64,000 nt of DNA from Candidatus Saccharimonadales bacterium (lineage in GTDB: Bacteria > Patescibacteriota > Saccharimonadia > Saccharimonadales > UBA4665). A model generated the notes under the pieces. That model had not been told where the DNA came from. It ran no database searches and was given only the letters and a program-made list of their open reading frames with translations. Below are positions 1-64,000 of this stretch, in pieces (positions within the stretch are counted from its first letter, which is position 1; every line of letters begins with the position of its first letter). The stretch covers positions 75,059 through 139,058 of the forward strand of contig DATASD010000005.1 in the NCBI GenBank assembly GCA_036263915.1, in the 5' to 3' direction. The translations under genes were made by a program, and so were the position numbers.

Positions 1-1672
1 AGGTGTCAAGGATCTACACCCTGATGTTCGCATCAACACAAGCAACAAACTAATCATGAACGTTGGTGCGGGCGAAGACCTTGCTGCTATTTCACAAGAC
101 TTCGCACTGCCCGAGGATGGACTTCGCGAACTTGTTGGTGCTGAACCAGGTGAGGGCGTATTCCGCGGACCTGGTATGCAAAAACCAGTTCGTATACGCA
201 CGTTCGACCCTAGACAGCAACCCCTCTTGCATGAACCGATTGTCGAAGGCCCAGAAGCCCTGCTCGACAAGGGAGCTGATAGGGAATTCTACACGCGCGA
301 CGTCAGGCGTGCAGCGCGGGATTTATTACAAGGTAACAATAATAAAAATAAGCTCGGACTGCAGATATTGGGCCTTGCCGAGGAAAACATCTTGCTGCAA
401 ACTGGAAATGCCGAAGGCTTGGCAGCACCCGCCGGGAAAATTCTTGAAGAGTTAAATAAACTCGATCCAAAAGTCCGCGATTGTGCTGTCACCATGGCCC
501 TCACGGAACAAGTTACTGCTCGTCCTGATATTATGCACGCTATGACTCGTTTAGATCTCACCACAAAACTTCGCGACTTTATACTTGACAGTGCCGATGG
601 CAAAGAGCCATCTGCAGAGCCAGATCTCCGATTAACGTTAAACAATTCGCGTTACAACGCCGTAAAGCGCAACGTCGTGCCACCTGCGCTCGAACTTGGA
701 CCGATTGCCGACATATTAGGTGAGTCCGTCAAGGGTCAAGATGGATTTGAGCAATTTCGTTCTATTCAGGCGATGGAATCACGTGCCTTTATAAACGTGT
801 TGAAACTTGCCTTACTGACAGGTGCCGGCGAAGAGGTCAAGCCCGAAGCTGCACAAGCTGCGCTAAGTGACTTAGGTAAAATCGTTGGCTTGCCAACGGA
901 AAAGACGGCGGAGGTCATACGCGCTAACATGCAGCAGCAACTTGCGCGACCTCTTAGACCAAAAGAAGAAGAGTTCCTTAGTGGTCTGGAAACAAAATTA
1001 AAAGAATCTGCTGAGGCCGAAGAAAAAAGAGCGCAGGAATTGGCAGATCAAACGGGGCAGCCAAAAGCGCCACCTATGCGGATCACCTACGGGTATGTGG
1101 GCTACAGGCTTGACCAGCACATTAAGCAGCATCAGGCGAAACCCGCCATAGATATGAGCGATTGGAACGAAAAATACGGCGAGATATTTACCGGCCAGAC
1201 CATGGGTGAGCTTTACAAAGATGTTGTTCGACATGAAGGTGAGTATATGCGAGAACATAACTATAAGGTCAACACGTTCGAAATGATATTAGCGCCCGAA
1301 CTGATCAACCGCGACGGTGACATTGCCATCGATCGCGTCGTTCGTGGTTTAGGTCGAGCTTCAGATCCTCATGGGGCGGCAATTGAACGCCAGAAGAGTG
1401 CACCTACGGCTGCGAGTCCGCTTGCCGCTTACGCCTTACGCGAGGACTTGCCAGCTCTCTTTAATCGTACCGCAAGTAGCGATATTAAGGATTGGTCGGA
1501 AAGGATAGGCGTCGAGCTTATCCATAGTCCAGATATCGATATGCCACGGGGTTCTCGACTTTACCTCCAAGGTCTCTATAATGATGCTATGACCACATTG
1601 CGTGTAAATGGTATGAAATTAAATCAAAGAATTATAGATGTTGCCCAGGCAGCCCAGCAAAATAAATCATAA
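1..1672 (+). CDS. hypothetical protein, probably 5'-partial (first in-window ATG at 56)
   Basis: The frame containing ORF 56..1672 has no stop from nt 2 to the stop at 1670-1672, so the gene likely starts left of the window. No recognisable catalytic motif. Charged, helical-looking sequence. Confidence 0.5.
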   Translation, partial: GVKDLHPDVRINTSNKLIMNVGAGEDLAAISQDFALPEDGLRELVGAEPGEGVFRGPGMQKPVRIRTFDPRQQPLLHEPIVEGPEALLDKGADREFYTRDVRRAARDLLQGNNNKNKLGLQILGLAEENILLQTGNAEGLAAPAGKILEELNKLDPKVRDCAVTMALTEQVTARPDIMHAMTRLDLTTKLRDFILDSADGKEPSAEPDLRLTLNNSRYNAVKRNVVPPALELGPIADILGESVKGQDGFEQFRSIQAMESRAFINVLKLALLTGAGEEVKPEAAQAALSDLGKIVGLPTEKTAEVIRANMQQQLARPLRPKEEEFLSGLETKLKESAEAEEKRAQELADQTGQPKAPPMRITYGYVGYRLDQHIKQHQAKPAIDMSDWNEKYGEIFTGQTMGELYKDVVRHEGEYMREHNYKVNTFEMILAPELINRDGDIAIDRVVRGLGRASDPHGAAIERQKSAPTAASPLAAYALREDLPALFNRTASSDIKDWSERIGVELIHSPDIDMPRGSRLYLQGLYNDAMTTLRVNGMKLNQRIIDVAQAAQQNKS

Positions 1673-1686
1673 CGAGAATCACAGAT

Positions 1687-3654
1687 ATGGAATACGGAAA
1701 ACAACCTGAATTATCCCAAAACGCCTGGACTGGCGGCATGCCAGTGGCACCGACTGAATTTCCTGGTGCCCCAGCCGACCGGCCAGTTATCGGCGGCTTT
1801 CCTCAGCGCGCCGACTACTACCCGCAGCCGCCGGCCATTGTGGAGCAAACACCGCCAGAAATAACTGAGCCCCCCCGCCCATTTACCGAAACGCGCGCGG
1901 TACCCTCAGAAACAGCTCCAGGACAACAACCGAAAAGCTTCCAAGAATTCATTACGGGCAAAGAGCGTGCTACCTTCGTGGGTACGCGGGCACTCTCTGA
2001 AAGTCAGTTGAATAAGGCCGTCGATGCCCATATAGAAAAACTTCCTGCTGGGTCAGTTGTTTTTGTGGCTAACTTAGGTTCGGGCAGGACCGAACTAGCT
2101 CAAGAAACGGATCGTCGTGCGGTCGTAAAGAGCAATATTCTTGATGAGAACGGATTATTGGGCCAAATGTCGGTCAAGAATCGCGCACGTACCTTTGGAG
2201 AAGCAACAAGTGCAAGCGTTGGCGACGAATCAAAAGCTGTGATGCACGCAAGCCTTATTGAAAAGGCAGAGCGGGCCATGCGCCGTGCAGCAAAAATGGA
2301 GAGCCCAGATCAACCAGCGGGCATTATCCCTCTTGTAAAGGTCCGCGATACATTACGCGTTATGGCAGAGCGGGCTCGCCGCGATAAGAGTTATGGTGAA
2401 TCCCCGACACTTACGAGGGGAGAACGCACGTGCGCCGAAGAAGCGATCACGCCCGAGGACGCACAGACAAATGCTGCTGCAATTAGTGAAGTAAGCCGCT
2501 ATTTCGACGAACTCTTCGAAAGCGACACCCCTATGAGCTTTGCTGAGCAGCGGCCTGCTATCGAAGCAAACACTACAGGCCAACCGAGTGCGGAAAAGCC
2601 GGTCAAAATGCTGCACGTAGGTGTCTCTGGTGATGGCGTAGAACGTCAAGCCGCCATTCGCTTATTAACGACTGCGATGCGTAAAACGATCAGAGCCGGC
2701 ACCCCTCACGGTAGGCCCGAAGGCCTTATCGTTATCGGTGCTGATCAGATCTCTGATCCCGCCATACATCAACAGCTTCGCACGGTATGTGACGAACAGG
2801 GTATACCGTACTTGTATACAATTGGCGAAGTGAATGAAGAGAGCATTAAGCAGGCGAAAGGTACGCTCGTAGTAACACCTATTGATACTGGCGAGGCAGG
2901 GCCGCTCGAACAGGCCGCACCAACACGTCATGGCCAGCGCATTAGCGGTGCCAACGATTCGGTAAGTGGCAATGTTGGGCTATCTGATGGCGACAGTTAT
3001 GGCTACGGTTTTACAAATGGTGGATTTGCCAACAGTTCCAACACAGGTGGTTCGTGGAGTAATACTGGTGGCATGACGTACGGCAAAACTCAGAACCTTG
3101 AATATGGCCCGCAGTCAATGCTGCCAAGCTGGGCGACTAATGCAATTACGCCCGATCAATTTGCTGTTGTATCAGGGCAGGAAGGCTGGTTGTTCGATGC
3201 TGACACAGGCATGCTTATTAGTGAATTTCCGCCGAAGCCAGCCGGCGAGCCCGAACTGCTTGATGTAGGTGAACGTCTAGACAAAATAAAAACTGCCCTA
3301 GGAGAACAGAGCCTTCGCCAGCAAGATGCTTCGCAGGCACTTGAACAGGGTAAGGCACCAAACAGGGTCAGGGACAATTCGTCAAGGCCGGCCGCAATAG
3401 GGAGTTCAGTAACTGACGCATTGAGCCGCGGCTATCGCCAGAAAGATGCCAAAGCACCAGAGGGTTTACCACCTCCAAATATTCCTCCGCGCCAACTGGG
3501 TAACCAATGGCGTGCAGATCACCACTATTACAATGGTAATATGCGTGGCTTTGACAATGTTCTCAGGCAGAAATACGATGACCTAGTTAAGGCCGGAGAA
3601 GTCGATGGTGATATTGAATCATTCAGAAGCTGGAAAAGAAAGCATGGCGTATAG
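1687..3654 (+). CDS. hypothetical protein with a Pro-rich N-terminus and an internal Gly/Ser/Asn-rich low-complexity tract
   Basis: 655-aa ORF 15 nt after the previous stop. The N-terminal ~90 aa are P/E/T-rich (EITEPPRPFTETRAVPSETAPGQQP). It contains the tract GNVGLSDGDSYGYGFTNGGFANSSNTGGSWSNTGG. No hydrophobic signal sequence is seen. Confidence 0.55.
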   Translation: MEYGKQPELSQNAWTGGMPVAPTEFPGAPADRPVIGGFPQRADYYPQPPAIVEQTPPEITEPPRPFTETRAVPSETAPGQQPKSFQEFITGKERATFVGTRALSESQLNKAVDAHIEKLPAGSVVFVANLGSGRTELAQETDRRAVVKSNILDENGLLGQMSVKNRARTFGEATSASVGDESKAVMHASLIEKAERAMRRAAKMESPDQPAGIIPLVKVRDTLRVMAERARRDKSYGESPTLTRGERTCAEEAITPEDAQTNAAAISEVSRYFDELFESDTPMSFAEQRPAIEANTTGQPSAEKPVKMLHVGVSGDGVERQAAIRLLTTAMRKTIRAGTPHGRPEGLIVIGADQISDPAIHQQLRTVCDEQGIPYLYTIGEVNEESIKQAKGTLVVTPIDTGEAGPLEQAAPTRHGQRISGANDSVSGNVGLSDGDSYGYGFTNGGFANSSNTGGSWSNTGGMTYGKTQNLEYGPQSMLPSWATNAITPDQFAVVSGQEGWLFDADTGMLISEFPPKPAGEPELLDVGERLDKIKTALGEQSLRQQDASQALEQGKAPNRVRDNSSRPAAIGSSVTDALSRGYRQKDAKAPEGLPPPNIPPRQLGNQWRADHHYYNGNMRGFDNVLRQKYDDLVKAGEVDGDIESFRSWKRKHGV

Positions 3655-3657
3655 CCT

Positions 3658-3685
3658 TTGAAAAACGCGCCAGTTCTGGTACAAT
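3658..3685 (+). promoter_or_regulatory. sigma70-like promoter upstream of rpsL (TTGAAA-N16-TACAAT)
   Basis: TTGAAA at 3658-3663, a 16-nt spacer, and TACAAT at 3680-3685, about 100 nt upstream of the rpsL ATG. Confidence 0.45.
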
Positions 3686-3785
3686 ACCAAGTACAACATA
3701 AACAATCCGAGCCAGGGAGTCACACATGGACAAGAGTTGGCACTCGCCATGTACCCTGTTTGCGGGTAGATTGTAAGGAGAATTA

Positions 3786-4199
3786 ATGCCAACAATTAAT
3801 CAATTGGTTCGTAAACCACGTGCCAAAGTGACTGGCAAGTCAAAATCGCCAGCTCTTTTGAAGGTGGTGAATAACCTCAAGAATAAAAATTACCGCAAGC
3901 CTGCGCCATTCAAGCGCGGTGTTTGTGTTAAGGTCACCACCAAGACCCCAAAGAAGCCAAACTCAGCCTTGCGTAAGGTTGCACGTGTGCGCCTTGGTAA
4001 CGGCGACGAAGTGTGGGCTTACATCGGTGGTGAAGGCCACAACTTGCAGGAGCATGCAGTGGTGCTCGTACGCGGTGGCCGCGTAAAAGACCTTCCTGGT
4101 GTGCGCTACCACATCGTTCGTGGTGCACTCGACCTGCAAGGTGTTGCTAACCGCAAACAAGGCCGCTCGAAATACGGTGCGAAGAAGGAGAGCAAGTAA
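3786..4199 (+). CDS. rpsL: 30S ribosomal protein S12
   Basis: [12 protein letters not shown]...KRGVC...[12 protein letters not shown]...[27 protein letters not shown] are canonical S12 blocks. It carries an extra ~13-aa segment after PAL. Confidence 0.97.
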
Positions 4200-4678
4200 T
4201 GCCACGGAAAGTTACCAAAGCGTTAGTTCGCGACATTCAACCAGACCGCATGTATAACAGCGTTCAGGTTCAGCGCTTGATCAATCGCGTGATGCGCGAC
4301 GGCAAAAAGCAACTCGCTGAACGCCTCGTATACAACGGCATGCAGAAAGCTGCCGACAAACTCAAAGTAGAAAACCCACTTGAGTGCTTTGAGCAAGCGA
4401 TGAAGAACATTCAACCACATCTCGAGACCCGCTCTCGTCGTGTCGGTGGCGCAAACTACCAGATTCCATTCGAAGTAAAAGGCCAGCGTCAAAATCACCT
4501 GACAACCATGTGGTTCGTACAGGCTGCTCGTGCCCGCAAGGGTATCGGCATGGCTGACCGCATTGCTGCTGAGCTTATTGACGCCTTTAATAGCCAAGGT
4601 TCAGCTGTTAAGAAGCGTGAGGATGCGCACAAGATGGCTGAAGCCAACCGTGCATTCGCGCACTTCGCCCGAGGCTAA
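4199..4678 (+). CDS. rpsG: 30S ribosomal protein S7
   Basis: ATG overlaps the rpsL stop (TAATG). S7 blocks are present: RSRRVGGANYQIPFEV and ...AHKMAEANRAFAHF. Confidence 0.97.
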   Translation: MPRKVTKALVRDIQPDRMYNSVQVQRLINRVMRDGKKQLAERLVYNGMQKAADKLKVENPLECFEQAMKNIQPHLETRSRRVGGANYQIPFEVKGQRQNHLTTMWFVQAARARKGIGMADRIAAELIDAFNSQGSAVKKREDAHKMAEANRAFAHFARG

Positions 4679-4685
4679 GTTACAC

Positions 4686-5036
4686 ATGGCGGGCACTGAG
4701 CTTCCACTACAAGTCACTCATCCGGGGGCTCCGGACACTGATTTGATCTTTATTGATGGCCAGCGACCGCCGCACTTCGCAGTTATTAGAACTGCCGAGG
4801 AAGGCACAACGACCATGCTGACATCAGCCGGACTGTTTGATAGAGAAGGGCTCAACATCTTCTACCACCCAGACCCGATAGCTGATGAGGATAAAAATCG
4901 CCTCTACGAACTCTTAGGTCAACATCCGTATGCGGTTGATTTAGAAGCTTCTATTATAGGTGAGTATCCAGGAGGCGTTGTTGGTGCGGCGCATAACCTC
5001 GCGAAGTTGGTTCTCGGCTCTGAGCAGACTAAATAA
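4686..5036 (+). CDS. hypothetical 116-aa protein inserted between rpsG and fusA
   Basis: Open frame with an ATG at 4686, just after the rpsG stop ([10 protein letters not shown]...). The track ORF 4530..5036 extends upstream into rpsG, which is implausible. It fills an otherwise ~370-nt rpsG-fusA gap. Confidence 0.4.
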
Positions 5037-5050
5037 TTTTAAGGAACACT

Positions 5051-7135
5051 ATGGCAGGAAAATATAAGATCCAAGATCTCAGAAACATTGGTATTATTGC
5101 GCACATTGACGCAGGTAAAACCACGACGACCGAAGGTATTCTGTACCGCACTGGTCTAAAGCACAAAATTGGTGCTGTTCACGAAGGTGAAACGACCACC
5201 GACTGGATGGCCCAGGAACGCGAACGCGGTATTACCATCGTGTCTGCGGCCGTAACGTGCTACTGGAAGAACAAGCAGATTAACATCATCGATACCCCTG
5301 GCCACATCGACTTTACCGTTGAGGTGGAGCGCTCGCTTCGCGTACTCGACGGCGCCGTGGTTGTGTTCGACGGTAAGATGGGCGTGGAATCACAGTCCGA
5401 AACCGTATGGCGCCAGGCCGACAAGTACAATGTGCCGCGTATTTGTTTCATCAACAAGATCAACCAAACCGGCGGCGACTTCTACAAATCACTCGAGAGC
5501 ATCCACAACCGCCTAAGCAAACGCGCGTTCCCGATTCACCTGCCGATCGGGTTCGAGCAAAGTGTGAACGGTGTAGTTGACCTCGTAACTATGAAGGCCT
5601 ATAGCTATAAGGAATTCACCGACCACGAGCTGGTCGAGGGTGAGATCCCTGCCGATATGCTCGATGAGGCTAAGAAATATCGCAGCTTACTTATCGAAAA
5701 CGCAGTTGCCGAAGATGAAGCCTTGCTCGAAAAATTCTTCGAGGTTGGTGAAGAAGGTCTGACGGAGACTGAAATCAAGCAAGCTATTCGCAGTGCTATT
5801 TTACATGGCGACTTCTTTGCGGTAACTGGTGGCGATGGCCGTGGGGTGATCGTCGAAAAACTGCTCGACTTGGTCACCGAATTGTTGCCGAGCCCAATCG
5901 ACCGTGGCTCTACGTGGGGCACCCATCCTAAGAGCGGCGATGAGATTGAACGCAAATCAGACGAGACACAGCCATTTGCAGCGCTGGCCTTTAAGATCGC
6001 AACCGACCCATTTGTAGGTAAGCTTGCATACTTCCGCGTGTATTCTGGTAAATTGCAAGCCGGTTCATACGTACTCAACTCGTCGACTGGAGAAAAAGAG
6101 CGCGTGGGCCGCATCGTTCGCATGCAAGCCGACAAGCGTGAAGATGTTACCGAAGTTTCTGCTGGTGATATTGCTGCCATTGTAGGTCTGAAGGGTACGA
6201 CCACTGGTAACACCTTGTGCGACGTTAATAATCCGATCGTTCTGGAGAGCATTACATTCCCCGAACCGCCAGTGTCAATCGCTATTGAGCCAAAGACCAA
6301 GGCCGACCAGGAAAAGATGAGCATTGCCTTGCAGCGCTTGGCCGAAGAAGATCCAACCTTCCGTGTGAAGGTCGACGACGAAACCGCGCAAACGATCATC
6401 TCGGGAATGGGTGAGTTGCACCTCGACATCATTGTTGACCGTATGAAACGCGAATTCAACGTTGAGGCTAACATCGGTCAGCCACAGGTTGCCTACCGCG
6501 AGACGATTCGTAAAGATGCTGTCGAAGTCCAAGGTAAATTCGTCCGCCAATCTGGTGGTCGTGGTCAGTACGGTGACGTATGGCTACGCCTGAGCCAGAA
6601 CGAAGCCGGCAAGGGCTTCGAGTTCATCAACTCGATCAAGGGTGGTGTTATCCCTGGCGAATACATCAAGCCGGTCGAGCAAGGTATTGTCGAGGCCATG
6701 AACAATGGTGTTATCGCTGGCTACCCGGTAGTTGATATCAAGGCTGAGCTCTACGATGGTAGCTACCACGAAGTAGACTCCAGCGAAATGGCCTTTAAAA
6801 TTGCCGGCTCGATGGCACTACAAGAGGGTGTCCGCAAGGCGACCCCGACCCTCCTCGAACCAGTTATGAAGGTTGTTGTCGTTACCCCAGAAGAATTTAT
6901 GGGTGACGTCATTGGCGACCTCAATAGCAAGCGCGGTCGCATCGAATCGATGGAAGATCTGCCTGCTGGCGTCAAGGAAATCACCGCCTTTGTGCCGCTT
7001 GGTGAAATGTTTGGCTACACAACCAACTTGCGTTCTATGACGCAAGGTCGCGCCAGCTCAAGCATGGAGCTTGATCACTACGCCGACGTACCAAACAACG
7101 TTGCCGAGGCGATCATCGCTAAGCACGCTAAATAA
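5051..7135 (+). CDS. fusA: translation elongation factor G
   Basis: [21 protein letters not shown] and NKID-type (NKINQ) GTPase motifs. Full-length 694-aa EF-G architecture. Confidence 0.98.
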
Positions 7136-7151
7136 TAGGTACACGAGCACT

Positions 7152-7185
7152 AAAAGACGCCCAGAAACAAGGGCGTCTTTTTATA
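7152..7185 (+). terminator. Rho-independent terminator after fusA
   Basis: AAAAGACGCCC / loop / GGGCGTCTTTT stem followed by a T-run, 17 nt after the fusA stop. Confidence 0.7.
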
Positions 7186-7214
7186 TTGCGCTGGCGATGC
7201 GTGCGCTGTACACT
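7186..7214 (+). promoter_or_regulatory. candidate promoter (TTGCGC-N17-TACACT) for the chorismate mutase gene
   Basis: TTGCGC at 7186-7191, a 17-nt spacer, TACACT at 7209-7214. GAGGA RBS at 7215-7219 before the ATG at 7225. Confidence 0.4.
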
Positions 7215-7224
7215 GAGGACTACG

Positions 7225-7491
7225 ATGCAAGAACAGTACGACCTGGCAGAGCTGCGTCGACAGATCGACCGTGTCGATGAGCAGCTTGTCCAGCTCTTGA
7301 ATGAACGTGCCCGCTTATCGCTCCAAGCCGGCATCGCCAAGAACTGGAAAGATATCTATCGTCCGGAGCGCGAAAAACAAGTCGTGAGCCACGTAACGTC
7401 AGTCAGCAATGGCCCGCTTTCTAACGAAGCAGTAACTGAAATCTTTCAAAAAATTATAGAGATCTGTCGCGCCATTCAGCGCAATAAATAA
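7225..7491 (+). CDS. AroQ-type chorismate mutase (88 aa)
   Basis: LAELRRQIDRVDEQLVQLLNERARLSLQAGIAK...YRPEREKQV matches the helical AroQ CM pattern (R..ID.iD..l..Ll..R...). The ATG at 7225 has an RBS, so the track start at 7186 is unlikely. Confidence 0.7.
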   Translation: MQEQYDLAELRRQIDRVDEQLVQLLNERARLSLQAGIAKNWKDIYRPEREKQVVSHVTSVSNGPLSNEAVTEIFQKIIEICRAIQRNK

Positions 7492-8766
7492 CTACCAGTT
7501 GCCGCCCACACATTGAGTTGTACCAACTCGAATACCGTTTCGCTGTGACTGTCGTACGCCCTCGACGCCTTTTACCCCCATTGCACCGAGCGACCATAGG
7601 GCTGCGCGGTAGGTCTGCAACTCTTGATCTGTTTGAGCCGCCACTTCTGCGCGCTCTTGGTGGTGTGCTTCCATAAAGCGCCGGTAAAGCTCGGGCGATA
7701 CATTAGCGCCAGTGGTGAACGTGATATTTGTTGTTCGTGGCCCGCCAGCATGTTCCCGCAGGTATACCTCAAGTCCGGCACGAGAAAGCGCACCGGCTGG
7801 TTCAATATTTCGGCCATACCGTTTGCTAAGATACGCCATTGCACCGCCGACCTGACCTTTGCTAACCGTCATGATTGGTGTTTCGACGAGCATCGCCATA
7901 GTCAAGTTTCCAGGTATGGCGAAGGTGCCATCATTATCTGCGTCATAATTACCATTAGGAAACAAATCTTCGATTGACTTCCAGGGCCTTCCGGACGTAT
8001 AGTGCTGCGCGGCGCGGTTGGAGAGGTCGCCACCCGCCATTTGGACTCCGATAAGCTCTAGGTCGATATCGTTTAAGAGTCCTTGTTCGTCGGCATATCG
8101 GCGTGCCATCTCAAGCCCGCTAATAAGTCCGCCGCCGCCAACCGGCACAAGCCAGCGAACTTTGCCTACCACGCCGTGGTTGCGCATTGATTGAATCACC
8201 TCTAGGCCAAGCGTACCTTGCCCGGTAATAACGTCTGGATGGTTGTATGGTGGAAGAAAATGGTGACCGTCCTGTTCGCCGAGTTCTGTAGCGCACTTGA
8301 TCGCGGCTGTGATGTCGGTGTGTACAGCCTGTACATCGACGCCAAGGCTCGTCATATTGTCCATCTTAACGCCGCTTGCCGAGTCGGCTGTTTGTGCATG
8401 TGCCTTCACGCCGATTAAACGAGCCGCTAGACCGGCCGAAGCGCCATGATTGCCGGCAGTCGCCGTATCTAGGTCCGTAAGCGGCACGCCAGCTCGCTGA
8501 GCATGTAATTTAGCTTCGAGCGCAGCATTAATCGCTCCTCGATCTTTGTATGTACCTGTTGGGTTATCGATCTGGCTTACATCGTACACTGTGTGACCGT
8601 ACAATACGGGTGCTGGTTGCAGACGGGCTTCCTGAATATCTTCTTCCCGAAATAATAGATCTCGCCCGCACTCATAGAAAGCATCGAAGCGCGGCTTGAC
8701 CTCGCCATACAGCTCGCTGAGTGTAGGTACGGCGTCTGTTTGTATTGCTAATAATTCAGTAGCCAT
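7492..8766 (-). CDS. PLP-dependent fold-type II enzyme, threonine/serine dehydratase-like (IlvA-like)
   Basis: The PLP-lysine motif PTGTYKDRGA, the GNHGAS block and the glycine loop VGGGGLISG are present. The ATG at 8766 has a GAAGGA RBS 6 nt upstream. The alternative ATG at 8781 abuts the upstream hairpin T-run. Confidence 0.75.
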   Translation of the reverse strand: MATELLAIQTDAVPTLSELYGEVKPRFDAFYECGRDLLFREEDIQEARLQPAPVLYGHTVYDVSQIDNPTGTYKDRGAINAALEAKLHAQRAGVPLTDLDTATAGNHGASAGLAARLIGVKAHAQTADSASGVKMDNMTSLGVDVQAVHTDITAAIKCATELGEQDGHHFLPPYNHPDVITGQGTLGLEVIQSMRNHGVVGKVRWLVPVGGGGLISGLEMARRYADEQGLLNDIDLELIGVQMAGGDLSNRAAQHYTSGRPWKSIEDLFPNGNYDADNDGTFAIPGNLTMAMLVETPIMTVSKGQVGGAMAYLSKRYGRNIEPAGALSRAGLEVYLREHAGGPRTTNITFTTGANVSPELYRRFMEAHHQERAEVAAQTDQELQTYRAALWSLGAMGVKGVEGVRQSQRNGIRVGTTQCVGGNW

Positions 8767-8783
8767 GGATTTTCCTTCCATAT

Positions 8784-8810
8784 AAAAAGCCCCGAGGGTA
8801 TCCCCGGGGC
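8784..8810 (-). terminator. attenuator terminator in the 5' leader of the dehydratase-like gene
   Basis: The minus strand reads GCCCCGGGGAUACCCUCGGGGC followed by UUUUU, immediately upstream of the RBS and start. No minus-strand gene lies upstream that it could terminate. Confidence 0.55.
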
Positions 8811-8834
8811 GTTGGTGGTTATGTTCGTATTATT

Positions 8835-8909
8835 TTATGCGTGTACCATCAATCGACCCCGAGTGGGGATAATAATGATGGCAATAATTTGTTTGCTCAC
8901 GCGCAACAT
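8835..8909 (-). CDS. candidate Ile-rich leader peptide MLRVSKQIIAIIIIPTRGRLMVHA (24 aa)
   Basis: Minus-strand ATG at 8909 and TAA at 8837-8835. Six Ile codons fall within seven positions (8888-8868). The ORF overlaps alternative helices that compete with the downstream terminator. Confidence 0.45.
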   Translation of the reverse strand: MLRVSKQIIAIIIIPTRGRLMVHA

Positions 8910-8953
8910 AGAAACAAGTATGTACTCGTCGCTCGCCATTTGCAAGTTTTTAC

Positions 8954-8982
8954 TTTACACTAGAGATGATTTCCGCTACAAT
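8954..8982 (+). promoter_or_regulatory. sigma70-like promoter upstream of tuf (TTTACA-N17-TACAAT)
   Basis: TTTACA at 8954-8959, a 17-nt spacer, TACAAT at 8977-8982. Confidence 0.5.
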
Positions 8983-9055
8983 ACGTGGGTCACTGGTGTG
9001 AGTATTTATCCTCATGCAGAAAACATTTAGTTATTAATTAAGGAGTCTTTCCCAA

Positions 9056-10240
9056 ATGGCAGACACATTTGACCGAAGCAAGCCGCACGTGAACGTTGGT
9101 ACTATGGGCCACGTTGACCACGGTAAAACGACTTTGACGGCCGCTATTACGGCTGTTCTCGCTAAGCGCCTTCCGAGCGCTGTTAACAAACCAATCGCGT
9201 ACGACCAGATCGACAACGCACCTGAAGAGCGCGCTCGTGGTATTACCATCGCTACCTCGCACCAAGAGTACGAGAGCGAAAAACGTCACTACGCACACGT
9301 TGACATGCCTGGTCACGCCGACTACGTCAAAAACATGATCACCGGTGCCGCCCAGGTTGACGGTGCTATCCTCGTGGTGTCTGCCGCTGATGGTCCTATG
9401 CCTCAGACTCGTGAGCACGTATTGCTTGCTCACCAGGTTGGTGTGCCAAAGATCCTCGTGTTCCTCAACAAGATGGACCTCGCCGACCCAGAACTCGTTG
9501 ACCTCGTCGAAGAAGAGGTTCGCGAACTCCTCGAAAAGAACGGTTTCGACAAGGACTGCCCAATTATCCGCGGTTCTGCAACCAAGGCTCTCGAAGGCGA
9601 CGCTGCCAACGAAGACGCTATCATGGAACTTGTGAAGGCTATGGATGACTACATTCCACAGCCAAAGCGCGAACTCGACAAAGCATTTTTGATGCCTATC
9701 GAAGACGTATTCTCGATCAAGGGTCGTGGTACGGTTGCAACCGGTCGTATCGAGCAGGGTGTTGTGAAGATCAACGACGAAGTTGAAATCGTTGGTGTTC
9801 GCCCAACTCAGAAATCTGTCGTAACTGGTATTGAAGCCTTCAAGAAGCAACTTGACCAAGGTCAAGCAGGTGACAACGCCGGTGTATTGCTTCGCGGTAT
9901 TGAGCGCGACGACATCGAGCGCGGTCAGGTGATTTGTAAGCCAGGCTCGATCACTCCTCACACCGAGTTTGAATCAGAAGTTTACATTCTGAACAAAGAC
10001 GAAGGTGGCCGTCACACGCCATTCTTCAAGGGCTACAAGCCTCAGTTCTACTTCCGCACGACTGACGTCACCGGTGAAGTTGAACTCCCAGCCGACAAAG
10101 AAATGGTAATGCCAGGCGACACCATAACCTTCAAGGTTAAGTTGCTCGCTCCAATTGCCATGGACCAGGGTCTTCGCTTCGCTATCCGCGAAGGTGGCCG
10201 TACGGTCGGCGCCGGTGTTGTAACCAAGATCATCAAATAA
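9056..10240 (+). CDS. tuf: translation elongation factor Tu
   Basis: [25 protein letters not shown] and the rest of a canonical 394-aa EF-Tu. Confidence 0.98.
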
Positions 10241-10284
10241 CAAGCTAGGGAAAATAGCTCGCACATTTCAAAGGAAGAACAGCA

Positions 10285-10614
10285 ATGGTAGCAGAACCAA
10301 AGAAAGAACAGAAACAACGGATCCGTATTCGCCTCAAGGCATACGACCACAAAGTCATCGACCAAGCTGCAAAGCAGATCGTTGACACTGCGCTTCGCAC
10401 GGGCGCTACCATCGCTGGTCCAATCCCACTGCCAACTGACCGCAGCACATTTACGGTTGTAAAAAGCCCACACGTGTACAAAAAGGGTCGTGAGCAGTTT
10501 GAAATGCGCGTTCACAAACGCCTTATCGACGTTACTGATCCAACACCAAAGACAATCGACTCATTGATGAATCTCTCACTGCCAGCCGGCTGTGATGTAG
10601 CCATCAAAATGTAA
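10285..10614 (+). CDS. rpsJ: 30S ribosomal protein S10
   Basis: [24 protein letters not shown]...GPIPLPT...[28 protein letters not shown]. Confidence 0.97.
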
Positions 10615-10636
10615 CAATACTTGTTACGAAAAAAAC

Positions 10637-10667
10637 AAAAACCGCTCCCAAAAAAGAGCGGTTTTTA
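10637..10667 (+). terminator. Rho-independent terminator directly after rpsJ
   Basis: AAAACCGCTC / loop CCAAAAAA / GAGCGGTTTT followed by T. Confidence 0.75.
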
Positions 10668-10685
10668 CATGGTAAGGACATACAC

Positions 10686-11033
10686 ATGGAATACTCAGCT
10701 AAAGACTACATACCCATAACGGACCCCCAACTAGTACATGTACTGGAAGATGCAGGATGCATAGGCGATCCCGTTCAAATGAACGATTCTGTTGATCCAC
10801 GCTACGGCGAAATTACTGAAGGTACTGTTATGGTACCTGCACGTGCTATACATGAGGCCTTTGGCTTATACGATAGTTTGCGAGATGATTACATCAGGGA
10901 AGGTGTGCCATACGACGATACGCCTTCCGATCGCCTATTTAACGCAATGAGCCAACGACAACATGCACTACTCCAGGGCTATGATTTCTTACATGGTTCT
11001 CCATCTACCGAGATACGAGAGCCCGACGCGTAA
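10686..11033 (+). CDS. hypothetical acidic 115-aa protein
   Basis: ORF with an AAGGA RBS about 8 nt upstream. Asp/Glu-rich with no TM segment. First gene of the block inserted between rpsJ and rplC. Confidence 0.5.
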   Translation: MEYSAKDYIPITDPQLVHVLEDAGCIGDPVQMNDSVDPRYGEITEGTVMVPARAIHEAFGLYDSLRDDYIREGVPYDDTPSDRLFNAMSQRQHALLQGYDFLHGSPSTEIREPDA

Positions 11034-11045
11034 ATACATTCGCGC

Positions 11046-11372
11046 ATGCTCGCCGTGTATGCTTTAATAGTGCTCATGGCTTCATCTAAAACAAAAAGCA
11101 AATCCCGTGCTCGAAGCATGAACGCGCAGCAATCATTTGATGGCGTGTATCTCTTAAAGCTCGTCTTGTATTTGCTTGTTGGTTCACTCTGGTTGAAGGT
11201 CACAACCGCAGCTGGCACGCATATTCCATTGCCGATCGGTTTTATTATCGGACTGCTCTTTACGACTCATGAGCATTTTCAGATTGATCGCAAGATAGAG
11301 TATGCGGTATTATTGGTAGCTATGCTTGTAGGTTACTTCGTGCCTACCTACGGCTTGTATATCACCCTGTAA
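11046..11372 (+). CDS. hypothetical small membrane protein (~3 hydrophobic segments)
   Basis: A basic N-terminal stretch (KTKSKSRARS) is followed by the hydrophobic runs VYLLKLVLYLLVGSLWL, IPLPIGFIIGLLF and AVLLVAMLVGYFV. Confidence 0.5.
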   Translation: MLAVYALIVLMASSKTKSKSRARSMNAQQSFDGVYLLKLVLYLLVGSLWLKVTTAAGTHIPLPIGFIIGLLFTTHEHFQIDRKIEYAVLLVAMLVGYFVPTYGLYITL

Positions 11373-11397
11373 CGATTCCGATCAGTGAGGTTTCTGT

Positions 11398-13938
11398 ATG
11401 TCTTTCGAAGTGCCACCTAACCATGAAATGCCCGACCCACCACACCTAATAGAGCAAACGGCATCGCATGGCTCTGACCCAGTCTACGAAATCCATGAGC
11501 CGCCTACCACTGATGCCCCAGATGTGCCTATCGTACTGAGCGAGATGCGTGGTGCTTATCAAGAAGGTGGTAAGCCTGGCGAAATAACTAGTGCAATGAA
11601 AACACCAGAGGAATATCAGCGCGCCATCACTGAGCTTACGACCACATCACCGGAGGTTGCAGAAGCGCAGAGTGCGCGACTCGACGAAGTGGTCGACGAG
11701 GCACTTCGTCACACGGTCGGCGAGCATGAGCGGCAGGTGCTGGAGTATGCACGTGGCATATTCAAGTGGACACTTTTCGGTAAGTCCGAAGAGCAGTTGC
11801 CCGACGGCCTGGTGATTGGATCGCACCGAGGGAGGCCTGCGGTTCGCCTCGATGCGCGAAAGCTTATTACGCTCGACTGTATTATTGATGCAGGGAGCCG
11901 GCTCGAGCAATTTGGATTCGAAGAGGTTGTCGAGGCGGTCGATGCCGACATAGAATCTCGTTCGGACGCTGTTCGCGAAGAGATGCAGGGCGAAAGCAGA
12001 CAAAACCCTGCATATCTTTTCATGCAATCGTTTGATGTTCATGCGCAACCCGAAATAGTCGACGTACCACTCGACGAACGCGAAAAAGCTATTCGCGCTG
12101 GCCAGGTTCGCCAAGAGGTCATTGAGCGACACAATCTTCTCGAGCCGGGTGGGGTCTTTGAGCGGGCCTCAAGCGCAGACACTGAGCTGCGCCGCGGTTT
12201 GTGGCACATCGATGACGAAACAAAGCCGCAAGTAGAATCACGCAGCGACCAAAATCCTACCGAGCGTGCGCGTGCCTATCTCGCTGAACGTGCCATCGAC
12301 TATCATATTGCACGTCGCGACAATATTGAAGATACACCGGAAGTCCGTGAGCGGCTTAAGCAGCTAATGCTCTCCACCGATGCTCCAGCTGACAATGCTG
12401 AAGGCTACGACCGCTTTATTCTCTTTGATGACGCAACCTCATCTACCTATGTACTTTCCGAAGAACTTACAGAGGGGAGCCCTCTCATGGAAGAGGTGTT
12501 GGCGGGTAGTATTTTGAGAAACTATGTCAATACGCTCCTCAGAGATTATGATCCGTCACTGCCTTATGATCAGGCTGTGGAAAAGACTGTCAATCAGGCC
12601 GTTCAAGAAGTATGGGAATTTATGTTTGACGACATCGGTAAGGCAGGCGCCCTCGATAACATAGGCGAGTACGACCCAGCCATTCGCAACTCGCTTATGA
12701 CGCCTCGAGGCGAGCAAGTGCCACAAGGTACTTTGACGGAACACGCGCATCTGCACCACCACGGTACCGGTGATACGGAGTTTATGACCCGTGAGGCGGC
12801 TGAGTCGCTACAGGAGCAATACGTTGGCCACATAGAATCAGGTACTATTCCGGGCATGCGCGTCTTGCAGATTCGCAGCCGCGACGAAACCTTGCCGCAC
12901 ACAAGCGACCGGAGCGATGCAGTGCTGCGACTCCATGGCAGAGAATTTAATGATCACGACCCGTCGATTCCTGGCTTTACACTCGTGGCGCGCAACGATC
13001 TCGAAGGTCGGTATGAATTTACGCGCAATGACACCGACCCATATGCTTCACCGGAAGTGCCTATTTCAACGCAGCAGGCGCAGGAACTTGCGGATACATA
13101 CCGTGCAATTGGTCTCAATCAGCTCGCTTTTCGCATGTCGCAAAATACTGAACTTACCGTTGCCGATTTGGCGGAATATATAACAATATATAGTACTTAT
13201 CCACTGCCACAAGAGACCAGGTACAGCGAACAGTATCCACGAAGCCACAGCACACCAGACCTCGAAAGCTTTCGAGATTTCGTGGATGATGGCCGCCTTG
13301 CTGTACAATGTACTGGCGCAAAAAATTTCATGAAGCTATCGCTACAGCAGCTCTTTGGTGTTGAAAGTGCGAGCAGCATTGCCGGCCGAGCCATTGGTAC
13401 TGGCGACATTACTGAGCTTCAACACGGTCAGACGACCTTTACCCACAATGGTGAGTCATATATTATAGACACCACGCCACCTTCGCGTGCCGGCATGGGA
13501 ACATTACCCAATCCACCGTCGGACGCACCGCTACGACCACCAAGGCCAACCGCTCACGAGCAACTGCAGCGTACGCCACGTCAACAAGAAATCTCTGCGG
13601 AAATACCTCGCGATCCTAGCGCGCAGCTGCATGCCGCTCGGGCCTCGCTCGAAACACAGCTCGGTGCTGCTATGGGAATCCGGGGTCAGCAAGCGCTTTA
13701 CGAGGCGGTGGCAAAGTTACAGCCAAACGTCGATCCCGTCCGACGCACAACAGAGATGGCGATACAGGCGGCAGAAGGTGCCGCAACCCGTGAAGCGGCT
13801 GAATCGCTCGTAACGTATCTACAAAATTATCGCCAACAACCACGAGAGACCCTGAGGGCACAGGGCTATCCGGTGTATGAACCTCGGCTGCTCGACCTAT
13901 TGCACATGACGGCACAACGCATCTACAGGAATGCATAG
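11398..13938 (+). CDS. paralog 1 (most divergent) of the ~850-aa family with a transglutaminase-like C/H/D signature
   Basis: Shares family blocks with the other four copies: FKWTLFGK..QLPDGLVI, VPLDEREKAI, IPGFTLV, DPYASPEVPI, VQCTGAKNFMKLSL...HGQTTFTHNGESYIIDTTP, DPVRRT. GTGAGG RBS before the ATG. Confidence 0.8.
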   Translation: MSFEVPPNHEMPDPPHLIEQTASHGSDPVYEIHEPPTTDAPDVPIVLSEMRGAYQEGGKPGEITSAMKTPEEYQRAITELTTTSPEVAEAQSARLDEVVDEALRHTVGEHERQVLEYARGIFKWTLFGKSEEQLPDGLVIGSHRGRPAVRLDARKLITLDCIIDAGSRLEQFGFEEVVEAVDADIESRSDAVREEMQGESRQNPAYLFMQSFDVHAQPEIVDVPLDEREKAIRAGQVRQEVIERHNLLEPGGVFERASSADTELRRGLWHIDDETKPQVESRSDQNPTERARAYLAERAIDYHIARRDNIEDTPEVRERLKQLMLSTDAPADNAEGYDRFILFDDATSSTYVLSEELTEGSPLMEEVLAGSILRNYVNTLLRDYDPSLPYDQAVEKTVNQAVQEVWEFMFDDIGKAGALDNIGEYDPAIRNSLMTPRGEQVPQGTLTEHAHLHHHGTGDTEFMTREAAESLQEQYVGHIESGTIPGMRVLQIRSRDETLPHTSDRSDAVLRLHGREFNDHDPSIPGFTLVARNDLEGRYEFTRNDTDPYASPEVPISTQQAQELADTYRAIGLNQLAFRMSQNTELTVADLAEYITIYSTYPLPQETRYSEQYPRSHSTPDLESFRDFVDDGRLAVQCTGAKNFMKLSLQQLFGVESASSIAGRAIGTGDITELQHGQTTFTHNGESYIIDTTPPSRAGMGTLPNPPSDAPLRPPRPTAHEQLQRTPRQQEISAEIPRDPSAQLHAARASLETQLGAAMGIRGQQALYEAVAKLQPNVDPVRRTTEMAIQAAEGAATREAAESLVTYLQNYRQQPRETLRAQGYPVYEPRLLDLLHMTAQRIYRNA

Positions 13939-13967
13939 TTGACTTACCTATACTTTAATGATATAGT
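13939..13967 (+). promoter_or_regulatory. strong internal promoter candidate between paralogs 1 and 2 (TTGACT-N17-TATAGT)
   Basis: TTGACT at 13939-13944, a 17-nt spacer, TATAGT at 13962-13967, in the only sizeable (AT-rich) gap inside the array. Confidence 0.5.
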
Positions 13968-13994
13968 AAACATTTGTCTATAGGTGCTCCTGTC

Positions 13995-16538
13995 ATGCCT
14001 CACGCAGAATACTCACGCTCAAACGAAACGAACAATCCATTGCTTTTTCAGTCTGCGCTCGAATTGTATACTACTGCCTCTGATTTTGTAGGAACTCTTC
14101 AGGATTCGTATACAGGGATCATTGAGCCACCATCAACCAACTCCGAACTTATTAAGAGTGCTGACCGAGTAGTTGACGAAGCATTGGCCGAAAACCCCAT
14201 TCAGACCCAAACGCCAGAAATACCAATAGATCCAGAGGCACGTCGTCGCCGAGTCGCCGAACTTACGGCATGTACGCCCGAATTCGAGGCCGAGAAACAA
14301 CTTGAGCTAGACGCAATCATCGACGAGACACGTCTGCATGCGCCAAGCGCGCACGATAGGCGATCGATCGAGTTGGCCGGCAATCTATACCGATGGCAAC
14401 TATTTGGTAAACATAGCGATCCATTGCCCGATGGCTTTGTAATAACCAAACATCCTCACACTGGCGACACCTACATTAGTTGCGACAAGCGACGATCTTT
14501 CACGGCCAGTTGCATAGACACTGCAGATGCTCAGTTCGAGATACGTGGCCTGAATAAACTTATGGGTGCGACACGAGAGCACCTGCGAGAGGTGCATGAC
14601 ACTTCAGACGAACTACATGCAATAATAAACGATAACCCCGCTAATGCATTTCTCCGTAGTTTTGACGTGCCTTCCCAGCCAAAGACTACAGAAGTCCCCC
14701 TCGATCAACGACAGCGGGCAATCGAAGAAGAGAAGCTTCGCCAGGCCGTACTCCAACGACATGGACTTGATGCAACGCAAGCCGCAAACATCCAGCGCGG
14801 CGACCCTGTCGATATGGAGCTTCGGCGGGCATTTTGGCGCCTAGACGACCAAACCCAGCAACAGCGGGAGCCACAAAAGCAAGACGGCCTTATGCGGTTG
14901 CGTGATTATTTCGTCGACTGCATAGCTGATGAGTATATCCGAGTTAGAAGCAACAATATGCCAGAATACGACAAGGGGACGATAAAGGCGGTTTTCGACG
15001 ATAGCCTAGCTAGAAGAGATGAATACAGAGAAATTGCATCGTGGACTCACGGTTCCGACAGGAAAATCATCAAAGAGCTCGGTGGCGACAAAGCCCGCGA
15101 CCAATTACAATACGAGCTCATTCAAAAAACAATAGGTATAGCCATAACTTCGCTTATCCACTCCGAGACACCTCCAGAAAACTTTGCTGACTTTATAGAA
15201 AGTGTGGAGCGAGAGACAACGGCTGTGATATCTAACACTCTACGTTACAATATTGGCGCCATAAAATACGATGTAACAACAGGCCACAGCCCGAACCTAC
15301 GCGATGCCATCGTTGCGCCAAGTGGGGAATTTGTGCCATATGAGGAACTTCAGGAGTATCATCACGCGCATCCAATAGGTGAAACGGCATACGTAAACGA
15401 GAGCATGATAGATCGCCAGGAGGCGCGAACGCTTGGCGAAGTGCAATGGGGACAAGTGCCTAATCAGCGTGTTATTCAGATTCAAGAACGCGACACTTCA
15501 TTACCAAAGATAAGCCTCGAAACCGAGCTTGAACTGAAGTTGTATGATCGCGAGTTTGATACCGCTGATCCTGTAATACCAGGCTATACGCTCGTAAGTC
15601 ACGATGATCTATATTTTGGGTTCAAACGTGATGCTACCGATCCGTATGCGCCGGTTAATGTGCCTCTTCCTGAGGATAAACGGTTATCTTTGGCTAAAGA
15701 ATTCCGCGATATTGGTCTCGAGACCCTTGCTACTCGCGTAGAAAGTCAGCCGCTCACCGTTGAAGAGCTACGTGCGAATATTCAGCAAAGTAGTTATTAC
15801 CCGAAGCCAGAGTGGGACGATGTCGGCGCGACAAAAAAATATCCGCATAGTATAGCGAACGACAAGTTGGAACGGTTTGAGCGAGTTGTTATTAACAACG
15901 AACTCCATGTGCAATGTACGGGAGCGGCTAATTTCCTGAGGCTATCGCTTGATCATATATTTGGCCCTGGCAGCGCCAATATTACCAGCGGCGTAGCTAT
16001 AGATAGCAAGACCTATATCACCGCTGCTCGACACCGACAGACAACATTTGTGCACAACGGGCTATCGTACATCTTGGACGCGACGTCTGGCGCGGCATCG
16101 CTGCCATCAAACACACGCGAGGCGCCCGAAGCTCGCACCACTCAGGATGCACCGCCTGCCGCACCGAAAGGGCCTATCGTCTCTTATCAAGACGTCGCAC
16201 ATTCACAGCAGGAAAACCTACAGATGGCTCGACGCTCTCTTGAATCTCAGCTGAGTAACGCCTTGCAAACGCCTGATGCGCAAGCTCTTTATAGCCACGT
16301 TGCTGCACTGCCGGAGGCAACCGACCCAGTGCGCCGCACGCTTGGTCTCGCCATGCGTGCTACTAACGGAGGCACAATATCAAAAGCCGAAGCAATCGCT
16401 CTGGTAGAATTTTTAGATGTCTACAAGAAGCGCGCACCTGAAGAATTGCGCAGTTTCGGCTTACCGGAATACAGCCCACAGATGCTTGACATGCTTGTCA
16501 CAAGCGCGCGAACCATCGCCTGTAACATTGCCGCATAA
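13995..16538 (+). CDS. paralog 2 of the ~850-aa transglutaminase-like family
   Basis: The ATG at 13995 (MPHAEY...) aligns with the MPSREF/MPSRQF starts of copies 3-5 and has an AGGTG RBS 8 nt upstream. The track start at 13974 is a TTG. Contains VQCTGAANFLRLSL...HRQTTFVHNGLSYILDATSG. Confidence 0.85.
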   Translation: MPHAEYSRSNETNNPLLFQSALELYTTASDFVGTLQDSYTGIIEPPSTNSELIKSADRVVDEALAENPIQTQTPEIPIDPEARRRRVAELTACTPEFEAEKQLELDAIIDETRLHAPSAHDRRSIELAGNLYRWQLFGKHSDPLPDGFVITKHPHTGDTYISCDKRRSFTASCIDTADAQFEIRGLNKLMGATREHLREVHDTSDELHAIINDNPANAFLRSFDVPSQPKTTEVPLDQRQRAIEEEKLRQAVLQRHGLDATQAANIQRGDPVDMELRRAFWRLDDQTQQQREPQKQDGLMRLRDYFVDCIADEYIRVRSNNMPEYDKGTIKAVFDDSLARRDEYREIASWTHGSDRKIIKELGGDKARDQLQYELIQKTIGIAITSLIHSETPPENFADFIESVERETTAVISNTLRYNIGAIKYDVTTGHSPNLRDAIVAPSGEFVPYEELQEYHHAHPIGETAYVNESMIDRQEARTLGEVQWGQVPNQRVIQIQERDTSLPKISLETELELKLYDREFDTADPVIPGYTLVSHDDLYFGFKRDATDPYAPVNVPLPEDKRLSLAKEFRDIGLETLATRVESQPLTVEELRANIQQSSYYPKPEWDDVGATKKYPHSIANDKLERFERVVINNELHVQCTGAANFLRLSLDHIFGPGSANITSGVAIDSKTYITAARHRQTTFVHNGLSYILDATSGAASLPSNTREAPEARTTQDAPPAAPKGPIVSYQDVAHSQQENLQMARRSLESQLSNALQTPDAQALYSHVAALPEATDPVRRTLGLAMRATNGGTISKAEAIALVEFLDVYKKRAPEELRSFGLPEYSPQMLDMLVTSARTIACNIAA

Positions 16539-16549
16539 TGTACAGAACT

Positions 16550-19111
16550 ATGCCAAGTCGTGAATTTCACCAACCACAAGAGCCACGAGGAATACCGCTA
16601 TCATCCTTGGAAGCTTTGGGAGACATTCCCACTTCCGACATCGATTTTAGTACGACAGAGTCGTCATATCTAATAACTCCGCCCACTTCGCTTCCAGATC
16701 ATAAAGAGAGCACCTCGTTGATGGAGATACCAGAAGTACAGTCTGAAGTGCCTACAACGTTAGAGACCCGAACGCGCCGTTTTATGGAGATTGTTAGCTG
16801 CTCATCAGAGGTCGAGGCAGAGCAACGACCCAAATTTGATGCAGCCGTCGAACGTGCGCTGTCCGCCGCTCCTAGTACACACGACAAGCAATCTATCCAG
16901 CGAACGGCCGATATTTTACGCTGGCAAATGTTCGGCAAGCCTGATGATCAGCTGCCAGAAGGACTGGTTATCACCGAAGTAATGGGCAAGACAAAACCGA
17001 GTCTCGATGCTCGAAAGCCATTTACCATTGAATGTGCAGTCGAAAGCTATGTCGCCCTCGCCCAGACCGGAGTCCAGGGCGTCGAAAACGCGGTTATTGC
17101 CGATATTCGCCAACGTCTGCACGGCGCCGAGCCAGAAGTCCGATCACTATGTAACAATAATCCGGCTAATGCTCTGCTGCGCAGCTTTGATGTACAAGGC
17201 CAGCCGCTCACCAAAGAAGTACCGCTTGATCAGCGGCAACGGGCTATCGAAGAGGAAAAGGCGCGACGGACGACCATGCAGCAATTCGGTATGGGTGATG
17301 ACGTTCGTGTCGAAGATATCCCACGCGGCGGCCCCGTTGATAATGCGCTGCGCCGTGCCTATTGGCGCCTAGACGATCAGACTCAACAGAAACGGGAGCC
17401 GCAGTCCGAACAGGGTGCACACGACAGAGCGCGACAGTACTTTGCGGGCCGAATTGCAGATGCTTACATAACCGCCAAAAAACAGATGGGAGGCAAAGAC
17501 ACCCCTGACCGGCAATATATAATCGATTTTCTGAATAATACCAAGGTAGATTACGATATTGACACACGATTGCAACGCCAATATATTCTTGCCTACAAAA
17601 CAGAGGTTGTTGCGGATGAGTTGCAAACGTTATCCGTCGACACAAGTGATCCGCTTGGCTATGATTGTACCCGTTTTACCCTCCAACAGGGGATAGCCGA
17701 ATTGTTCAGCGCAGACTGCCCCGCATCGTATACCGAATTCATGGATGATATAGAGTATGAGTTGTATCAGGCCATTGAGTATTCAGCCACTTCAGTGATC
17801 GGGACATTCGGTGACTATACTCCCCTGAGCACCGGCACAGAACTTCGGGATAGGCTACTCGCTCCCTGCGGTGAATTCGTGGACGCAGAAACGCTCAAGG
17901 AAGCACGGTCGCACCACGGCCATCCGAATGAAGCGTGTGGCTATATGACGCAAGAGGAGATGCAGCAAGCCAGCATGGAGTCAATCGGCTCGGTCCAATC
18001 AGGCAGCGTTCCGAGTCCTCGCATCATTCAAATGCAGGAAAAGAACCCAGCGTTACCGCGACCCAGTGGCCAGAGCGATCTAAAACTATTTTTGTATGAT
18101 GAACGATTCACCTATGCCGATCCTGACATACCTGGCTATACGCTTGTACGTCACAACGGCGATGCGTACGAATTTATGCACGATGCTGCCGATCCATATG
18201 TGGCAGCCAATGTGCCCATCAGCGCCGACGCCCAGCAGATACTCACTCACGAATACGAACAGCTGGGCCTGCAAACGCTTGCCGATCGCATCAAAAGTCA
18301 GTCGACGTTAACTGTTGAGGAACTACGCGGCTTTATTCAAGCAGAAAGTAATTACCCAGTGCCGACCAACGATGAAATTTTAGGCAGGAGCAGCAGGTAC
18401 AGTCGGGCGCCTTACTCAGATCTGCAACACTTCGGAAGAGTTGTTGCTGGTGGTAAACTCCAGATACAATGCACCGGAGCAGCAAGCTTCCTCAAGCTAT
18501 CACTACAAAAAGCGTTTGGCAACCCTAGCGCAAGTACGGTAAACGGACTCACCATAGAACCCTCGAGCACTACCCTAAATAATCTCGGCCACCAGCAGAC
18601 CGCCTTTCAACATGATGGCAAGATGTATATTTTGGATGCAACACCGGGCGGAGCAACCACGCCGCTGGTAGGGCAGGCGCCAGACATAAAGCGTACAGAT
18701 GTGCAGCAAGTGCCAATTCGTCCGGCCGATATGCAGACACTCAATAGCCCTGCAAAAACTGCGGATGAGCAGTTGCAGGCGATTCGTACTAACTTTGAAA
18801 AACAGCTGGGCATTGCACTCAAAGCACCGCACACGGAAGCTCTCTATGAACATATCGCCAAGCTGCCCGAAGCCACCGATCCTGTTCGGCGAACGCTTGG
18901 GCTAGCGATGCGTGCCACTAGCGGAGACACCGTGTCATTTGCCGAAGCAACCTCACATCTGGACTTCTTAGACGCATACAAGGATCGCAGCCCGCAAGAA
19001 CTCCGCCAGCTCGGTTTACCAGTTTACGACAGGAAGATGTTGGATATGCTCAGTAAAAGCACAGAAGCCATCGCCGGTATTTTCAATATATCTATCACTA
19101 TACCTGAGTAG
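16550..19111 (+). CDS. paralog 3 of the ~850-aa transglutaminase-like family
   Basis: The conserved start MPSREF is at 16550. An upstream in-frame ATG at 16538 overlaps the copy-2 stop. Candidate triad: Cys codon 18470-18472, His codon 18590-18592, Asp codon 18635-18637. Confidence 0.85.
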   Translation: MPSREFHQPQEPRGIPLSSLEALGDIPTSDIDFSTTESSYLITPPTSLPDHKESTSLMEIPEVQSEVPTTLETRTRRFMEIVSCSSEVEAEQRPKFDAAVERALSAAPSTHDKQSIQRTADILRWQMFGKPDDQLPEGLVITEVMGKTKPSLDARKPFTIECAVESYVALAQTGVQGVENAVIADIRQRLHGAEPEVRSLCNNNPANALLRSFDVQGQPLTKEVPLDQRQRAIEEEKARRTTMQQFGMGDDVRVEDIPRGGPVDNALRRAYWRLDDQTQQKREPQSEQGAHDRARQYFAGRIADAYITAKKQMGGKDTPDRQYIIDFLNNTKVDYDIDTRLQRQYILAYKTEVVADELQTLSVDTSDPLGYDCTRFTLQQGIAELFSADCPASYTEFMDDIEYELYQAIEYSATSVIGTFGDYTPLSTGTELRDRLLAPCGEFVDAETLKEARSHHGHPNEACGYMTQEEMQQASMESIGSVQSGSVPSPRIIQMQEKNPALPRPSGQSDLKLFLYDERFTYADPDIPGYTLVRHNGDAYEFMHDAADPYVAANVPISADAQQILTHEYEQLGLQTLADRIKSQSTLTVEELRGFIQAESNYPVPTNDEILGRSSRYSRAPYSDLQHFGRVVAGGKLQIQCTGAASFLKLSLQKAFGNPSASTVNGLTIEPSSTTLNNLGHQQTAFQHDGKMYILDATPGGATTPLVGQAPDIKRTDVQQVPIRPADMQTLNSPAKTADEQLQAIRTNFEKQLGIALKAPHTEALYEHIAKLPEATDPVRRTLGLAMRATSGDTVSFAEATSHLDFLDAYKDRSPQELRQLGLPVYDRKMLDMLSKSTEAIAGIFNISITIPE

Positions 19112-19115
19112 TCCT

Positions 19116-21695
19116 ATGCCAAGTCGTCAATTTTACCAACCACAAGAACGAGGACTGGAGTCGCTCATCAATCCAGTTGTCACCCTTTTTGACTTTGAAG
19201 CCGAGACCATCATTGAGCCTATACCGGAATGGGCAACCGATACCGACGAGGTAACGGTGCCGTGCTTGACGATTCCTACCTCAGTTCCAGATCATAGCGA
19301 AAGCACCCCGCCAAAGGCAGTGATAGAGGTGCAACCTGCCGTGCCTGGGACTCCCGAGGCCCGATCCCGCCGTTTCATGGAAATTGCCAGCTGTTCGCCG
19401 GAAGTAGCAGCAGAACAACGCTCGAAACTAGACGCTGCTGTTGCGAGCGCTTGCGCTACCGCACCAAGCATGCACGACAAGCAATCCATACAACGAGTAG
19501 CCAATATCTTACGCTGGAAATTGTTTGGTAACGTTGGTGACACCTTGCCAGAAGGACTGGTTATTACAGAAGTAAAGGGCGATCCGAGCCTCAGTCTCGA
19601 CACCCGAAAATCATTTACGGCCGAATGTGCAGGCAAAGCCTATCACTCGATTATGTTAGCTGGTGGTATCAGTGCCGAAAACGCAGTTCTTTGGGACATT
19701 GATAAGCGTATGAGCGACTCCGCTACAGAAGTACGGGCGCTTATCAGCGCTACACCAGCGAATGCGTTACTCCGCAGCTTTGATGCACAAGGCCAGCCAC
19801 AAACAAACGAGGTGCCCCTCGACCAAAGACAGCGGGCAATCGAAGAAGAGAAAGTACGCCGTCAAACGTTACAACAGTTCGGCATGGGCGATGACGTTCG
19901 TGTCGAAGATATCCCACGCGGCAGCGCTGTCGACAATGCGCTGCGTCGCGCCTATTGGCGCATTGATAACCAAACGCAGCAAAGGCAAGAACCACAAACA
20001 GAGCAAAGTGCGTTCGACAAAGCTCGCCTGTATTTTGCAGAACGACTTGCCGATGCTTACATCAAAGTACAAAAACAGAAAAATCAAGTGGACGTCCCAA
20101 GTAGACAAGAAGTCATTACTCTTCTGTGCGACACAAAGTTGGGGTCCATGGACAGAGAAGCACGACGCTTGCATACGCGGCTATTAGACTACAAATCATA
20201 CGTCATATATGACGAACTCCAAGAACTATCGCTCGACCCCGATAAGGATCCTTTTGGCTACGCATGTGCTCGCGAGACCTTAAAAGCGGCAACGGACCAG
20301 CTGTTTGTCGGTCTTGACCTAAGCACCTATACTAAATCTCTCGCCTCGATAGAGAGCCAGGCATATAGCAGGGTCGCCTCCGGCATAATGGCTGAGGTGG
20401 GAGACTTTAGAAGGTACCGCCCCGCGGACTGGCTGGTGCAACTCCGCGATCAAATGTTAGATCCACAAGGCGAATATGTCGACCTCGCTACGCTCGAGGA
20501 GGCAGGGAAACATCATCAACACCTTAATGAAGCACCGATGTACGTCAGCCAAGAAGCATTACAAAATGATCTGGCACAGTCTGCTGGCTCTGTGCAGTCA
20601 GGCGGCGTTGCAAGTGCGCGTATTATACAAACCCGAGAAAAGGATACAGGGCTGCCAGCACCCACCGGCCAAGGTGACCTGCAATTGACGCTGCACGACA
20701 AGCAATTTACATATGCCGATCCCGCCATACCCGGTTATACGCTCGTGGGCCGCAGTGGCAATGCGTATGAATTTACCCGTGATGCTACCGACCCGTACGT
20801 GGCAGCCTACATACCAATCAGTGACAACGCTCGACAGACGTTGGCACAAGAGTACAAGAACATCGGCCTCCGCAAGCTCGCAGCGCAGGTTACCAACGGT
20901 CCCACATTCACCGTGGAACAGTTGCGTAGTGCCATTCAAGCCCAGAGCCACTATCCGTTGCCGACCGAAGCTGAACTTGCAAGTGGCACCGGTATGTATA
21001 GCAATAAAATATATTGTATAGGGCTGTCGGACTTTGAGAGTTTTGTAGCCAATGGCAAACTTCATGTGCAATGCACCGGGGCCTCACAATTTCTGAAGTC
21101 CTCACTGCAAACAGCGTTTGACTACCGGAATGTAGGTGTAGCGAACGGGCTTTCGATAGACCCATCTACTACCAACATCAGTGCAGCTGGCCATCAACAA
21201 ACAACGTTTTATCATAATGGAAAGATGTATATTCTGGATGCGACGCCAGGCGTAGCGACCACGCCTCGTAGCGGAGAGGCACCAAATGTACCGAATAACC
21301 TCGTGCAGCAAGTACCAGCACAAGTAGCGAGTATGCGCTCGCTGAATAAACCTCCGAGAACCACCACCGAAGAGCTGCGAGCTATCCGCAGTAATTTTGA
21401 AAGACATCTGCGTATTGCACTCAAAGCGCCGGACACCCAGACGCTTTACGAACGAGTCGCCAAGCTGCCCGAAACCACCGATCCTGTGCGCCGCACGCTG
21501 AGCGTGACCATGCGCGCCAGCAGCGGAGGGGCGGTAACAAAGGCTGAGGCGGATGCTCTCGTGGACTTTCTGGATAGATACAAACAGTTTAGTGCGGCAG
21601 ACCTTCGAAGCTCCGGCCTACCAGTATATGAACGTCAGCTTCTTGACTTGCTGAGCGCAAGCGCGCAAGCTATTGCTCATACAACTTCAGCCTAA
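19116..21695 (+). CDS. paralog 4 of the ~850-aa transglutaminase-like family
   Basis: MPSRQFYQPQE start. Contains VQCTGASQFLKSSL...GHQQTTFYHNGKMYILDATPG and KLPETTDPVRRTL. Confidence 0.85.
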   Translation: MPSRQFYQPQERGLESLINPVVTLFDFEAETIIEPIPEWATDTDEVTVPCLTIPTSVPDHSESTPPKAVIEVQPAVPGTPEARSRRFMEIASCSPEVAAEQRSKLDAAVASACATAPSMHDKQSIQRVANILRWKLFGNVGDTLPEGLVITEVKGDPSLSLDTRKSFTAECAGKAYHSIMLAGGISAENAVLWDIDKRMSDSATEVRALISATPANALLRSFDAQGQPQTNEVPLDQRQRAIEEEKVRRQTLQQFGMGDDVRVEDIPRGSAVDNALRRAYWRIDNQTQQRQEPQTEQSAFDKARLYFAERLADAYIKVQKQKNQVDVPSRQEVITLLCDTKLGSMDREARRLHTRLLDYKSYVIYDELQELSLDPDKDPFGYACARETLKAATDQLFVGLDLSTYTKSLASIESQAYSRVASGIMAEVGDFRRYRPADWLVQLRDQMLDPQGEYVDLATLEEAGKHHQHLNEAPMYVSQEALQNDLAQSAGSVQSGGVASARIIQTREKDTGLPAPTGQGDLQLTLHDKQFTYADPAIPGYTLVGRSGNAYEFTRDATDPYVAAYIPISDNARQTLAQEYKNIGLRKLAAQVTNGPTFTVEQLRSAIQAQSHYPLPTEAELASGTGMYSNKIYCIGLSDFESFVANGKLHVQCTGASQFLKSSLQTAFDYRNVGVANGLSIDPSTTNISAAGHQQTTFYHNGKMYILDATPGVATTPRSGEAPNVPNNLVQQVPAQVASMRSLNKPPRTTTEELRAIRSNFERHLRIALKAPDTQTLYERVAKLPETTDPVRRTLSVTMRASSGGAVTKAEADALVDFLDRYKQFSAADLRSSGLPVYERQLLDLLSASAQAIAHTTSA

Positions 21696-21706
21696 CCAGG
21701 ATTTAT

Positions 21707-24274
21707 ATGCCCAGCCGCGAGTTTTTCCAATCACCAGAACAACCACCGGAAATCTTCTCATTGCCGGTAGATGTTCATATAGATGCAGAGTCTACTGCTA
21801 TCACTGAGCCTGTATCCGCCCCGACGGACACGGGCAATATGTCTTATTACGGGCCGCTAGTAGGTGCGGAAATTGATGACCCGCTGCCAGAAGCACCCAG
21901 TACTCAAGAGAACCCGCCGCCAACAGAGACGCCAGAGCAGACTGAGGTGCCCGAAATACCTCCAACTGCCGAGGCCAGGCAGCAGCGTTTTACAGAAATC
22001 ATGAGTTGCTCACCAGAGTTCGCTGCCAAGCATCTTCCTGAATTTGATAAGGTGGTCGAAACAACGATGCAGACTGCTCCCGGGCCACACGAAAAGCAGT
22101 CTATCCAACGAGTAGCCGGTATTCTCCGCTGGTACTATTTTGGCAAGCCTGGTGATCAACTGCCAGAAGGCTTGGTCATCACAGAGCATGACGACATGCG
22201 GCAGCCAACTTTTGATGCCCGGAAACTTTTTACCGAAAGGTGCGCCGAGGAGGCGTACAGACAACTCGGCAACGACATGCGATCAATACTAAGCGCAGTG
22301 ACACGGCACGTTGCGGTGCGCGGTGAAGAAGCGCGTTCCGAAGTGCACGCCATAGTCAACGACAATCCCGGCAATGCCTTACTTCGTAGTTTTGATGCAC
22401 ACGACCAGCCGAACACCGCAGAGACGCCACTCAGCCAGCAAGAACGTGCAATCGAAGAAGGAAAAGTACGGCGTGCCATTATGACGAGATTCGGCATGAA
22501 CGACACAACGCCAGAAGGGGAAATCACCCGCGGTGGGGCAGTCGATAGCGCGCTGCGGCGTGCTTATTGGCGTATCGATGACGAAACGAGCCAGCACCCG
22601 GAACCTCAAAAACAGGATGCTTTTGCCAAGGCAAAGAGCTACTTTGCCGAGCGCCTTGTAATGGCACGCAACGAATTTCGACAAGGCATAGACCTACCCC
22701 CACTTGACCCCAAGCGCGCATATGACATTTTAGTCAACTATGACGCTACCTCGCTCAAGGGTTACGATGAGGATTTACGTCGAGAACTTCTGGGTTCTAT
22801 ATTGGAGGTCGCGACATCAGAATGCGACATACTTACTGATCCGAACAGGACGCTCGAGCGCGAAAGCACTCTTGTGACACTCGACGAGGGCCTACGAAAA
22901 ATTTTTAGCTCTGACCGCCCTGATTCATACGATGCGCTCTTGGGTTCAGTCGAAGACCACGCTACGGGTGTACTATTATATCAATCACGGCCTACGCCTG
23001 AACTATATGCGTACACTATAAGCTACGCGCGCCCACGCCACCAACTACTTGCACCCGAAGGAGAGTATGTACCCGTGGAAACACTCGCAGAAGCAACAAA
23101 TAGCCATGAGCATATTAGCACATGCGCCCAATACCATGGCTCTGCGGAAATAGAGAAATCCAGACAAGCATACGTGGGGGCCGTACATCGCGGCAGCGTG
23201 CCGGATCAGCGGATTATACGAACCAAAGAAGTCGATCCGACTCTTCCTGAAAATACACCAGGTGATCTTACCCTTCTTTTAACAGATGAGCAGTTTACAT
23301 ACGCCGATCCGTACATACCAGGATATACACTTGTGAGCCGCGAGACCGATGCCTATACTTTTACGCGCGATTCGGAGGATCCGTACGTGGCCGCGAACGT
23401 GCCAATTGAAGATTGGGCGAAACGAAGCTTAGCCGCAGAGTACCAACGGATCGGCCTCAGTGACCTTGCAGCGAAACTTACGCAGGCCTCTTCGCTCACC
23501 GTGGAACAACTGCGGTCGTACGTCGAATCAGAAAGTGATTATTACATACCGGACCGCACCGGAGTGGATGCGAACGGCAATCGTATCGAGGTAGACGATA
23601 CGAGGCTTTCCGGTTTTAAGGGCGTTGTTCGGAATGGCAAGCTCCTAGCGCAATGCAGCGGTGCTGCCAGTTTCTTGAAGTTGTCGCTCGAAAGAGCGTT
23701 CGGCGAAGGAAATGCACATGTAGTAAATGGGTTGTCCATTAACCGTTCGACACGAGTCATTGACAAAGCAGGACACCAACAGACCTCGTTTATTCATGAT
23801 GGGCGCATGTACATCCTTGATGCGACCCCTGGCGGCAGCACTTTTCCCCAGCAGGGCCAAGCGCCACGAGTACAAGAGCACTTAGCACGTCAGGTACCAC
23901 AGGAAACTGGTGAATTACAAATGCAACCACTCGTAGAACCGGCGAAGCCAAAAGAAGAGCAGCTACGTGCCACAAGGGTAAATTTTGAGCAACAACTCAG
24001 TGTGGCCCTTGGCGCTCCCGACCAGCAGGCGCTTTACGAACGAGTCGCCAAGCTGCCCGAAGCCACCGATCCCGTGCGCCGCACCATGACGCTTGCTATG
24101 CAAGCTACCACTGGTAGTGCACGTAAAGCAGATGCCGAAACACTGCATACGTTTCTCAAGAATTATAGTGAGAAGGGCGCGGCCGAGCTCAAAACGATGG
24201 GCCTTCCTGCGTACGACAGTGGCATGCTGACCATGCTCGCAGGCACGGTACAGCGCATCGCCGAAAACCTTTAA
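21707..24274 (+). CDS. paralog 5 of the ~850-aa transglutaminase-like family
   Basis: MPSREFFQSPE start. Contains AQCSGAASFLKLSL...GHQQTSFIHDGRMYILDATPG and KLPEATDPVRRTM. Confidence 0.85.
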   Translation: MPSREFFQSPEQPPEIFSLPVDVHIDAESTAITEPVSAPTDTGNMSYYGPLVGAEIDDPLPEAPSTQENPPPTETPEQTEVPEIPPTAEARQQRFTEIMSCSPEFAAKHLPEFDKVVETTMQTAPGPHEKQSIQRVAGILRWYYFGKPGDQLPEGLVITEHDDMRQPTFDARKLFTERCAEEAYRQLGNDMRSILSAVTRHVAVRGEEARSEVHAIVNDNPGNALLRSFDAHDQPNTAETPLSQQERAIEEGKVRRAIMTRFGMNDTTPEGEITRGGAVDSALRRAYWRIDDETSQHPEPQKQDAFAKAKSYFAERLVMARNEFRQGIDLPPLDPKRAYDILVNYDATSLKGYDEDLRRELLGSILEVATSECDILTDPNRTLERESTLVTLDEGLRKIFSSDRPDSYDALLGSVEDHATGVLLYQSRPTPELYAYTISYARPRHQLLAPEGEYVPVETLAEATNSHEHISTCAQYHGSAEIEKSRQAYVGAVHRGSVPDQRIIRTKEVDPTLPENTPGDLTLLLTDEQFTYADPYIPGYTLVSRETDAYTFTRDSEDPYVAANVPIEDWAKRSLAAEYQRIGLSDLAAKLTQASSLTVEQLRSYVESESDYYIPDRTGVDANGNRIEVDDTRLSGFKGVVRNGKLLAQCSGAASFLKLSLERAFGEGNAHVVNGLSINRSTRVIDKAGHQQTSFIHDGRMYILDATPGGSTFPQQGQAPRVQEHLARQVPQETGELQMQPLVEPAKPKEEQLRATRVNFEQQLSVALGAPDQQALYERVAKLPEATDPVRRTMTLAMQATTGSARKADAETLHTFLKNYSEKGAAELKTMGLPAYDSGMLTMLAGTVQRIAENL

Positions 24275-24296
24275 GTAATGTAGAATTGTCTACATA

Positions 24297-24326
24297 TTGA
24301 CAAGGGGTGGCGAAAGCTGCTACACT
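24297..24326 (+). promoter_or_regulatory. sigma70-like promoter for the rplC-led operon (TTGACA-N18-TACACT)
   Basis: TTGACA at 24297-24302, an 18-nt spacer, TACACT at 24321-24326, about 160 nt upstream of rplC. Confidence 0.55.
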
Positions 24327-24393
24327 GTAACGGTATAACAAATTCCTGTACTTGGTGATTTGAGTAGGTCTTGTCTGTAACAGATAGGAAACC

Positions 24394-24413
24394 GCTCGGA
24401 GCCGAGCATTTTT
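24394..24413 (+). promoter_or_regulatory. short hairpin plus T-run in the rplC leader (possible attenuator)
   Basis: GCTCG-GAGC-CGAGC (5-bp stem) followed by ATTTTT, between the predicted promoter and rplC. Confidence 0.3.
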
Positions 24414-24486
24414 GTGTCATAGGCATAAAATTTCGAGGCGGCGGGATAAGTACATGCAGGCGACCAAGCGCCAGCACGGAGACACT

Positions 24487-25104
24487 ATGAAAGCATTAAT
24501 CACTCGAAAGGTCGGCATGACGAGTACCATCGCAGAAGACGGTACCGTGCAAGCTGTTACCTTGCTTTCCGCTAGTCCCTGCGTTATCACGCAGGTCAAA
24601 ACCGACGAAACCGACGGCTACAAAGCTGTGCAGGTGGGTTTTGAGGAAGCGAAACAACAAAACGTTGCAAAGGCCCAACAAGGTCACTTTAAGGACGCCG
24701 GTAAGCTCCCGAAGATTATTCGTGAGTTCCGCGTAGACGAAGTTACTGAAGACCTCAAGGTTGGCGAAACGATTAACCCAGAGGTCTTTTCAATTGGCGA
24801 CGAAATCGACGCAACCGGCACCTCGAAGGGTAAAGGTTGGGCTGGTACCATCAAACGCCACAACTTCCACCGCGGTCGTAAAACGCACGGTGGTCGCAGC
24901 TACCGCCGCCCAGGTTCGATCGGTTCGATGTATCCCCAACACATTTTTAAAGGTAAAAAGATGGCCGGTCAGATGGGTCACGAGCAAGTAACCGTCAAAA
25001 ACTTGAAGGTTGCTTTGATCGACACTGACCTCGGCGTCATCGGCGTAACTGGTGCGGTCCCTGGCCCGCGCAAGGGTATTGTCATCATTAAGGAGGCCAA
25101 ATAA
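24487..25104 (+). CDS. rplC: 50S ribosomal protein L3
   Basis: MKALITRKVGMTSTI...GKGWAGTIKRHNFHRG..THG. The ATG at 24487 has a GGAG RBS. The track ORF start at 24412 is an upstream extension. Confidence 0.96.
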   Translation: MKALITRKVGMTSTIAEDGTVQAVTLLSASPCVITQVKTDETDGYKAVQVGFEEAKQQNVAKAQQGHFKDAGKLPKIIREFRVDEVTEDLKVGETINPEVFSIGDEIDATGTSKGKGWAGTIKRHNFHRGRKTHGGRSYRRPGSIGSMYPQHIFKGKKMAGQMGHEQVTVKNLKVALIDTDLGVIGVTGAVPGPRKGIVIIKEAK

Positions 25105-25742
25105 TGGCTGTCGCAACTTATACGAAGAGCGGCACAAAAGCTACGGCTGCTGCAAAGCTCGACAAGTCCGTCTTTGGCGTGATGCCCGAGAACCACGACT
25201 TGCTCAAACACGCTTACGTTGCCTACCTGGCAAACGGCCGCGAAAACCTGGCTGTTACCAAAACCCGTGGCTTGGTTCGCGGTGGTGGTAAAAAACCATG
25301 GAAGCAAAAGGGTACCGGTCGCGCACGCTTCGGTTCAACCCGTAACCCAATTTGGCGCGGTGGTGGTATCGCCTTTGGTCCAACCGGTCTCGAAAACTAC
25401 AGTCACAAGCTGCATCTAACTGCCAAGCGCCTGGCTATTCGCCAAGCCTTGAGCATGGCTGCCGATGAAGGTCGCATCAAAGTCATTGAAAACTTCGAGA
25501 ATAAGGACGGCAAAGTTGCAAAGACAACTGCATTCCTAAAGAAGATCGAGGCGACCGGCTCAGTACTGCTTGTACTTGAGCACAAAGACGACATGACTAA
25601 TCGTGCTATCGGCAACTTGCCAAAAGTCAAAGCTGTTCAGGCAACGTATTTGAACGTGTACGACGTTATGAACGCCGACACCATCGTCATGACTCAAAAA
25701 GCGCTGGACATGGTCCACGAATGGCTCGGAGGTACAAAATAA
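25104..25742 (+). CDS. rplD: 50S ribosomal protein L4
   Basis: TKTRGLVRGGGKKPWKQKGTGRARFGSTRNPIWRGGG. Confidence 0.96.
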   Translation: MAVATYTKSGTKATAAAKLDKSVFGVMPENHDLLKHAYVAYLANGRENLAVTKTRGLVRGGGKKPWKQKGTGRARFGSTRNPIWRGGGIAFGPTGLENYSHKLHLTAKRLAIRQALSMAADEGRIKVIENFENKDGKVAKTTAFLKKIEATGSVLLVLEHKDDMTNRAIGNLPKVKAVQATYLNVYDVMNADTIVMTQKALDMVHEWLGGTK

Positions 25743-26101
25743 TGGACAAAACTATGGTCCTCAAGCCTCGCATGAGCGAGAAAACCTATGGTCTGGCCGC
25801 CACTGGCCACGTCTACACGTTCGACGTCCCGAGTGACGCTACCAAGCACACCGTCGCCCGCGCTGTTGCAGCACAGTTCGACGTAACACCAGTGGAAGTT
25901 AACATCATCAACGTCAAAGGCAAACCAAAGCGCTCTGTCCGCAAGGGTGGTCGCGCAATGACTGGTAGGCGCTCAGACGTTAAGAAGGCATACGTCACTC
26001 TCAAAGAAGGTGATCGCCTGCCATTCTTCGATCGAGTAGAAGAAGCCGAAAAGAAAGCCGCCGACGCTGAAAAGAAGGCTGACAAGAAGGAGAAGAAATA
26101 A
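25742..26101 (+). CDS. rplW: 50S ribosomal protein L23 (Lys-rich C-terminal tail)
   Basis: MDKTMVLKPRMSEKTY... The ATG at 25742 overlaps the rplD stop (TAATG). Confidence 0.93.
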   Translation: MDKTMVLKPRMSEKTYGLAATGHVYTFDVPSDATKHTVARAVAAQFDVTPVEVNIINVKGKPKRSVRKGGRAMTGRRSDVKKAYVTLKEGDRLPFFDRVEEAEKKAADAEKKADKKEKK

Positions 26102-26937
26102 TGGCAATTCAAGCATACAAGCCGACCACTCCTGGTCGCCGCGGAATGACCAGCCAGGACACGGCTGCAATTACTACGAAGAAACCATTGCGCTCACTGC
26201 TTGTTACCAAGCGCCGCACCAATGGCCGTAACAACCAGGGTCGCATTACCACTCGTCACCGCGGTGGTGGTGCACGCAAATTCTACCGCTTGGTAGATTT
26301 CAAGCTCGAGCCAGGTTTGACCGCAACGATTGAGCACATCGAGTACGACCCGAATCGCTCAGCTCGTATCGCACGCATCAAAGACAACAACGGCACCTAT
26401 CACTACATTCTGGCTGCTGCCGGCATGCAAGTTGGTGCAACAATCACCAGCGGTGAAGAAGTTGCCATCGAAACCGGCAATCGCTTGCCGCTCAAGAGCA
26501 TCCCTGTAGGTAGTTTGATCCACGCCATCGAAATGCAGCCCGGCCGCGGTGCTCAAATGGTACGTAGTGCTGGAAACAGCGCTCAGCTGATGGCAAAAGA
26601 AGGTGACTATGGTCAGGTTCGCCTGCCAAGTGGCGAAGTTCGCCTCGTAAATCTCGAGTGCACGGCAAGCATTGGTGTTATCGGCAACGAACAGCACCAA
26701 AACATCAAGATTGGTAAGGCTGGTCGTAACCGCCATCTAGGTAAGCGTCCGTCTGTTCGTGGTGTTGTTATGAACGCCGTTGACCACCCACACGGTGGTG
26801 GTGACGGTGGCCGTCACCGCATGGCTAAAGCACCTCGTACGCCTTGGGGTCAAAAGACCTTGGGTTACAAGACTCGCCGCCGCAAATCAACTGAACAGTT
26901 TATTGTAAGAAGCCGTCACGCGGCCAAGAGAAAGTAA
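26101..26937 (+). CDS. rplB: 50S ribosomal protein L2
   Basis: GRNNQGRITTRHRGGG, MNAVDHPHGGGDG. Confidence 0.97.
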   Translation: MAIQAYKPTTPGRRGMTSQDTAAITTKKPLRSLLVTKRRTNGRNNQGRITTRHRGGGARKFYRLVDFKLEPGLTATIEHIEYDPNRSARIARIKDNNGTYHYILAAAGMQVGATITSGEEVAIETGNRLPLKSIPVGSLIHAIEMQPGRGAQMVRSAGNSAQLMAKEGDYGQVRLPSGEVRLVNLECTASIGVIGNEQHQNIKIGKAGRNRHLGKRPSVRGVVMNAVDHPHGGGDGGRHRMAKAPRTPWGQKTLGYKTRRRKSTEQFIVRSRHAAKRK

Positions 26938-26951
26938 GGTAGGTAGGATAT

Positions 26952-27227
26952 ATGAGTCGTTCACTGAAAAAAGGACCATTTATCGACCCAAAGCTTACTA
27001 AAAAAGTAAGCAACTTGGGCGCCGAAGACCGCACGATTATCAAGACGTGGGCTCGTTCGAGCACTATCGCACCTGAATTCGTTGGCCGTACCTTTGCCGT
27101 TCATAACGGCAAGGTCCACGTGCCAGTCTTCGTCACCGAGAACATGGTCGGTCACAAACTTGGTGAATTTTCACCAACCCGCAAATTCCGCAGCCACGGT
27201 GGTAAGCTGGCGAAAGGTAAGAAGTAG
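26952..27227 (+). CDS. rpsS: 30S ribosomal protein S19
   Basis: [15 protein letters not shown]...[26 protein letters not shown]. Confidence 0.97.
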
Positions 27228-27235
27228 GTAAAGCT

Positions 27236-27619
27236 ATGGCAGTACAAGCAATCGCAAAAGGAGTTCGCATGAGCCCACGCAAAGTCAGCGTGGTAGCAGC
27301 TCTGGTTCGCGGCCGCACCGTTGCCGATGCTCTGACTATTCTTGAGCACACCCAACGCCGCACCGCAACTCCGGTAAAGAAAGTTATTGAAAGTGCACGC
27401 GCAAACGCTGATCACAACCACAGTCTGAAGCCAGATACGCTGCAGATTGTCGAGATCAGTGTTACGCCAGGGCCACGGCTCAAGCGCTACCGCCCGGCTT
27501 CACACGGCCGCGCCTTGCCATTTCAACGCCGCACTTCGCACATTCGTGTTGTTGTCGACGGCGAGGCTCGCGCTCCCAAGAAGCCAGCCGCCAAAAAGGC
27601 CGAGAAGGAGGCAAAATAA
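27236..27619 (+). CDS. rplV: 50S ribosomal protein L22
   Basis: RMSPRKVSVVAALVRGRTVADALTILE...PGPRLKR.RP...GRA. Confidence 0.95.
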   Translation: MAVQAIAKGVRMSPRKVSVVAALVRGRTVADALTILEHTQRRTATPVKKVIESARANADHNHSLKPDTLQIVEISVTPGPRLKRYRPASHGRALPFQRRTSHIRVVVDGEARAPKKPAAKKAEKEAK

Positions 27620-28251
27620 TGGGCCAAAAAGTTAATCCAATTAGCATGCGCCTCCAGGTCAATAAGGACTGGCGGAGCAAGTGGTTTGTTGGCAAGCGAG
27701 AGTACGCAAAGTACTTGGCCGACGACCTTGCAGTGCGCCGCATGATCCAAAAGAAACTTGGTTCGCGTGCTGCAATCAACAAAGTTGACATCGAGCGTTC
27801 ACCTAACCTCGTTACTGTTACGATCACCACTGCGAAAGCTGGTGTAGTTATCGGTCGCGGTGGTTCGGGTGCACAAGAGCTGAAGGCTACCATCGAGAAA
27901 ATCTACGGCATACAAACCCGTGTTAACATCGAAGAAATCAAAAAGCCTGAGCTCTACGCAAAATTGGTGGCCGAGAACATCGCCCACCAATTGGAGCGTC
28001 GCATGAATTTCCGTCGCGCCATCAAGAGTGGTGCTGCCGCAACAATGCGCGCTGGTGCTCGAGGTATTCGTATCGAGGTCGCCGGTCGTTTGAACGGTGC
28101 TGAAATGTCTCGTCGCGAAAAAGAAGTGCAAGGTTCTGTACCTTTGCACACCTTGCGCGCTGATATTGATTACGCATCGGTTCGCGCTATGTGGCCTGGT
28201 GCCGGTATCATCGGCATCAAGGTTTGGATTTACAAAGGGGAGGTAGCATAA
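27619..28251 (+). CDS. rpsC: 30S ribosomal protein S3
   Basis: [23 protein letters not shown]...[12 protein letters not shown]. Confidence 0.97.
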
Positions 28252-28252
28252 C

Positions 28253-28666
28253 ATGTTAGTTCCTAAGCGTACGAAGTTCCGCAAGGTCCGCAAAGGCCGC
28301 ATCCGTGGCGTTGCAACCAGCGGTAACTACATTGCATTCGGTGAATACGCATTGCAATGCCAAAGCCATGAGCGCATCACCAGCCGCCAAATCGAGTCTG
28401 CTCGTCAGGCAATGACCCGTTACATCAAGCGTGGTGGCAAAATCTGGATCCGCATTTTCCCGCACACCCCAGTTACCAAAAAGCCACTTGACGTAAAGAT
28501 GGGTAGCGGTAAAGGTAACCCTGAATACTTCGCTGCAAAGGTTCGCCCTGGCACGATCATGTTTGAAATGCAAGGTGTGAGCGAAGAGACCGCCCGCGAA
28601 GCGATGCGTCTCGCTGCTCACAAGCTGCCGGTTAAAACTAAATTCTTGGTGAAGGAGGAGGCGTAA
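28253..28666 (+). CDS. rplP: 50S ribosomal protein L16
   Basis: [19 protein letters not shown]...[12 protein letters not shown]. Confidence 0.97.
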
Positions 28667-28667
28667 T

Positions 28668-28868
28668 ATGAAAATCGCTGATATCCGTAAACTCTCGACC
28701 GAAGAGCTTACCACCGAGACCACCAAGATACGTGAGGAAATCGCCGAGCTGAAGCGCCAGCTGCACTTGGGTGAACTCCAAAATGTACGGACGATTCGCA
28801 ACAAGCGCAAGGATCTGGCTCGGATGCTCACGGTACTAAGCGATCAACTCGCGAAGGAGACAAAATAA
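28668..28868 (+). CDS. rpmC: 50S ribosomal protein L29
   Basis: 66-aa helical protein (IRKLSTEEL...ELKRQL...[14 protein letters not shown]) in the canonical position. Confidence 0.93.
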
Positions 28869-29146
28869 TGGCTAAAACGATTATTGGCACCGTTTCGAGC
28901 AACAAAGCGGACAAGACCATCGTAGTCACCGTGCAGACAAGCAAGAAGCACCCGCTGTACCACAAACAGTATACGGTTAGCCGCAAGTTCATGGCACACG
29001 ACGAAAACAACGAAGCCAAAGAAGGTGACAAAGTTGCAATTGTCGAGACTCGTCCGTTGAGCCGAAGCAAGCATCACCGTCTTGAGCGCGTGATCGAAAC
29101 CGCAGCAATCCGCCACAAGGAATCGACTCCGGAGGTAGAAGCGTAA
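28868..29146 (+). CDS. rpsQ: 30S ribosomal protein S17
   Basis: [15 protein letters not shown]......HPLYHK....[26 protein letters not shown]. Confidence 0.95.
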
Positions 29147-29514
29147 TGATCCAACAAGAATCACGCCTCAATGTCTGTGACAACAGCGGCGCCAAGGAAA
29201 TCTTGTGTATTCGCGTCCTCGGTGGCACCCGCCGCCGTTACGCACGTGTTGGTGACATCATTGTGGCAACCGTCAAAGACGCAAACCCACAAGGTACTGT
29301 CAAAAAGAAATCAGTTATCAAAGCAGTTGTCGTTCGTTCAACCGAGAAGATCCGTCGCAAAGACGGCTCAACCATCAAGTTTGATGATAACGCAGCTGTC
29401 GTTATCGATGACAACAAGCAACCACGCGCAACCCGCATCTTCGGGCCAGTGCCACGCGAACTGCGTGACCTCGGCTACGCCAAGATCGTGTCGCTTGCGC
29501 CGGAGGTACTATAA
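29146..29514 (+). CDS. rplN: 50S ribosomal protein L14
   Basis: [25 protein letters not shown]. Confidence 0.97.
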
Positions 29515-29840
29515 TGGAAATGTTTAAAATTCGTTTGAAAAAGGGCGACACCGTTATGGTTCGCACGGGCAAGTACAAAGGTCAGACTGGTAAAGTTTTG
29601 GCTACGCACCCCCGCGAGAACAAGGTGACCGTCGAAGGCATCAACATCGTCAAGAAGCACGTCAAGCCGAACCGAGCTAACCCACAAGGTGGCATCATTG
29701 AACTGACCAAGCCAATTGCCGTATCAAAAGTTGGTATTCTCGACGCTACCGCCAAGAAACCGTCGCGCATCGGCTACAAAGTCGACAAAGATGGCAACAA
29801 AACCCGCGTACTCAAAACGAGCGGCAAGGAGATCAAATAA
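29514..29840 (+). CDS. rplX: 50S ribosomal protein L24
   Basis: KKGDTVMVRTGKYKGQTGKVL (KOW motif) in the canonical position. Confidence 0.94.
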   Translation: MEMFKIRLKKGDTVMVRTGKYKGQTGKVLATHPRENKVTVEGINIVKKHVKPNRANPQGGIIELTKPIAVSKVGILDATAKKPSRIGYKVDKDGNKTRVLKTSGKEIK

Positions 29841-30421
29841 TGGCTGAAAAGAAAACCGCTGCTGTTCAATCGACTGCTCGTTTCCGCGACATGTACCACA
29901 CCACTTTCGCCGCTGAACTCCAAAAGGAGCTCGGCCTCGCGAATGCGCACCAGGTACCTAAGCTCGAAAAAATCGTGGTAAACGTCGGCTTGGGCCGCGC
30001 AAAAGACGACAAAAAGATCATGGAAGTGGCTGCAAACACCCTTCGTAAGATCACTGGCCAGGAACCAATGGAAACTGTAGCCAAAAACTCAATCGCCGGT
30101 TTTAAACTGCGTGAAGGTAACAAGATCGGCCTAAAGGTCACCCTCCGCGGCGACCGCATGTATGAATTCCTTGATCGCCTGGTAAGCATTGTGCTGCCGC
30201 GCTTGCGCGACTTCCACGGTGTAAGTCTCAAAGCTTTTGATAAATCAGGTAACTTCAGCATCGGCCTGACCGATCAATCAGTATTTCCTGAACTAACCTT
30301 CGATGAAACGACCACTCCGCACGGCCTGCAAGCTGTATTCGTAATCAAATGCGAAGAACCAGCACACGCCCGTGCATTGTTAACCAAGTTTGGCATGCCA
30401 TTCGAGAAGGAGAACAAATAA
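29840..30421 (+). CDS. rplE: 50S ribosomal protein L5
   Basis: [14 protein letters not shown]...ITGQ.P....[29 protein letters not shown]. Confidence 0.96.
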
Positions 30422-30690
30422 TGGCTAAGAAATCAATCATTGTACGTGACCTCAAGCGCCAGAAGATGATCCAGAAGTACGCAGCCAAACGCGCTGAGCT
30501 CAAAGAACTTGGCGACCAAGAAGGTTTGGCTAAGTTGCCTCGCAACTCGTCACCAACCCGCTGGAAAAACCGCTGCGTCGAAACGGGTCGCCCCCACGCA
30601 TACATGCGCACCTTCGGCTTGAGCCGTATCGCGTTTCGCGAGCACGCATCCAAGGGTGAAATCCCTGGCGTAACAAAGGCAAGTTGGTAG
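30421..30690 (+). CDS. rpsN: 30S ribosomal protein S14 (long, Zn-free type, 89 aa)
   Basis: [24 protein letters not shown]...[25 protein letters not shown]...[10 protein letters not shown]. The ATG at 30421 overlaps the rplE stop. There is only one Cys. Confidence 0.93.
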
Positions 30691-30707
30691 AAAGGAAGAA
30701 TGAGAAT

Positions 30708-31103
30708 ATGGTTTCAACTGATCCAATCGCTGACATGCTGACTCGCATCCGTAACGCTGTTGCGGTTCGCAAGCACGAAATTAGCTTGCCGCACTCAAAA
30801 GTTAAACAATCTGTTGCAGAACTTCTCAAAACCAATGGTTTCGTTAAGGACGTAGCAGTTGCCGAGAGCGGCATCAACAAAACCCTCAAAATCGTTATCA
30901 ACGACGCGAGCGAAAACGCCCGTATCACCGAAATTGTTCGCATGAGCAAACCTGGTCGCCGCGCCTACAAGGGTGCAGGTGAAATTCCAGTCGTCAAACG
31001 CGGCCGTGGTCTCGTCATTGTCTCAACCTCTAAAGGTATGATGACTGGCGATCAAGCCCGCAAACTTGGCGTCGGTGGTGAACTGATTTGTAAGGTATAT
31101 TAA
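30708..31103 (+). CDS. rpsH: 30S ribosomal protein S8
   Basis: MVSTDPIADMLTRIRNA. The ATG at 30708 has an AAAGGAAG RBS. The track start at 30684 (TTG) overlaps rpsN. Confidence 0.95.
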   Translation: MVSTDPIADMLTRIRNAVAVRKHEISLPHSKVKQSVAELLKTNGFVKDVAVAESGINKTLKIVINDASENARITEIVRMSKPGRRAYKGAGEIPVVKRGRGLVIVSTSKGMMTGDQARKLGVGGELICKVY

Positions 31104-31121
31104 TAAGAAGAAGGAAATCCG

Positions 31122-31661
31122 ATGAGTCGAGTAGGAAAACTGCCCATCAACATCCCAAGCGGTGTGACAATCACTGTCGACCCCGATTTCGTTACTGTCG
31201 CTGGCTCTAAGGGCACGCTCAAGCAGTTCACGATGCCGGGTGTCACGGTTGAACAACAAGACAGCCAAGTAGTCGTCACCCGCGAGAACGACGAGCCTAT
31301 GATTCGTGCCAAGCACGGTCTTATGCGCGCCCTCATTAACAACATGGTCACTGGTGTGAGTGCCGGCTTTAGCAAAAAGCTTGAAATCAACGGTGTTGGT
31401 TTCCGCGTTGCACTGCAAGGTACCGACCTCAAGTTTAACTTAGGTTTCTCACACGATGTGATCTACCATCTGCCAACCGGCATTACCGCTGTCATCGAAC
31501 AGAACACCGTGACGGTGACTGGCATCGACAAACAGCAAGTCGGCCAGGTAGCTGCCGAAATTCGCGCGCTTAAGAAGCCTGAGCCATACAAAGGCAAGGG
31601 TATCAAGTACGCTGACGAGCGCATTATCCGCAAGAGTGGTAAGTCAGGTAAGGACAAGTAG
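31122..31661 (+). CDS. rplF: 50S ribosomal protein L6
   Basis: [13 protein letters not shown]...[11 protein letters not shown]. Confidence 0.96.
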
Positions 31662-31669
31662 GAATAGCT

Positions 31670-32026
31670 ATGAATAAACTTGCACACAAATTACAGAACC
31701 GTTTGCTTCGCAAAGGCCGCGTGCGCGCAGTTGTTTCAGGCACTGCCGAACGCCCTCGCTTGAGCGTGCACATCAGCAATCAACATATCACCGCACAACT
31801 CATTGATGACGCTACGCAAAAGACACTTGCATACGTCTCTACTGTCGGTAAAAAAGCTGCCGCTGGCACTATGACCGAGCGCGCTGCTTGGGTGGGCGCC
31901 GAAGTTGCCAAGAAAGCAAAAGCCGCTAAGGTAAGTAAAGTGGTATTCGACCGCAATGGCCGTTTATATCACGGTCGCGTTCAAGCGTTGGCAGATGCAG
32001 CTCGTAACGCAGGATTGGAGTTTTAA
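31670..32026 (+). CDS. rplR: 50S ribosomal protein L18
   Basis: [20 protein letters not shown]...VVFDRNG.LYHGRV.ALADAAR..GL.F. Confidence 0.95.
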
Positions 32027-32028
32027 TC

Positions 32029-32589
32029 ATGCCGCAGGATCAACAACGAAACCGCCGCAATCCACGCAACGACGTGCCGGCAGAAGAAAAACAATTTGAC
32101 GAGCGCGTCATGCATATCGACCGCGTGGCTCGCGTCGTAAAGGGCGGCCGTCGCTTCCGTTTCCGTGCACTTGTTGTGGTCGGTGACCGCAAAAACCGTG
32201 TCGGTATCGGTCTGAGCAAAGGCGCCGACGTAACCGCAGCTGTCACCAAGGCTACTGAGGTTGCCAAGAAACACCTCATTACTGTAACCTTGCACAAAGA
32301 AACCTTGCCACACGAAGCCGAAGCCAAAGTGAGCGGTGCGCGCATCCTCATCAAGCCAGCGAGTGCTGGTACCGGTTTGATCGCCGGTGGTGTAGTGCGC
32401 ACTATCCTCGAAGTTGCTGGCGTACGCAACGCACTCAGTAAATCGCTCGGCTCAACCAACAAAGCCAACACGGCTTACGCAACGATTGCCGCATTGCAAT
32501 CAATCGAACCAGCTATGAACTGGGTTACCAAAGCTAGCAGTGCCAAGGCCGCAAAAAAGCCTGTCGCTGCCAAAAGCGAGGATAAATAA
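32029..32589 (+). CDS. rpsE: 30S ribosomal protein S5 (Lys/Ala-rich C-terminal extension)
   Basis: V..IDRVARVVKGGRRFRFRALVVVGD....VG.G.....V..A and GTGLIAGG..R. Confidence 0.95.
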   Translation: MPQDQQRNRRNPRNDVPAEEKQFDERVMHIDRVARVVKGGRRFRFRALVVVGDRKNRVGIGLSKGADVTAAVTKATEVAKKHLITVTLHKETLPHEAEAKVSGARILIKPASAGTGLIAGGVVRTILEVAGVRNALSKSLGSTNKANTAYATIAALQSIEPAMNWVTKASSAKAAKKPVAAKSEDK

Positions 32590-33062
32590 TGAAGTACAAC
32601 GAATTACAAATCCAAGCCAACAAATCAGCGAAGCGCGTTGGTCGTGGCATCGCTGCCGGCCAGGGTAAAACCGCTGGCCGCGGTACCAAGGGCCAGATGT
32701 CTCGTACCGGTGCCAAGCGCCGCCCAGGTTTTGAAGGTGGTCAAAACCCGCTTATGCAGCGTTTGCCAAAATTGCCTGGCTTCCGCTCATACCGCGTACA
32801 AGCAGAGAATGTTTACACCGGTCAACTCGACCAGTTCGCTGGCAAAACGGTAGACACTGCTGTGCTCGCCGACGCCGGTCTCATCACGAGCCCTTACGTC
32901 CGCGTTAAACTGCTCAGTAAAGGCGACGTCACCAAAAAAGTGGCCGTCAAACTGCAGAACGCAAGTGCGCAAGCGATTGAAGCTGTGCAAAAGGCTGGCG
33001 GCTCATTCGAGAAAGTCGGCCGCGTTGGTCGCCCGGCTGCAAAGCCTAAAAAAGAAGCCTAA
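32589..33062 (+). CDS. rplO: 50S ribosomal protein L15
   Basis: RVGRGIAAGQGKTAGRGTKGQ..R.G....GFEGGQ.PL..RLPK. The ATG overlaps the rpsE stop, so no rpmD (L30) lies between them. Confidence 0.95.
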   Translation: MKYNELQIQANKSAKRVGRGIAAGQGKTAGRGTKGQMSRTGAKRRPGFEGGQNPLMQRLPKLPGFRSYRVQAENVYTGQLDQFAGKTVDTAVLADAGLITSPYVRVKLLSKGDVTKKVAVKLQNASAQAIEAVQKAGGSFEKVGRVGRPAAKPKKEA

Positions 33063-33077
33063 AAACTCTTTGGCCGT

Positions 33078-33106
33078 AAAGAGGTCCATCTGCTGGACCT
33101 CTTTTC
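33078..33106 (+). terminator. Rho-independent terminator between rplO and secY
   Basis: AAAGAGGTCCA / TCTGC / TGGACCTCTTT followed by T. Confidence 0.7.
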
Positions 33107-33260
33107 ATTTGTATGCAATACTGGGATTTACTAGAGTGGCGGCTACATTGCCGGCAAAACGAAAACAGCGCCCGAAGCAGAAGTCGCGGAAAAATAAGGT
33201 GACGAGCAGGCGGTTGATACGCTATACTACCTAGGAATTGCAGATGAGGACAGAATAAAC

Positions 33261-34763
33261 ATGAACTGGAAAGTTATTTGGCGCTCGCTTAAATCTAAAG
33301 ATATGCGTAAGCGTATTTTTGCTGTCTTAGGTATTTTGTTGGTATTTCGTATTATGGCGCACATTCCGGTGCCGCTCAGCGACCCGCAAACCCTAAAACA
33401 GGTACTTGAGAACATCTTTAACTCCAGCACGCAGCAAAACGGCACGCAGCTCCTCAGCTTTATCAACGTGCTCTCGGGTGGCGCGCTCGCTAACTTCTCG
33501 ATCATGATCGCCGGCATGGGGCCGTACATTAATGCATCTATTATCATGCAGCTGCTTACCAAGGCAATTCCTAAGCTGGAGGCCCTCCACAAAGAAGGTG
33601 AATATGGGCAAAAGAAAATCAATCAGTACACGCGTATTATTACATTCCCGCTTGCGATCATTCAGTCAATTGGAGCTATTTATCTCGTACGCCAGTCTGC
33701 ACAGAGCATTGGCGGTATCGGCGACATCACCGCCCACTCATCGTTTATTCAATGGGTGTTGATGGTGGCCGCGCTCACTGGTGGTTCGATGCTTCTTATG
33801 TGGCTCGGTGAGCTGATCACCGAACAAAGCATCGGAAATGGTATCTCGCTGATTATTACTGTCGGCATTGTGAGCAGCCTGCCGCAAACAATCAGTAGCA
33901 TTGTAAATTCTATCGTAAATAAATCGAACAAGTGGGTAATATGGGGCCACCAGTTGCCAATTAGTAAAACGTCGCTCCTCTATGGCCTTATTATTTTGGC
34001 AGCGGTTATTATTGTCACGTGGCTCGTGGTGATGCTCAATGAAGCAGCCAGACGTATTACCATCAACTATGCCAAGCGAGTGCAGGGAAATCGTGCCTAC
34101 GGTGGCGTCACGACCATTTTGCCCGTCAAACTGATTACCGCTGGCGTGGTGCCAATCATCTTTGCCGTTGCATTCCTGAGCGTGCCGAGCTTCGTCGGAC
34201 AGTTGCTCACCAGCGCTAAGAGTGCCAATCTGCAACAAATCGGTACCAACCTCGCAACCTGGTTTCAGGCTCCATCGGCCAGCACATTTGCACAAGGCGG
34301 TTGGCATCCATATATTTACCCAGCCGTGTATTTCTTGCTCGTGTTTGTCTTTACGTTCTTCTACACGAGCGTAACCTTCAACAGCAAAGAAATTGCCGAA
34401 AACCTCCAAAAACAAGGTGGCTTTATCGAGGGTGTCCGCTCTGGCGTGCAAACCGAAAAACATTTGGGCAAAATCGTGAACCGTTTAACGTTTTTTGGTG
34501 CGCTAAGCCTTGGTTTGCTTGCGCTATTCCCCATCATTGCCCAGGCCTTCCTGAGCACCAACATCGCTATCGGCGGCACCAGCGTGTTGATCTTGGTGTC
34601 CGTATCGCTCGAAACGCTTCGTGCGGTTGAATCACGCGCGCTTATGGTCACCTATGACCAATACAGCCAGCCCGATTTCTTCCAAGACATGGACGAAGAC
34701 GACCTCAAAAGTACGAAAAAGCGCCGGTTTAGTTTGCTTCCGTTCCGACGCAAACGTTCTTAA
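33261..34763 (+). CDS. secY: preprotein translocase subunit SecY (long charged C-terminal tail)
   Basis: A 10-TM-like pattern with the SecY blocks ALGI.P.I.ASII.QLL, YGGV.T.LP.K and the GG.I.G.RSG analogue (GGFIEGVRSG). Confidence 0.95.
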   Translation: MNWKVIWRSLKSKDMRKRIFAVLGILLVFRIMAHIPVPLSDPQTLKQVLENIFNSSTQQNGTQLLSFINVLSGGALANFSIMIAGMGPYINASIIMQLLTKAIPKLEALHKEGEYGQKKINQYTRIITFPLAIIQSIGAIYLVRQSAQSIGGIGDITAHSSFIQWVLMVAALTGGSMLLMWLGELITEQSIGNGISLIITVGIVSSLPQTISSIVNSIVNKSNKWVIWGHQLPISKTSLLYGLIILAAVIIVTWLVVMLNEAARRITINYAKRVQGNRAYGGVTTILPVKLITAGVVPIIFAVAFLSVPSFVGQLLTSAKSANLQQIGTNLATWFQAPSASTFAQGGWHPYIYPAVYFLLVFVFTFFYTSVTFNSKEIAENLQKQGGFIEGVRSGVQTEKHLGKIVNRLTFFGALSLGLLALFPIIAQAFLSTNIAIGGTSVLILVSVSLETLRAVESRALMVTYDQYSQPDFFQDMDEDDLKSTKKRRFSLLPFRRKRS

Positions 34764-34838
34764 GAAATTTCGAGAACGGTTGCATAAAAGCTCAGATAGA
34801 CGTAGGATATACGTAACTTTACCTAATCGGAGCCTGTA

Positions 34839-35291
34839 GTGATGAAATTTGAAGGCAGCGAACAATCATACCAAGAAAAGCTTTTAGAAACTCTTACAAC
34901 CACCGATAAAGTGGTATTTATCGACCTCGAAAAGAATAATATAGACCGCATCGGTAGTATAGCCGAACAGCTTCATAATCCTGCTATCCAAATTGATCAT
35001 GTTGAGGGGCTCAGCTCTGTAGAAGGCGAAGAAACTCAGACTCCTCGTCTTAGAGATATCCCAGACTTCCCGCCGTCCGGTAATACGGGCATAGTGACAG
35101 AAGGCCTGGAGAAGTATGTGCGAGAACATCCTGAAATATTCCGGCCGCAACATGTAGAAGCATTCTCTCGGGACGAAGAAGGTCAGCAAACAACATCTCC
35201 ATATGAAATGTATATTATTTCCGACGGCACGCTACCTTTGCCTGCTGCCGATGTTGCCGAGCAACAAGAGCTTCCGCGAGAAGAGCAATAA
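34839..35291 (+). CDS. hypothetical acidic 150-aa protein at the position normally held by adk/map
   Basis: ORF (GTG at 34839 or ATG at 34842) between secY and infA. No P-loop (not adenylate kinase) and no MetAP motifs. Confidence 0.45.
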   Translation: MMKFEGSEQSYQEKLLETLTTTDKVVFIDLEKNNIDRIGSIAEQLHNPAIQIDHVEGLSSVEGEETQTPRLRDIPDFPPSGNTGIVTEGLEKYVREHPEIFRPQHVEAFSRDEEGQQTTSPYEMYIISDGTLPLPAADVAEQQELPREEQ

Positions 35292-35312
35292 AATTTCTTA
35301 TCTTAATAAGTG

Positions 35313-35341
35313 TTGTAATTGTCAGGCCATGTTGCTATAAT
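35313..35341 (+). promoter_or_regulatory. sigma70-like promoter upstream of infA (TTGTAA-N17-TATAAT)
   Basis: TTGTAA at 35313-35318, a 17-nt spacer, TATAAT at 35336-35341. Confidence 0.5.
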
Positions 35342-35357
35342 CTAATGAGTTATATTT

Positions 35358-35579
35358 ATGGCTACTAACAAGGAAGTAATCGAGTTAACGGGAACAATTA
35401 TTGAGACCCTTCCGGGCACTCAATTTCGTGTTGAACTCGAGAACGGCCATCAAATAATAGCTCACGTCGCTGGCAAGATGCGAAAACATTACATTCGAAT
35501 CGTGCCGGGCGATAGCGTTACGGTTGAGTTGACCCCTTACGATCTCACGAAGGGCAGAATCACCTATCGCCGATCATAA
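35358..35579 (+). CDS. infA: translation initiation factor IF-1
   Basis: [61 protein letters not shown]. Confidence 0.97.
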
Positions 35580-35625
35580 AATATAAGCAGTGTGTCATGC
35601 ACTGGGAAATAGGAGCATGATCCGC

Positions 35626-35742
35626 ATGAAAGTGCGTGCAAGTGTCAAGAAGATCAGTCCCGATGACAAGATCGTCCGACGTAAAGGACGTCTTTATGTT
35701 ATTAACAAACTTAAGCCAAAGCACAAGCAACGGCAGGGATAA
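35626..35742 (+). CDS. rpmJ: 50S ribosomal protein L36 (Cys-free type, 38 aa); not in the ORF track
   Basis: Translates to [46 protein letters not shown] at 35611-35615. Canonical infA-rpmJ-rpsM position. Confidence 0.9.
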
Positions 35743-35749
35743 ATAGAGT

Positions 35750-36136
35750 ATGGCACGAATTTCCGGGGTTACGATTCCCTCAGAGAAACAAATCCATGTT
35801 GCATTGACCTATGTCTATGGCATTGGGCCAAAAAGCAGCAACGACATCCTGATCGGTGCAAAGGTTGAGCCAACCGTCCGCGCCAAAGATCTCACTGATG
35901 CTGAGATCAGCCGCATTCAGGATATTATCAACGAAAGCTACACTGTTGAAGGTGAGTTGCAGCGCATTGTCGCCGGCAACATCAAGCGCCTAAAGGACAT
36001 CAACGCGTATCGTGGTATGCGCCACAAGGCAAGTCTGCCTTCTCGTGGTCAGCGCACCAAAACGAACGCACGGACTCGCCGCGGCCGCAAATCGACCGTC
36101 GGTGGTACCGCTAAGAAAGTTCCGTCAAAGACGTAG
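35750..36136 (+). CDS. rpsM: 30S ribosomal protein S13
   Basis: MARISGV.IP..K.....LTYVYGIG...[20 protein letters not shown]. Confidence 0.97.
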
Positions 36137-36150
36137 GATAGGTAAGGATA

Positions 36151-36549
36151 ATGGCAGATACAACCACAACGGCTCCTAAGAAAAAGAAAGCCAAGCGCGC
36201 TATTGCCACCGGGCAAGTGCACATTTTGGCTACATTCAATAACACCATCGTAACTTTCACCGACCAAAACGGCGGCGCATTGAGCGCTGCAAGTGCTGGT
36301 GGCTGCGGCTTCCGCGGCTCTAAAAAAGGTACGGCTTACGCTGCGCAAGTTGCCGCCGAAAAAGCCGGTAACGCCGCAAAGCAATTGCACGGCTTCAACA
36401 AGGCTGACGTGTTCGTAAAAGGTGTGGGCCTTGGCCGCGACGCTGCAGTCCGCGCGCTCGCTGGTATGGACATTCAAGTAGAAAAAATTGTAGACGTAAC
36501 TGGCGTGCCACATGGTGGCGTTCGTCCTAAGAAAGCACGTCGCATCTAG
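36151..36549 (+). CDS. rpsK: 30S ribosomal protein S11
   Basis: G.VHI.ATFNNTIVT.TD..G......SAG..GFRGSKK.T.YAAQ. Confidence 0.97.
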   Translation: MADTTTTAPKKKKAKRAIATGQVHILATFNNTIVTFTDQNGGALSAASAGGCGFRGSKKGTAYAAQVAAEKAGNAAKQLHGFNKADVFVKGVGLGRDAAVRALAGMDIQVEKIVDVTGVPHGGVRPKKARRI

Positions 36550-36565
36550 GGGCAAAGGATAGATT

Positions 36566-37183
36566 ATGGCACGAGATACCCAATCAATCGTTAAAATGTC
36601 CCGCCGCGAAGGCTACGCATTGCACCCCAAGGCCCACAAAGCTTTGGTCAAACGCAGCGCCACGCCGGGTCAGCAAGGAAACGGCCGTCGCCCAAGCAAG
36701 CCCAGCCAATACTCTTTGCAACTTCGCGAAAAGCAAAAAGTAAAACGCCTGTACGGTTTGCTTGAAAAACAATTCAGCAACCTGATGAAAGAAGCTTCGC
36801 GCAAACAAGGCCAGGCCGGTGCAGTGCTTCTGCAATTGCTTGAGCAACGCGCCGACAACGCTGTATACCGCGCTGGCTTCGCACCATCACGCCGCGCTGC
36901 GCGCCAACTCGTGACCCATGGTCACTTTATGTTGAACGGCCGCCGTGTTGACATTCCATCAATCCGCCTCAAGGCAGGTGATGTTCTCGTTGTCCGCGAC
37001 CACAGCAAAGCAAGCGAATACTTCAAGAAAATGGATGACATCAGCCCAGCACCATCGACAACTCCCGGCTGGCTGAAGGTGAATCGCAAAAATATCGAAC
37101 TGCAAGTTACTGGTGTTCCAACCCGCGAGGAAGCCGAACCCGACATTAACGAGCAATTAATTGTGGAATACTACTCACGCTAA
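36566..37183 (+). CDS. rpsD: 30S ribosomal protein S4
   Basis: S.Y..QLREKQKVKR.YG..EKQF and an S4 RNA-binding domain (RADNAVYR.GFA.SR..ARQLV.HGH...NG..V.IPS). Confidence 0.96.
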   Translation: MARDTQSIVKMSRREGYALHPKAHKALVKRSATPGQQGNGRRPSKPSQYSLQLREKQKVKRLYGLLEKQFSNLMKEASRKQGQAGAVLLQLLEQRADNAVYRAGFAPSRRAARQLVTHGHFMLNGRRVDIPSIRLKAGDVLVVRDHSKASEYFKKMDDISPAPSTTPGWLKVNRKNIELQVTGVPTREEAEPDINEQLIVEYYSR

Positions 37184-37200
37184 GGGAGGATGAGTTACAT

Positions 37201-38151
37201 ATGTCAAAGACAATTCACACGCCGGGCTATGTCAAAGTTGATGACCACAGTGCTACAAGCAGCACCTTTTTGGTCGAACCTTTGCACAGCGGCTACGGTA
37301 TGACACTCGGTAACTCGTTGCGCCGCGTTTTGCTCTCGAGCATTTCCGGTGCTGCCGTTACTAGCTTTAAAATTGAAGGTGCAACTCACGAATTTACCAC
37401 GATTTCAGGTGTCAAAGAAGACATCGTCGACATCATGCTGAATCTTAAGAGTCTTCGTTTCCGCGTCTTTAGCGACGAGCCACAAACACTTCGCATCGTT
37501 AAGCAGGGCAAGGGTGCTATTACCGCCAAAGACATCCAGACAAATGCTGATGTCGAGGTAGTAAACCCAGAGCACGTGATTGCAACGCTCGACGACGACA
37601 AATCTAAGTTCGTTATGGACTTGGTTGTCGAGACTGGCCGCGGCTACCGCGCCATCGAAGAGAGCGCCAGCAAAAAGGCAAGCGATCATGTAGCACTCGA
37701 CGCTATCTTCACACCGGTGTTGCGCGTACGCTACAAGGTAGAAAATACCCGCGTCGGCCAAATGACTGACCTCGACAAACTCTACCTCACGGTCGACACC
37801 GACGGCACCATCACCCCTGCTGACGCCTTCGAAGAAGCAGCAGCCATCTTGGTTAACCAATACACTGCGCTCGCTGGTAAGACTAAAGTTGAACCAGGCG
37901 AACAGCTCGGTGCACCTGCACAGTCAGCCAGCCAAGATCAGAGCGACGGCGGTGACGAACCCACAGCTCTTGACACTTCAATCGAAGATCTCAATCTGTC
38001 AGCTCGCACCACCAACGCACTCATCAACAACGATATTCACACCATCAAGGACTTGTTCTCTTTGAGTGATGCCGAACTCCGCGACCTTAAAGGTTTCGGC
38101 AGCAAAGCCCTTGACGAAGTTAAAGAAAAGTTAGCGGAGTTGGAGCTCTAA
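37201..38151 (+). CDS. rpoA: DNA-directed RNA polymerase alpha subunit
   Basis: EPL..GYG.TLGNSLRRVLLSSI.GAA.T and a C-terminal domain (LNLSARTTNAL....I.TI.DL). Confidence 0.96.
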   Translation: MSKTIHTPGYVKVDDHSATSSTFLVEPLHSGYGMTLGNSLRRVLLSSISGAAVTSFKIEGATHEFTTISGVKEDIVDIMLNLKSLRFRVFSDEPQTLRIVKQGKGAITAKDIQTNADVEVVNPEHVIATLDDDKSKFVMDLVVETGRGYRAIEESASKKASDHVALDAIFTPVLRVRYKVENTRVGQMTDLDKLYLTVDTDGTITPADAFEEAAAILVNQYTALAGKTKVEPGEQLGAPAQSASQDQSDGGDEPTALDTSIEDLNLSARTTNALINNDIHTIKDLFSLSDAELRDLKGFGSKALDEVKEKLAELEL

Positions 38152-38616
38152 ATGCATCGTCACGGATATCAAGGCCGAAAACTGCACCGCAAGCGTGACC
38201 AACGTGTTGCGCTCGTGAAGGGCCTCGCCGACTCACTCGTTAAGTACGAGTCAATCGAGACCACCCTTCCTAAGGCCAAAGAAGTGGTGCCTTACGTAGA
38301 AAAATTAATCACCAAAGCTAAAAAGGGCGACTTACACAACCGCCGCCAGGTGATCAGCAAGCTGCAAACTATCGAGAGCGCACACAAGCTCGTCGACGAA
38401 CTCGCCCCTAAAATGGGCAAGCGCAGTAGCGGTCACCTCCGCATCGTTAAGACCAGCCTTCGCCGCGGCGACAACGCTCAGCTTGCTCGCGTAAGCTTTG
38501 TAGACGACCTCAAAGAGGCGCCCGTTGCGAAAGCAGCAGCCGAGGTTAAAGCTAAAACTCCAGCTGCTAAAGCCGCTCCCAAAAAGAGCGCGGCAAAGCC
38601 CAAGGAGACTAAATAA
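38152..38616 (+). CDS. rplQ: 50S ribosomal protein L17 (Ala/Lys-rich tail)
   Basis: MHRHGYQGRKL.R..DQR.AL...LA.SL...E.IETTL.KAKE. Confidence 0.95.
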   Translation: MHRHGYQGRKLHRKRDQRVALVKGLADSLVKYESIETTLPKAKEVVPYVEKLITKAKKGDLHNRRQVISKLQTIESAHKLVDELAPKMGKRSSGHLRIVKTSLRRGDNAQLARVSFVDDLKEAPVAKAAAEVKAKTPAAKAAPKKSAAKPKETK

Positions 38617-39056
38617 TGAAAACCTATAGCGCAAAACCAAGCGACGTTACCCGCAAGTGGTACGTCGTTGATGCCAGCAAAGCATCGCTCGGCCGCGTTG
38701 CGACACAAGTTGCCACGCTCCTTACCGGCAAAGACAAGCCACAATTCACCCAGCACATCGACTGCGGTGACTACGTGATTGTCATCAACGCCGCCAACCT
38801 CGTGGTTACTGGCGACAAACTCAACAAGAAGATGTACTACCGGCACAGTCACTTCCCAGGCGGCCTCAAAGAGGCGACGCTTGCAGAGAAGATGGAAAAA
38901 GACCCAACCGAGGTCCTGATCCACGCCATCCGCGGTATGCTTCCTGTAAACAAACTACGCGACGGCCGTTTGGCTCGCCTAAAGGTGTACGCTGACGCTG
39001 AGCACAAGCACGAAGCGCAAAAGCCCGAAATCATTTCGGTAAAGGAAGGTAAATAA
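38616..39056 (+). CDS. rplM: 50S ribosomal protein L13
   Basis: KWYVVDA....LGR.A..VA.LL.GK.KP.FT.H.D.GD.V.VINA. Confidence 0.96.
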   Translation: MKTYSAKPSDVTRKWYVVDASKASLGRVATQVATLLTGKDKPQFTQHIDCGDYVIVINAANLVVTGDKLNKKMYYRHSHFPGGLKEATLAEKMEKDPTEVLIHAIRGMLPVNKLRDGRLARLKVYADAEHKHEAQKPEIISVKEGK

Positions 39057-39454
39057 TGGCTGCACAGAACTACTTCTACGCACTCGGTCGCCGCAAGAGC
39101 GCAACCGCACGTGTTCGCCTGCAAGGTGGTAAAGGTTCAATCGTCATCAATGGCAAGCCGGCTGCTGAATACCTAGCAGACAGCAAGGTGCTCCTCACCG
39201 AGCTCGAGAAGCCATTTAGCGCTCTCCAACAGGAGAACAAGTACGACATCACCGCTGTTGTCACCGGTGGCGGTCATGCTGGCCAAGTCGACGCAATCCG
39301 CCTCGGCATCGCCAAGGCCCTCGTACAAGTGAACGAAGAACTGAAGAGCACGCTGAAGCGTGCTGATCTCCTTGGCCGCGATGTTCGCACCAAAGAGCGC
39401 AAGAAATTCGGCCTCAAAGGCGCCCGCAAGCAACGCCAGTTCACCAAGCGTTAG
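39056..39454 (+). CDS. rpsI: 30S ribosomal protein S9
   Basis: GRRK.A.ARV.L..G.G...ING......GGG..GQ..A.R.GI..AL and a C-terminal KFGLKGARKQRQFTKR. Confidence 0.96.
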   Translation: MAAQNYFYALGRRKSATARVRLQGGKGSIVINGKPAAEYLADSKVLLTELEKPFSALQQENKYDITAVVTGGGHAGQVDAIRLGIAKALVQVNEELKSTLKRADLLGRDVRTKERKKFGLKGARKQRQFTKR

Positions 39455-39476
39455 AACACATCTTGCTCGCACAGAT

Positions 39477-39510
39477 ATCCGGCTCGTTCGCGAGCTGGAT
39501 TTTGCGTTTT
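39477..39510 (+). terminator. Rho-independent terminator after rpsI
   Basis: ATCCGGCTCG / TTCG / CGAGCTGGAT (one G:U pair) followed by TTTGCGTTTT. Confidence 0.65.
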
Positions 39511-39539
39511 ACGCAAGGGCATGCTATTATGTCGTCACT

Positions 39540-39617
39540 ATGAAACGCGTAGCGAACCACTTTGCATTTTGGCGCACCGGCACCTCTCGTGGCGGTTTGT
39601 TCCGTGTGTTCGCATAA
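39540..39617 (+). CDS. candidate 25-aa ORF MKRVANHFAFWRTGTSRGGLFRVFA in a mini transcription unit
   Basis: TTGCGT(39502)-N17-TATTAT(39525) promoter. The ATG lies about 10 nt after the -10 box (near-leaderless). The terminator follows at 39637-39668. It could instead be a small RNA or a leader. Confidence 0.25.
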   Translation: MKRVANHFAFWRTGTSRGGLFRVFA

Positions 39618-39636
39618 CACTACGTCGAAAACATCG

Positions 39637-39668
39637 AAGAGGTCGCCACTAGCGATCTCTTTTCATTT
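39637..39668 (+). terminator. hairpin plus T-run upstream of the 39689 gene
   Basis: AAGAGGTCGC / CACTA / GCGATCTCTT (one G:U pair) followed by TTCATTT. Confidence 0.5.
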
Positions 39669-39688
39669 ATATAACTACAGGATTACCT

Positions 39689-40648
39689 ATGTCTTTCGAA
39701 ATTACACCGCACTTCCGAATTGAGCACCCCCACCTGACCGTCCAACAATTAGCCGATTTAGCTCAAAACCATCACGTAGAGCGTTCGGCGCACCTGGGGA
39801 ATCTCAACGCTCGCGAACTAACATTGCTGACTAACTTACGCCTCGACCTCATGCTTGTCGATACTATTAACGGCGACGATCGCTATGGTGATCCCGCGCG
39901 CGTGCATATTGGCGATAATAAATTGCGTGTCACACCCGCTCGCCAAGCCCGAAACGTTGTCGTCACGGCACTACCAGCGCCAATTGATGCACAGCAGCAC
40001 ATTCTCAACGATCATCCAGCGCTCAAGGAAATCGCACCAACCGACTCTATGGCCACATTCCATCGACGATCAATCGCCGCCCTCGACACTGATGCCCACA
40101 TTACGACCATCACCGAAGCAGTAACGGAGAGTGGCGAACTTGGCCAGGTACTTATGGCGCAGCTTGCCGAGCGCGGTCTTGTGCGACGTCTTGTTGCCGC
40201 CGATGGACACATCCGCCAGCTCAACGAACCAACAAACGTGCAAGAAGCCGGCATTTTTGGACAGAACGACACAACGCCAGCTAGCGAAGGTGTGATGCTG
40301 CCGCTCCAAGGCATGCTTGCGTTCGATGTTTTGCATGCCCTCAAGGAAGGAAATGACACCGTGTATCACCTTGGTGGTAATGATATGCGTCAGTACACAC
40401 GCGACCCAGAGCTCATGATGCCGGTGGCCGACACCATCGCCGGCACGCTTGCTGAACTAGGCAAGCCACAAAGCACCGCATGCTACCAGGTTATTGACGT
40501 AACAGGCGTGGCGCACGTGGTCGATCCAGCCAGTGCCCACATCAATTCACAGTACGACCTCATTACCGAACAGCCAGATCAGGCAAATAGGCATGTACAT
40601 ATCGACGAAACAAAATATGATGCCCCCGCGTATACAGATATGCCATAA
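39689..40648 (+). CDS. hypothetical 319-aa protein
   Basis: ORF with an AGGA RBS. No recognised motif. Confidence 0.55.
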   Translation: MSFEITPHFRIEHPHLTVQQLADLAQNHHVERSAHLGNLNARELTLLTNLRLDLMLVDTINGDDRYGDPARVHIGDNKLRVTPARQARNVVVTALPAPIDAQQHILNDHPALKEIAPTDSMATFHRRSIAALDTDAHITTITEAVTESGELGQVLMAQLAERGLVRRLVAADGHIRQLNEPTNVQEAGIFGQNDTTPASEGVMLPLQGMLAFDVLHALKEGNDTVYHLGGNDMRQYTRDPELMMPVADTIAGTLAELGKPQSTACYQVIDVTGVAHVVDPASAHINSQYDLITEQPDQANRHVHIDETKYDAPAYTDMP

Positions 40649-40661
40649 TCAAAGGATACCT

Positions 40662-41426
40662 ATGAAACCATCCAACATCAGCCCACTTCCAACCGCCGCA
40701 CATATTGCCCAGCTTAGTCCATTAGAGCGCACGCGCCACTACCTTGGATCACCCTCATTGCTGGCGACCATTACTCAGTACGAAACGGGGGAGCCGTTGG
40801 TTGGTGCCGCTGCGTTACGCCGTAAAGGCTTACTGGTGCGGCCATTCTGGGTCGACGATCCCGAGAGCGTCGAAGGGCAAGCTTACCAAGCTCACCTGCA
40901 ACGACGTCCCGATTTTACGCTCGCCGTGCGGCAATCTGTTGCAGAACGACTGGTGCAGGCGCAGACAGCACTGCCCAAAGTGTGGCGCATTGTGCTCAAA
41001 GCCGGGCTGCGGCCAGTTGCGGTGCAACTGCAGCTCTTACAAAATCTGCAGGCACTTTTGCAGGCTAAACACCCCGAATGGTCTGCCAAACAGGCGCTCG
41101 CCGAAACGCGACTTTTGGTTGCCGATCCGCGCCTAAAAGTACCGCCGCACGCCACGGGCGGCGCCATCGACATCGAAGTGTACGATCGTAGCACAAATCA
41201 GCTCGTAGATATGGGCGCTCGTGCCAATGACGAAACCGACCGGGGAAAAGCCTACAGCGACCAGATCACCAGAGAACAGCGAGCACGACGCGAACAGCTT
41301 TATCAGGCGATGCTCACAGCCGGCTTCGCGAACAATGCCAATGAGTGGTGGCACTTCAGCTATGGCGACGCTTATTGGGCACTCTTTTACGACCAAAAAC
41401 GCACGCTGTACCGACCGCTGGCCTGA
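40662..41426 (+). CDS. M15-family D-alanyl-D-alanine dipeptidase-like (VanX/DdpX-like)
   Basis: PPHATGGAIDIEVYD (SxHxxGxAxD-like metal site) and NEWWHFSYGD (EWWH motif). The ATG at 40662 has an AAAGGA RBS. The track start at 40533 overlaps the previous gene. Confidence 0.6.
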   Translation: MKPSNISPLPTAAHIAQLSPLERTRHYLGSPSLLATITQYETGEPLVGAAALRRKGLLVRPFWVDDPESVEGQAYQAHLQRRPDFTLAVRQSVAERLVQAQTALPKVWRIVLKAGLRPVAVQLQLLQNLQALLQAKHPEWSAKQALAETRLLVADPRLKVPPHATGGAIDIEVYDRSTNQLVDMGARANDETDRGKAYSDQITREQRARREQLYQAMLTAGFANNANEWWHFSYGDAYWALFYDQKRTLYRPLA

Positions 41427-41470
41427 TGCAACTTGCGACAATCACATAAATACAGGATACTAGAGATAAT

Positions 41471-42508
41471 ATGAGCAAATCAGTCGTCCTAACCGGCCTT
41501 CGAGCCAACAACAATCTTACTATTGGAAACTATTTGGGAGCCTTGCTGCCCTTGATCGATATGGCCAAAAAACGAGCCGACGAGTACCAGATTAATCTGT
41601 TCGTGCCCGATTTGCATAGTTTTACGACGCCAATCGATCACACACAGTTGCAAACACAAATTATGCAAAACCTCAAAATGTTTGTAGCCGCCGGCTTGCC
41701 ACTCGACCACCCCAATGTGCACATTTACCGGCAAAGTCATGTACCTGCGCACAGCGAACTTACATGGATTCTTGATTGCTTTACCGGCATGGGCGAAATG
41801 AGCCGTATGACGCAGTTCAAAGACAAATCAGCGCGCCTAAGTGAAGACCGCATCAGCGTCGGACTCTTTAACTATCCTGTGCTCATGGCCGCTGACATCT
41901 TGCTATACCATGCTGTATATGTTCCGGTAGGCGATGACCAGACCCAGCACCTCGAATTTACCCGCGACATTGCGCAACGCATGAACAACCAGTTCGGTGA
42001 CCTCTTTACAGTGCCGCGTGCGGCGGACGAGCAGCATCAATTCTTTGGTAATGATCAAGGACTCCGCGTCCGCGATCTCATCGATCCAACGAAAAAGATG
42101 AGCAAGAGCGACGAAACTGGCCGCGGCGTAATCTTTTTGTCTGATTCGCCCGAAGCAGCTGCCAAAAAGATCATGAGCGCTGCCACCGATAGTTATGGCG
42201 AAATCAAATATGATCCGGCGGAACGGCCAGGCATCGCCAACCTCTTGCAGCTGCTTGCGCTGTTCGAGGGCCGCCCGCTCGATAATGTGCGTCACGAATA
42301 CGAAGGCCAAACCATGTACGGCGAGCTCAAAAAAGCTGCCGCAGCTAAGGTAAGCGACTTTCTGCGCGACTTCCAGGTACGCTTAGCGAACGCCGACGAA
42401 GCCGCCATTGTTGCAAAACTTGAATCCAGCGAAGCCGCAATGCGCGAGACGGCTAGCCAAACGTTACTGCGCGTACAGCAGGCAGTGGGACTACGCCCAA
42501 ACGCATGA
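41471..42508 (+). CDS. trpS: tryptophanyl-tRNA synthetase
   Basis: Class I signature GLRANNNLTIGNYLGA (HIGH region variant), KMSKSD, and TrpRS-length (345 aa). Confidence 0.92.
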   Translation: MSKSVVLTGLRANNNLTIGNYLGALLPLIDMAKKRADEYQINLFVPDLHSFTTPIDHTQLQTQIMQNLKMFVAAGLPLDHPNVHIYRQSHVPAHSELTWILDCFTGMGEMSRMTQFKDKSARLSEDRISVGLFNYPVLMAADILLYHAVYVPVGDDQTQHLEFTRDIAQRMNNQFGDLFTVPRAADEQHQFFGNDQGLRVRDLIDPTKKMSKSDETGRGVIFLSDSPEAAAKKIMSAATDSYGEIKYDPAERPGIANLLQLLALFEGRPLDNVRHEYEGQTMYGELKKAAAAKVSDFLRDFQVRLANADEAAIVAKLESSEAAMRETASQTLLRVQQAVGLRPNA

Positions 42509-43974
42509 AAAAAGTACCGTTCTATTCCAACGACGCCGACAACATGCAGTGCATGATTGCCGTATATCGCATGATCGTCGAGCATTTCCTGCATAAACAG
42601 ATGAGCGCAGCCGACATGCGCAAATTCGTAGGGTATGAACCAGGCGTTGCTGCATGGACGCTCCGCCCGCTCACACAATTTGTGCACATGGGATTTGATG
42701 TACGCATGATCGAGCCATTCGACTATGCCCGCTACGCCGAAGAAGGCGAGGCATACTTGCAAACCGCCATGCCGCCCGAACAACTCAAATGGCAGCTCGA
42801 ACACAGTAACATCCTCAGCATGCAGCAATATATCCCGGAATTCTTGCGGACTGTGAAGCATGAACGTCGTTCGCCAACCCTGGCCGACATCGACGATATG
42901 CTCACGCAAGGATACCTTGTGAATGTCATGCTCAACAGCAAAGCATTGAACCACCAAGAAGGATATACCGCGCATTCGGTGCTCGTTCTACGCGAAGAAG
43001 GAAGCAATTACGTCATCCACGATCCCGGTTTGCCGCCGGTACCGGACCGCGTGGTTTCGAAAGAAGATTTGTGGCAGGCAATGGGTGACGAAGGCAATTC
43101 CAACGAAGTCACAGGCTTTCGCCTCAATCCTGATCGGTTCCCGCAGCGTCTCGACCAATACGTTATAACCCAGATCCCGCGCCTTAGTCGGGCTTTCGCT
43201 GCTAAGCTTGTCGAGGAAGGGAAGGTACTGGTAAATGGTACGCAGCGCAAGCCAGGGTACAAGGTAAAATCAGCCGACACAATTACCATTGATTACGAAG
43301 AATCGCAACTTGATATCGTTCCTGATATAGATCTGCCTATTTTGTACGAAGATGACGACTGCGTGGTTATTAATAAGCCTGTTGGCGTACTTACGCACAG
43401 CAAGGGTCCGCTTAGCGCTGAGGCGACCGTGGCAACGTTTATGCGGAGCCGTGTGCAAGGGCTCGGCGGCGATCGCGGTGGCATTGTGCATCGGCTCGAC
43501 CGCGCTACCAGCGGTGTTCTCATTTGCGCCAAAAATCAAGAAGCCCTCAGTTTTTTGCAAAAACAGTTTGCGAACCGCCATGTCAAAAAGACATATATGG
43601 CAATCGTGAGTGGCCATCTTAATCCTGAAGCAGCCATTATCGATATGCCTATCGAACGCAATCCTCAGGCACCGGCCACATTTCGCGTTGGCGCCAACGG
43701 CAAACCATCCACCACTACGTACAAAGTTGTGCAGGCTCATACACAAGTAAGCCTTATAGAGTTGAAGCCCGCCACCGGCCGCACTCATCAGCTACGCGTG
43801 CATCTTGCCCATCTCGGCCACCCCATCGTCGGCGATGTATTGTACGGCGGTAAACCGGCTGAGCGGCTTTTCTTGCATGCTGAATCACTCGAAATAACCT
43901 TGCCAAATGGCGAACGCAAAACATTTACCGCACCGCTCCCGCCGGCATTCTCCGCTACAATGGAAGCCGCATGA
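42505..43974 (+). CDS. rluD: fusion protein: N-terminal C39-like papain-fold domain + S4 domain + RluA/RluD-family pseudouridine synthase
   Basis: The C-terminal part has RLDQYV...LSRAFAAKLVEEGKVLVNG (S4), HRLDRATSGVLICAK (catalytic Asp) and GRTHQLRVH. The N-terminal ~210 aa has NMQCMIAVY...AHSVLVL....YVIHDPG (Cys/His/Asp order as in peptidase C39-like domains). It is a single uninterrupted ORF. Confidence 0.8.
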   Translation: MKKVPFYSNDADNMQCMIAVYRMIVEHFLHKQMSAADMRKFVGYEPGVAAWTLRPLTQFVHMGFDVRMIEPFDYARYAEEGEAYLQTAMPPEQLKWQLEHSNILSMQQYIPEFLRTVKHERRSPTLADIDDMLTQGYLVNVMLNSKALNHQEGYTAHSVLVLREEGSNYVIHDPGLPPVPDRVVSKEDLWQAMGDEGNSNEVTGFRLNPDRFPQRLDQYVITQIPRLSRAFAAKLVEEGKVLVNGTQRKPGYKVKSADTITIDYEESQLDIVPDIDLPILYEDDDCVVINKPVGVLTHSKGPLSAEATVATFMRSRVQGLGGDRGGIVHRLDRATSGVLICAKNQEALSFLQKQFANRHVKKTYMAIVSGHLNPEAAIIDMPIERNPQAPATFRVGANGKPSTTTYKVVQAHTQVSLIELKPATGRTHQLRVHLAHLGHPIVGDVLYGGKPAERLFLHAESLEITLPNGERKTFTAPLPPAFSATMEAA

Positions 43975-44834
43975 GCACGCCCTTGCATCCCAAGACCGCT
44001 GAACAACTCCAGCATTTTCTGGTCAGTCCTGCGCACGCAATACTCCTGGTTGGGCCGGCCGGCATCGGCAAGGGAAGCCTTGCCACAGCGCTCACGAAAC
44101 AGTTGCTCGACCTTGATGAACACGCCCTTGGATCGTATCAATATCTCACGCGACTCGAAGCAAAAGGTGACTCAATATCCATCGAAACCGTCCGGGATTT
44201 GCAGCATTTTTTGCAGCTCAGAACCATCGGTGATCGGCCCATCCGGCGCGTCGCGATCATCGAATATGCCGACCGCATGACAACCGAAGCGCAGAACGCC
44301 CTTCTTAAAATGCTTGAAGAGCCGCCAGCCGACACCGTATTAGTGCTCACCGCCAACAACACGCATGCATTGCTCGCTACCATTCTGTCGCGCTTGCAGC
44401 GAATTACAGTGCGCGAACCGCTCGAAGCCGAACTGCGCGCTTATTTTGCAAAAACTCATGACAGTAAAGCGATTGATCAAGCGTATTTTTTAAGCGGCGG
44501 ATTGCCCGGCCTCATGCAGGCACTCCTCGAAGGCACTGCTGATCATCCGCTGTTTATGGCTGTCGGGCAAGCCAAAGCATTGTTACAGCAACCGACCTTT
44601 GATCGCCTCGTCGCTGTGGATGCCCTCAGCAAAAAGAAAGACGACGTGGTGCATGTGCTCTACGCTTTACTGCGAATTGCGCAAACTGGTATGGTGCAGG
44701 CTGGCAAACGCGGTGACCAGGCGCGTGTTAAGCGTTGGTATCAGATTGTAACAGCGATACATGCAACGCTCGAAACGCTTGCCGTACACGGAAATACAAA
44801 ATTAGCGCTCACAAACTTGATGCTATCCATGTAG
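43971..44834 (+). CDS. holB: DNA polymerase III delta' subunit
   Basis: LLVGPAGIGKGSLA (P-loop-like) and AQNALLKMLEEPP. Confidence 0.85.
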   Translation: MSTPLHPKTAEQLQHFLVSPAHAILLVGPAGIGKGSLATALTKQLLDLDEHALGSYQYLTRLEAKGDSISIETVRDLQHFLQLRTIGDRPIRRVAIIEYADRMTTEAQNALLKMLEEPPADTVLVLTANNTHALLATILSRLQRITVREPLEAELRAYFAKTHDSKAIDQAYFLSGGLPGLMQALLEGTADHPLFMAVGQAKALLQQPTFDRLVAVDALSKKKDDVVHVLYALLRIAQTGMVQAGKRGDQARVKRWYQIVTAIHATLETLAVHGNTKLALTNLMLSM

Positions 44835-44857
44835 GGTTTGATATAATAATAAGAACT

Positions 44858-45511
44858 ATGTTTGAGCTAGTAATTGTTGCAGGTTTTGGATTGCTCGCGT
44901 ATCACAACATCAAGGTCCATGATGATGAATTTGCTGGCAGCACCCGCAAAATCGGCGACCGCCTTGGCAAATTGTGGGATATTGCGCATCAGGGTATGCG
45001 CGAAAACCGATTCTTGCGCGCCGAAAAAGCACTTTTGACCATTCTAAAAATCGACGAAAAAAACGCCGCCGCCTACAACCGTCTCGGTATCCTCTATGCC
45101 AAACAAAAAGAATATCGTGACGCGATTGACTGCTTCGAGATTGCCTCAAGCATCGAAGCCAGCCCCTCCAGCCTCCACAATCTCGGTCTTATTTATTACG
45201 AGACCGAAAATTATACCAAAGCCGCCATTGCTTTTGAACAGGCGCTTAGACTCGAAGATACCCTTGCTGCTCGCCACGTCGCCTATGCTAAGGTGCAAGA
45301 AAAGCTTGGCAATGAAAAACTCATGTTCCAATCACTCGAAAGGGCCGCCGATCTCGAACCAAACAAAGAGACCTACACACTATTGCAACGTGCCTACGAA
45401 TCACGTGGCATGGAAAAGGAAGCCGACATGATCGATCAAAAGCTCAAAAAAATGATCGTTCCAGCCGGTCATCCAAAGCGCATGATGCGCCCGCGTCGCG
45501 TTGTGGTATAA
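44858..45511 (+). CDS. TPR-repeat protein with an N-terminal membrane anchor
   Basis: MFELVIVAGFGLLAY hydrophobic start, then repeated TPR-like units (AAAYNRLGILYAKQKEYRDAIDCFE..., HNLGLIYYETENYTKAAIAFEQAL...). The track start at 44735 overlaps holB. Confidence 0.7.
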   Translation: MFELVIVAGFGLLAYHNIKVHDDEFAGSTRKIGDRLGKLWDIAHQGMRENRFLRAEKALLTILKIDEKNAAAYNRLGILYAKQKEYRDAIDCFEIASSIEASPSSLHNLGLIYYETENYTKAAIAFEQALRLEDTLAARHVAYAKVQEKLGNEKLMFQSLERAADLEPNKETYTLLQRAYESRGMEKEADMIDQKLKKMIVPAGHPKRMMRPRRVVV

Positions 45512-45567
45512 CTTTGGTTGCCGAAGGGCGCATAATTTGCTACACTTACATCTGTTATTGGCAGCAT

Positions 45568-45643
45568 GCCGACATAGCTCAGTGGCTAGAGCGGCTGTTT
45601 TGTAAACAGCGGGTCGTGGGTTCGAATCCCTCTGTCGGCTCCA
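45568..45643 (+). tRNA. tRNA-Thr (anticodon TGT)
   Basis: Manual cloverleaf. Acceptor GCCGACA/TGTCGGC, D-arm GCTC/GAGC, anticodon arm GCTGT-TTTGTAA-ACAGC, T-loop TTCGAAT, encoded CCA. One U:U mismatch in the T stem. Confidence 0.85.
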
Positions 45644-45690
45644 ATTTTATTTGTTATTTTCCAGATAAAAATGCTACAATTTCAACCAAT

Positions 45691-45775
45691 GCAGGGATAG
45701 TGAAGCGGTCAAACACGGGTGACTGTAAATCATCTGGCTCAGCCTTCGGGGGTTCGAATCCCTCTCCCTGCACCA
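45691..45775 (+). tRNA. tRNA-Tyr (anticodon GTA), class II, discriminator A73
   Basis: Acceptor GCAGGGA/TCCCTGC, anticodon loop CTGTAAA, long variable arm, T-loop TTCGAAT, ACCA end. Confidence 0.88.
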
Positions 45776-45792
45776 GATTTGTAAAACACTAA

Positions 45793-45818
45793 GGACGTCA
45801 GAATTGACGTTCTTTTTG
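45793..45818 (+). terminator. hairpin plus T-run after the tRNA pair
   Basis: GGACGTCA / GAAT / TGACGTTC followed by TTTTT. Confidence 0.55.
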
Positions 45819-45831
45819 TTATTATTATGAT

Positions 45832-46356
45832 ATGAAGATTCTTGTCACGGGTAATGCAGGTTCAGGTAAATCAACACTCGCAAAAACACTTGCTGCCAAA
45901 CACGCACTGCCTTACTCGAGTCTCGATAGGGTAGTCTGGCAAGAAGGCTGGAAAAAGACGCCACGCGATATTCGCAAGGCAAAAATCAAAACCCTCATAA
46001 AACAGAACGATTGGATAATTGACGGCGTTGACTATGACGTGCAGCATGCCGCTGATGTGGTCATCTTCTTGGATTATCCACGCGGCATATGTTTGTACAG
46101 GGCACTCAGGCGAAATATCCCATATTTGTTTTCTTCGCGCCCGGAGCTACCAAAACACTGTCCCGAAATACGTATCATTCCGCAACTGCTAAAGCTTATT
46201 TGGAATTTTCCAAAACGAGTCAGACCCACTATTCTAAGTACGAGTTCACGGGAGCGCTCAAAGTTTGTGCACATTAAAACCAATAACGAATTACAATCGC
46301 ATCTAGAAGGCGAATCTCTTGTGAAAAACGGCAAAAAAAGGTACACTAGCATCTGA
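45832..46356 (+). CDS. P-loop NTPase, adenylate-kinase-like fold (topology-modulation/FlaR-like)
   Basis: MKILVTGNAGSGKSTLAK Walker A. Small size (174 aa). The DWIIDG block is typical of this kinase-like family. Confidence 0.6.
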   Translation: MKILVTGNAGSGKSTLAKTLAAKHALPYSSLDRVVWQEGWKKTPRDIRKAKIKTLIKQNDWIIDGVDYDVQHAADVVIFLDYPRGICLYRALRRNIPYLFSSRPELPKHCPEIRIIPQLLKLIWNFPKRVRPTILSTSSRERSKFVHIKTNNELQSHLEGESLVKNGKKRYTSI

Positions 46357-46371
46357 TGTAAGCGGTTTTAT

Positions 46372-46446
46372 GCCGAAGTAGCTCAGTGGTAGAGCATCGC
46401 CATGGTAAGGCGGGGGTCACGAGTTCAATCCTCGTCTTCGGCTCCA
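46372..46446 (+). tRNA. tRNA-Thr (anticodon GGT)
   Basis: Acceptor GCCGAAG/CTTCGGC, anticodon arm TCGCC-ATGGTAA-GGCGG, T-arm ACGAG-TTCAATC-CTCGT, encoded CCA. Confidence 0.88.
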
Positions 46447-46452
46447 TTACCG

Positions 46453-46481
46453 TTTACAAAGCTGGTTGTATCTGTTACAAT
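46453..46481 (+). promoter_or_regulatory. sigma70-like promoter upstream of rpmG (TTTACA-N17-TACAAT)
   Basis: TTTACA at 46453-46458, a 17-nt spacer, TACAAT at 46476-46481. Same hexamers as the tuf promoter. Confidence 0.5.
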
Positions 46482-46514
46482 CAGTACAATTGACTAATAA
46501 AAGGTTCTAATTTT

Positions 46515-46718
46515 ATGGCTAAAAAAGGCGAAAAGCGCAAGATTGTCGGACTCGTGAGCGAAGAGTCTGGCGAGCGTATTTATTACACCACCAAAAACAC
46601 GCAGAACACTCCGGAAAAGCTTTCGCTCAAAAAGTACAGCCCTAAACTGCGCAAACACGTCGTTTTCACCGAAACCAAAAAGAACTTGGGTCGCAACGAA
46701 GTTAAGCCTAAAAAATAA
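46515..46718 (+). CDS. rpmG: 50S ribosomal protein L33 (Cys-free type)
   Basis: YYTTKN..N.PEKL.LKKYSP.LRKHV.F.E.K. No Cys residues. Confidence 0.88.
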
Positions 46719-46735
46719 GTCCTGGATCTTACCGC

Positions 46736-46766
46736 AAAAGAGCCGCCCATAAAGCGGCTCTTTTTA
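46736..46766. terminator. bidirectional Rho-independent terminator (rpmG / GH15 gene)
   Basis: AAAAGAGCCGC / CCATAAA / GCGGCTCTTTTT. It has an A-run on one side and a T-run on the other and sits between convergent genes. Confidence 0.75.
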
Positions 46767-48707
46767 TATGTGGTCAACCTTGGCAAGGTCGAGTACGGTG
46801 TTTACAAGTTCGGCGTGGCTCCATACTAGTGGCAATACCGAAAGCGGCGAGCCGCTCGTGGGATCGACTTGTTCGCTAAGCATGCCGCTCGCAATGGCGT
46901 GGTCAAGCGTCCAATCAACGTATTGGTGAGCTTTATCAATCTGATTATTGCGTACGTAGTACTGACTGAGCCATAGCGTTGTCACGAACCAAGGATTGCC
47001 AAGGTATGCCGGGTCCGAACCGAAGTAGTGATCGTATTCATAGCGTGGGCAGCCACCGGCCGGCGTTTTATCGAGCAGTGTGCTTTCAATGGTATGCAAC
47101 GTCTGTTTTATGAGGTCGCTACTTAGGTGATGGAGCGAGAACATCATCGGTCCGAACAGGCTAGAGACGTCGAGTGTATTGTCGAATGCCAGCGAACCGT
47201 CTTCTTGCAGTAAAAATCCTTTACGGAACGCACCGCGCTGCTTGTCGAAGAATACTTCGACATTGGCAAGAATATCTGCCGCCGCATCACGCCAATGCAC
47301 GCCATCATCGGGGTATTCGAAAATATCCGCAAAATCCGCGGCAACGAGAAGCGCCTGATACACCGTAGCGGTTGTGTAGGTCGATGTCAGGAATTTTTCC
47401 TCCCACAGATCGTAGCTGGCATGGGGCAATTTGGTCTGCTCGTCGACAAAGCTGGCCATGAAATTCGCTGCCGGCTGAATGAACGTAGTATAGAGCGTAG
47501 AAATAAAATCTTGGTCGTGTGAACGATCATAGTACTCGCCGAGCATATACAGCACAATTGCTGTTTCGTCTTCCTGAATCGCCAGCTCTTTGTGATTTCC
47601 GTGGAGTAGCGGATGCCAGGTGCTGCCGATAGCCCGATCGGGCTGGTATTTGTGCATAAGGTAACCGTCGGGTGTGAGGATGTCGCGGCAAAATTCGAAG
47701 AAGCGCCGTGGCTCTTCTTGGTAGCCCAGACGAATGAGCGGCCACATAGCAAACGCCCCATCGCGCGGCCAGACATAGCTATAATAATCACGACCGAAGT
47801 TATAGATCGAAGAATCGCATGACGCGATAATACCACCGCGCTTATCAGTGTGCACTTTAATGGTCATCAACGATTTTTTGACTGGCTCGAGGTATTTTTT
47901 ATCAAGGGTATGCAATTGATTCACCGCAGTTATGAGCCATTCGTGCCAATATTCGCGTGTGAGTTCCAGGCGGTGCTCCAAGCCTTCTGATCGAAATTGA
48001 TGGTGAATTTTCTCAGCCGAAAATTGCGAATCAGCGGCGATAATCCAATAGTCGAGCTGCATGGTTGCGCCACCGCTGAGGCTGCAAGGGAATCGAATCA
48101 CCGAATCCACACCACCATGCTCTACGGCATTGCCCGACAGCTCGCCGTCTTCAGCGTCTCGAAAAGTGCCTTCTTTGCCTTCAATACCGTAAATGCCAAT
48201 GGCGAATTGGTCATACACCGTGCCTTCGCTACTTTGACCATACACAAGCAGGCTACAGCGACCTTTATAATCAAGAATGTAATTCTCCTCGGGCACGAAT
48301 AGTGCAGTATCAGCACGACCGGCACGCGAAATTTGAAAGACTTGGTGCATAAAGATACGAACATTTTTGTACTGGTCCGACAAATTATTCACCGTAATAC
48401 GTCGGCAAAAGGCATTGAAATCACTGTCGACAAAATCGTTAAATAGCAACTCGACCTGAAAGCGGTCACTTTGCATGCGAATAATGCTTACCATCGCATC
48501 AGACTCAAAGCTTACCGAAATATTCCAGCTGCCGTCGTCAACCCAGCTAAATTGGCCATCCACCCAAACGCCAACTTTGTGGTGCATACTACGCGCGTTG
48601 GTAAGGTTGTCGAGCCCCACGTACGGATAGTAAAAATCATGTACCATCCCTTGCTCGTTCAAGCCAACGGTTAGGCTGCCATTGCCAAGCATCACCGGTC
48701 GCCCCAT
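46764..48707 (-). CDS. glycoside hydrolase family 15 (glucoamylase/glucodextranase-like)
   Basis: MGRPVMLGNGSLTVGLNEQGMVHDFYYPYVG (typical bacterial/archaeal GH15 N-terminus), YSYVWPRDGAF, and a C-terminal (alpha/alpha)6-type block ...LSEQVDP.TG.PLSV.PL.WSHA. The start at 48707 follows the upstream gene's stop. The track start at 49013 overlaps it. Confidence 0.8.
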   Translation of the reverse strand: MGRPVMLGNGSLTVGLNEQGMVHDFYYPYVGLDNLTNARSMHHKVGVWVDGQFSWVDDGSWNISVSFESDAMVSIIRMQSDRFQVELLFNDFVDSDFNAFCRRITVNNLSDQYKNVRIFMHQVFQISRAGRADTALFVPEENYILDYKGRCSLLVYGQSSEGTVYDQFAIGIYGIEGKEGTFRDAEDGELSGNAVEHGGVDSVIRFPCSLSGGATMQLDYWIIAADSQFSAEKIHHQFRSEGLEHRLELTREYWHEWLITAVNQLHTLDKKYLEPVKKSLMTIKVHTDKRGGIIASCDSSIYNFGRDYYSYVWPRDGAFAMWPLIRLGYQEEPRRFFEFCRDILTPDGYLMHKYQPDRAIGSTWHPLLHGNHKELAIQEDETAIVLYMLGEYYDRSHDQDFISTLYTTFIQPAANFMASFVDEQTKLPHASYDLWEEKFLTSTYTTATVYQALLVAADFADIFEYPDDGVHWRDAAADILANVEVFFDKQRGAFRKGFLLQEDGSLAFDNTLDVSSLFGPMMFSLHHLSSDLIKQTLHTIESTLLDKTPAGGCPRYEYDHYFGSDPAYLGNPWFVTTLWLSQYYVRNNQIDKAHQYVDWTLDHAIASGMLSEQVDPTSGSPLSVLPLVWSHAELVNTVLDLAKVDHI

Positions 48708-48709
48708 AG

Positions 48710-49918
48710 CTATACCCTTACTCCTTTCTCGATCAGACGCGCGCGCAGATCGTGATAAGCATTCATGAACGCAATACATGCATCGTACGGGTTTTCGTAA
48801 GGGCTGAAGTAGGCATGGATGTCGCCGTCGTTGAACCATTTGGTGCACATGTAGTAGAAATGGTCGGAGGTTTGCAAGCGGCGCCAATCTTCGATGAGCG
48901 CTCCATCGTTGGTAGAAAGAATTTTTTCTTGCAGCGCGTACAAACCGGTAATCGCTGATGTTTGCATGCTGTTGCCGAGCCACGCACTGAGGTCGCGCTC
49001 GGTATCGGCCCAAGTAATCGTCTGCGGTACATCTATGTGATCACGTGGCTCGAACGCATCGATCGCATCAGAAACCGTCATGAAGGTGTGGCCGTTTGTT
49101 CTGAGCCACTCACGTGGGAGTTCGCGCAAAAAGTCAAAGATGCCCGAATCGCTCCACTGGTGCTCGCCGAACGTTTCGTAATCCATAAACAGGTTAAAGT
49201 TGGTAGCGTCGCCGGCTTCACTCAGCCAATGAGCAAATTTGTCGGCAGTGAGGGGCCATTCGCTCCAGTCGCGGTCGCCAAAGCGAAAGGCGATATCATC
49301 GCTCAAGCGATAATTTTTCATAAGCAAGCGAATATTGTCGGTATATGCTGGCTGGTATACATAGTTCGGGCTGCGCCAATCCAGTACTTTGTCCCAGCCT
49401 TCGGCCAAGATGCCTTTGTAGCCGGCTTTGTCAGCCCACCAGGCGACATCGTTGTTGTAGGCCAGCTCGGTATTGCGGAATACCTTCGGCGTTTGTCCGA
49501 ATACAGCCTGCACTTTTTCGCGGTGCATAGCTACTTGAGCTTCAAATTCTTCGCGAGAATAAAAGAACGCCAGGCTATGATGATATGTTTCGGCTACTAT
49601 TTCGACGCGCCCGGTACGTGTGAGTGCTTTGAATGATTCGAGTGCCTCAGGAGCCCAGCGCTCTAACTGTTCGATTACCGTACCAGTAATTGATAAGCTG
49701 AGCTTGAATTCCGGATGCGCGTTAAGCAGATCTAACAGATGGCGGTTGGTCGGCAGGTATGACTTTTCGGCCACTTTGTGGATAATGCGCTCGTTGCTTG
49801 TGCGGTCGTCGTATGCCGCATCAAAATAGTCATGATGTACGCCGGCATCGAAGATGGTGTAGTGACGTACGCGGTACGGTTGATGCACGTGCAAGTAGAG
49901 GACGATGGCTTTGGTCAT
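48710..49918 (-). CDS. glycoside hydrolase family 57 (alpha-amylase/branching-enzyme-like)
   Basis: LYLHVHQPYR N-terminal signature, E.V.ETYHH and DYETFGEH blocks. Confidence 0.75.
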   Translation of the reverse strand: MTKAIVLYLHVHQPYRVRHYTIFDAGVHHDYFDAAYDDRTSNERIIHKVAEKSYLPTNRHLLDLLNAHPEFKLSLSITGTVIEQLERWAPEALESFKALTRTGRVEIVAETYHHSLAFFYSREEFEAQVAMHREKVQAVFGQTPKVFRNTELAYNNDVAWWADKAGYKGILAEGWDKVLDWRSPNYVYQPAYTDNIRLLMKNYRLSDDIAFRFGDRDWSEWPLTADKFAHWLSEAGDATNFNLFMDYETFGEHQWSDSGIFDFLRELPREWLRTNGHTFMTVSDAIDAFEPRDHIDVPQTITWADTERDLSAWLGNSMQTSAITGLYALQEKILSTNDGALIEDWRRLQTSDHFYYMCTKWFNDGDIHAYFSPYENPYDACIAFMNAYHDLRARLIEKGVRV

Positions 49919-51126
49919 GCCGCTGCTCCTTGCACTGCACGATGGTACAAACGCTCCATTTTATCGGCAGCATCATTCCACGAAAGCTTCAGAAACTCCT
50001 GGTATGCGTTGGCATGAAGTTCGCGTCGCAACCCATCGTTTTGCATAGCTGCTACGATTTGATTCGCCATTTCCGCAGTGTCCCAAAAATCTACCTTGAG
50101 GGCGTTGCGCATAATTTCGGCGACACCTGACTGCTTGCTGATGAGCGCTGGCGTGCCATAGCCCACCGCCTCGAGAGCAGTCAAGCCAAACGGTTCGGAT
50201 ACCGATGGCATCACGAACAGATCGGCGATAGCATATGAATCGCGCCAGCGTTTGCCACGTTGAAAGCCCACAAATATAACATTTCCCGCGATGCCCAAAT
50301 CGGCGGCGAGTTGGATAAGCTCAAAATATTGGTCGCCGCTTCCAACGATCAAGAACATCGTTTTAGGGACCCGAGCCACGACTTCTTTGGCTGCGTGTAA
50401 AAAGTTTGTAAGTCCTTTTTGGACCGTAAGACGGCCAACGTTGGTCACTACTTTGTATCCCTGTTTCTTGAGCATTGCAAGATAGTGGTAAGCGTTGCCA
50501 GTATCGAGCGGCGTAACCTCGGCGGCATTAATGCTGTTGTGAACGACCTCGATTTTATTAGCAGGAATCGCATATTCACGCACAATGGCGTCTTTGGTTT
50601 GCTGACTCACCGCAATGACGCGGTCAGCCACAAGCATCGCCGTACTTTCGATTTCGCGCACCAACGGATTGCCGCCATGCTTTTGGCCCGAACGGTCGGC
50701 CTCTATCGAGTGCACATGGACAATCAGTGGACAGTTATGGCGTTGCTTGGCGCGCAGAGCAGCCCGAAACGTCAGCCAATCGTGAGCATGGATAACGTCA
50801 AACTCGCGGCTCTCGACGAGTTTGGCTACTGCGTGTTCATATAATTGCTGCTGCCCATAAATGTCAGCTGACACTTCGTGCCCATCTTCGTACACATATT
50901 TGTAACTATCGTAGGCGATACCAGATGCAACCACCGCTTTTACCCCTTGCGGATGTGCCGCGGTGACTTTCATAAAAGAAATGTTATGCTCGGCTTTGTA
51001 GGGAAGGATAAATTCGATGTCGACTTGTTTTTGAGCCAGCGCCTTACAGAGCTCATAGCATGCTACGCCAAGCCCACCACTATTGTTGGGAGGTAGCTCC
51101 CAGCCAAGCATCAGTATCCTCATCAC
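49915..51126 (-). CDS. GT-B glycosyltransferase, glycogen/alpha-glucan synthase-like
   Basis: MRILMLGWELPP.NSGGLGVAC N-terminus, the PS.SEPFGLTALEA block (E-x7-E region), and a 4-nt overlap with the GH57 gene. Confidence 0.75.
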   Translation of the reverse strand: MMRILMLGWELPPNNSGGLGVACYELCKALAQKQVDIEFILPYKAEHNISFMKVTAAHPQGVKAVVASGIAYDSYKYVYEDGHEVSADIYGQQQLYEHAVAKLVESREFDVIHAHDWLTFRAALRAKQRHNCPLIVHVHSIEADRSGQKHGGNPLVREIESTAMLVADRVIAVSQQTKDAIVREYAIPANKIEVVHNSINAAEVTPLDTGNAYHYLAMLKKQGYKVVTNVGRLTVQKGLTNFLHAAKEVVARVPKTMFLIVGSGDQYFELIQLAADLGIAGNVIFVGFQRGKRWRDSYAIADLFVMPSVSEPFGLTALEAVGYGTPALISKQSGVAEIMRNALKVDFWDTAEMANQIVAAMQNDGLRRELHANAYQEFLKLSWNDAADKMERLYHRAVQGAAA

Positions 51127-51235
51127 CCTCTATAAATCGTTTATGGTTGCTATGCCCGATTATAGTCAGGAACGGCGGTAAGCACAAGTCCAATCGCGCA
51201 TAGCTTTTTGGGTAAAAAGTTGGTATGGTAGGGTA

Positions 51236-51946
51236 ATGGTTTATACGCCAACTCGTCGGCAGGTTGCCGTATGGTGCGGCAGCGCAGCGATCATTGCTCT
51301 CCTGTTCAACAACTGGCTGTTGCAACCGTTACTAAATCCAGCGTTGTCTTTAAATCATGCGGTAATTAGCGAGATCAGTGCTCGAACCCAACCCTATCAT
51401 TGGGTTTTCCAGACGCTTGATATCGCTGCTGGCGCCCTCACGTTGTTATGTCTGCCATATATGCTGCGCTTTGCGAGGCAGGTAAAATTACCTCTCTACG
51501 GACTACTCGTTGGCATGGTTGCACTGCTCGGCATCGATTCAATCTTGGATGCGTCGCTTGCCATCAGTTGCGCACCAACGATCGATCTGCATTGTAGTCT
51601 AACCAATTCACACTCGCTTATCACCGAGGCACATATGGTCGAGAGTACCACGACCGGCCTTGCAACACTGGTTGCGCCCGTTGTGTGGTGGTGGGCCTGC
51701 CGCCAGCGCGGCGTACGACTGCTCGCACAGATGAGTGTCTGGTTTGTTGGGTTGCAAGCGCTTGTTGGTCTGAGCATCCTTGGCTCGCGGGCAATAGGGG
51801 TCGATATAGTCGGGACAGCGCAGCGCCTCTACGAGTTAGGTGTTGGCGCATGGATCGGCGCGATTGGCGGGTTAAGCACCGCATCACGAGTTCTATCCGT
51901 CCGCCGCCCAATCCCCAATGAAACACTTGCACCAGAGACGGAGTGA
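51236..51946 (+). CDS. integral membrane protein (about 6 hydrophobic segments), function unknown
   Basis: Alternating hydrophobic stretches throughout (AAIIALLFNNWLL, AAGALTLLCLPYML, LLVGMVALLGI, LATLVAPVVWWWA, VWFVGLQALVGLSIL, VGAWIGAIGGL). Confidence 0.6.
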   Translation: MVYTPTRRQVAVWCGSAAIIALLFNNWLLQPLLNPALSLNHAVISEISARTQPYHWVFQTLDIAAGALTLLCLPYMLRFARQVKLPLYGLLVGMVALLGIDSILDASLAISCAPTIDLHCSLTNSHSLITEAHMVESTTTGLATLVAPVVWWWACRQRGVRLLAQMSVWFVGLQALVGLSILGSRAIGVDIVGTAQRLYELGVGAWIGAIGGLSTASRVLSVRRPIPNETLAPETE

Positions 51947-51957
51947 GTATATAGCAC

Positions 51958-53562
51958 CTACTCTGCGCCCTGCTGATTTCTACGATCTATATGAGATTGA
52001 ATTATCTCGTGGCCTCTGTCACTCCAGGCATCGTGGTAGTATTTGTCCACGAATGCAAATTGCTCGGGCGAAGCATCATAAAAAGATAGCGGTTTGTTAA
52101 GATACTGTGCTACGGCATCACACAGGTCTTCGCGCGCAATAAGATCTTTGTGCTCTTGTTGTTCGCGGTTCATCCTTCCATAAGCTGTCGTGGCAACATC
52201 GTTCGCACTATAAACGCTCTCCCATTCACGAAGCACTGCGATCGGCATACGCTCATTGTGCACGTGATGCGTCAATTCATGATCAAGTGCGCTATTTATT
52301 TTATCGTACAGTTCTTGACGTTGCTCTTTGAGTGTTGCTTCACCTACATGACCTTCGGACGCATTAATCTTGGCAAATTTCTCAAGCGGCACATTGATCT
52401 TAATCACTCTTTCTCCGGTCGCATAATCGCCACTCATTACCGCTACCCGTCCATCTGCTAAGACCTGAGGCTCGGCGATCCCGTCAACGAATTCAATAGC
52501 CGCAATCCCTTGAGTAAATTCACCAGGATGACGGATAAACCGGGTAGCAACCCAGGTCTCTGGATCGGCAATGCCCACCTCTTGCAACAAGTCAAAACCA
52601 CGAACTTTAATTCGATCAGTCTCGGTGCACCGTGTTGCATCAACCTGTTCGTCGTGCTCCCGCTGCAACTCCTCGGCCTTTTGCTCAGCAGCATGAGCCA
52701 ACGCCCGGACCGTCGGGTCTGTCGCAACAACAGGGCTTTCCTGGGTATGCTTTATCAAGTATTCAGCATTCGCAACAGTGTCATGGGGTAGTAATCCTTC
52801 TGTGTCCCTCTCGCGATCAGGCGACAGGTACTTTCGTATGTCAGCAGACTTACTATACCAATCATGGAACGCTTCGTCGGCACCTGGCGTGGGCTGCCAA
52901 TCTTCAGGAACCACAGCGGTTGCATCCGGCGACTGAAGGACATAGCCATGACGGGCAAAGGAATCCTTCACTTTGTGTACAGAAGTGCTTGCCTCCGTAG
53001 TCGTACGATAATCAAGCTCTGTGTAATCGGTGCCGCATACGATCATAACGCCACCAACTTCTGCCTGCAGGTCACCAGCAACGTATCCATCAACGACGCC
53101 GCGCCAATTGGTTATTGCATTGAGGTCGGAAAGATCACGGTCTAGCTGTTCGGGCGCTAGCTTATTCGCGACGGCAGCGAGGCCTTTTGCTTCTGCAACC
53201 CGTTGCTGCAACGCATCAATGACGTGCGAATCAATATCCGGGCGAGCCTCTTTGATTGCTCGCAAGGAAACTTCGCTAATTTCTAGGCCATCTGTACTAA
53301 TTGGCAGGTCTGCAATGCTTGCTTCGGCTATCTCGAGCGCCTCTTCATCGAGAGTATCTTGGAAGCTACCGAGCGCTTTATTGGTATCGTCTATGCGCCG
53401 CAAGACTTTCGGCAATTGATTGGGCGACGATTCAGGCGTTGCCGGCTCTGTGATTTCAATGTGTTCGGCTGGTGGTGTGTAGGCAGCCGGCGTTTCGGGC
53501 GTGGTAAACGCATCATATACATTAGGCAACTCGGACATGTTTCCACCGATCAGCTCTTTCAT
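51958..53562 (-). CDS. hypothetical 534-aa protein with an HExxH zinc-metallopeptidase-like motif near the C-terminus
   Basis: LDHELTHHVH (HELTH). Pro/Glu/Thr-rich N-terminus (TPETPAAYTPPAEHIEITEPATPESSPNQLP). No signal peptide or TM segment is seen. Confidence 0.55.
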   Translation of the reverse strand: MKELIGGNMSELPNVYDAFTTPETPAAYTPPAEHIEITEPATPESSPNQLPKVLRRIDDTNKALGSFQDTLDEEALEIAEASIADLPISTDGLEISEVSLRAIKEARPDIDSHVIDALQQRVAEAKGLAAVANKLAPEQLDRDLSDLNAITNWRGVVDGYVAGDLQAEVGGVMIVCGTDYTELDYRTTTEASTSVHKVKDSFARHGYVLQSPDATAVVPEDWQPTPGADEAFHDWYSKSADIRKYLSPDRERDTEGLLPHDTVANAEYLIKHTQESPVVATDPTVRALAHAAEQKAEELQREHDEQVDATRCTETDRIKVRGFDLLQEVGIADPETWVATRFIRHPGEFTQGIAAIEFVDGIAEPQVLADGRVAVMSGDYATGERVIKINVPLEKFAKINASEGHVGEATLKEQRQELYDKINSALDHELTHHVHNERMPIAVLREWESVYSANDVATTAYGRMNREQQEHKDLIAREDLCDAVAQYLNKPLSFYDASPEQFAFVDKYYHDAWSDRGHEIIQSHIDRRNQQGAE

Positions 53563-53601
53563 ATTTTATATTATATAACAATTCATGTATTATTTCAATG
53601 T

Positions 53602-53609
53602 TCCGTTCC
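53602..53609. repeat. left copy of the 8-bp target-site duplication TCCGTTCC
   Basis: Identical octamer immediately outside each terminal inverted repeat (53602-53609 and 56315-56322). Confidence 0.85.
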
Positions 53610-53636
53610 GGCACTCCTCCCCCTACACCAAGTACA
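53610..53636. repeat. left terminal inverted repeat (27 bp) GGCACTCCTCCCCCTACACCAAGTACA
   Basis: The reverse complement of 56288-56314 is GGCATTCCTCCCCCTACACCAAGTACA, which matches at 26/27 positions. Confidence 0.85.
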
Positions 53637-53849
53637 GTATAGGAGTAATCATTAGTTTGTTGTAAATTCCACTTTATATACAAGACTTGATCAACTTTTG
53701 GCACTTAGATATAGTGAGTGCTAGTAGTCGAGGAGGAATCTGTAACACCGACGAACACTAACAACTTGTTACCCATAAAAGAGTATCTATAAGCGCTAGT
53801 GGTCTCACGTTACAGAGCCACTATCGCCTACAGGTACTTTTTAATTTTT

Positions 53850-53938
53850 GGAGGGTTGCAGGAGCGGTTTAACTGGACCGTCTGTAAAACGGATTTTCCT
53901 TAGCGGAAACGTGGGTTCGAATCCCACACCCTCCGCCA
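53850..53938 (+). tRNA. class II tRNA with anticodon GTA (Tyr) but discriminator G73 (Ser-like body)
   Basis: Manual fold. Acceptor GGAGGGT/ACCCTCC, 3-bp D stem CAG/CTG, anticodon arm ACCGT-CTGTAAA-ACGGA (27:43 A:A mismatch), long variable arm TTTCC-TTAGC-GGAAA, perfect T arm GTGGG-TTCGAAT-CCCAC, then G + CCA. Confidence 0.6.
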
Positions 53939-53953
53939 CTCCAGTTCTTATAT

Positions 53954-53995
53954 AAATAATCCCCGAATGTAATGAGCTTCGGGGATTATTTATTT
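53954..53995 (+). terminator. strong Rho-independent terminator after the cargo tRNA
   Basis: AAATAATCCCCGAA / 10-nt loop / TTCGGGGATTATTT, followed by ATTT. Confidence 0.7.
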
Positions 53996-54079
53996 CCTTA
54001 GCGGTTCAATCGGTGATGATTGATACTTCAATCATATATTGATACACGCGCGACTGTCAATATACGCTGCAAACAAGCA

Positions 54080-54215
54080 TGGTATAATAGTATTTGTCTA
54101 AGCAGGTAGCAGCCTTTTATTTACATTTGAGAATGGGCAACCCCTCTCGAAAGTAGTGGATGTAAATCTGCTATCGGCTTAGACAACCTCAGAGACGGGG
54201 TTGTCCTTTTTTATT
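54080..54215 (+). promoter_or_regulatory. extended -10 promoter plus structured ~125-nt leader with a terminator/antiterminator (riboswitch-like, class unknown)
   Basis: TGgTATAAT at 54080-54088. Closing helix TTGTCTAAGC (54094-54103) / GCTTAGACAA (54177-54186). Inner helices AGCAG/CTGCT and ATTTACAT/ATGTAAAT. Terminator GACAACC (54182-54188) / GGTTGTC (54199-54205) plus T-run. CAACCCC (54138-54144) can alternatively pair with GGGGTTG (54197-54203). Confidence 0.5.
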
Positions 54216-54234
54216 TTTAAAGACTGGAGATATC

Positions 54235-54420
54235 ATGTCTGTACAAGTGCCCTGGTATAAACGACGGTTACCTGGAAAAGTTCTCTTACCACTATCAATT
54301 ATATGTTTCGCGTTGTGTAGATTTGTACCATTCCTAATAATTCTTGCTCTTATGCTATTAGGATTTGCAATCGTAGCACCATTTCAGAATCGAAAACGAA
54401 ATAAACGGTTTGTAAGATGA
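54235..54420 (+). CDS. small membrane protein (61 aa, about 2 TM)
   Basis: GGAGA RBS at 54226-54230. Hydrophobic core LLPLSIICFALCRFVPFLIILALMLLGFAIVAPF with a basic C-terminus. Confidence 0.5.
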   Translation: MSVQVPWYKRRLPGKVLLPLSIICFALCRFVPFLIILALMLLGFAIVAPFQNRKRNKRFVR

Positions 54421-54620
54421 GGATAGTTCGTGATGTCATCTTATCGTTCTTCGCAGGAGGAGCGTTATTTTTAATCGTAGGAGCGTTAGCCGATATATTG
54501 CCAACTCTTATGCGTAGGGCTCATTCCTTACCGCTTGTAGGTATATGGGTGATCTACCTTATCATTGGTGGCTGTATCGTGAGTGCATATAATCGTTTTT
54601 CACCTAAAAAAGAAGAGTAA
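54417..54620 (+). CDS. small membrane protein (67 aa, about 2 TM)
   Basis: ATGA overlap with the previous ORF. Hydrophobic segments VILSFFAGGALFLIVGALADIL and LVGIWVIYLIIGGCIV. Confidence 0.5.
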   Translation: MRIVRDVILSFFAGGALFLIVGALADILPTLMRRAHSLPLVGIWVIYLIIGGCIVSAYNRFSPKKEE

Positions 54621-54687
54621 TCGCTTAGTCTACTTGACAGAATCCTCCTAGTATGATACTATGTACCTAGTTTAGAGAAACAAAAAC

Positions 54688-55557
54688 GTGAAGTACACCG
54701 TACGAAATCTACGGGAGGACTTTCCAGATGAAGATGCGTGCCTTTTGTGGCTCGTAGAGTATCTTTTTCCGGATGGTATTACCTGTAAAATCTGTCAGAA
54801 AATAACCAAACATTACAAGGTCACCGGACGAAAAGCCTACGCCTGTAGTCGCTGTGGTCACCACGTGCATCCGACTGCCGGTACGATCTTTCATAAGTCA
54901 CGGACACCGTTAAGCCTGTGGTATCACGCGTTCTACCTTATGAGCACTAATAAGGCGGGGACGAGCGCAGCGCAGCTTCAGCGAGAGATTGGCGTGACGT
55001 ATAAATGTGCTTGGCGCATGATGCATCAGATACGTACCCTTATGAATACTGACAGACAGCTTTCTGGTGAGGTTGAGGTAGATGAAACGTATGTTCATGC
55101 GAACGTTTACAAACGAAGTACCGCCCAGAAACGCTACGGACGAACTGGTCAGCGAGCCGGACAAGTTCTTTTCGGAGCCGTAGAACGTGGTGGCCGAGTC
55201 AGGATATGGCACGTGAAGTCAGCTGGTGCTCGAGTACTACAGCCGCTGATCCGTAAGAACGTCAAAGAAGGTACTCTCATCCATACGGACGGATATAGAG
55301 CTTATCGGAGATTGCCCCAAATGGGTTTTGGTCATCGCTGGACCGATCACGGTCGCGGTGAATACTATACTGAGGACAGCTACACGCAGAATATTGAGAA
55401 TGTCTGGTCGCACTTCAAGCGGGGTATTAAGGGAGTGTACCGTCACGTCGATAACAAGTATCTACAAGCCTATGCGAATGAATACGCTTGGCGCTACAGC
55501 AACCGGAAGAAACCAAGTATGTTTTGGAGTTTGATGTGCCAAATATCTATATCTTAG
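54688..55557 (+). CDS. IS1595-family transposase (Zn-ribbon + DDE domain)
   Basis: N-terminal C..C...C..C zinc ribbon (CKICQK...CSRCGH), helix-turn-helix-like SAAQLQREIGVTYKCAWRMMHQIR, VEVDETYV, HTDGYRAY, and NIENVWSHFKRGIKGVYRHV..KYLQAYANEYAWRYSNR. Confidence 0.9.
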   Translation: MKYTVRNLREDFPDEDACLLWLVEYLFPDGITCKICQKITKHYKVTGRKAYACSRCGHHVHPTAGTIFHKSRTPLSLWYHAFYLMSTNKAGTSAAQLQREIGVTYKCAWRMMHQIRTLMNTDRQLSGEVEVDETYVHANVYKRSTAQKRYGRTGQRAGQVLFGAVERGGRVRIWHVKSAGARVLQPLIRKNVKEGTLIHTDGYRAYRRLPQMGFGHRWTDHGRGEYYTEDSYTQNIENVWSHFKRGIKGVYRHVDNKYLQAYANEYAWRYSNRKKPSMFWSLMCQISIS

Positions 55558-55558
55558 T

Positions 55559-55864
55559 CTAATTACCATGGAGAGACTTAATTTGAGATTGTATATCTTT
55601 TATCTGAGTCTGAAGATTATTATATTGGTTCTGCGAAATGCTTGTATTCTCTTTATATATTTCATAATTTGCATGAGATTGATCTACGTACATATTGAAA
55701 GTAGCAATAACCATAGTTACCATTGCCACTCCTACAACAATTAATACTGCATAAATGAGAAAATCATGTTGTTTGAATTTTGAATCAGTCTTAGCCGCAA
55801 AGGCAGACCCAAGGTATCTTTCTCCTTCGGCAGGAGTTGGTACTGGCGTAGGGGCACGCCGCAT
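55559..55864 (-). CDS. hypothetical single-pass membrane protein with a Gln/Asn-rich coiled-coil-like tail
   Basis: The TM segment FLIYAVLIVVGVAMVTMVIATF is followed by NQYNNLQTQIKDIQSQIKSL. Confidence 0.45.
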   Translation of the reverse strand: MRRAPTPVPTPAEGERYLGSAFAAKTDSKFKQHDFLIYAVLIVVGVAMVTMVIATFNMYVDQSHANYEIYKENTSISQNQYNNLQTQIKDIQSQIKSLHGN

Positions 55865-55867
55865 TTG

Positions 55868-56083
55868 TTAATAAACTCCCGTAATTACTTCTGTGCCGTC
55901 TTTCTTTTGCACTTCCAAATCTCTACCAGTATATTGAAAAAGATCAAATCCGCTAAAAGTGACCCCTTGCTGTATTTTCTGCCCGGGTTCTAAAATAAAT
56001 CCCCCAAGGCTTACACGAACTATGGGCTGAATCGTGCCATCGGGATTAACTTGAAATATTTTCCAGAAAGATATACGTGACAT
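55868..56083 (-). CDS. hypothetical 71-aa protein
   Basis: ORF 3 nt upstream of the previous minus-strand ORF. Beta-rich-looking sequence with no motif recognised. Confidence 0.4.
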   Translation of the reverse strand: MSRISFWKIFQVNPDGTIQPIVRVSLGGFILEPGQKIQQGVTFSGFDLFQYTGRDLEVQKKDGTEVITGVY

Positions 56084-56287
56084 TATGTTTGAGACGTACC
56101 TTTGTTCATATCAATATATTACCATAGCTATGCAGATCAATATGAAGATATATATTTGATTTATTTTTTATTCTTCGGAACAACTTTTCCTAAAAATCCC
56201 TTAAATTCCTCTTCGGTTAGCTGCTTAATCTTCGGTGTTTGTTTCTTTTTCGGCATACCTTTAGTTTAACAGGTTGGGTTATTTCCT

Positions 56288-56314
56288 TGTACTTGGTGTA
56301 GGGGGAGGAATGCC
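56288..56314. repeat. right terminal inverted repeat (27 bp) TGTACTTGGTGTAGGGGGAGGAATGCC
   Basis: Reverse complement of the left TIR with one mismatch. Confidence 0.85.
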
Positions 56315-56322
56315 TCCGTTCC
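56315..56322. repeat. right copy of the 8-bp target-site duplication TCCGTTCC
   Basis: Identical to 53602-53609. Its last base is the first base of the stop-codon complement of the 56322..56633 gene. Confidence 0.85.
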
Positions 56323-56633
56323 TAGTAATTTGGGAGCGAACGGAGCATACGCCGCATATCTTCGAATATGTGCCAGAACTCATCTGCATCATCGACGCTC
56401 ATATAGCCGCCCTCACGACTGCGTACTTGCCAAAGCATTTCCTGAATCGATTTTATACGGTCTTCGAGACTTCGCGGGCTCTTCGCCATTTCCATTTCAT
56501 CTTCCAAGCGCTTTACCTCACGAACAAGCGATTGAGCATCGCCATCCTGCGGTCGGTCAAGAGCATCATGCACGCGAAACTCCATGTTGCGTACCTGCTT
56601 ATAAAGTGGTTGATAGCTTGCATCCATATCCAT
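56322..56633 (-). CDS. hypothetical 103-aa charged helical protein
   Basis: AGGAG RBS 6 nt upstream of the ATG at 56633 on the minus strand. The overlapping plus-strand ORFs lack an RBS and look compositionally non-protein-like. Confidence 0.6.
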   Translation of the reverse strand: MDMDASYQPLYKQVRNMEFRVHDALDRPQDGDAQSLVREVKRLEDEMEMAKSPRSLEDRIKSIQEMLWQVRSREGGYMSVDDADEFWHIFEDMRRMLRSLPNY

Positions 56634-56750
56634 ATTGGCTCCTGTTTTGGCCTAGGCATAGTATAAATTTATACGCGCAGCAGTCAAGGTTGCGGGGTTT
56701 TATAATGAGTGCTAGACTGGGGTTTTATTACGTATGTAGTAGGAGTGTAT

Positions 56751-57185
56751 ATGAAAGAAACCGGACCAGCGCTACCCCCAGAATCTGATCCTACCAGCAG
56801 TGGCGAAATACCAAATCTGCCAGCAGTGAGTTTAAACCTGCGCGACTTTATAATACGAAAAGACCCTGGAGAGATCACTACTGACCCCGAGGAAAATTCT
56901 GCAATCAGGCCTATACCTATAATATCTATAGAGGACATTCCTACAGGCGACGAAACCCCCGATGCATCAACCTCGTTGCTTTCCAGAGAGATCATAACTG
57001 ATATCCAACCTGAGCCCGAGGTTACCTGTAACTACGATTGGGGACCCACCAGAGAACTTATCAAAGCATTGTATCCCGAACCCGCACCGCAAGGTGATAA
57101 TGAATCATCACTCGCCTACACTCTGCGGCTATTACATCACGCCGAGGGTCGCGACTGGGATCAAAACGGTTTGACCGAAGAATAA
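56751..57185 (+). CDS. hypothetical acidic Pro-rich 144-aa protein
   Basis: TATAAT at 56701-56706, AGGAG at 56741-56745, ATG at 56751 (MKETGPALPPESDP...). Confidence 0.55.
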   Translation: MKETGPALPPESDPTSSGEIPNLPAVSLNLRDFIIRKDPGEITTDPEENSAIRPIPIISIEDIPTGDETPDASTSLLSREIITDIQPEPEVTCNYDWGPTRELIKALYPEPAPQGDNESSLAYTLRLLHHAEGRDWDQNGLTEE

Positions 57186-57223
57186 GAATATTCGTACTAT
57201 TTAAAGGTTAAGGAGAAAACGCT

Positions 57224-57496
57224 ATGGAAGGTAAATCATTTGGCCAAGAATTTCAAGAAAAACCACAATTGCCTGTAGTGCCGGAAGGCGCCAGCGATGC
57301 GTACGACGTGACTGCGCAAGGCGACCCTGGGGAGTTTATTGCCGAGGGTACCGTTGAAGATGAAGATGGTCATGAAGTCACAATATTTACTAACAAGGAT
57401 GCCGGCGAAACTGCCCGTGACTTCAATGACTTTTTAGAGGAACGCGGACTGCACGGCTTTATTACGCAGAAAGAGGTCCCTGGCCAAGAGGGTTAG
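57224..57496 (+). CDS. hypothetical acidic 90-aa protein
   Basis: AAGGAGAA RBS before the ATG. Same-strand operon context. Confidence 0.5.
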   Translation: MEGKSFGQEFQEKPQLPVVPEGASDAYDVTAQGDPGEFIAEGTVEDEDGHEVTIFTNKDAGETARDFNDFLEERGLHGFITQKEVPGQEG

Positions 57497-57513
57497 GGTA
57501 GAAAGAACACATC

Positions 57514-57840
57514 ATGATGGAAGGCAATCGAGACATACCGCAACAACAAGATTTCGGCGGAGCCGATCTCGCTAATGTTATACCTAGTCTTCCCGACCTT
57601 GTTGAAGGTGTTGGGGAGATAACAGAAACCGCTTACGATGAGCACCGTGCCAGAGAGGAAGGTGACGACAAACCTGAGATGGTTACCTGGTCGTGTCACC
57701 TCGGCTCGGATATTCCCTCTGAGCGAGAAATTAGATGGCGCAATGCTTGGCGCTCGCAGCTCGGCTTACCACTACTCGATTACCAAGAGGAAGTTGATAA
57801 GGCCCGTAAGACTTGGCAGGGACCAGAAGCAGAAGCATAA
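57514..57840 (+). CDS. hypothetical acidic 108-aa protein
   Basis: ORF 17 nt after the previous stop, on the same strand. Confidence 0.5.
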   Translation: MMEGNRDIPQQQDFGGADLANVIPSLPDLVEGVGEITETAYDEHRAREEGDDKPEMVTWSCHLGSDIPSEREIRWRNAWRSQLGLPLLDYQEEVDKARKTWQGPEAEA

Positions 57841-57868
57841 CGGCAACAATCAGTAGCAGGGTACATGC

Positions 57869-58219
57869 ATGTCTGAATTACCACCACTCCAACAGACCTC
57901 ATCAGAGCTTCCCCAGTTGATCGAACCGCCCGATCCATCTTTTTTGGTATCCCAAGATGCAGAAGGCAATTTTATTCAAGAGTCGTCCTCCGAAGACAGC
58001 GAAGAAACACCTCCACCCATTGTAAATGGATATATCGTTGATACGGCACATGTGTTTATTTGTTGTGGTGAGAGTGCGGAAGATTACGTGCAAATGGCAC
58101 GGGATTCGTTCGTAGACCACCTAAACGAAGGGAAATTTAACGTCTGTTTGTATAATATGCTCTCTCCTGAAGACAAAGCTGCCCTTGCGCCATGGGCTCA
58201 AGGGATAGAAAACCTGTAA
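57869..58219 (+). CDS. hypothetical acidic 116-aa protein
   Basis: ORF in the same operon-like series. Confidence 0.5.
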   Translation: MSELPPLQQTSSELPQLIEPPDPSFLVSQDAEGNFIQESSSEDSEETPPPIVNGYIVDTAHVFICCGESAEDYVQMARDSFVDHLNEGKFNVCLYNMLSPEDKAALAPWAQGIENL

Positions 58220-58222
58220 ACA

Positions 58223-60070
58223 ATGCGTGAAACGTACGGCACCCCCGAACAGGCACAGCAGTTGCCATCAGCTTACAGTACCCAATCGATGCCCCTGTCT
58301 GATGTCAATGTAGAGATCACTGATTCTTACGTTGTGGCCAGCGACAGCTCAGATAAGCCTTTTACCCACGTTCCATACGATGAAACCCGTAGTGAGTTTG
58401 AATCTGCCCAGCCGCCAGAAGCAAGTGTTGGCGGCAATAGCGATAAGCCGCCCACCGATCGACCTCCCGAAAATGTCCCAGCGGCAAACGAACCACCTGA
58501 ACGCCCGATAACAGATCCAGCGTTGGCAGAGCTACTCGTGCAAAATGCTGCATTGCTTGGTTCCGAAAAACTCGACCATCTGCTCGCCCATCACGCTCGA
58601 TTCGATCGACCCTCGTCGTTTCGGGACGAGTTTGGGAATTTCTCTGAAGATCGACATAGACGCAACAGGGAATTTCTCGAGCACGTCCCTGGCTTTATGG
58701 CCGCGGCCGAACAAGCCGCTGTACCGCAAGAGCAGGCTCAGGAACTGCTAGAACATACACTCGACAATGTGCAGAACCCAAAGCTGAACATTCAGGGAAG
58801 TGCCAGGATCACTGCATTGCTTGCTAAAACATTTGCAGCAAGCGGAGAAAATTCCCTGACGGAACAAAATCTAGCGCAACTCAAAACACTCATCTCAACC
58901 GTGAGCGAAGATAATGTTATTCCGCACACTCTTGAAACTCTCGAGGCAGCCCAAAAAGCCGGCCTTAGCCTAGAGGATAGCATGCAGCTCGTGGACGGCT
59001 ACTTTCAGACGAGCAACGGCCGCCAGGTATACGAGCATATGGATTCTTTCCGTGAAGCCTTGCGCACACTACATGTCGCCGGCGTCGATCCACAGCTCGT
59101 CAAAGACGTCTTCCAGACATTTGACCAGATTGATCCACAATACCGTCACGAAGTATACGACGATTTGCGCGCACTCATAACCAATGGAGCAAGAGTATAC
59201 GATATGAAGCCCGAGGCCGTTTTGCGGGCGGCGCTGCATGAGGTGAACGACGAGACCGATATCGAACACGCACTCGGAAAAGTCGTAGAGCGGCAACAAA
59301 AAGGAACCCGTGTAGAAGGCAGCGAGCCGGGCATTTCCACACCTCGCGAGCGAATAGACAATCATTTTATCCAGAAGGGCGGCCAACTGGAGCATGCCGC
59401 CGTGCCGTATCAAACAAACCGTTCGCTCGAAGAAGGCCTATCCGACATCAAGGAGCTGACCGGCGCCGAACGGTATTTTGGCGACGTCGTTGCAGAAGGA
59501 CACTGGATATTTGATCCACATACAGATACATGGTACTCCTTTGGTGGCGAAACAAAACGCGACCCAGTAACGCGTACTACGTCTCATACGTCCCAAAAGT
59601 TTGACGTAAGCGAACTCAGTGATACGCCATACGATTTTCACATTCACCCAACCGATAACGAAAAGATCGCCGATCGCTACGGTCATATATTTCCATCTAA
59701 TGCCGACTTCAAGACAGCCGCTACTATGCTAGACGATGCAGGCAACACCGTGTCGTTGCGTTCGTTTATTTCCCATCGCTACGGCATAACAGAGTTTACC
59801 TACCCGGCGGATACGAACGCATTACGCGAAGCCGGCGAGCATTTTGAAACCTTGCGCGATGCATATTTCGAGCAGTGCATTGGCGATGAATACGACGTCC
59901 TCGCAACCGCGCGCCACATGGGTGATCCGGAGTTCATTCGTGCTATCGTGGCAGACATTAATAGCCATCTACCTGAGACCTTTGCTATAAAAATACACCC
60001 GCACGGCACTAATCTTGGTGAGATCGTTCGGCCTGAGTTGGAAGCGCCGCCTGACCGTCAAGACCCTTGA
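58223..60070 (+). CDS. hypothetical 615-aa protein with a C-terminal JAMM/MPN-like motif
   Basis: Pro/Glu-rich N-terminal ~100 aa. The C-terminal FHIHPTDNEKIADRYGHIFPSNAD contains HxHP...PSxxD (59639-59707), with a longer spacer than in classical JAB/RadC domains. Confidence 0.55.
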   Translation: MRETYGTPEQAQQLPSAYSTQSMPLSDVNVEITDSYVVASDSSDKPFTHVPYDETRSEFESAQPPEASVGGNSDKPPTDRPPENVPAANEPPERPITDPALAELLVQNAALLGSEKLDHLLAHHARFDRPSSFRDEFGNFSEDRHRRNREFLEHVPGFMAAAEQAAVPQEQAQELLEHTLDNVQNPKLNIQGSARITALLAKTFAASGENSLTEQNLAQLKTLISTVSEDNVIPHTLETLEAAQKAGLSLEDSMQLVDGYFQTSNGRQVYEHMDSFREALRTLHVAGVDPQLVKDVFQTFDQIDPQYRHEVYDDLRALITNGARVYDMKPEAVLRAALHEVNDETDIEHALGKVVERQQKGTRVEGSEPGISTPRERIDNHFIQKGGQLEHAAVPYQTNRSLEEGLSDIKELTGAERYFGDVVAEGHWIFDPHTDTWYSFGGETKRDPVTRTTSHTSQKFDVSELSDTPYDFHIHPTDNEKIADRYGHIFPSNADFKTAATMLDDAGNTVSLRSFISHRYGITEFTYPADTNALREAGEHFETLRDAYFEQCIGDEYDVLATARHMGDPEFIRAIVADINSHLPETFAIKIHPHGTNLGEIVRPELEAPPDRQDP

Positions 60071-60860
60071 GGTCGTCAACATCCACGCCTTGCGCCCATA
60101 GCATCTCAAAAAATGCACGTTGTGTTTCGGTGATTTCCTGATTCGCAATTTCGATGCCAAACACTTCGTCGTCGTGCCAGTTATAGTAGGCCGTAACATT
60201 ACCGTAGATGATGGTCGAATGCGTAATTTTAAATACATCATCAGGGACAAATCGTGATCGCCAAGACGCAAGGCGCTCGTTGGAGTGGTCACGATACCAT
60301 TGCTGCTGCGTTTTAATAAAATGATCACCGATAATACCGCGGAAGGTGATGCCCGCCTCGTTGCACGTGCGCGCCCACCGCTCAAAAAAACTTTGCTTAG
60401 TGCGGCTCTGCATGTTCTCATAGAGAATAGAAAGGTTTTCACCTGAAGCCTTAGTTTGATTCCATACCATCTGTTTTATACCTTCAAGACCTTGGAAAAA
60501 CTGTACACGTGTCGCCGGCGACGACAGCACATCACCATTTAAAAAGTTATGCAATGAGGTGAGCTCGGTCTGCAGGTCACGGAGCTCTTGCTCTTTTTTG
60601 CTAATAAGGATCTGTAAGTTCGTAATTGGTGCAGCGCGCAAAATGCTGTATTTGTTATGCACCTCGATCTCTACAAGACCACTATTTTTCAGAGTATCAA
60701 AGAGCCGATAAATGCGTGTACGCTCTACGCCAGAATTTCTGGCAAGCGCCGAGATTGATTGCGGACCGTAGGCGTGCAACGCCAGATATATATCAGCAAC
60801 TTCGGATTCAAGGCCAAGCTTATAAAAATAGGATCGAACAGCACTTGTATCTGCCAGCAT
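60009..60860 (-). CDS. TrmB-family transcriptional regulator
   Basis: LGLESEVADIYLALHAYGPQSISALARNSGVERTRIYRLFDTLKNSGLVE (winged HTH, TrmB-like) plus a C-terminal domain. The 3' end overlaps the convergent 58223..60070 gene by 62 nt. Confidence 0.7.
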   Translation of the reverse strand: MLADTSAVRSYFYKLGLESEVADIYLALHAYGPQSISALARNSGVERTRIYRLFDTLKNSGLVEIEVHNKYSILRAAPITNLQILISKKEQELRDLQTELTSLHNFLNGDVLSSPATRVQFFQGLEGIKQMVWNQTKASGENLSILYENMQSRTKQSFFERWARTCNEAGITFRGIIGDHFIKTQQQWYRDHSNERLASWRSRFVPDDVFKITHSTIIYGNVTAYYNWHDDEVFGIEIANQEITETQRAFFEMLWAQGVDVDDLKGLDGQAALPTQAERSHQD

Positions 60861-60984
60861 GATGCTTATAGTTTTACCACCTGTGCACTTTTTACGCAAC
60901 AGATATATGAATCAAATGCTACCTGGTACACTCCTAAGCGTACCGGTACGAACAATTCCAACTAATCATATATGGAGACTTGCC

Positions 60985-62424
60985 ATGAGTAGTGAGTTTA
61001 GTTCGTCACCGCCCAACCCAGAACAACTACGTCAAAATTTACAGCCACTTGGTGAAGGTATTATAAAAGACGGCGTCGTTGTCGGTAGCAGCGCTTTGAA
61101 TGCAGCGCTACCGGAGCTTGGTCGACATCCTCAAGACATTGACCTTACTATTTCAGAGGATGCCTATCGTCACTTGCGGCAGCAATCCGGATGGGAAGAG
61201 GTCGAAGGGCCAAGTGGTCCACGCATCTTGAAGGATCAATTCGACGTGGGCATCGGTTGGGGAGATGCAACAGCCGAGGAGCTCAAAGAGCGCAGTTGGC
61301 AAACGCCTGAGGGCGTACGCATTGCCGGCCTTGCCGACGTCTACACATGGAAACAATCCCGCGGTATGGAGAAAGATGAACGTGATACTGCTGCTATTCG
61401 GGAACGCCTGCAAGATCCCGCCCAAGGACCACTGCCATCACACCTCACAGAGCACGAACGCGAAGCCATTCGCGAAGCATTACCCGAGCACCTGCGCGAT
61501 AGTCCGGATGCTCAACAAATGATTGAGCTTGCTGCCAACGGCCTCGCCATAACCTCTATTCTGTACGGCGACCGGCGCATTGGTAAAGTAAATCAAATCA
61601 TTGGTGATATCGAAAAGCCTAATTACAATGTCGCCGCTACTTATCACAACGGTTTTGACACTGTCGAAGACGTAGCGCTCTTACAACAACACCTCGATAA
61701 CATCGGCGCCTCCGATGAAGAACACCTGCTTGGCGCGGCTGGCGAAACCTACAGCGATGCATCGTATGGCAATGGTCGGCTCGCGCACAACCCTAAGGCT
61801 CATGATGAATTACGCGCAGGCAATCTCGGCGCCGCGCACGCCGAGGCGTTCGGCATTGATCCTCCCAAGATTCAACGATTACGTAACGCAATACTTGGCA
61901 CGACGTTCACCGAGGGAAGCGGCACGCAACAGGGAAGCAATGACCCTGACCGATTAGTACGTAGTGTGGCCGGCATTGACCTCCAAATCTTATCCGGGTC
62001 AAAAGCAGTGATCGCAGCTCACGATATTGACCTTGAGGATAACATGTCAGCACGATTCTCGCCCAATCGTACTATTGGGAAAGTTCTGGCCGAGCACGGT
62101 GTGCGTATCAATACGACCGAACAGGGCCTGGCATTCATCGATGCTCATCCGGATGCGCGGCCAGCGGATGCGCCTGATGGCCAAACAGTGCTTCAAGCCT
62201 TCGCTTATCGCATGATTGACAATGCTGATTTTCATGATCCAGAGATAGGCTACAAATCACCTATCGGTTGGACGCTCGAGCGGCCCGAAATCCGCCGTGA
62301 AAACGCTAACAAGCTGCGCGAACTCGGATACAAATTATTGGCAGGCGAAATCTTAGCACAAGAAAGCTACGCGCTCGCCCACCAACATGCCGAAGAAATA
62401 CGTGAGCGCTACAAAATAAATTAG
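60985..62424 (+). CDS. hypothetical 479-aa protein with an N-terminal minimal nucleotidyltransferase-fold signature
   Basis: VVVGSSALNAALPELGRHPQDIDLTI fits hG[GS]-x(9-13)-DhDh of Pol-beta-superfamily NTases. The ATG at 60985 has a GGAGA RBS. The track start at 60859 is an extension. Confidence 0.5.
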   Translation: MSSEFSSSPPNPEQLRQNLQPLGEGIIKDGVVVGSSALNAALPELGRHPQDIDLTISEDAYRHLRQQSGWEEVEGPSGPRILKDQFDVGIGWGDATAEELKERSWQTPEGVRIAGLADVYTWKQSRGMEKDERDTAAIRERLQDPAQGPLPSHLTEHEREAIREALPEHLRDSPDAQQMIELAANGLAITSILYGDRRIGKVNQIIGDIEKPNYNVAATYHNGFDTVEDVALLQQHLDNIGASDEEHLLGAAGETYSDASYGNGRLAHNPKAHDELRAGNLGAAHAEAFGIDPPKIQRLRNAILGTTFTEGSGTQQGSNDPDRLVRSVAGIDLQILSGSKAVIAAHDIDLEDNMSARFSPNRTIGKVLAEHGVRINTTEQGLAFIDAHPDARPADAPDGQTVLQAFAYRMIDNADFHDPEIGYKSPIGWTLERPEIRRENANKLRELGYKLLAGEILAQESYALAHQHAEEIRERYKIN

Positions 62425-62445
62425 CGAGACCATATGTCTAGACAA

Positions 62446-62472
62446 GGGTCCGCCTCAATGCGGGCTCTTTTT
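62446..62472 (+). terminator. Rho-independent terminator after the NTase-like gene
   Basis: GGGTCCGC / CTCAAT / GCGGGCTC (two G:U pairs) followed by TTTTT. Confidence 0.6.
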
Positions 62473-62500
62473 GTGGATACTACCAGCGGCATACTCCTTG

Positions 62501-63127
62501 CTAGACAACCATTTCCCATAAAAAGAATGTTTCGCGAAGTATTTTGCCGCGGCGGTCGACTTTTCGCTCAACGTAGCCAGAAGGGTCGTATTGTTCGGGC
62601 CGCAACTGCGCTACATAATAATGCGTCTCGTTTATAGCCGGCAGGCCAGCGTAGTTACATTCCTGCTGAGACGGCCACACCCGATGGCTTGTTAGTTGCA
62701 ATGTGTGCGGTGGCGTTCTCATAAGCTCTTTGCCATTCCGGTCTTGTAACTCCTCGCGCAGGCCGCGCAGAGCAGCAGCTTCCGGCTCTTCGCCATGCAT
62801 TGCCCGCCGTTTTTCGGAAAGCGAATTGTGCAATCCGCGGCGGCGCCACGTATCGGTAATGCGGTTATGCTGCGCTTCTTCCACCAGATGCAGTAAATGC
62901 GCGTCAGCACTATGGTATACGTCCACTTTTACGGTCGTACCATAGCGTTGCAAGCCATCGGTAGCCACAAACAATGCTGATTCGCCCTCTCGTATCTCTT
63001 CGTACAAATCGGTCGTTGTGCGCGAGCCGTCCTCACCCCATACATCATACGGAACACTATGCTCATCAAGCACTGCTATGAGCGTATCGTGTGACGGAAT
63101 CTCGATGGTGTGTTCCGGGATAGCCAT
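62501..63127 (-). CDS. hypothetical 208-aa protein with a degenerate Nudix-box-like segment
   Basis: HGEEPEAAALRGLREELQD resembles G..E.......REU.EE.G but has RG instead of RE at the core. Confidence 0.4.
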   Translation of the reverse strand: MAIPEHTIEIPSHDTLIAVLDEHSVPYDVWGEDGSRTTTDLYEEIREGESALFVATDGLQRYGTTVKVDVYHSADAHLLHLVEEAQHNRITDTWRRRGLHNSLSEKRRAMHGEEPEAAALRGLREELQDRNGKELMRTPPHTLQLTSHRVWPSQQECNYAGLPAINETHYYVAQLRPEQYDPSGYVERKVDRRGKILRETFFLWEMVV

Positions 63128-63161
63128 ACCCCCTTAGTCTATCAGACTGGACGTTACAACG

Positions 63162-64000
63162 TTATTCTGTGCCCGGCTCACGGATAAAATGTGAGTCAAA
63201 ATCGTCCATGAGATGTAAATTGAGATACATTTCGTTTGCCTGGAACCCAACACCGCTGGGAAATGGAGTAAGGTTCGCCGGAAACGCCACAATGGGCGGC
63301 ACCCATTTATCGAGATTGAGGTCGTTGACTGTGTATTCGTGTGCAACTGCATCATCGGGCGAAAGGTTAAGATTGGCGATTGATGCAATGGTACGCCAGT
63401 CAGCCTCGTGAGCGACTAATTCGCGATTGCTCAGTGCCGCAGCCCATGGGCCTTCCATGAGCTGTGCCATCTGGAGCGGATCAGTATTTGGCTGAACGTG
63501 ATCGGTTACCTCCCGAACACTATCTTCGGTGGGGCCAAAAATAAATTCTGTTGCCGCACTCGCTGATTCTTTGCGAAGCTCACTAAAAACTACTGATGCA
63601 GGGTGCGCATGGTCGATGGTCGCATGCCAGGTGTCGTCCTCGTAGGTGGCAACATTGCGAAGCTTTTCTGGAAATAGACCCAGGGTAGTTTTGGTATCCA
63701 GCGGGATAGCCCATCCATCCCGATGCTGCTGTGCATCGTGCGCAGGCATCAATCCAAGGTTATTCGAAATAAGTTGCTCATCGCCGTCGTTATGCAACAC
63801 AATCCAACGCGCAGCCGCTACCGGCCCAAGCAGCCGCTGCAAGCGAAGAATTCGGCTGTTGTTCGTGTTGTCGGGGGTAATGATGCCCGTTTCGTACAGC
63901 GCCTTCATGGTAGGGTAGGCCTCGTACCGCGTATTGAATTCTTTGCCGCGCACAAAGAGACCGGCAACGAACGGCACTGCTACGCGGGTCCAATCGTCGA
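63162..64000 (-). CDS. hypothetical protein, possibly 5'-partial (frame open to right edge; GTG at 63977)
   Basis: The minus-strand frame of ORF 63162..63977 continues without a stop to nt 64000 (..DDWTRVAV-PFVAGLF..). No motif recognised. Confidence 0.45.
   Translation of the reverse strand, partial: DDWTRVAVPFVAGLFVRGKEFNTRYEAYPTMKALYETGIITPDNTNNSRILRLQRLLGPVAAARWIVLHNDGDEQLISNNLGLMPAHDAQQHRDGWAIPLDTKTTLGLFPEKLRNVATYEDDTWHATIDHAHPASVVFSELRKESASAATEFIFGPTEDSVREVTDHVQPNTDPLQMAQLMEGPWAAALSNRELVAHEADWRTIASIANLNLSPDDAVAHEYTVNDLNLDKWVPPIVAFPANLTPFPSGVGFQANEMYLNLHLMDDFDSHFIREPGTE

Follow-up and report, generated by a model that had tools for sequence, protein, structure and literature searches.

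A passenger-carrying IS1595-family insertion sequence with tRNA cargo in an uncultured Candidatus Saccharimonadales chromosome

Features and boundaries of the element

The 64,000-nt stretch of DNA analysed here (the window) holds, between a 103-aa gene and an HExxH gene, a set of genes and RNA features enclosed by two inverted repeats. The features, with the terminal inverted repeats (TIRs) and target site duplications (TSDs), are as follows.

53602-53609, no strand: left TSD copy, 8 bp, TCCGTTCC (direct reading; single copy in the empty-site contig L061)
53610-53636, plus: left TIR, GGCACTCCTCCCCCTACACCAAGTACA (repeat search; same sequence in the sister element L002)
53637-53849, plus: conserved left-end region with an inward promoter-like site and a ~135-nt leader before the tRNA (promoter scan; comparison with L002)
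53850-53938, plus: cargo tRNA, anticodon GUA (Tyr), class II, G73, 17-nt variable arm, encoded CCA (ARAGORN; Rfam)
53952-53993, plus: perfect 16-bp hairpin 3′ of the tRNA with A-rich/T-rich flanks, terminator-like in both directions (repeat search)
54080-54088, plus: extended -10 promoter element TGGTATAAT within a block conserved between elements, AAACAAGCATGGTATAAT (conserved in L020, partly in L002)
54094-54218, plus: structured RNA, ~120 nt, ending in a U-tract (folding z-scores; compensatory changes)
54235-54420, plus: 61-aa membrane protein with a PWYKR motif, its stop overlapping the next start (ATGA) (ORF)
54417-54620, plus: 67-aa hydrophobic ORF
54634-54662, plus: putative transposase promoter, TTGACA-17-TACTAT with TG (promoter scan; region conserved in L002)
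54688-55557, plus: intact IS1595-family transposase, 289 aa, GTG start (Pfam; NCBI HEX3568379.1, 'IS1595 family transposase')
55559-55864, minus: 101-aa protein, single membrane segment, coiled coil at the C-terminus (ORF)
55868-56083, minus: 71-aa protein paired with the 101-aa gene (ORF; homologue search)
56161-56256, minus: 31-aa lysine-rich ORF, inward from the right end
56288-56314, minus: right TIR with one mismatch (T for C, position 5) (repeat search)
56315-56322, no strand: right TSD copy, TCCGTTCC, its final base shared with the stop codon that ends the 103-aa gene

The arms of the inverted repeat at 53610-53636 and 56288-56314 are 27 nt long, pair at 26/27 positions (96% complementary) and begin with GG (GGCACTCC...). 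When the 27-mer end was searched with up to 3 mismatches, it was found in 2 places only within the 64-kb window, while 100 shuffles gave 0 matches. On direct reading the octamer TCCGTTCC is identical at 53602-53609 and 56315-56322. The TIRs and the 8-bp TSD of the original prediction were thus recovered at the same positions, and its multi-gene cargo including a tRNA was confirmed by ORFs, ARAGORN and Rfam. The interior had also been described as AT-rich, which holds for the cargo (GC 0.36-0.44, against 0.47-0.54 in the flanks) but not for the transposase gene (0.47-0.51).

The transposase matches Pfam DDE_Tnp_IS1595 (PF12762; 4.3e-38, profile positions 1-152 of 153) and Zn_ribbon_IS1595 (PF12760; 1e-9). 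In a 10-sequence alignment reaching down to 32% identity, C33, C36, C53 and C56 of the Zn ribbon are invariant, as are D132 and D201, with E237 nearly so; K244, E265 and R269 are also conserved (E237...K244 in NIENVWSHFK and E265-x3-R269 in NEYAWR). Pfam and these residues bear out the Zn-ribbon/DDE transposase of IS1595 type that had been claimed from the sequence. Members of the ISNwi1 subgroup have DDEK with E-x3-R, ends of the form ggnnatTAT (GGnnnTTAT) and a size of 1.7-4.8 kb. The window element is probably ISNwi1-like, having K seven residues past E, followed by E-x3-R. It shares with ISNwi1-type elements D, D, E, K(+7), E-x3-R, GG ends, the 8-bp duplication and a single transposase gene accompanied by passengers, and its size is within the subgroup range; it differs in having a structured RNA and a tRNA gene among its passengers.

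Public genomes and metagenomes yielded 19 loci of the family (17 distinct elements besides the window element) with GG... TIRs, perfect 8-bp TSDs and a size of 1.6-4.3 kb, and viral contigs yielded 28 more boundary-defined relatives with 8-bp duplications. In 3 other relatives (L065, L066 and L069) a matching TSD was absent, though the ends were recognisable. The TIR of the window element is GGCACTCCTCCCCC as opposed to GGnnnTTATCCC in most relatives, and the window element and its closest relatives have the ends GGCAC(C/T)CCTCCCC. With high confidence, we identify 53610-56314 (2,705 bp) as an insertion sequence (IS) of the IS1595 family and ISNwi1-like type that carries passengers (a 'transporter' IS), in an uncultured Candidatus Saccharimonadales chromosome. 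A passenger-carrying ISNwi1-like element is of an already known kind and, as an IS, the window element is routine; the unusual part is its cargo.

The IS1595 family was described by Siguier, Gagnevin and Chandler (2009), whose account is used here through the summary in PMC8101967. ISApl4 of the IS1016 group, at 712 bp and with a transposase gene only, belongs to the same family and has 8-bp direct repeats and GG-starting TIRs like the window element (PMC12561309). Within the family only the IS1016 group lacks the Zn ribbon, and ISApl4 is thus expected to be without it (PMC8101967). ISApl4 moves cargo only as a flanking pair (pseudo-compound transposon), whereas the cargo in the window is inside a single element (PMC12561309). 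Two other kinds of mobile unit were considered and rejected. A compound (composite) transposon is ruled out as there is only one transposase gene and one TIR pair, and a genomic island of integrase type, inserted at a tRNA gene, is ruled out as a recombinase domain was found in no ORF, the tRNA is whole and lies in the interior, and the 8-bp repeat at the edges bears no relation to the tRNA.

The element is polymorphic within one population

An empty site had been predicted, and an exact one with a single TCCGTTCC was found on the 17-kb metagenome contig L061 (JGI 3300036803, Ga0376678_0000579). Its junction reads ...CAATGTTCCGTTCCTAGTAAT... with the octamer present once; L061 1-126 corresponds to window 56440-56315 and L061 119-7770 to window 53609-45958, with an overlap of 8 nt. 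An identical element occupies the same site in L004, where differences are confined to the flanks. The sister element L002 has the same site, TIRs and TSD with different cargo, namely a tRNA-Thr(AGU), a 214-aa protein and 72/84-aa ORFs as against tRNA-Tyr(GUA) in the window, and its transposase gene region is ~90-92% identical to that of the window element at the DNA level. Metagenome contigs end exactly at the element edges, at window 56315 (three contigs) and 53609, as would be expected if empty and filled alleles coexist. The element is polymorphic within one population, in which the empty site, the window element and the sister element all occur, and it has been mobile recently.

There is no second copy of the element within the 64-kb window, and database records of this exact transposase protein are confined to the window site. 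Since only one insertion site is known, we infer transposition to new sites from the presence/absence polymorphism. The transposition mechanism of the IS1595 family is established; following it, the Zn-ribbon/DDE transposase would bind both 27-bp ends and join them to target DNA whose two strands are cut 8 nt apart, and repair of these staggered cuts would give the TCCGTTCC duplication. Read differently, the 27-bp repeats would frame an immobile block of genes as a shared regulatory or structural motif instead of being mobile-element ends. This would suit the single repeat pair in the window and the one known genomic site, but not the precise empty site with one octamer in the same population, the intact IS1595 transposase between the repeats or the dozens of relatives with GG... 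ends and perfect 8-bp duplications at unrelated sites, and we give it practically no credence. Barring an assembly artefact, the L061 empty site refutes the regulatory-motif reading.

The element inserted immediately 3′ of the 103-aa gene's stop codon, at a point 3 nt upstream of the -35 hexamer of a promoter-like site of the HExxH gene. At the empty site in L061 the 103-aa gene lies upstream, with 46 nt from its end to the HExxH gene, and this spacer holds the promoter-like site TTGAAA-17-TATAAT (53598-53570, minus strand, 11/12 in the promoter scan), which is intact after insertion. The suggestion that the insertion split a two-gene operon is unproven, and the spacer has its own promoter-like site. 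As that site survived the insertion, the HExxH gene may never have needed read-through.

It may be noted that two distinct elements occupy one and the same 8-bp site, which simple transposition does not account for, since the TSDs of the relatives show no target consensus. Modules were most likely reshuffled through recombination between elements, and the interior of one resident element would have been exchanged. Independent insertion of the two alleles into a preferred target would fit the identity of TSD and TIRs in both, the interiors that are ~92% identical or unalignable against flanks that are >99.5% identical, and the presence of the empty allele alongside both. Yet the TSDs of 17 relatives give no consensus that would draw two insertions to one octamer in a ~1-Mb genome, both ends and the transposase gene are conserved and so provide homology for gene conversion, and cargo modules are demonstrably reshuffled among elements, so we hold independent insertion to be unlikely.

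To our knowledge, very few mobile elements have been characterised in the Saccharibacteria phylum, for which there are almost no genetic tools. The window element is a clean, fully bounded and demonstrably polymorphic IS for a phylum of this kind, and its ends and transposase could found a native transposon tool for Saccharibacteria.

Structured RNA and protein cargo

The structured RNA at 54094-54218 has a long hairpin with arms at 54094-54112 / 54168-54186 and an inner helix at 54122-54128 / 54160-54166, and the hairpin leader (54094-54186) gave z=-4.1. A crossing long-range helix pairs GGGCAACCCC (54135-54144) with GGGGTTGTCC (54197-54206) and is followed by the U-tract. Values of z=-5.0, -5.6 and -5.7 were obtained for the structured RNA in three elements, and compensatory changes occur among the window element, L002 and L020. 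Like terminator-based riboswitches and attenuators, the RNA lies after a promoter and ~15 nt before a cargo ORF, and has two crossing helices with one GC-rich stem plus U-tract. It differs from them in that the search of 54094-54218 against Rfam 15 (including T-box and riboswitches) gave no match at E<=1 and a conserved ligand-pocket-like core was not identified in it. We consider it a candidate new class of regulatory RNA; it may instead be an independent small RNA, since in L020 the next ORF is ~210 nt away.

Among the cargo proteins, the 61-aa protein is 38% identical to a 61-aa ORF of L020 (E=7e-10) and the 101-aa protein is 60% identical to a 98-aa ORF of L020 (E=2e-42). For the 67-aa ORF, family searches gave no match and a homologue was not seen in the related elements. 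The 71-aa protein has 4 homologues only among 5.8 billion proteins, at 70-100% identity, one of them in L020 and one in the phage contig L070, where a 107-aa counterpart of the 101-aa protein is next after it. Cargo proteins are thus kept between elements, yet in L020 they lie on the opposite side of the transposase gene. A type I toxin-antitoxin system would combine a small hydrophobic toxin, a structured 5′ leader and a cis- or trans-antisense RNA; small hydrophobic ORFs and a structured leader are present in the window element, and in L002 the same leader instead precedes the 214-aa protein, which is of secreted type. At the right end, the 31-aa ORF has a similar MPKKK... ORF at the same place in L002, and a lysine-rich coding stretch (MNKKPKKPTKKQF...) near the right end of L065 was noticed by eye only.

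The cargo would be organised into self-contained expression units, namely the left-end promoter with the tRNA and terminator hairpin; the second promoter with the ~120-nt structured RNA, its U-tract and the two small membrane proteins; the transposase from its own promoter; and the 71/101-aa gene pair that is also found in a phage. Cargo expression is predicted here from promoters and terminators that are consensus matches.

The cargo tRNA and its counterparts in related elements

By the E. coli identity rules, canonical bacterial tRNA-Tyr has GUA, A73 and a variable arm of ~13 nt. The cargo tRNA (Rfam tRNA score 50.3 bits, threshold 29) keeps GUA but has G73 and a 17-nt variable arm, and is not a canonical tRNA-Tyr. 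The host chromosome supplies a canonical tRNA-Tyr(GUA) of its own at 45691-45775, to which the cargo tRNA matches in 58 of 89 alignment columns. With blastn against E. coli, this chromosomal tRNA (A73) matched E. coli tRNA-Tyr and the cargo tRNA gave no match; the cargo tRNA is closest to E. coli serU (71%), with tyrU at 64%. Judged from its sequence, the cargo tRNA combines a Tyr anticodon with a Ser-like body. The region before it has the inward promoter-like site TTGATC-17-TATAGT (53687-53715, promoter scan) and is 92% identical to L002, the homology ending 2-3 nt before the tRNA start. The cargo tRNA is most likely expressed.

Within the element ends, tRNAs were found in the window element, L002, L009, L020 (two), L065, L066, L069 and L014, all above the Rfam tRNA threshold and each with a terminator-type hairpin on its 3′ side. 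Counting boundary-defined elements only, 8/10 of the candidate phyla radiation (CPR) clade carry a tRNA against 0/39 of the relatives elsewhere (Fisher P=1e-7), and tRNAs are denser in the elements (8 per 27 kb) than in the DNA flanking them (6 per 107 kb; Poisson P=1.8e-4). Carriage of tRNA is a heritable trait of the CPR clade of IS1595 elements and no accident of the window copy; with the conserved structured RNA, this cargo marks the window element and its closest relatives, unlike other family members. Our literature search found no tRNA gene or structured RNA described as a passenger of any IS. As several relatives adjoin chromosomal tRNAs, the cargo tRNAs most likely originated by capture of neighbouring tRNA genes.

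Such ease of capture is also in line with the cargo tRNA being a decaying, passive hitch-hiker from a nearby chromosomal or phage tRNA gene that brings no benefit. The odd features, namely G73 alongside the Tyr anticodon in the window and, in relatives, C33, absence of G3:U70 or a Ser anticodon lacking the long arm, would then mark the onset of pseudogenisation. Cargo tRNAs do score lower (47-67 bits) than neighbouring chromosomal ones (62-70), identity-element mismatches are frequent among them and the host has its own tRNA-Tyr(GUA). Decay is however not what would be expected from the full cloverleaf and following terminator hairpin of all cargo tRNAs, the encoded CCA in nearly all (exception: L014), a trait held across transposases that are 64-73% identical and in an Uhrbacteria element at 42%, and a promoter-bearing left end that the window element and L002 keep while the tRNA is swapped as a unit. 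We regard passive decay as a reasonable possibility, though somewhat doubtful.

Phage tRNA genes are likewise extra genes on a selfish element, redundant to the host, diverged and with altered loops, a Tyr anticodon being among them, but they form virus-borne arrays whereas here a DDE insertion sequence has 1-2 tRNAs per element (PMC10264068, PMC11555353). Phage tRNAs are proposed to counteract anticodon nucleases and for some this has been shown; tRNA-Tyr does so against retron-Eco7 PtuAB (PMC10264068, PMC11555353). On these precedents, cargo tRNAs might be functional and, as spares or resistant versions, shield translation from tRNA-cutting toxins or defence nucleases, and the element would gain from this when in a phage or an attacked cell. 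Several anticodon loops are altered (C33 in L020, L069 and L060), L065 is in a phage-like contig with an SU10 adaptor gene, >560 relatives of the IS are in IMG/VR viral contigs, and the 71/101-aa pair also occurs in phage contig L070. Nevertheless a tRNA was present in 0/28 boundary-defined viral-contig relatives, a tRNA-targeting nuclease was not identified in the window or the loci, and a tRNA of mismatched identity would fail to restore correct decoding, which makes the spare-tRNA role improbable.

In its broadest form, the clade in Saccharibacteria, other CPR and possibly phages would have functional tRNAs as standard equipment, some of them anticodon-switched, and would be a carrier of translation-altering tRNAs and of a new structured regulatory RNA; we consider this speculative and rather unlikely. 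If IS regularly move tRNA genes, including some of mismatched identity, among tiny CPR genomes and perhaps their phages, this would be a previously unrecognised route by which the tRNA set of a cell is altered and might connect to the arms race over tRNAs known from phages, and IS-borne tRNAs could mislead estimates of genome completeness or genetic code that rely on tRNA complements.

Two candidates for anticodon switching were seen, both having a Ser-type body with G73, with the anticodon of Tyr in the window and of Lys in L060. Seryl-tRNA synthetase ignores the anticodon, so that such tRNAs might insert serine at other codons or act as nuclease-resistant spares or decoys.

Ends, contents and mobility of the element

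The window element is a real, precisely bounded and recently mobile IS1595-family transporter IS, for whose cargo (the genes inside the ends other than the transposase) a role can only be inferred. It is a known kind of element; it is a new variant worth following up in view of a tRNA cargo that recurs and has mismatched identity features, of cargo modules that can be exchanged at one site, and of a conserved RNA. The terminal inverted repeats (TIRs) and identical octamers of the original prediction were borne out, as a repeat search of the window showed 26 positions to pair between the 27-nt arms and direct reading placed the octamer directly outside each arm. No further copy of the TIR 27-mer with up to 3 mismatches was found in the 64-kb window, and 100 shuffles gave none either. 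The IS1595-type Zn-ribbon/DDE transposase claimed for the interior was recovered with both Pfam domains, and the multi-gene cargo also claimed was found between the arms as a tRNA, a hairpin, a leader and small ORFs. An AT-richer interior had been proposed as well; compared with the flanks this holds for the cargo but not for the transposase gene.

Features of the window element
53602-53609 and 56315-56322: octamer TCCGTTCC, target-site duplication (TSD)
53610-53636 and 56288-56314: 27-nt inverted arms
53850-53938: cargo tRNA, anticodon GUA
53952-53993: perfect 16-bp hairpin
3′ of the 16-bp hairpin: long hairpin leader, then two overlapping small hydrophobic ORFs (61 and 67 aa)
Transposase gene: intact, 289 aa (Pfam DDE_Tnp_IS1595 4e-38, Zn_ribbon_IS1595 1e-9)
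After the transposase gene, minus strand: three ORFs (101, 71 and 31 aa)

The transposase is already named 'IS1595 family transposase' at NCBI (MAG locus tags VHT70_01740-01760), and the closest transposases among public genomes are likewise from Saccharimonadales. The IS1595 family as defined in PMC8101967 (citing Siguier et al. 2009) has an 8-bp duplication, a Zn finger, a DDE_Tnp_IS1595 domain and GG termini, all of which are found in the window element. On aligning transposases down to 32% identity, the four Zn-ribbon cysteines, D132, D201, E237, K244 and E265-x3-R269 were seen to be kept. The DDEK and E-x3-R pattern together with passenger genes matches the ISNwi1 subgroup of ISfinder, of which the element is a putative member.

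Contigs of the same population were found via look-ups of the flanking proteins. The first 126 bases of one of them (L061, JGI 3300036803, 17.2 kb) align to window 56440-56315 and the sequence from base 119 onward to window 53609-45958, the flanks meeting through one TCCGTTCC at the junction CAATGTTCCGTTCCTAGTAAT. This is exactly the empty site with a single octamer that had been predicted, and it is taken as real because a repeat of just 8 bp would not be collapsed in assembly. On another contig (L004), the same site is occupied by an element matching that of the window at every base; a frameshifted transposase considered there from a 171-aa gene call was rejected, since the DNA is that of the window and the call merely uses another start. 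Contigs also break exactly at 56315 (n = 3) and 53609 (n = 1), which is the outer TIR edge with the octamer included; at such edges an assembly graph branches if alleles with and without the element are both present.

Relatives and their tRNA cargo

Transposase scans of genomes and metagenomes gave 19 loci (17 distinct elements besides that of the window) of 1.6-4.3 kb, all having ends that start with GG, mostly GGnnnTTATCCC, and perfect 8-bp duplications. An exact scan of IMG/VR for the TIR core gave no match and a single-protein transposase scan of viral contigs gave no relative, but a profile scan found more than 560 viral contigs in IMG/VR that encode transposase relatives at 33-64% identity. 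Clean GGnnnTTATCCC ends and perfect 8-bp duplications bound 28 of the best 80 of these loci (L076-L155; 1.3-3.6 kb), so that IS1595 elements seem to be frequent in phage genomes. As most elements are well above the ~1-kb minimum, passenger DNA is the norm. One relative of 4,272 bp, L009 2680-6951 (Saccharibacteria MAG contig CAZHPF010000007.1), has 96-nt TIRs that are 99% identical, the TSD TTTGTACC and a cargo of a SocA/Panacea antitoxin-domain protein, an ImmA/IrrE-type metallopeptidase, a secreted-type protein and an AGC-anticodon tRNA. Three other loci with related transposases (L065 3890-6819, L066 49-2887 and L069 2783-5056) show GGCA(C/T)... ends around a transposase gene and a tRNA; no matching flanking 8-mers were found for these three, for which copies may have recombined, the assembly may have run across repeats or the ends may be misplaced.

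For the count across the clade, we used elements with placeable ends and a transposase sharing 64% identity or more with that of the window (n = 9). Seven of the nine have tRNAs inside, the anticodons being GUA in the window element, AGU in L002, AGC in L009, UGC in L065, GUU in L066, ACU in L069 and both GUU and GGA in L020 (TSD GGCTGCCT); L008 and L058 have no tRNA inside their ends. A tRNA with anticodon UGA is also carried by an Uhrbacteria element (L014/L027) whose transposase is 42% identical. On comparing lineages, a tRNA is present in 8 of 10 elements of the candidate phyla radiation (CPR) clade as opposed to 0 of 39 boundary-defined elements of other lineages and viral contigs (Fisher P = 1e-7), and the nine Saccharibacteria-clade elements have 8 tRNAs in 27 kb inside as against 6 in 107 kb of flanks (Poisson P = 1.8e-4). 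It may be noted that tRNAs near the transposases of L021, L055/L056, L060, L076 and L026, where no TIR pair could be defined, were left out of the count. All cargo tRNAs lie above the Rfam tRNA threshold (47-67 bits), nearly all encode CCA and each has a terminator-like hairpin on its 3′ side. Carriage of tRNA is a trait of this CPR clade of IS1595 elements. Chromosomal tRNA genes occur within ~1 kb of the element at 3 CPR loci, which suggests an origin by capture of neighbouring genes. A search of the open-access literature for IS- or transposon-borne tRNA genes gave nothing relevant, which is no proof of novelty.

The window also has a canonical chromosomal tRNA-Tyr(GUA) with A73, which matches E. 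coli tRNA-Tyr in blastn. The cargo tRNA agrees with it in 58 of 89 alignment columns and gave no blastn match against E. coli. It is a class II tRNA with G73 and a 17-nt variable arm containing a 5-bp stem, and it is 71% identical to E. coli tRNA-Ser serU vs 64% to tyrU, the chromosomal gene being nearest to tyrU; a difference in identity of this size is only suggestive. According to the E. coli identity rules, G73 with a long variable arm marks a tRNA for serine, and seryl-tRNA synthetase (SerRS) recognises its tRNAs independently of the anticodon. An 88-nt class II tRNA(CUU, Lys) adjoining the transposase of L060 (4655-4742) is similarly Ser-like in its body and has G73. If SerRS charged them, both this tRNA and the GUA tRNA of the window would mistranslate. 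Among the other cargo tRNAs, the AGC tRNA of L009 is without G3:U70 and the GGA tRNA of L020 is without a long arm. C33 and a CC-NNN-AA anticodon loop are found in L020 5997-6072, L069 2889-2964 and L060 6891-6967 and 7246-7320, U33 being near-universal in tRNAs. Some of the IS-associated anticodons begin with A, which is unusual in bacteria: ACU and AUC among the C33 tRNAs, AGU and AGC in other elements. These odd features are compatible with decay as well as with selection of tRNAs that depart from the standard.

Exchangeable modules and a conserved RNA

A sister element, L002 1564-4492 (JGI 3300036803, Ga0376678_0010507), was found in the metagenome that also has the empty allele and is placed at the site of window 53602-56322. 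It has the identical octamer on each side and 27-bp ends identical to those of the window element, the left end being 92% identical over 238 nt and the transposase gene region ~90-92% identical at the DNA level. Its cargo has tRNA-Thr(AGU) instead of the Tyr-anticodon tRNA, with homology ending 2-3 nt 5′ of the tRNA, a secreted-type protein of 214 aa instead of the 61/67-aa pair and plus-strand 72/84-aa ORFs instead of the minus-strand 101/71-aa pair. One flank haplotype is common to L002, L004 and L061. Two cargo variants at one site may come from two insertions made independently into the one 8-bp target or from interior exchange via recombination between related elements, and we consider interior exchange more likely because the target duplications of the relatives have no consensus.

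A structured RNA of ~120 nt is present at window 54080-54218, L020 6173-6310 and L002 about 3990-3818 (minus strand). The conserved block 3′ of the tRNA terminator ends in an extended -10, TGGTATAAT (54080-54088). On folding the sequences separately, a ~90-nt hairpin is obtained with z = -5.0 in the window, -5.6 in L020 and -5.7 in L002. Its inner helix is UUUACAU/AUGUAAA in the window, AUGUAU/AUACAU in L020 and CUUACGCC/GGCGUAAG in L002, and a crossing 10-bp helix 5′ of the U-tract is formed by GGGCAACCCC/GGGGUUGUCC, GGGCAGCCGC/GCGGCUGUCC and GGGCGACCUU/AAGGUCGCCC, respectively. Both helices keep pairing through differing sequences, i.e. by compensatory changes in three elements, which were read by hand with each sequence folded alone, as MAFFT misregistered 2 of the 3 sequences in helices P1b and P2. 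Several G-U pairs exist on the plus strand only, which argues for RNA rather than DNA, and since the two helices cross and the linker is short, they are probably mutually exclusive as in a terminator-based switch. The structured RNA matched no Rfam family at E<=1; sub-threshold Rfam matches (His_leader, plastid 3′UTR, Ysr49) were dismissed as chance, the sole real match being the tRNA. Scans for the promoter block of the RNA gave two chance matches inside phage coding sequence. From these three sequences, the RNA is a candidate for a new cis-regulator or small RNA carried by insertion sequences.

Protein cargo and the host locus

No convincing match came from Pfam, PHROGs or PADLOC for the ORFs of 61, 67, 101, 71 and 31 aa in the window element or for the cargo of L002 and L020. 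The 71-aa protein has 4 homologues among 5.8 billion sequences, and its AlphaFold model, built with these 4, has a pLDDT of 44. In L020, which also encodes a homologue of the 61-aa membrane protein, one of the four lies next to a 98-aa protein that is homologous to the 101-aa protein at 60% identity, and the pair lies on the opposite side of the transposase gene as compared to the window element. The 71-aa/~100-aa pair is also found without a transposase at L070 6001-6539 (Logan SRR14194042 contig, 12.3 kb), where tape-measure-like, collagen-like and NinG genes place it in a phage or phage-like contig. There it comes directly after genes for tail, collagen-like and small holin-like proteins, a position typical of lysis or accessory genes.

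At the host locus, no Pfam family was found for the HExxH gene (51958-53562), the 103-aa gene (56322-56633) or the ORFs of 90-615 aa in 56700-60400, and the insertion possibly lies in a variable or accessory part of the genome. The HExxH gene and the 103-aa gene are both intact and may have been co-transcribed before the element arrived. The insertion lies directly 3′ of the stop codon of the 103-aa gene, with the last base of the octamer within that codon, and 3 nt upstream of a near-consensus TTGAAA-17-TATAAT (53570-53598, minus strand). Only 7 nt separate the end of this promoter-like sequence from the ATG of the HExxH gene (534 aa), a spacing which suggests that the HExxH mRNA would be leaderless or nearly so.
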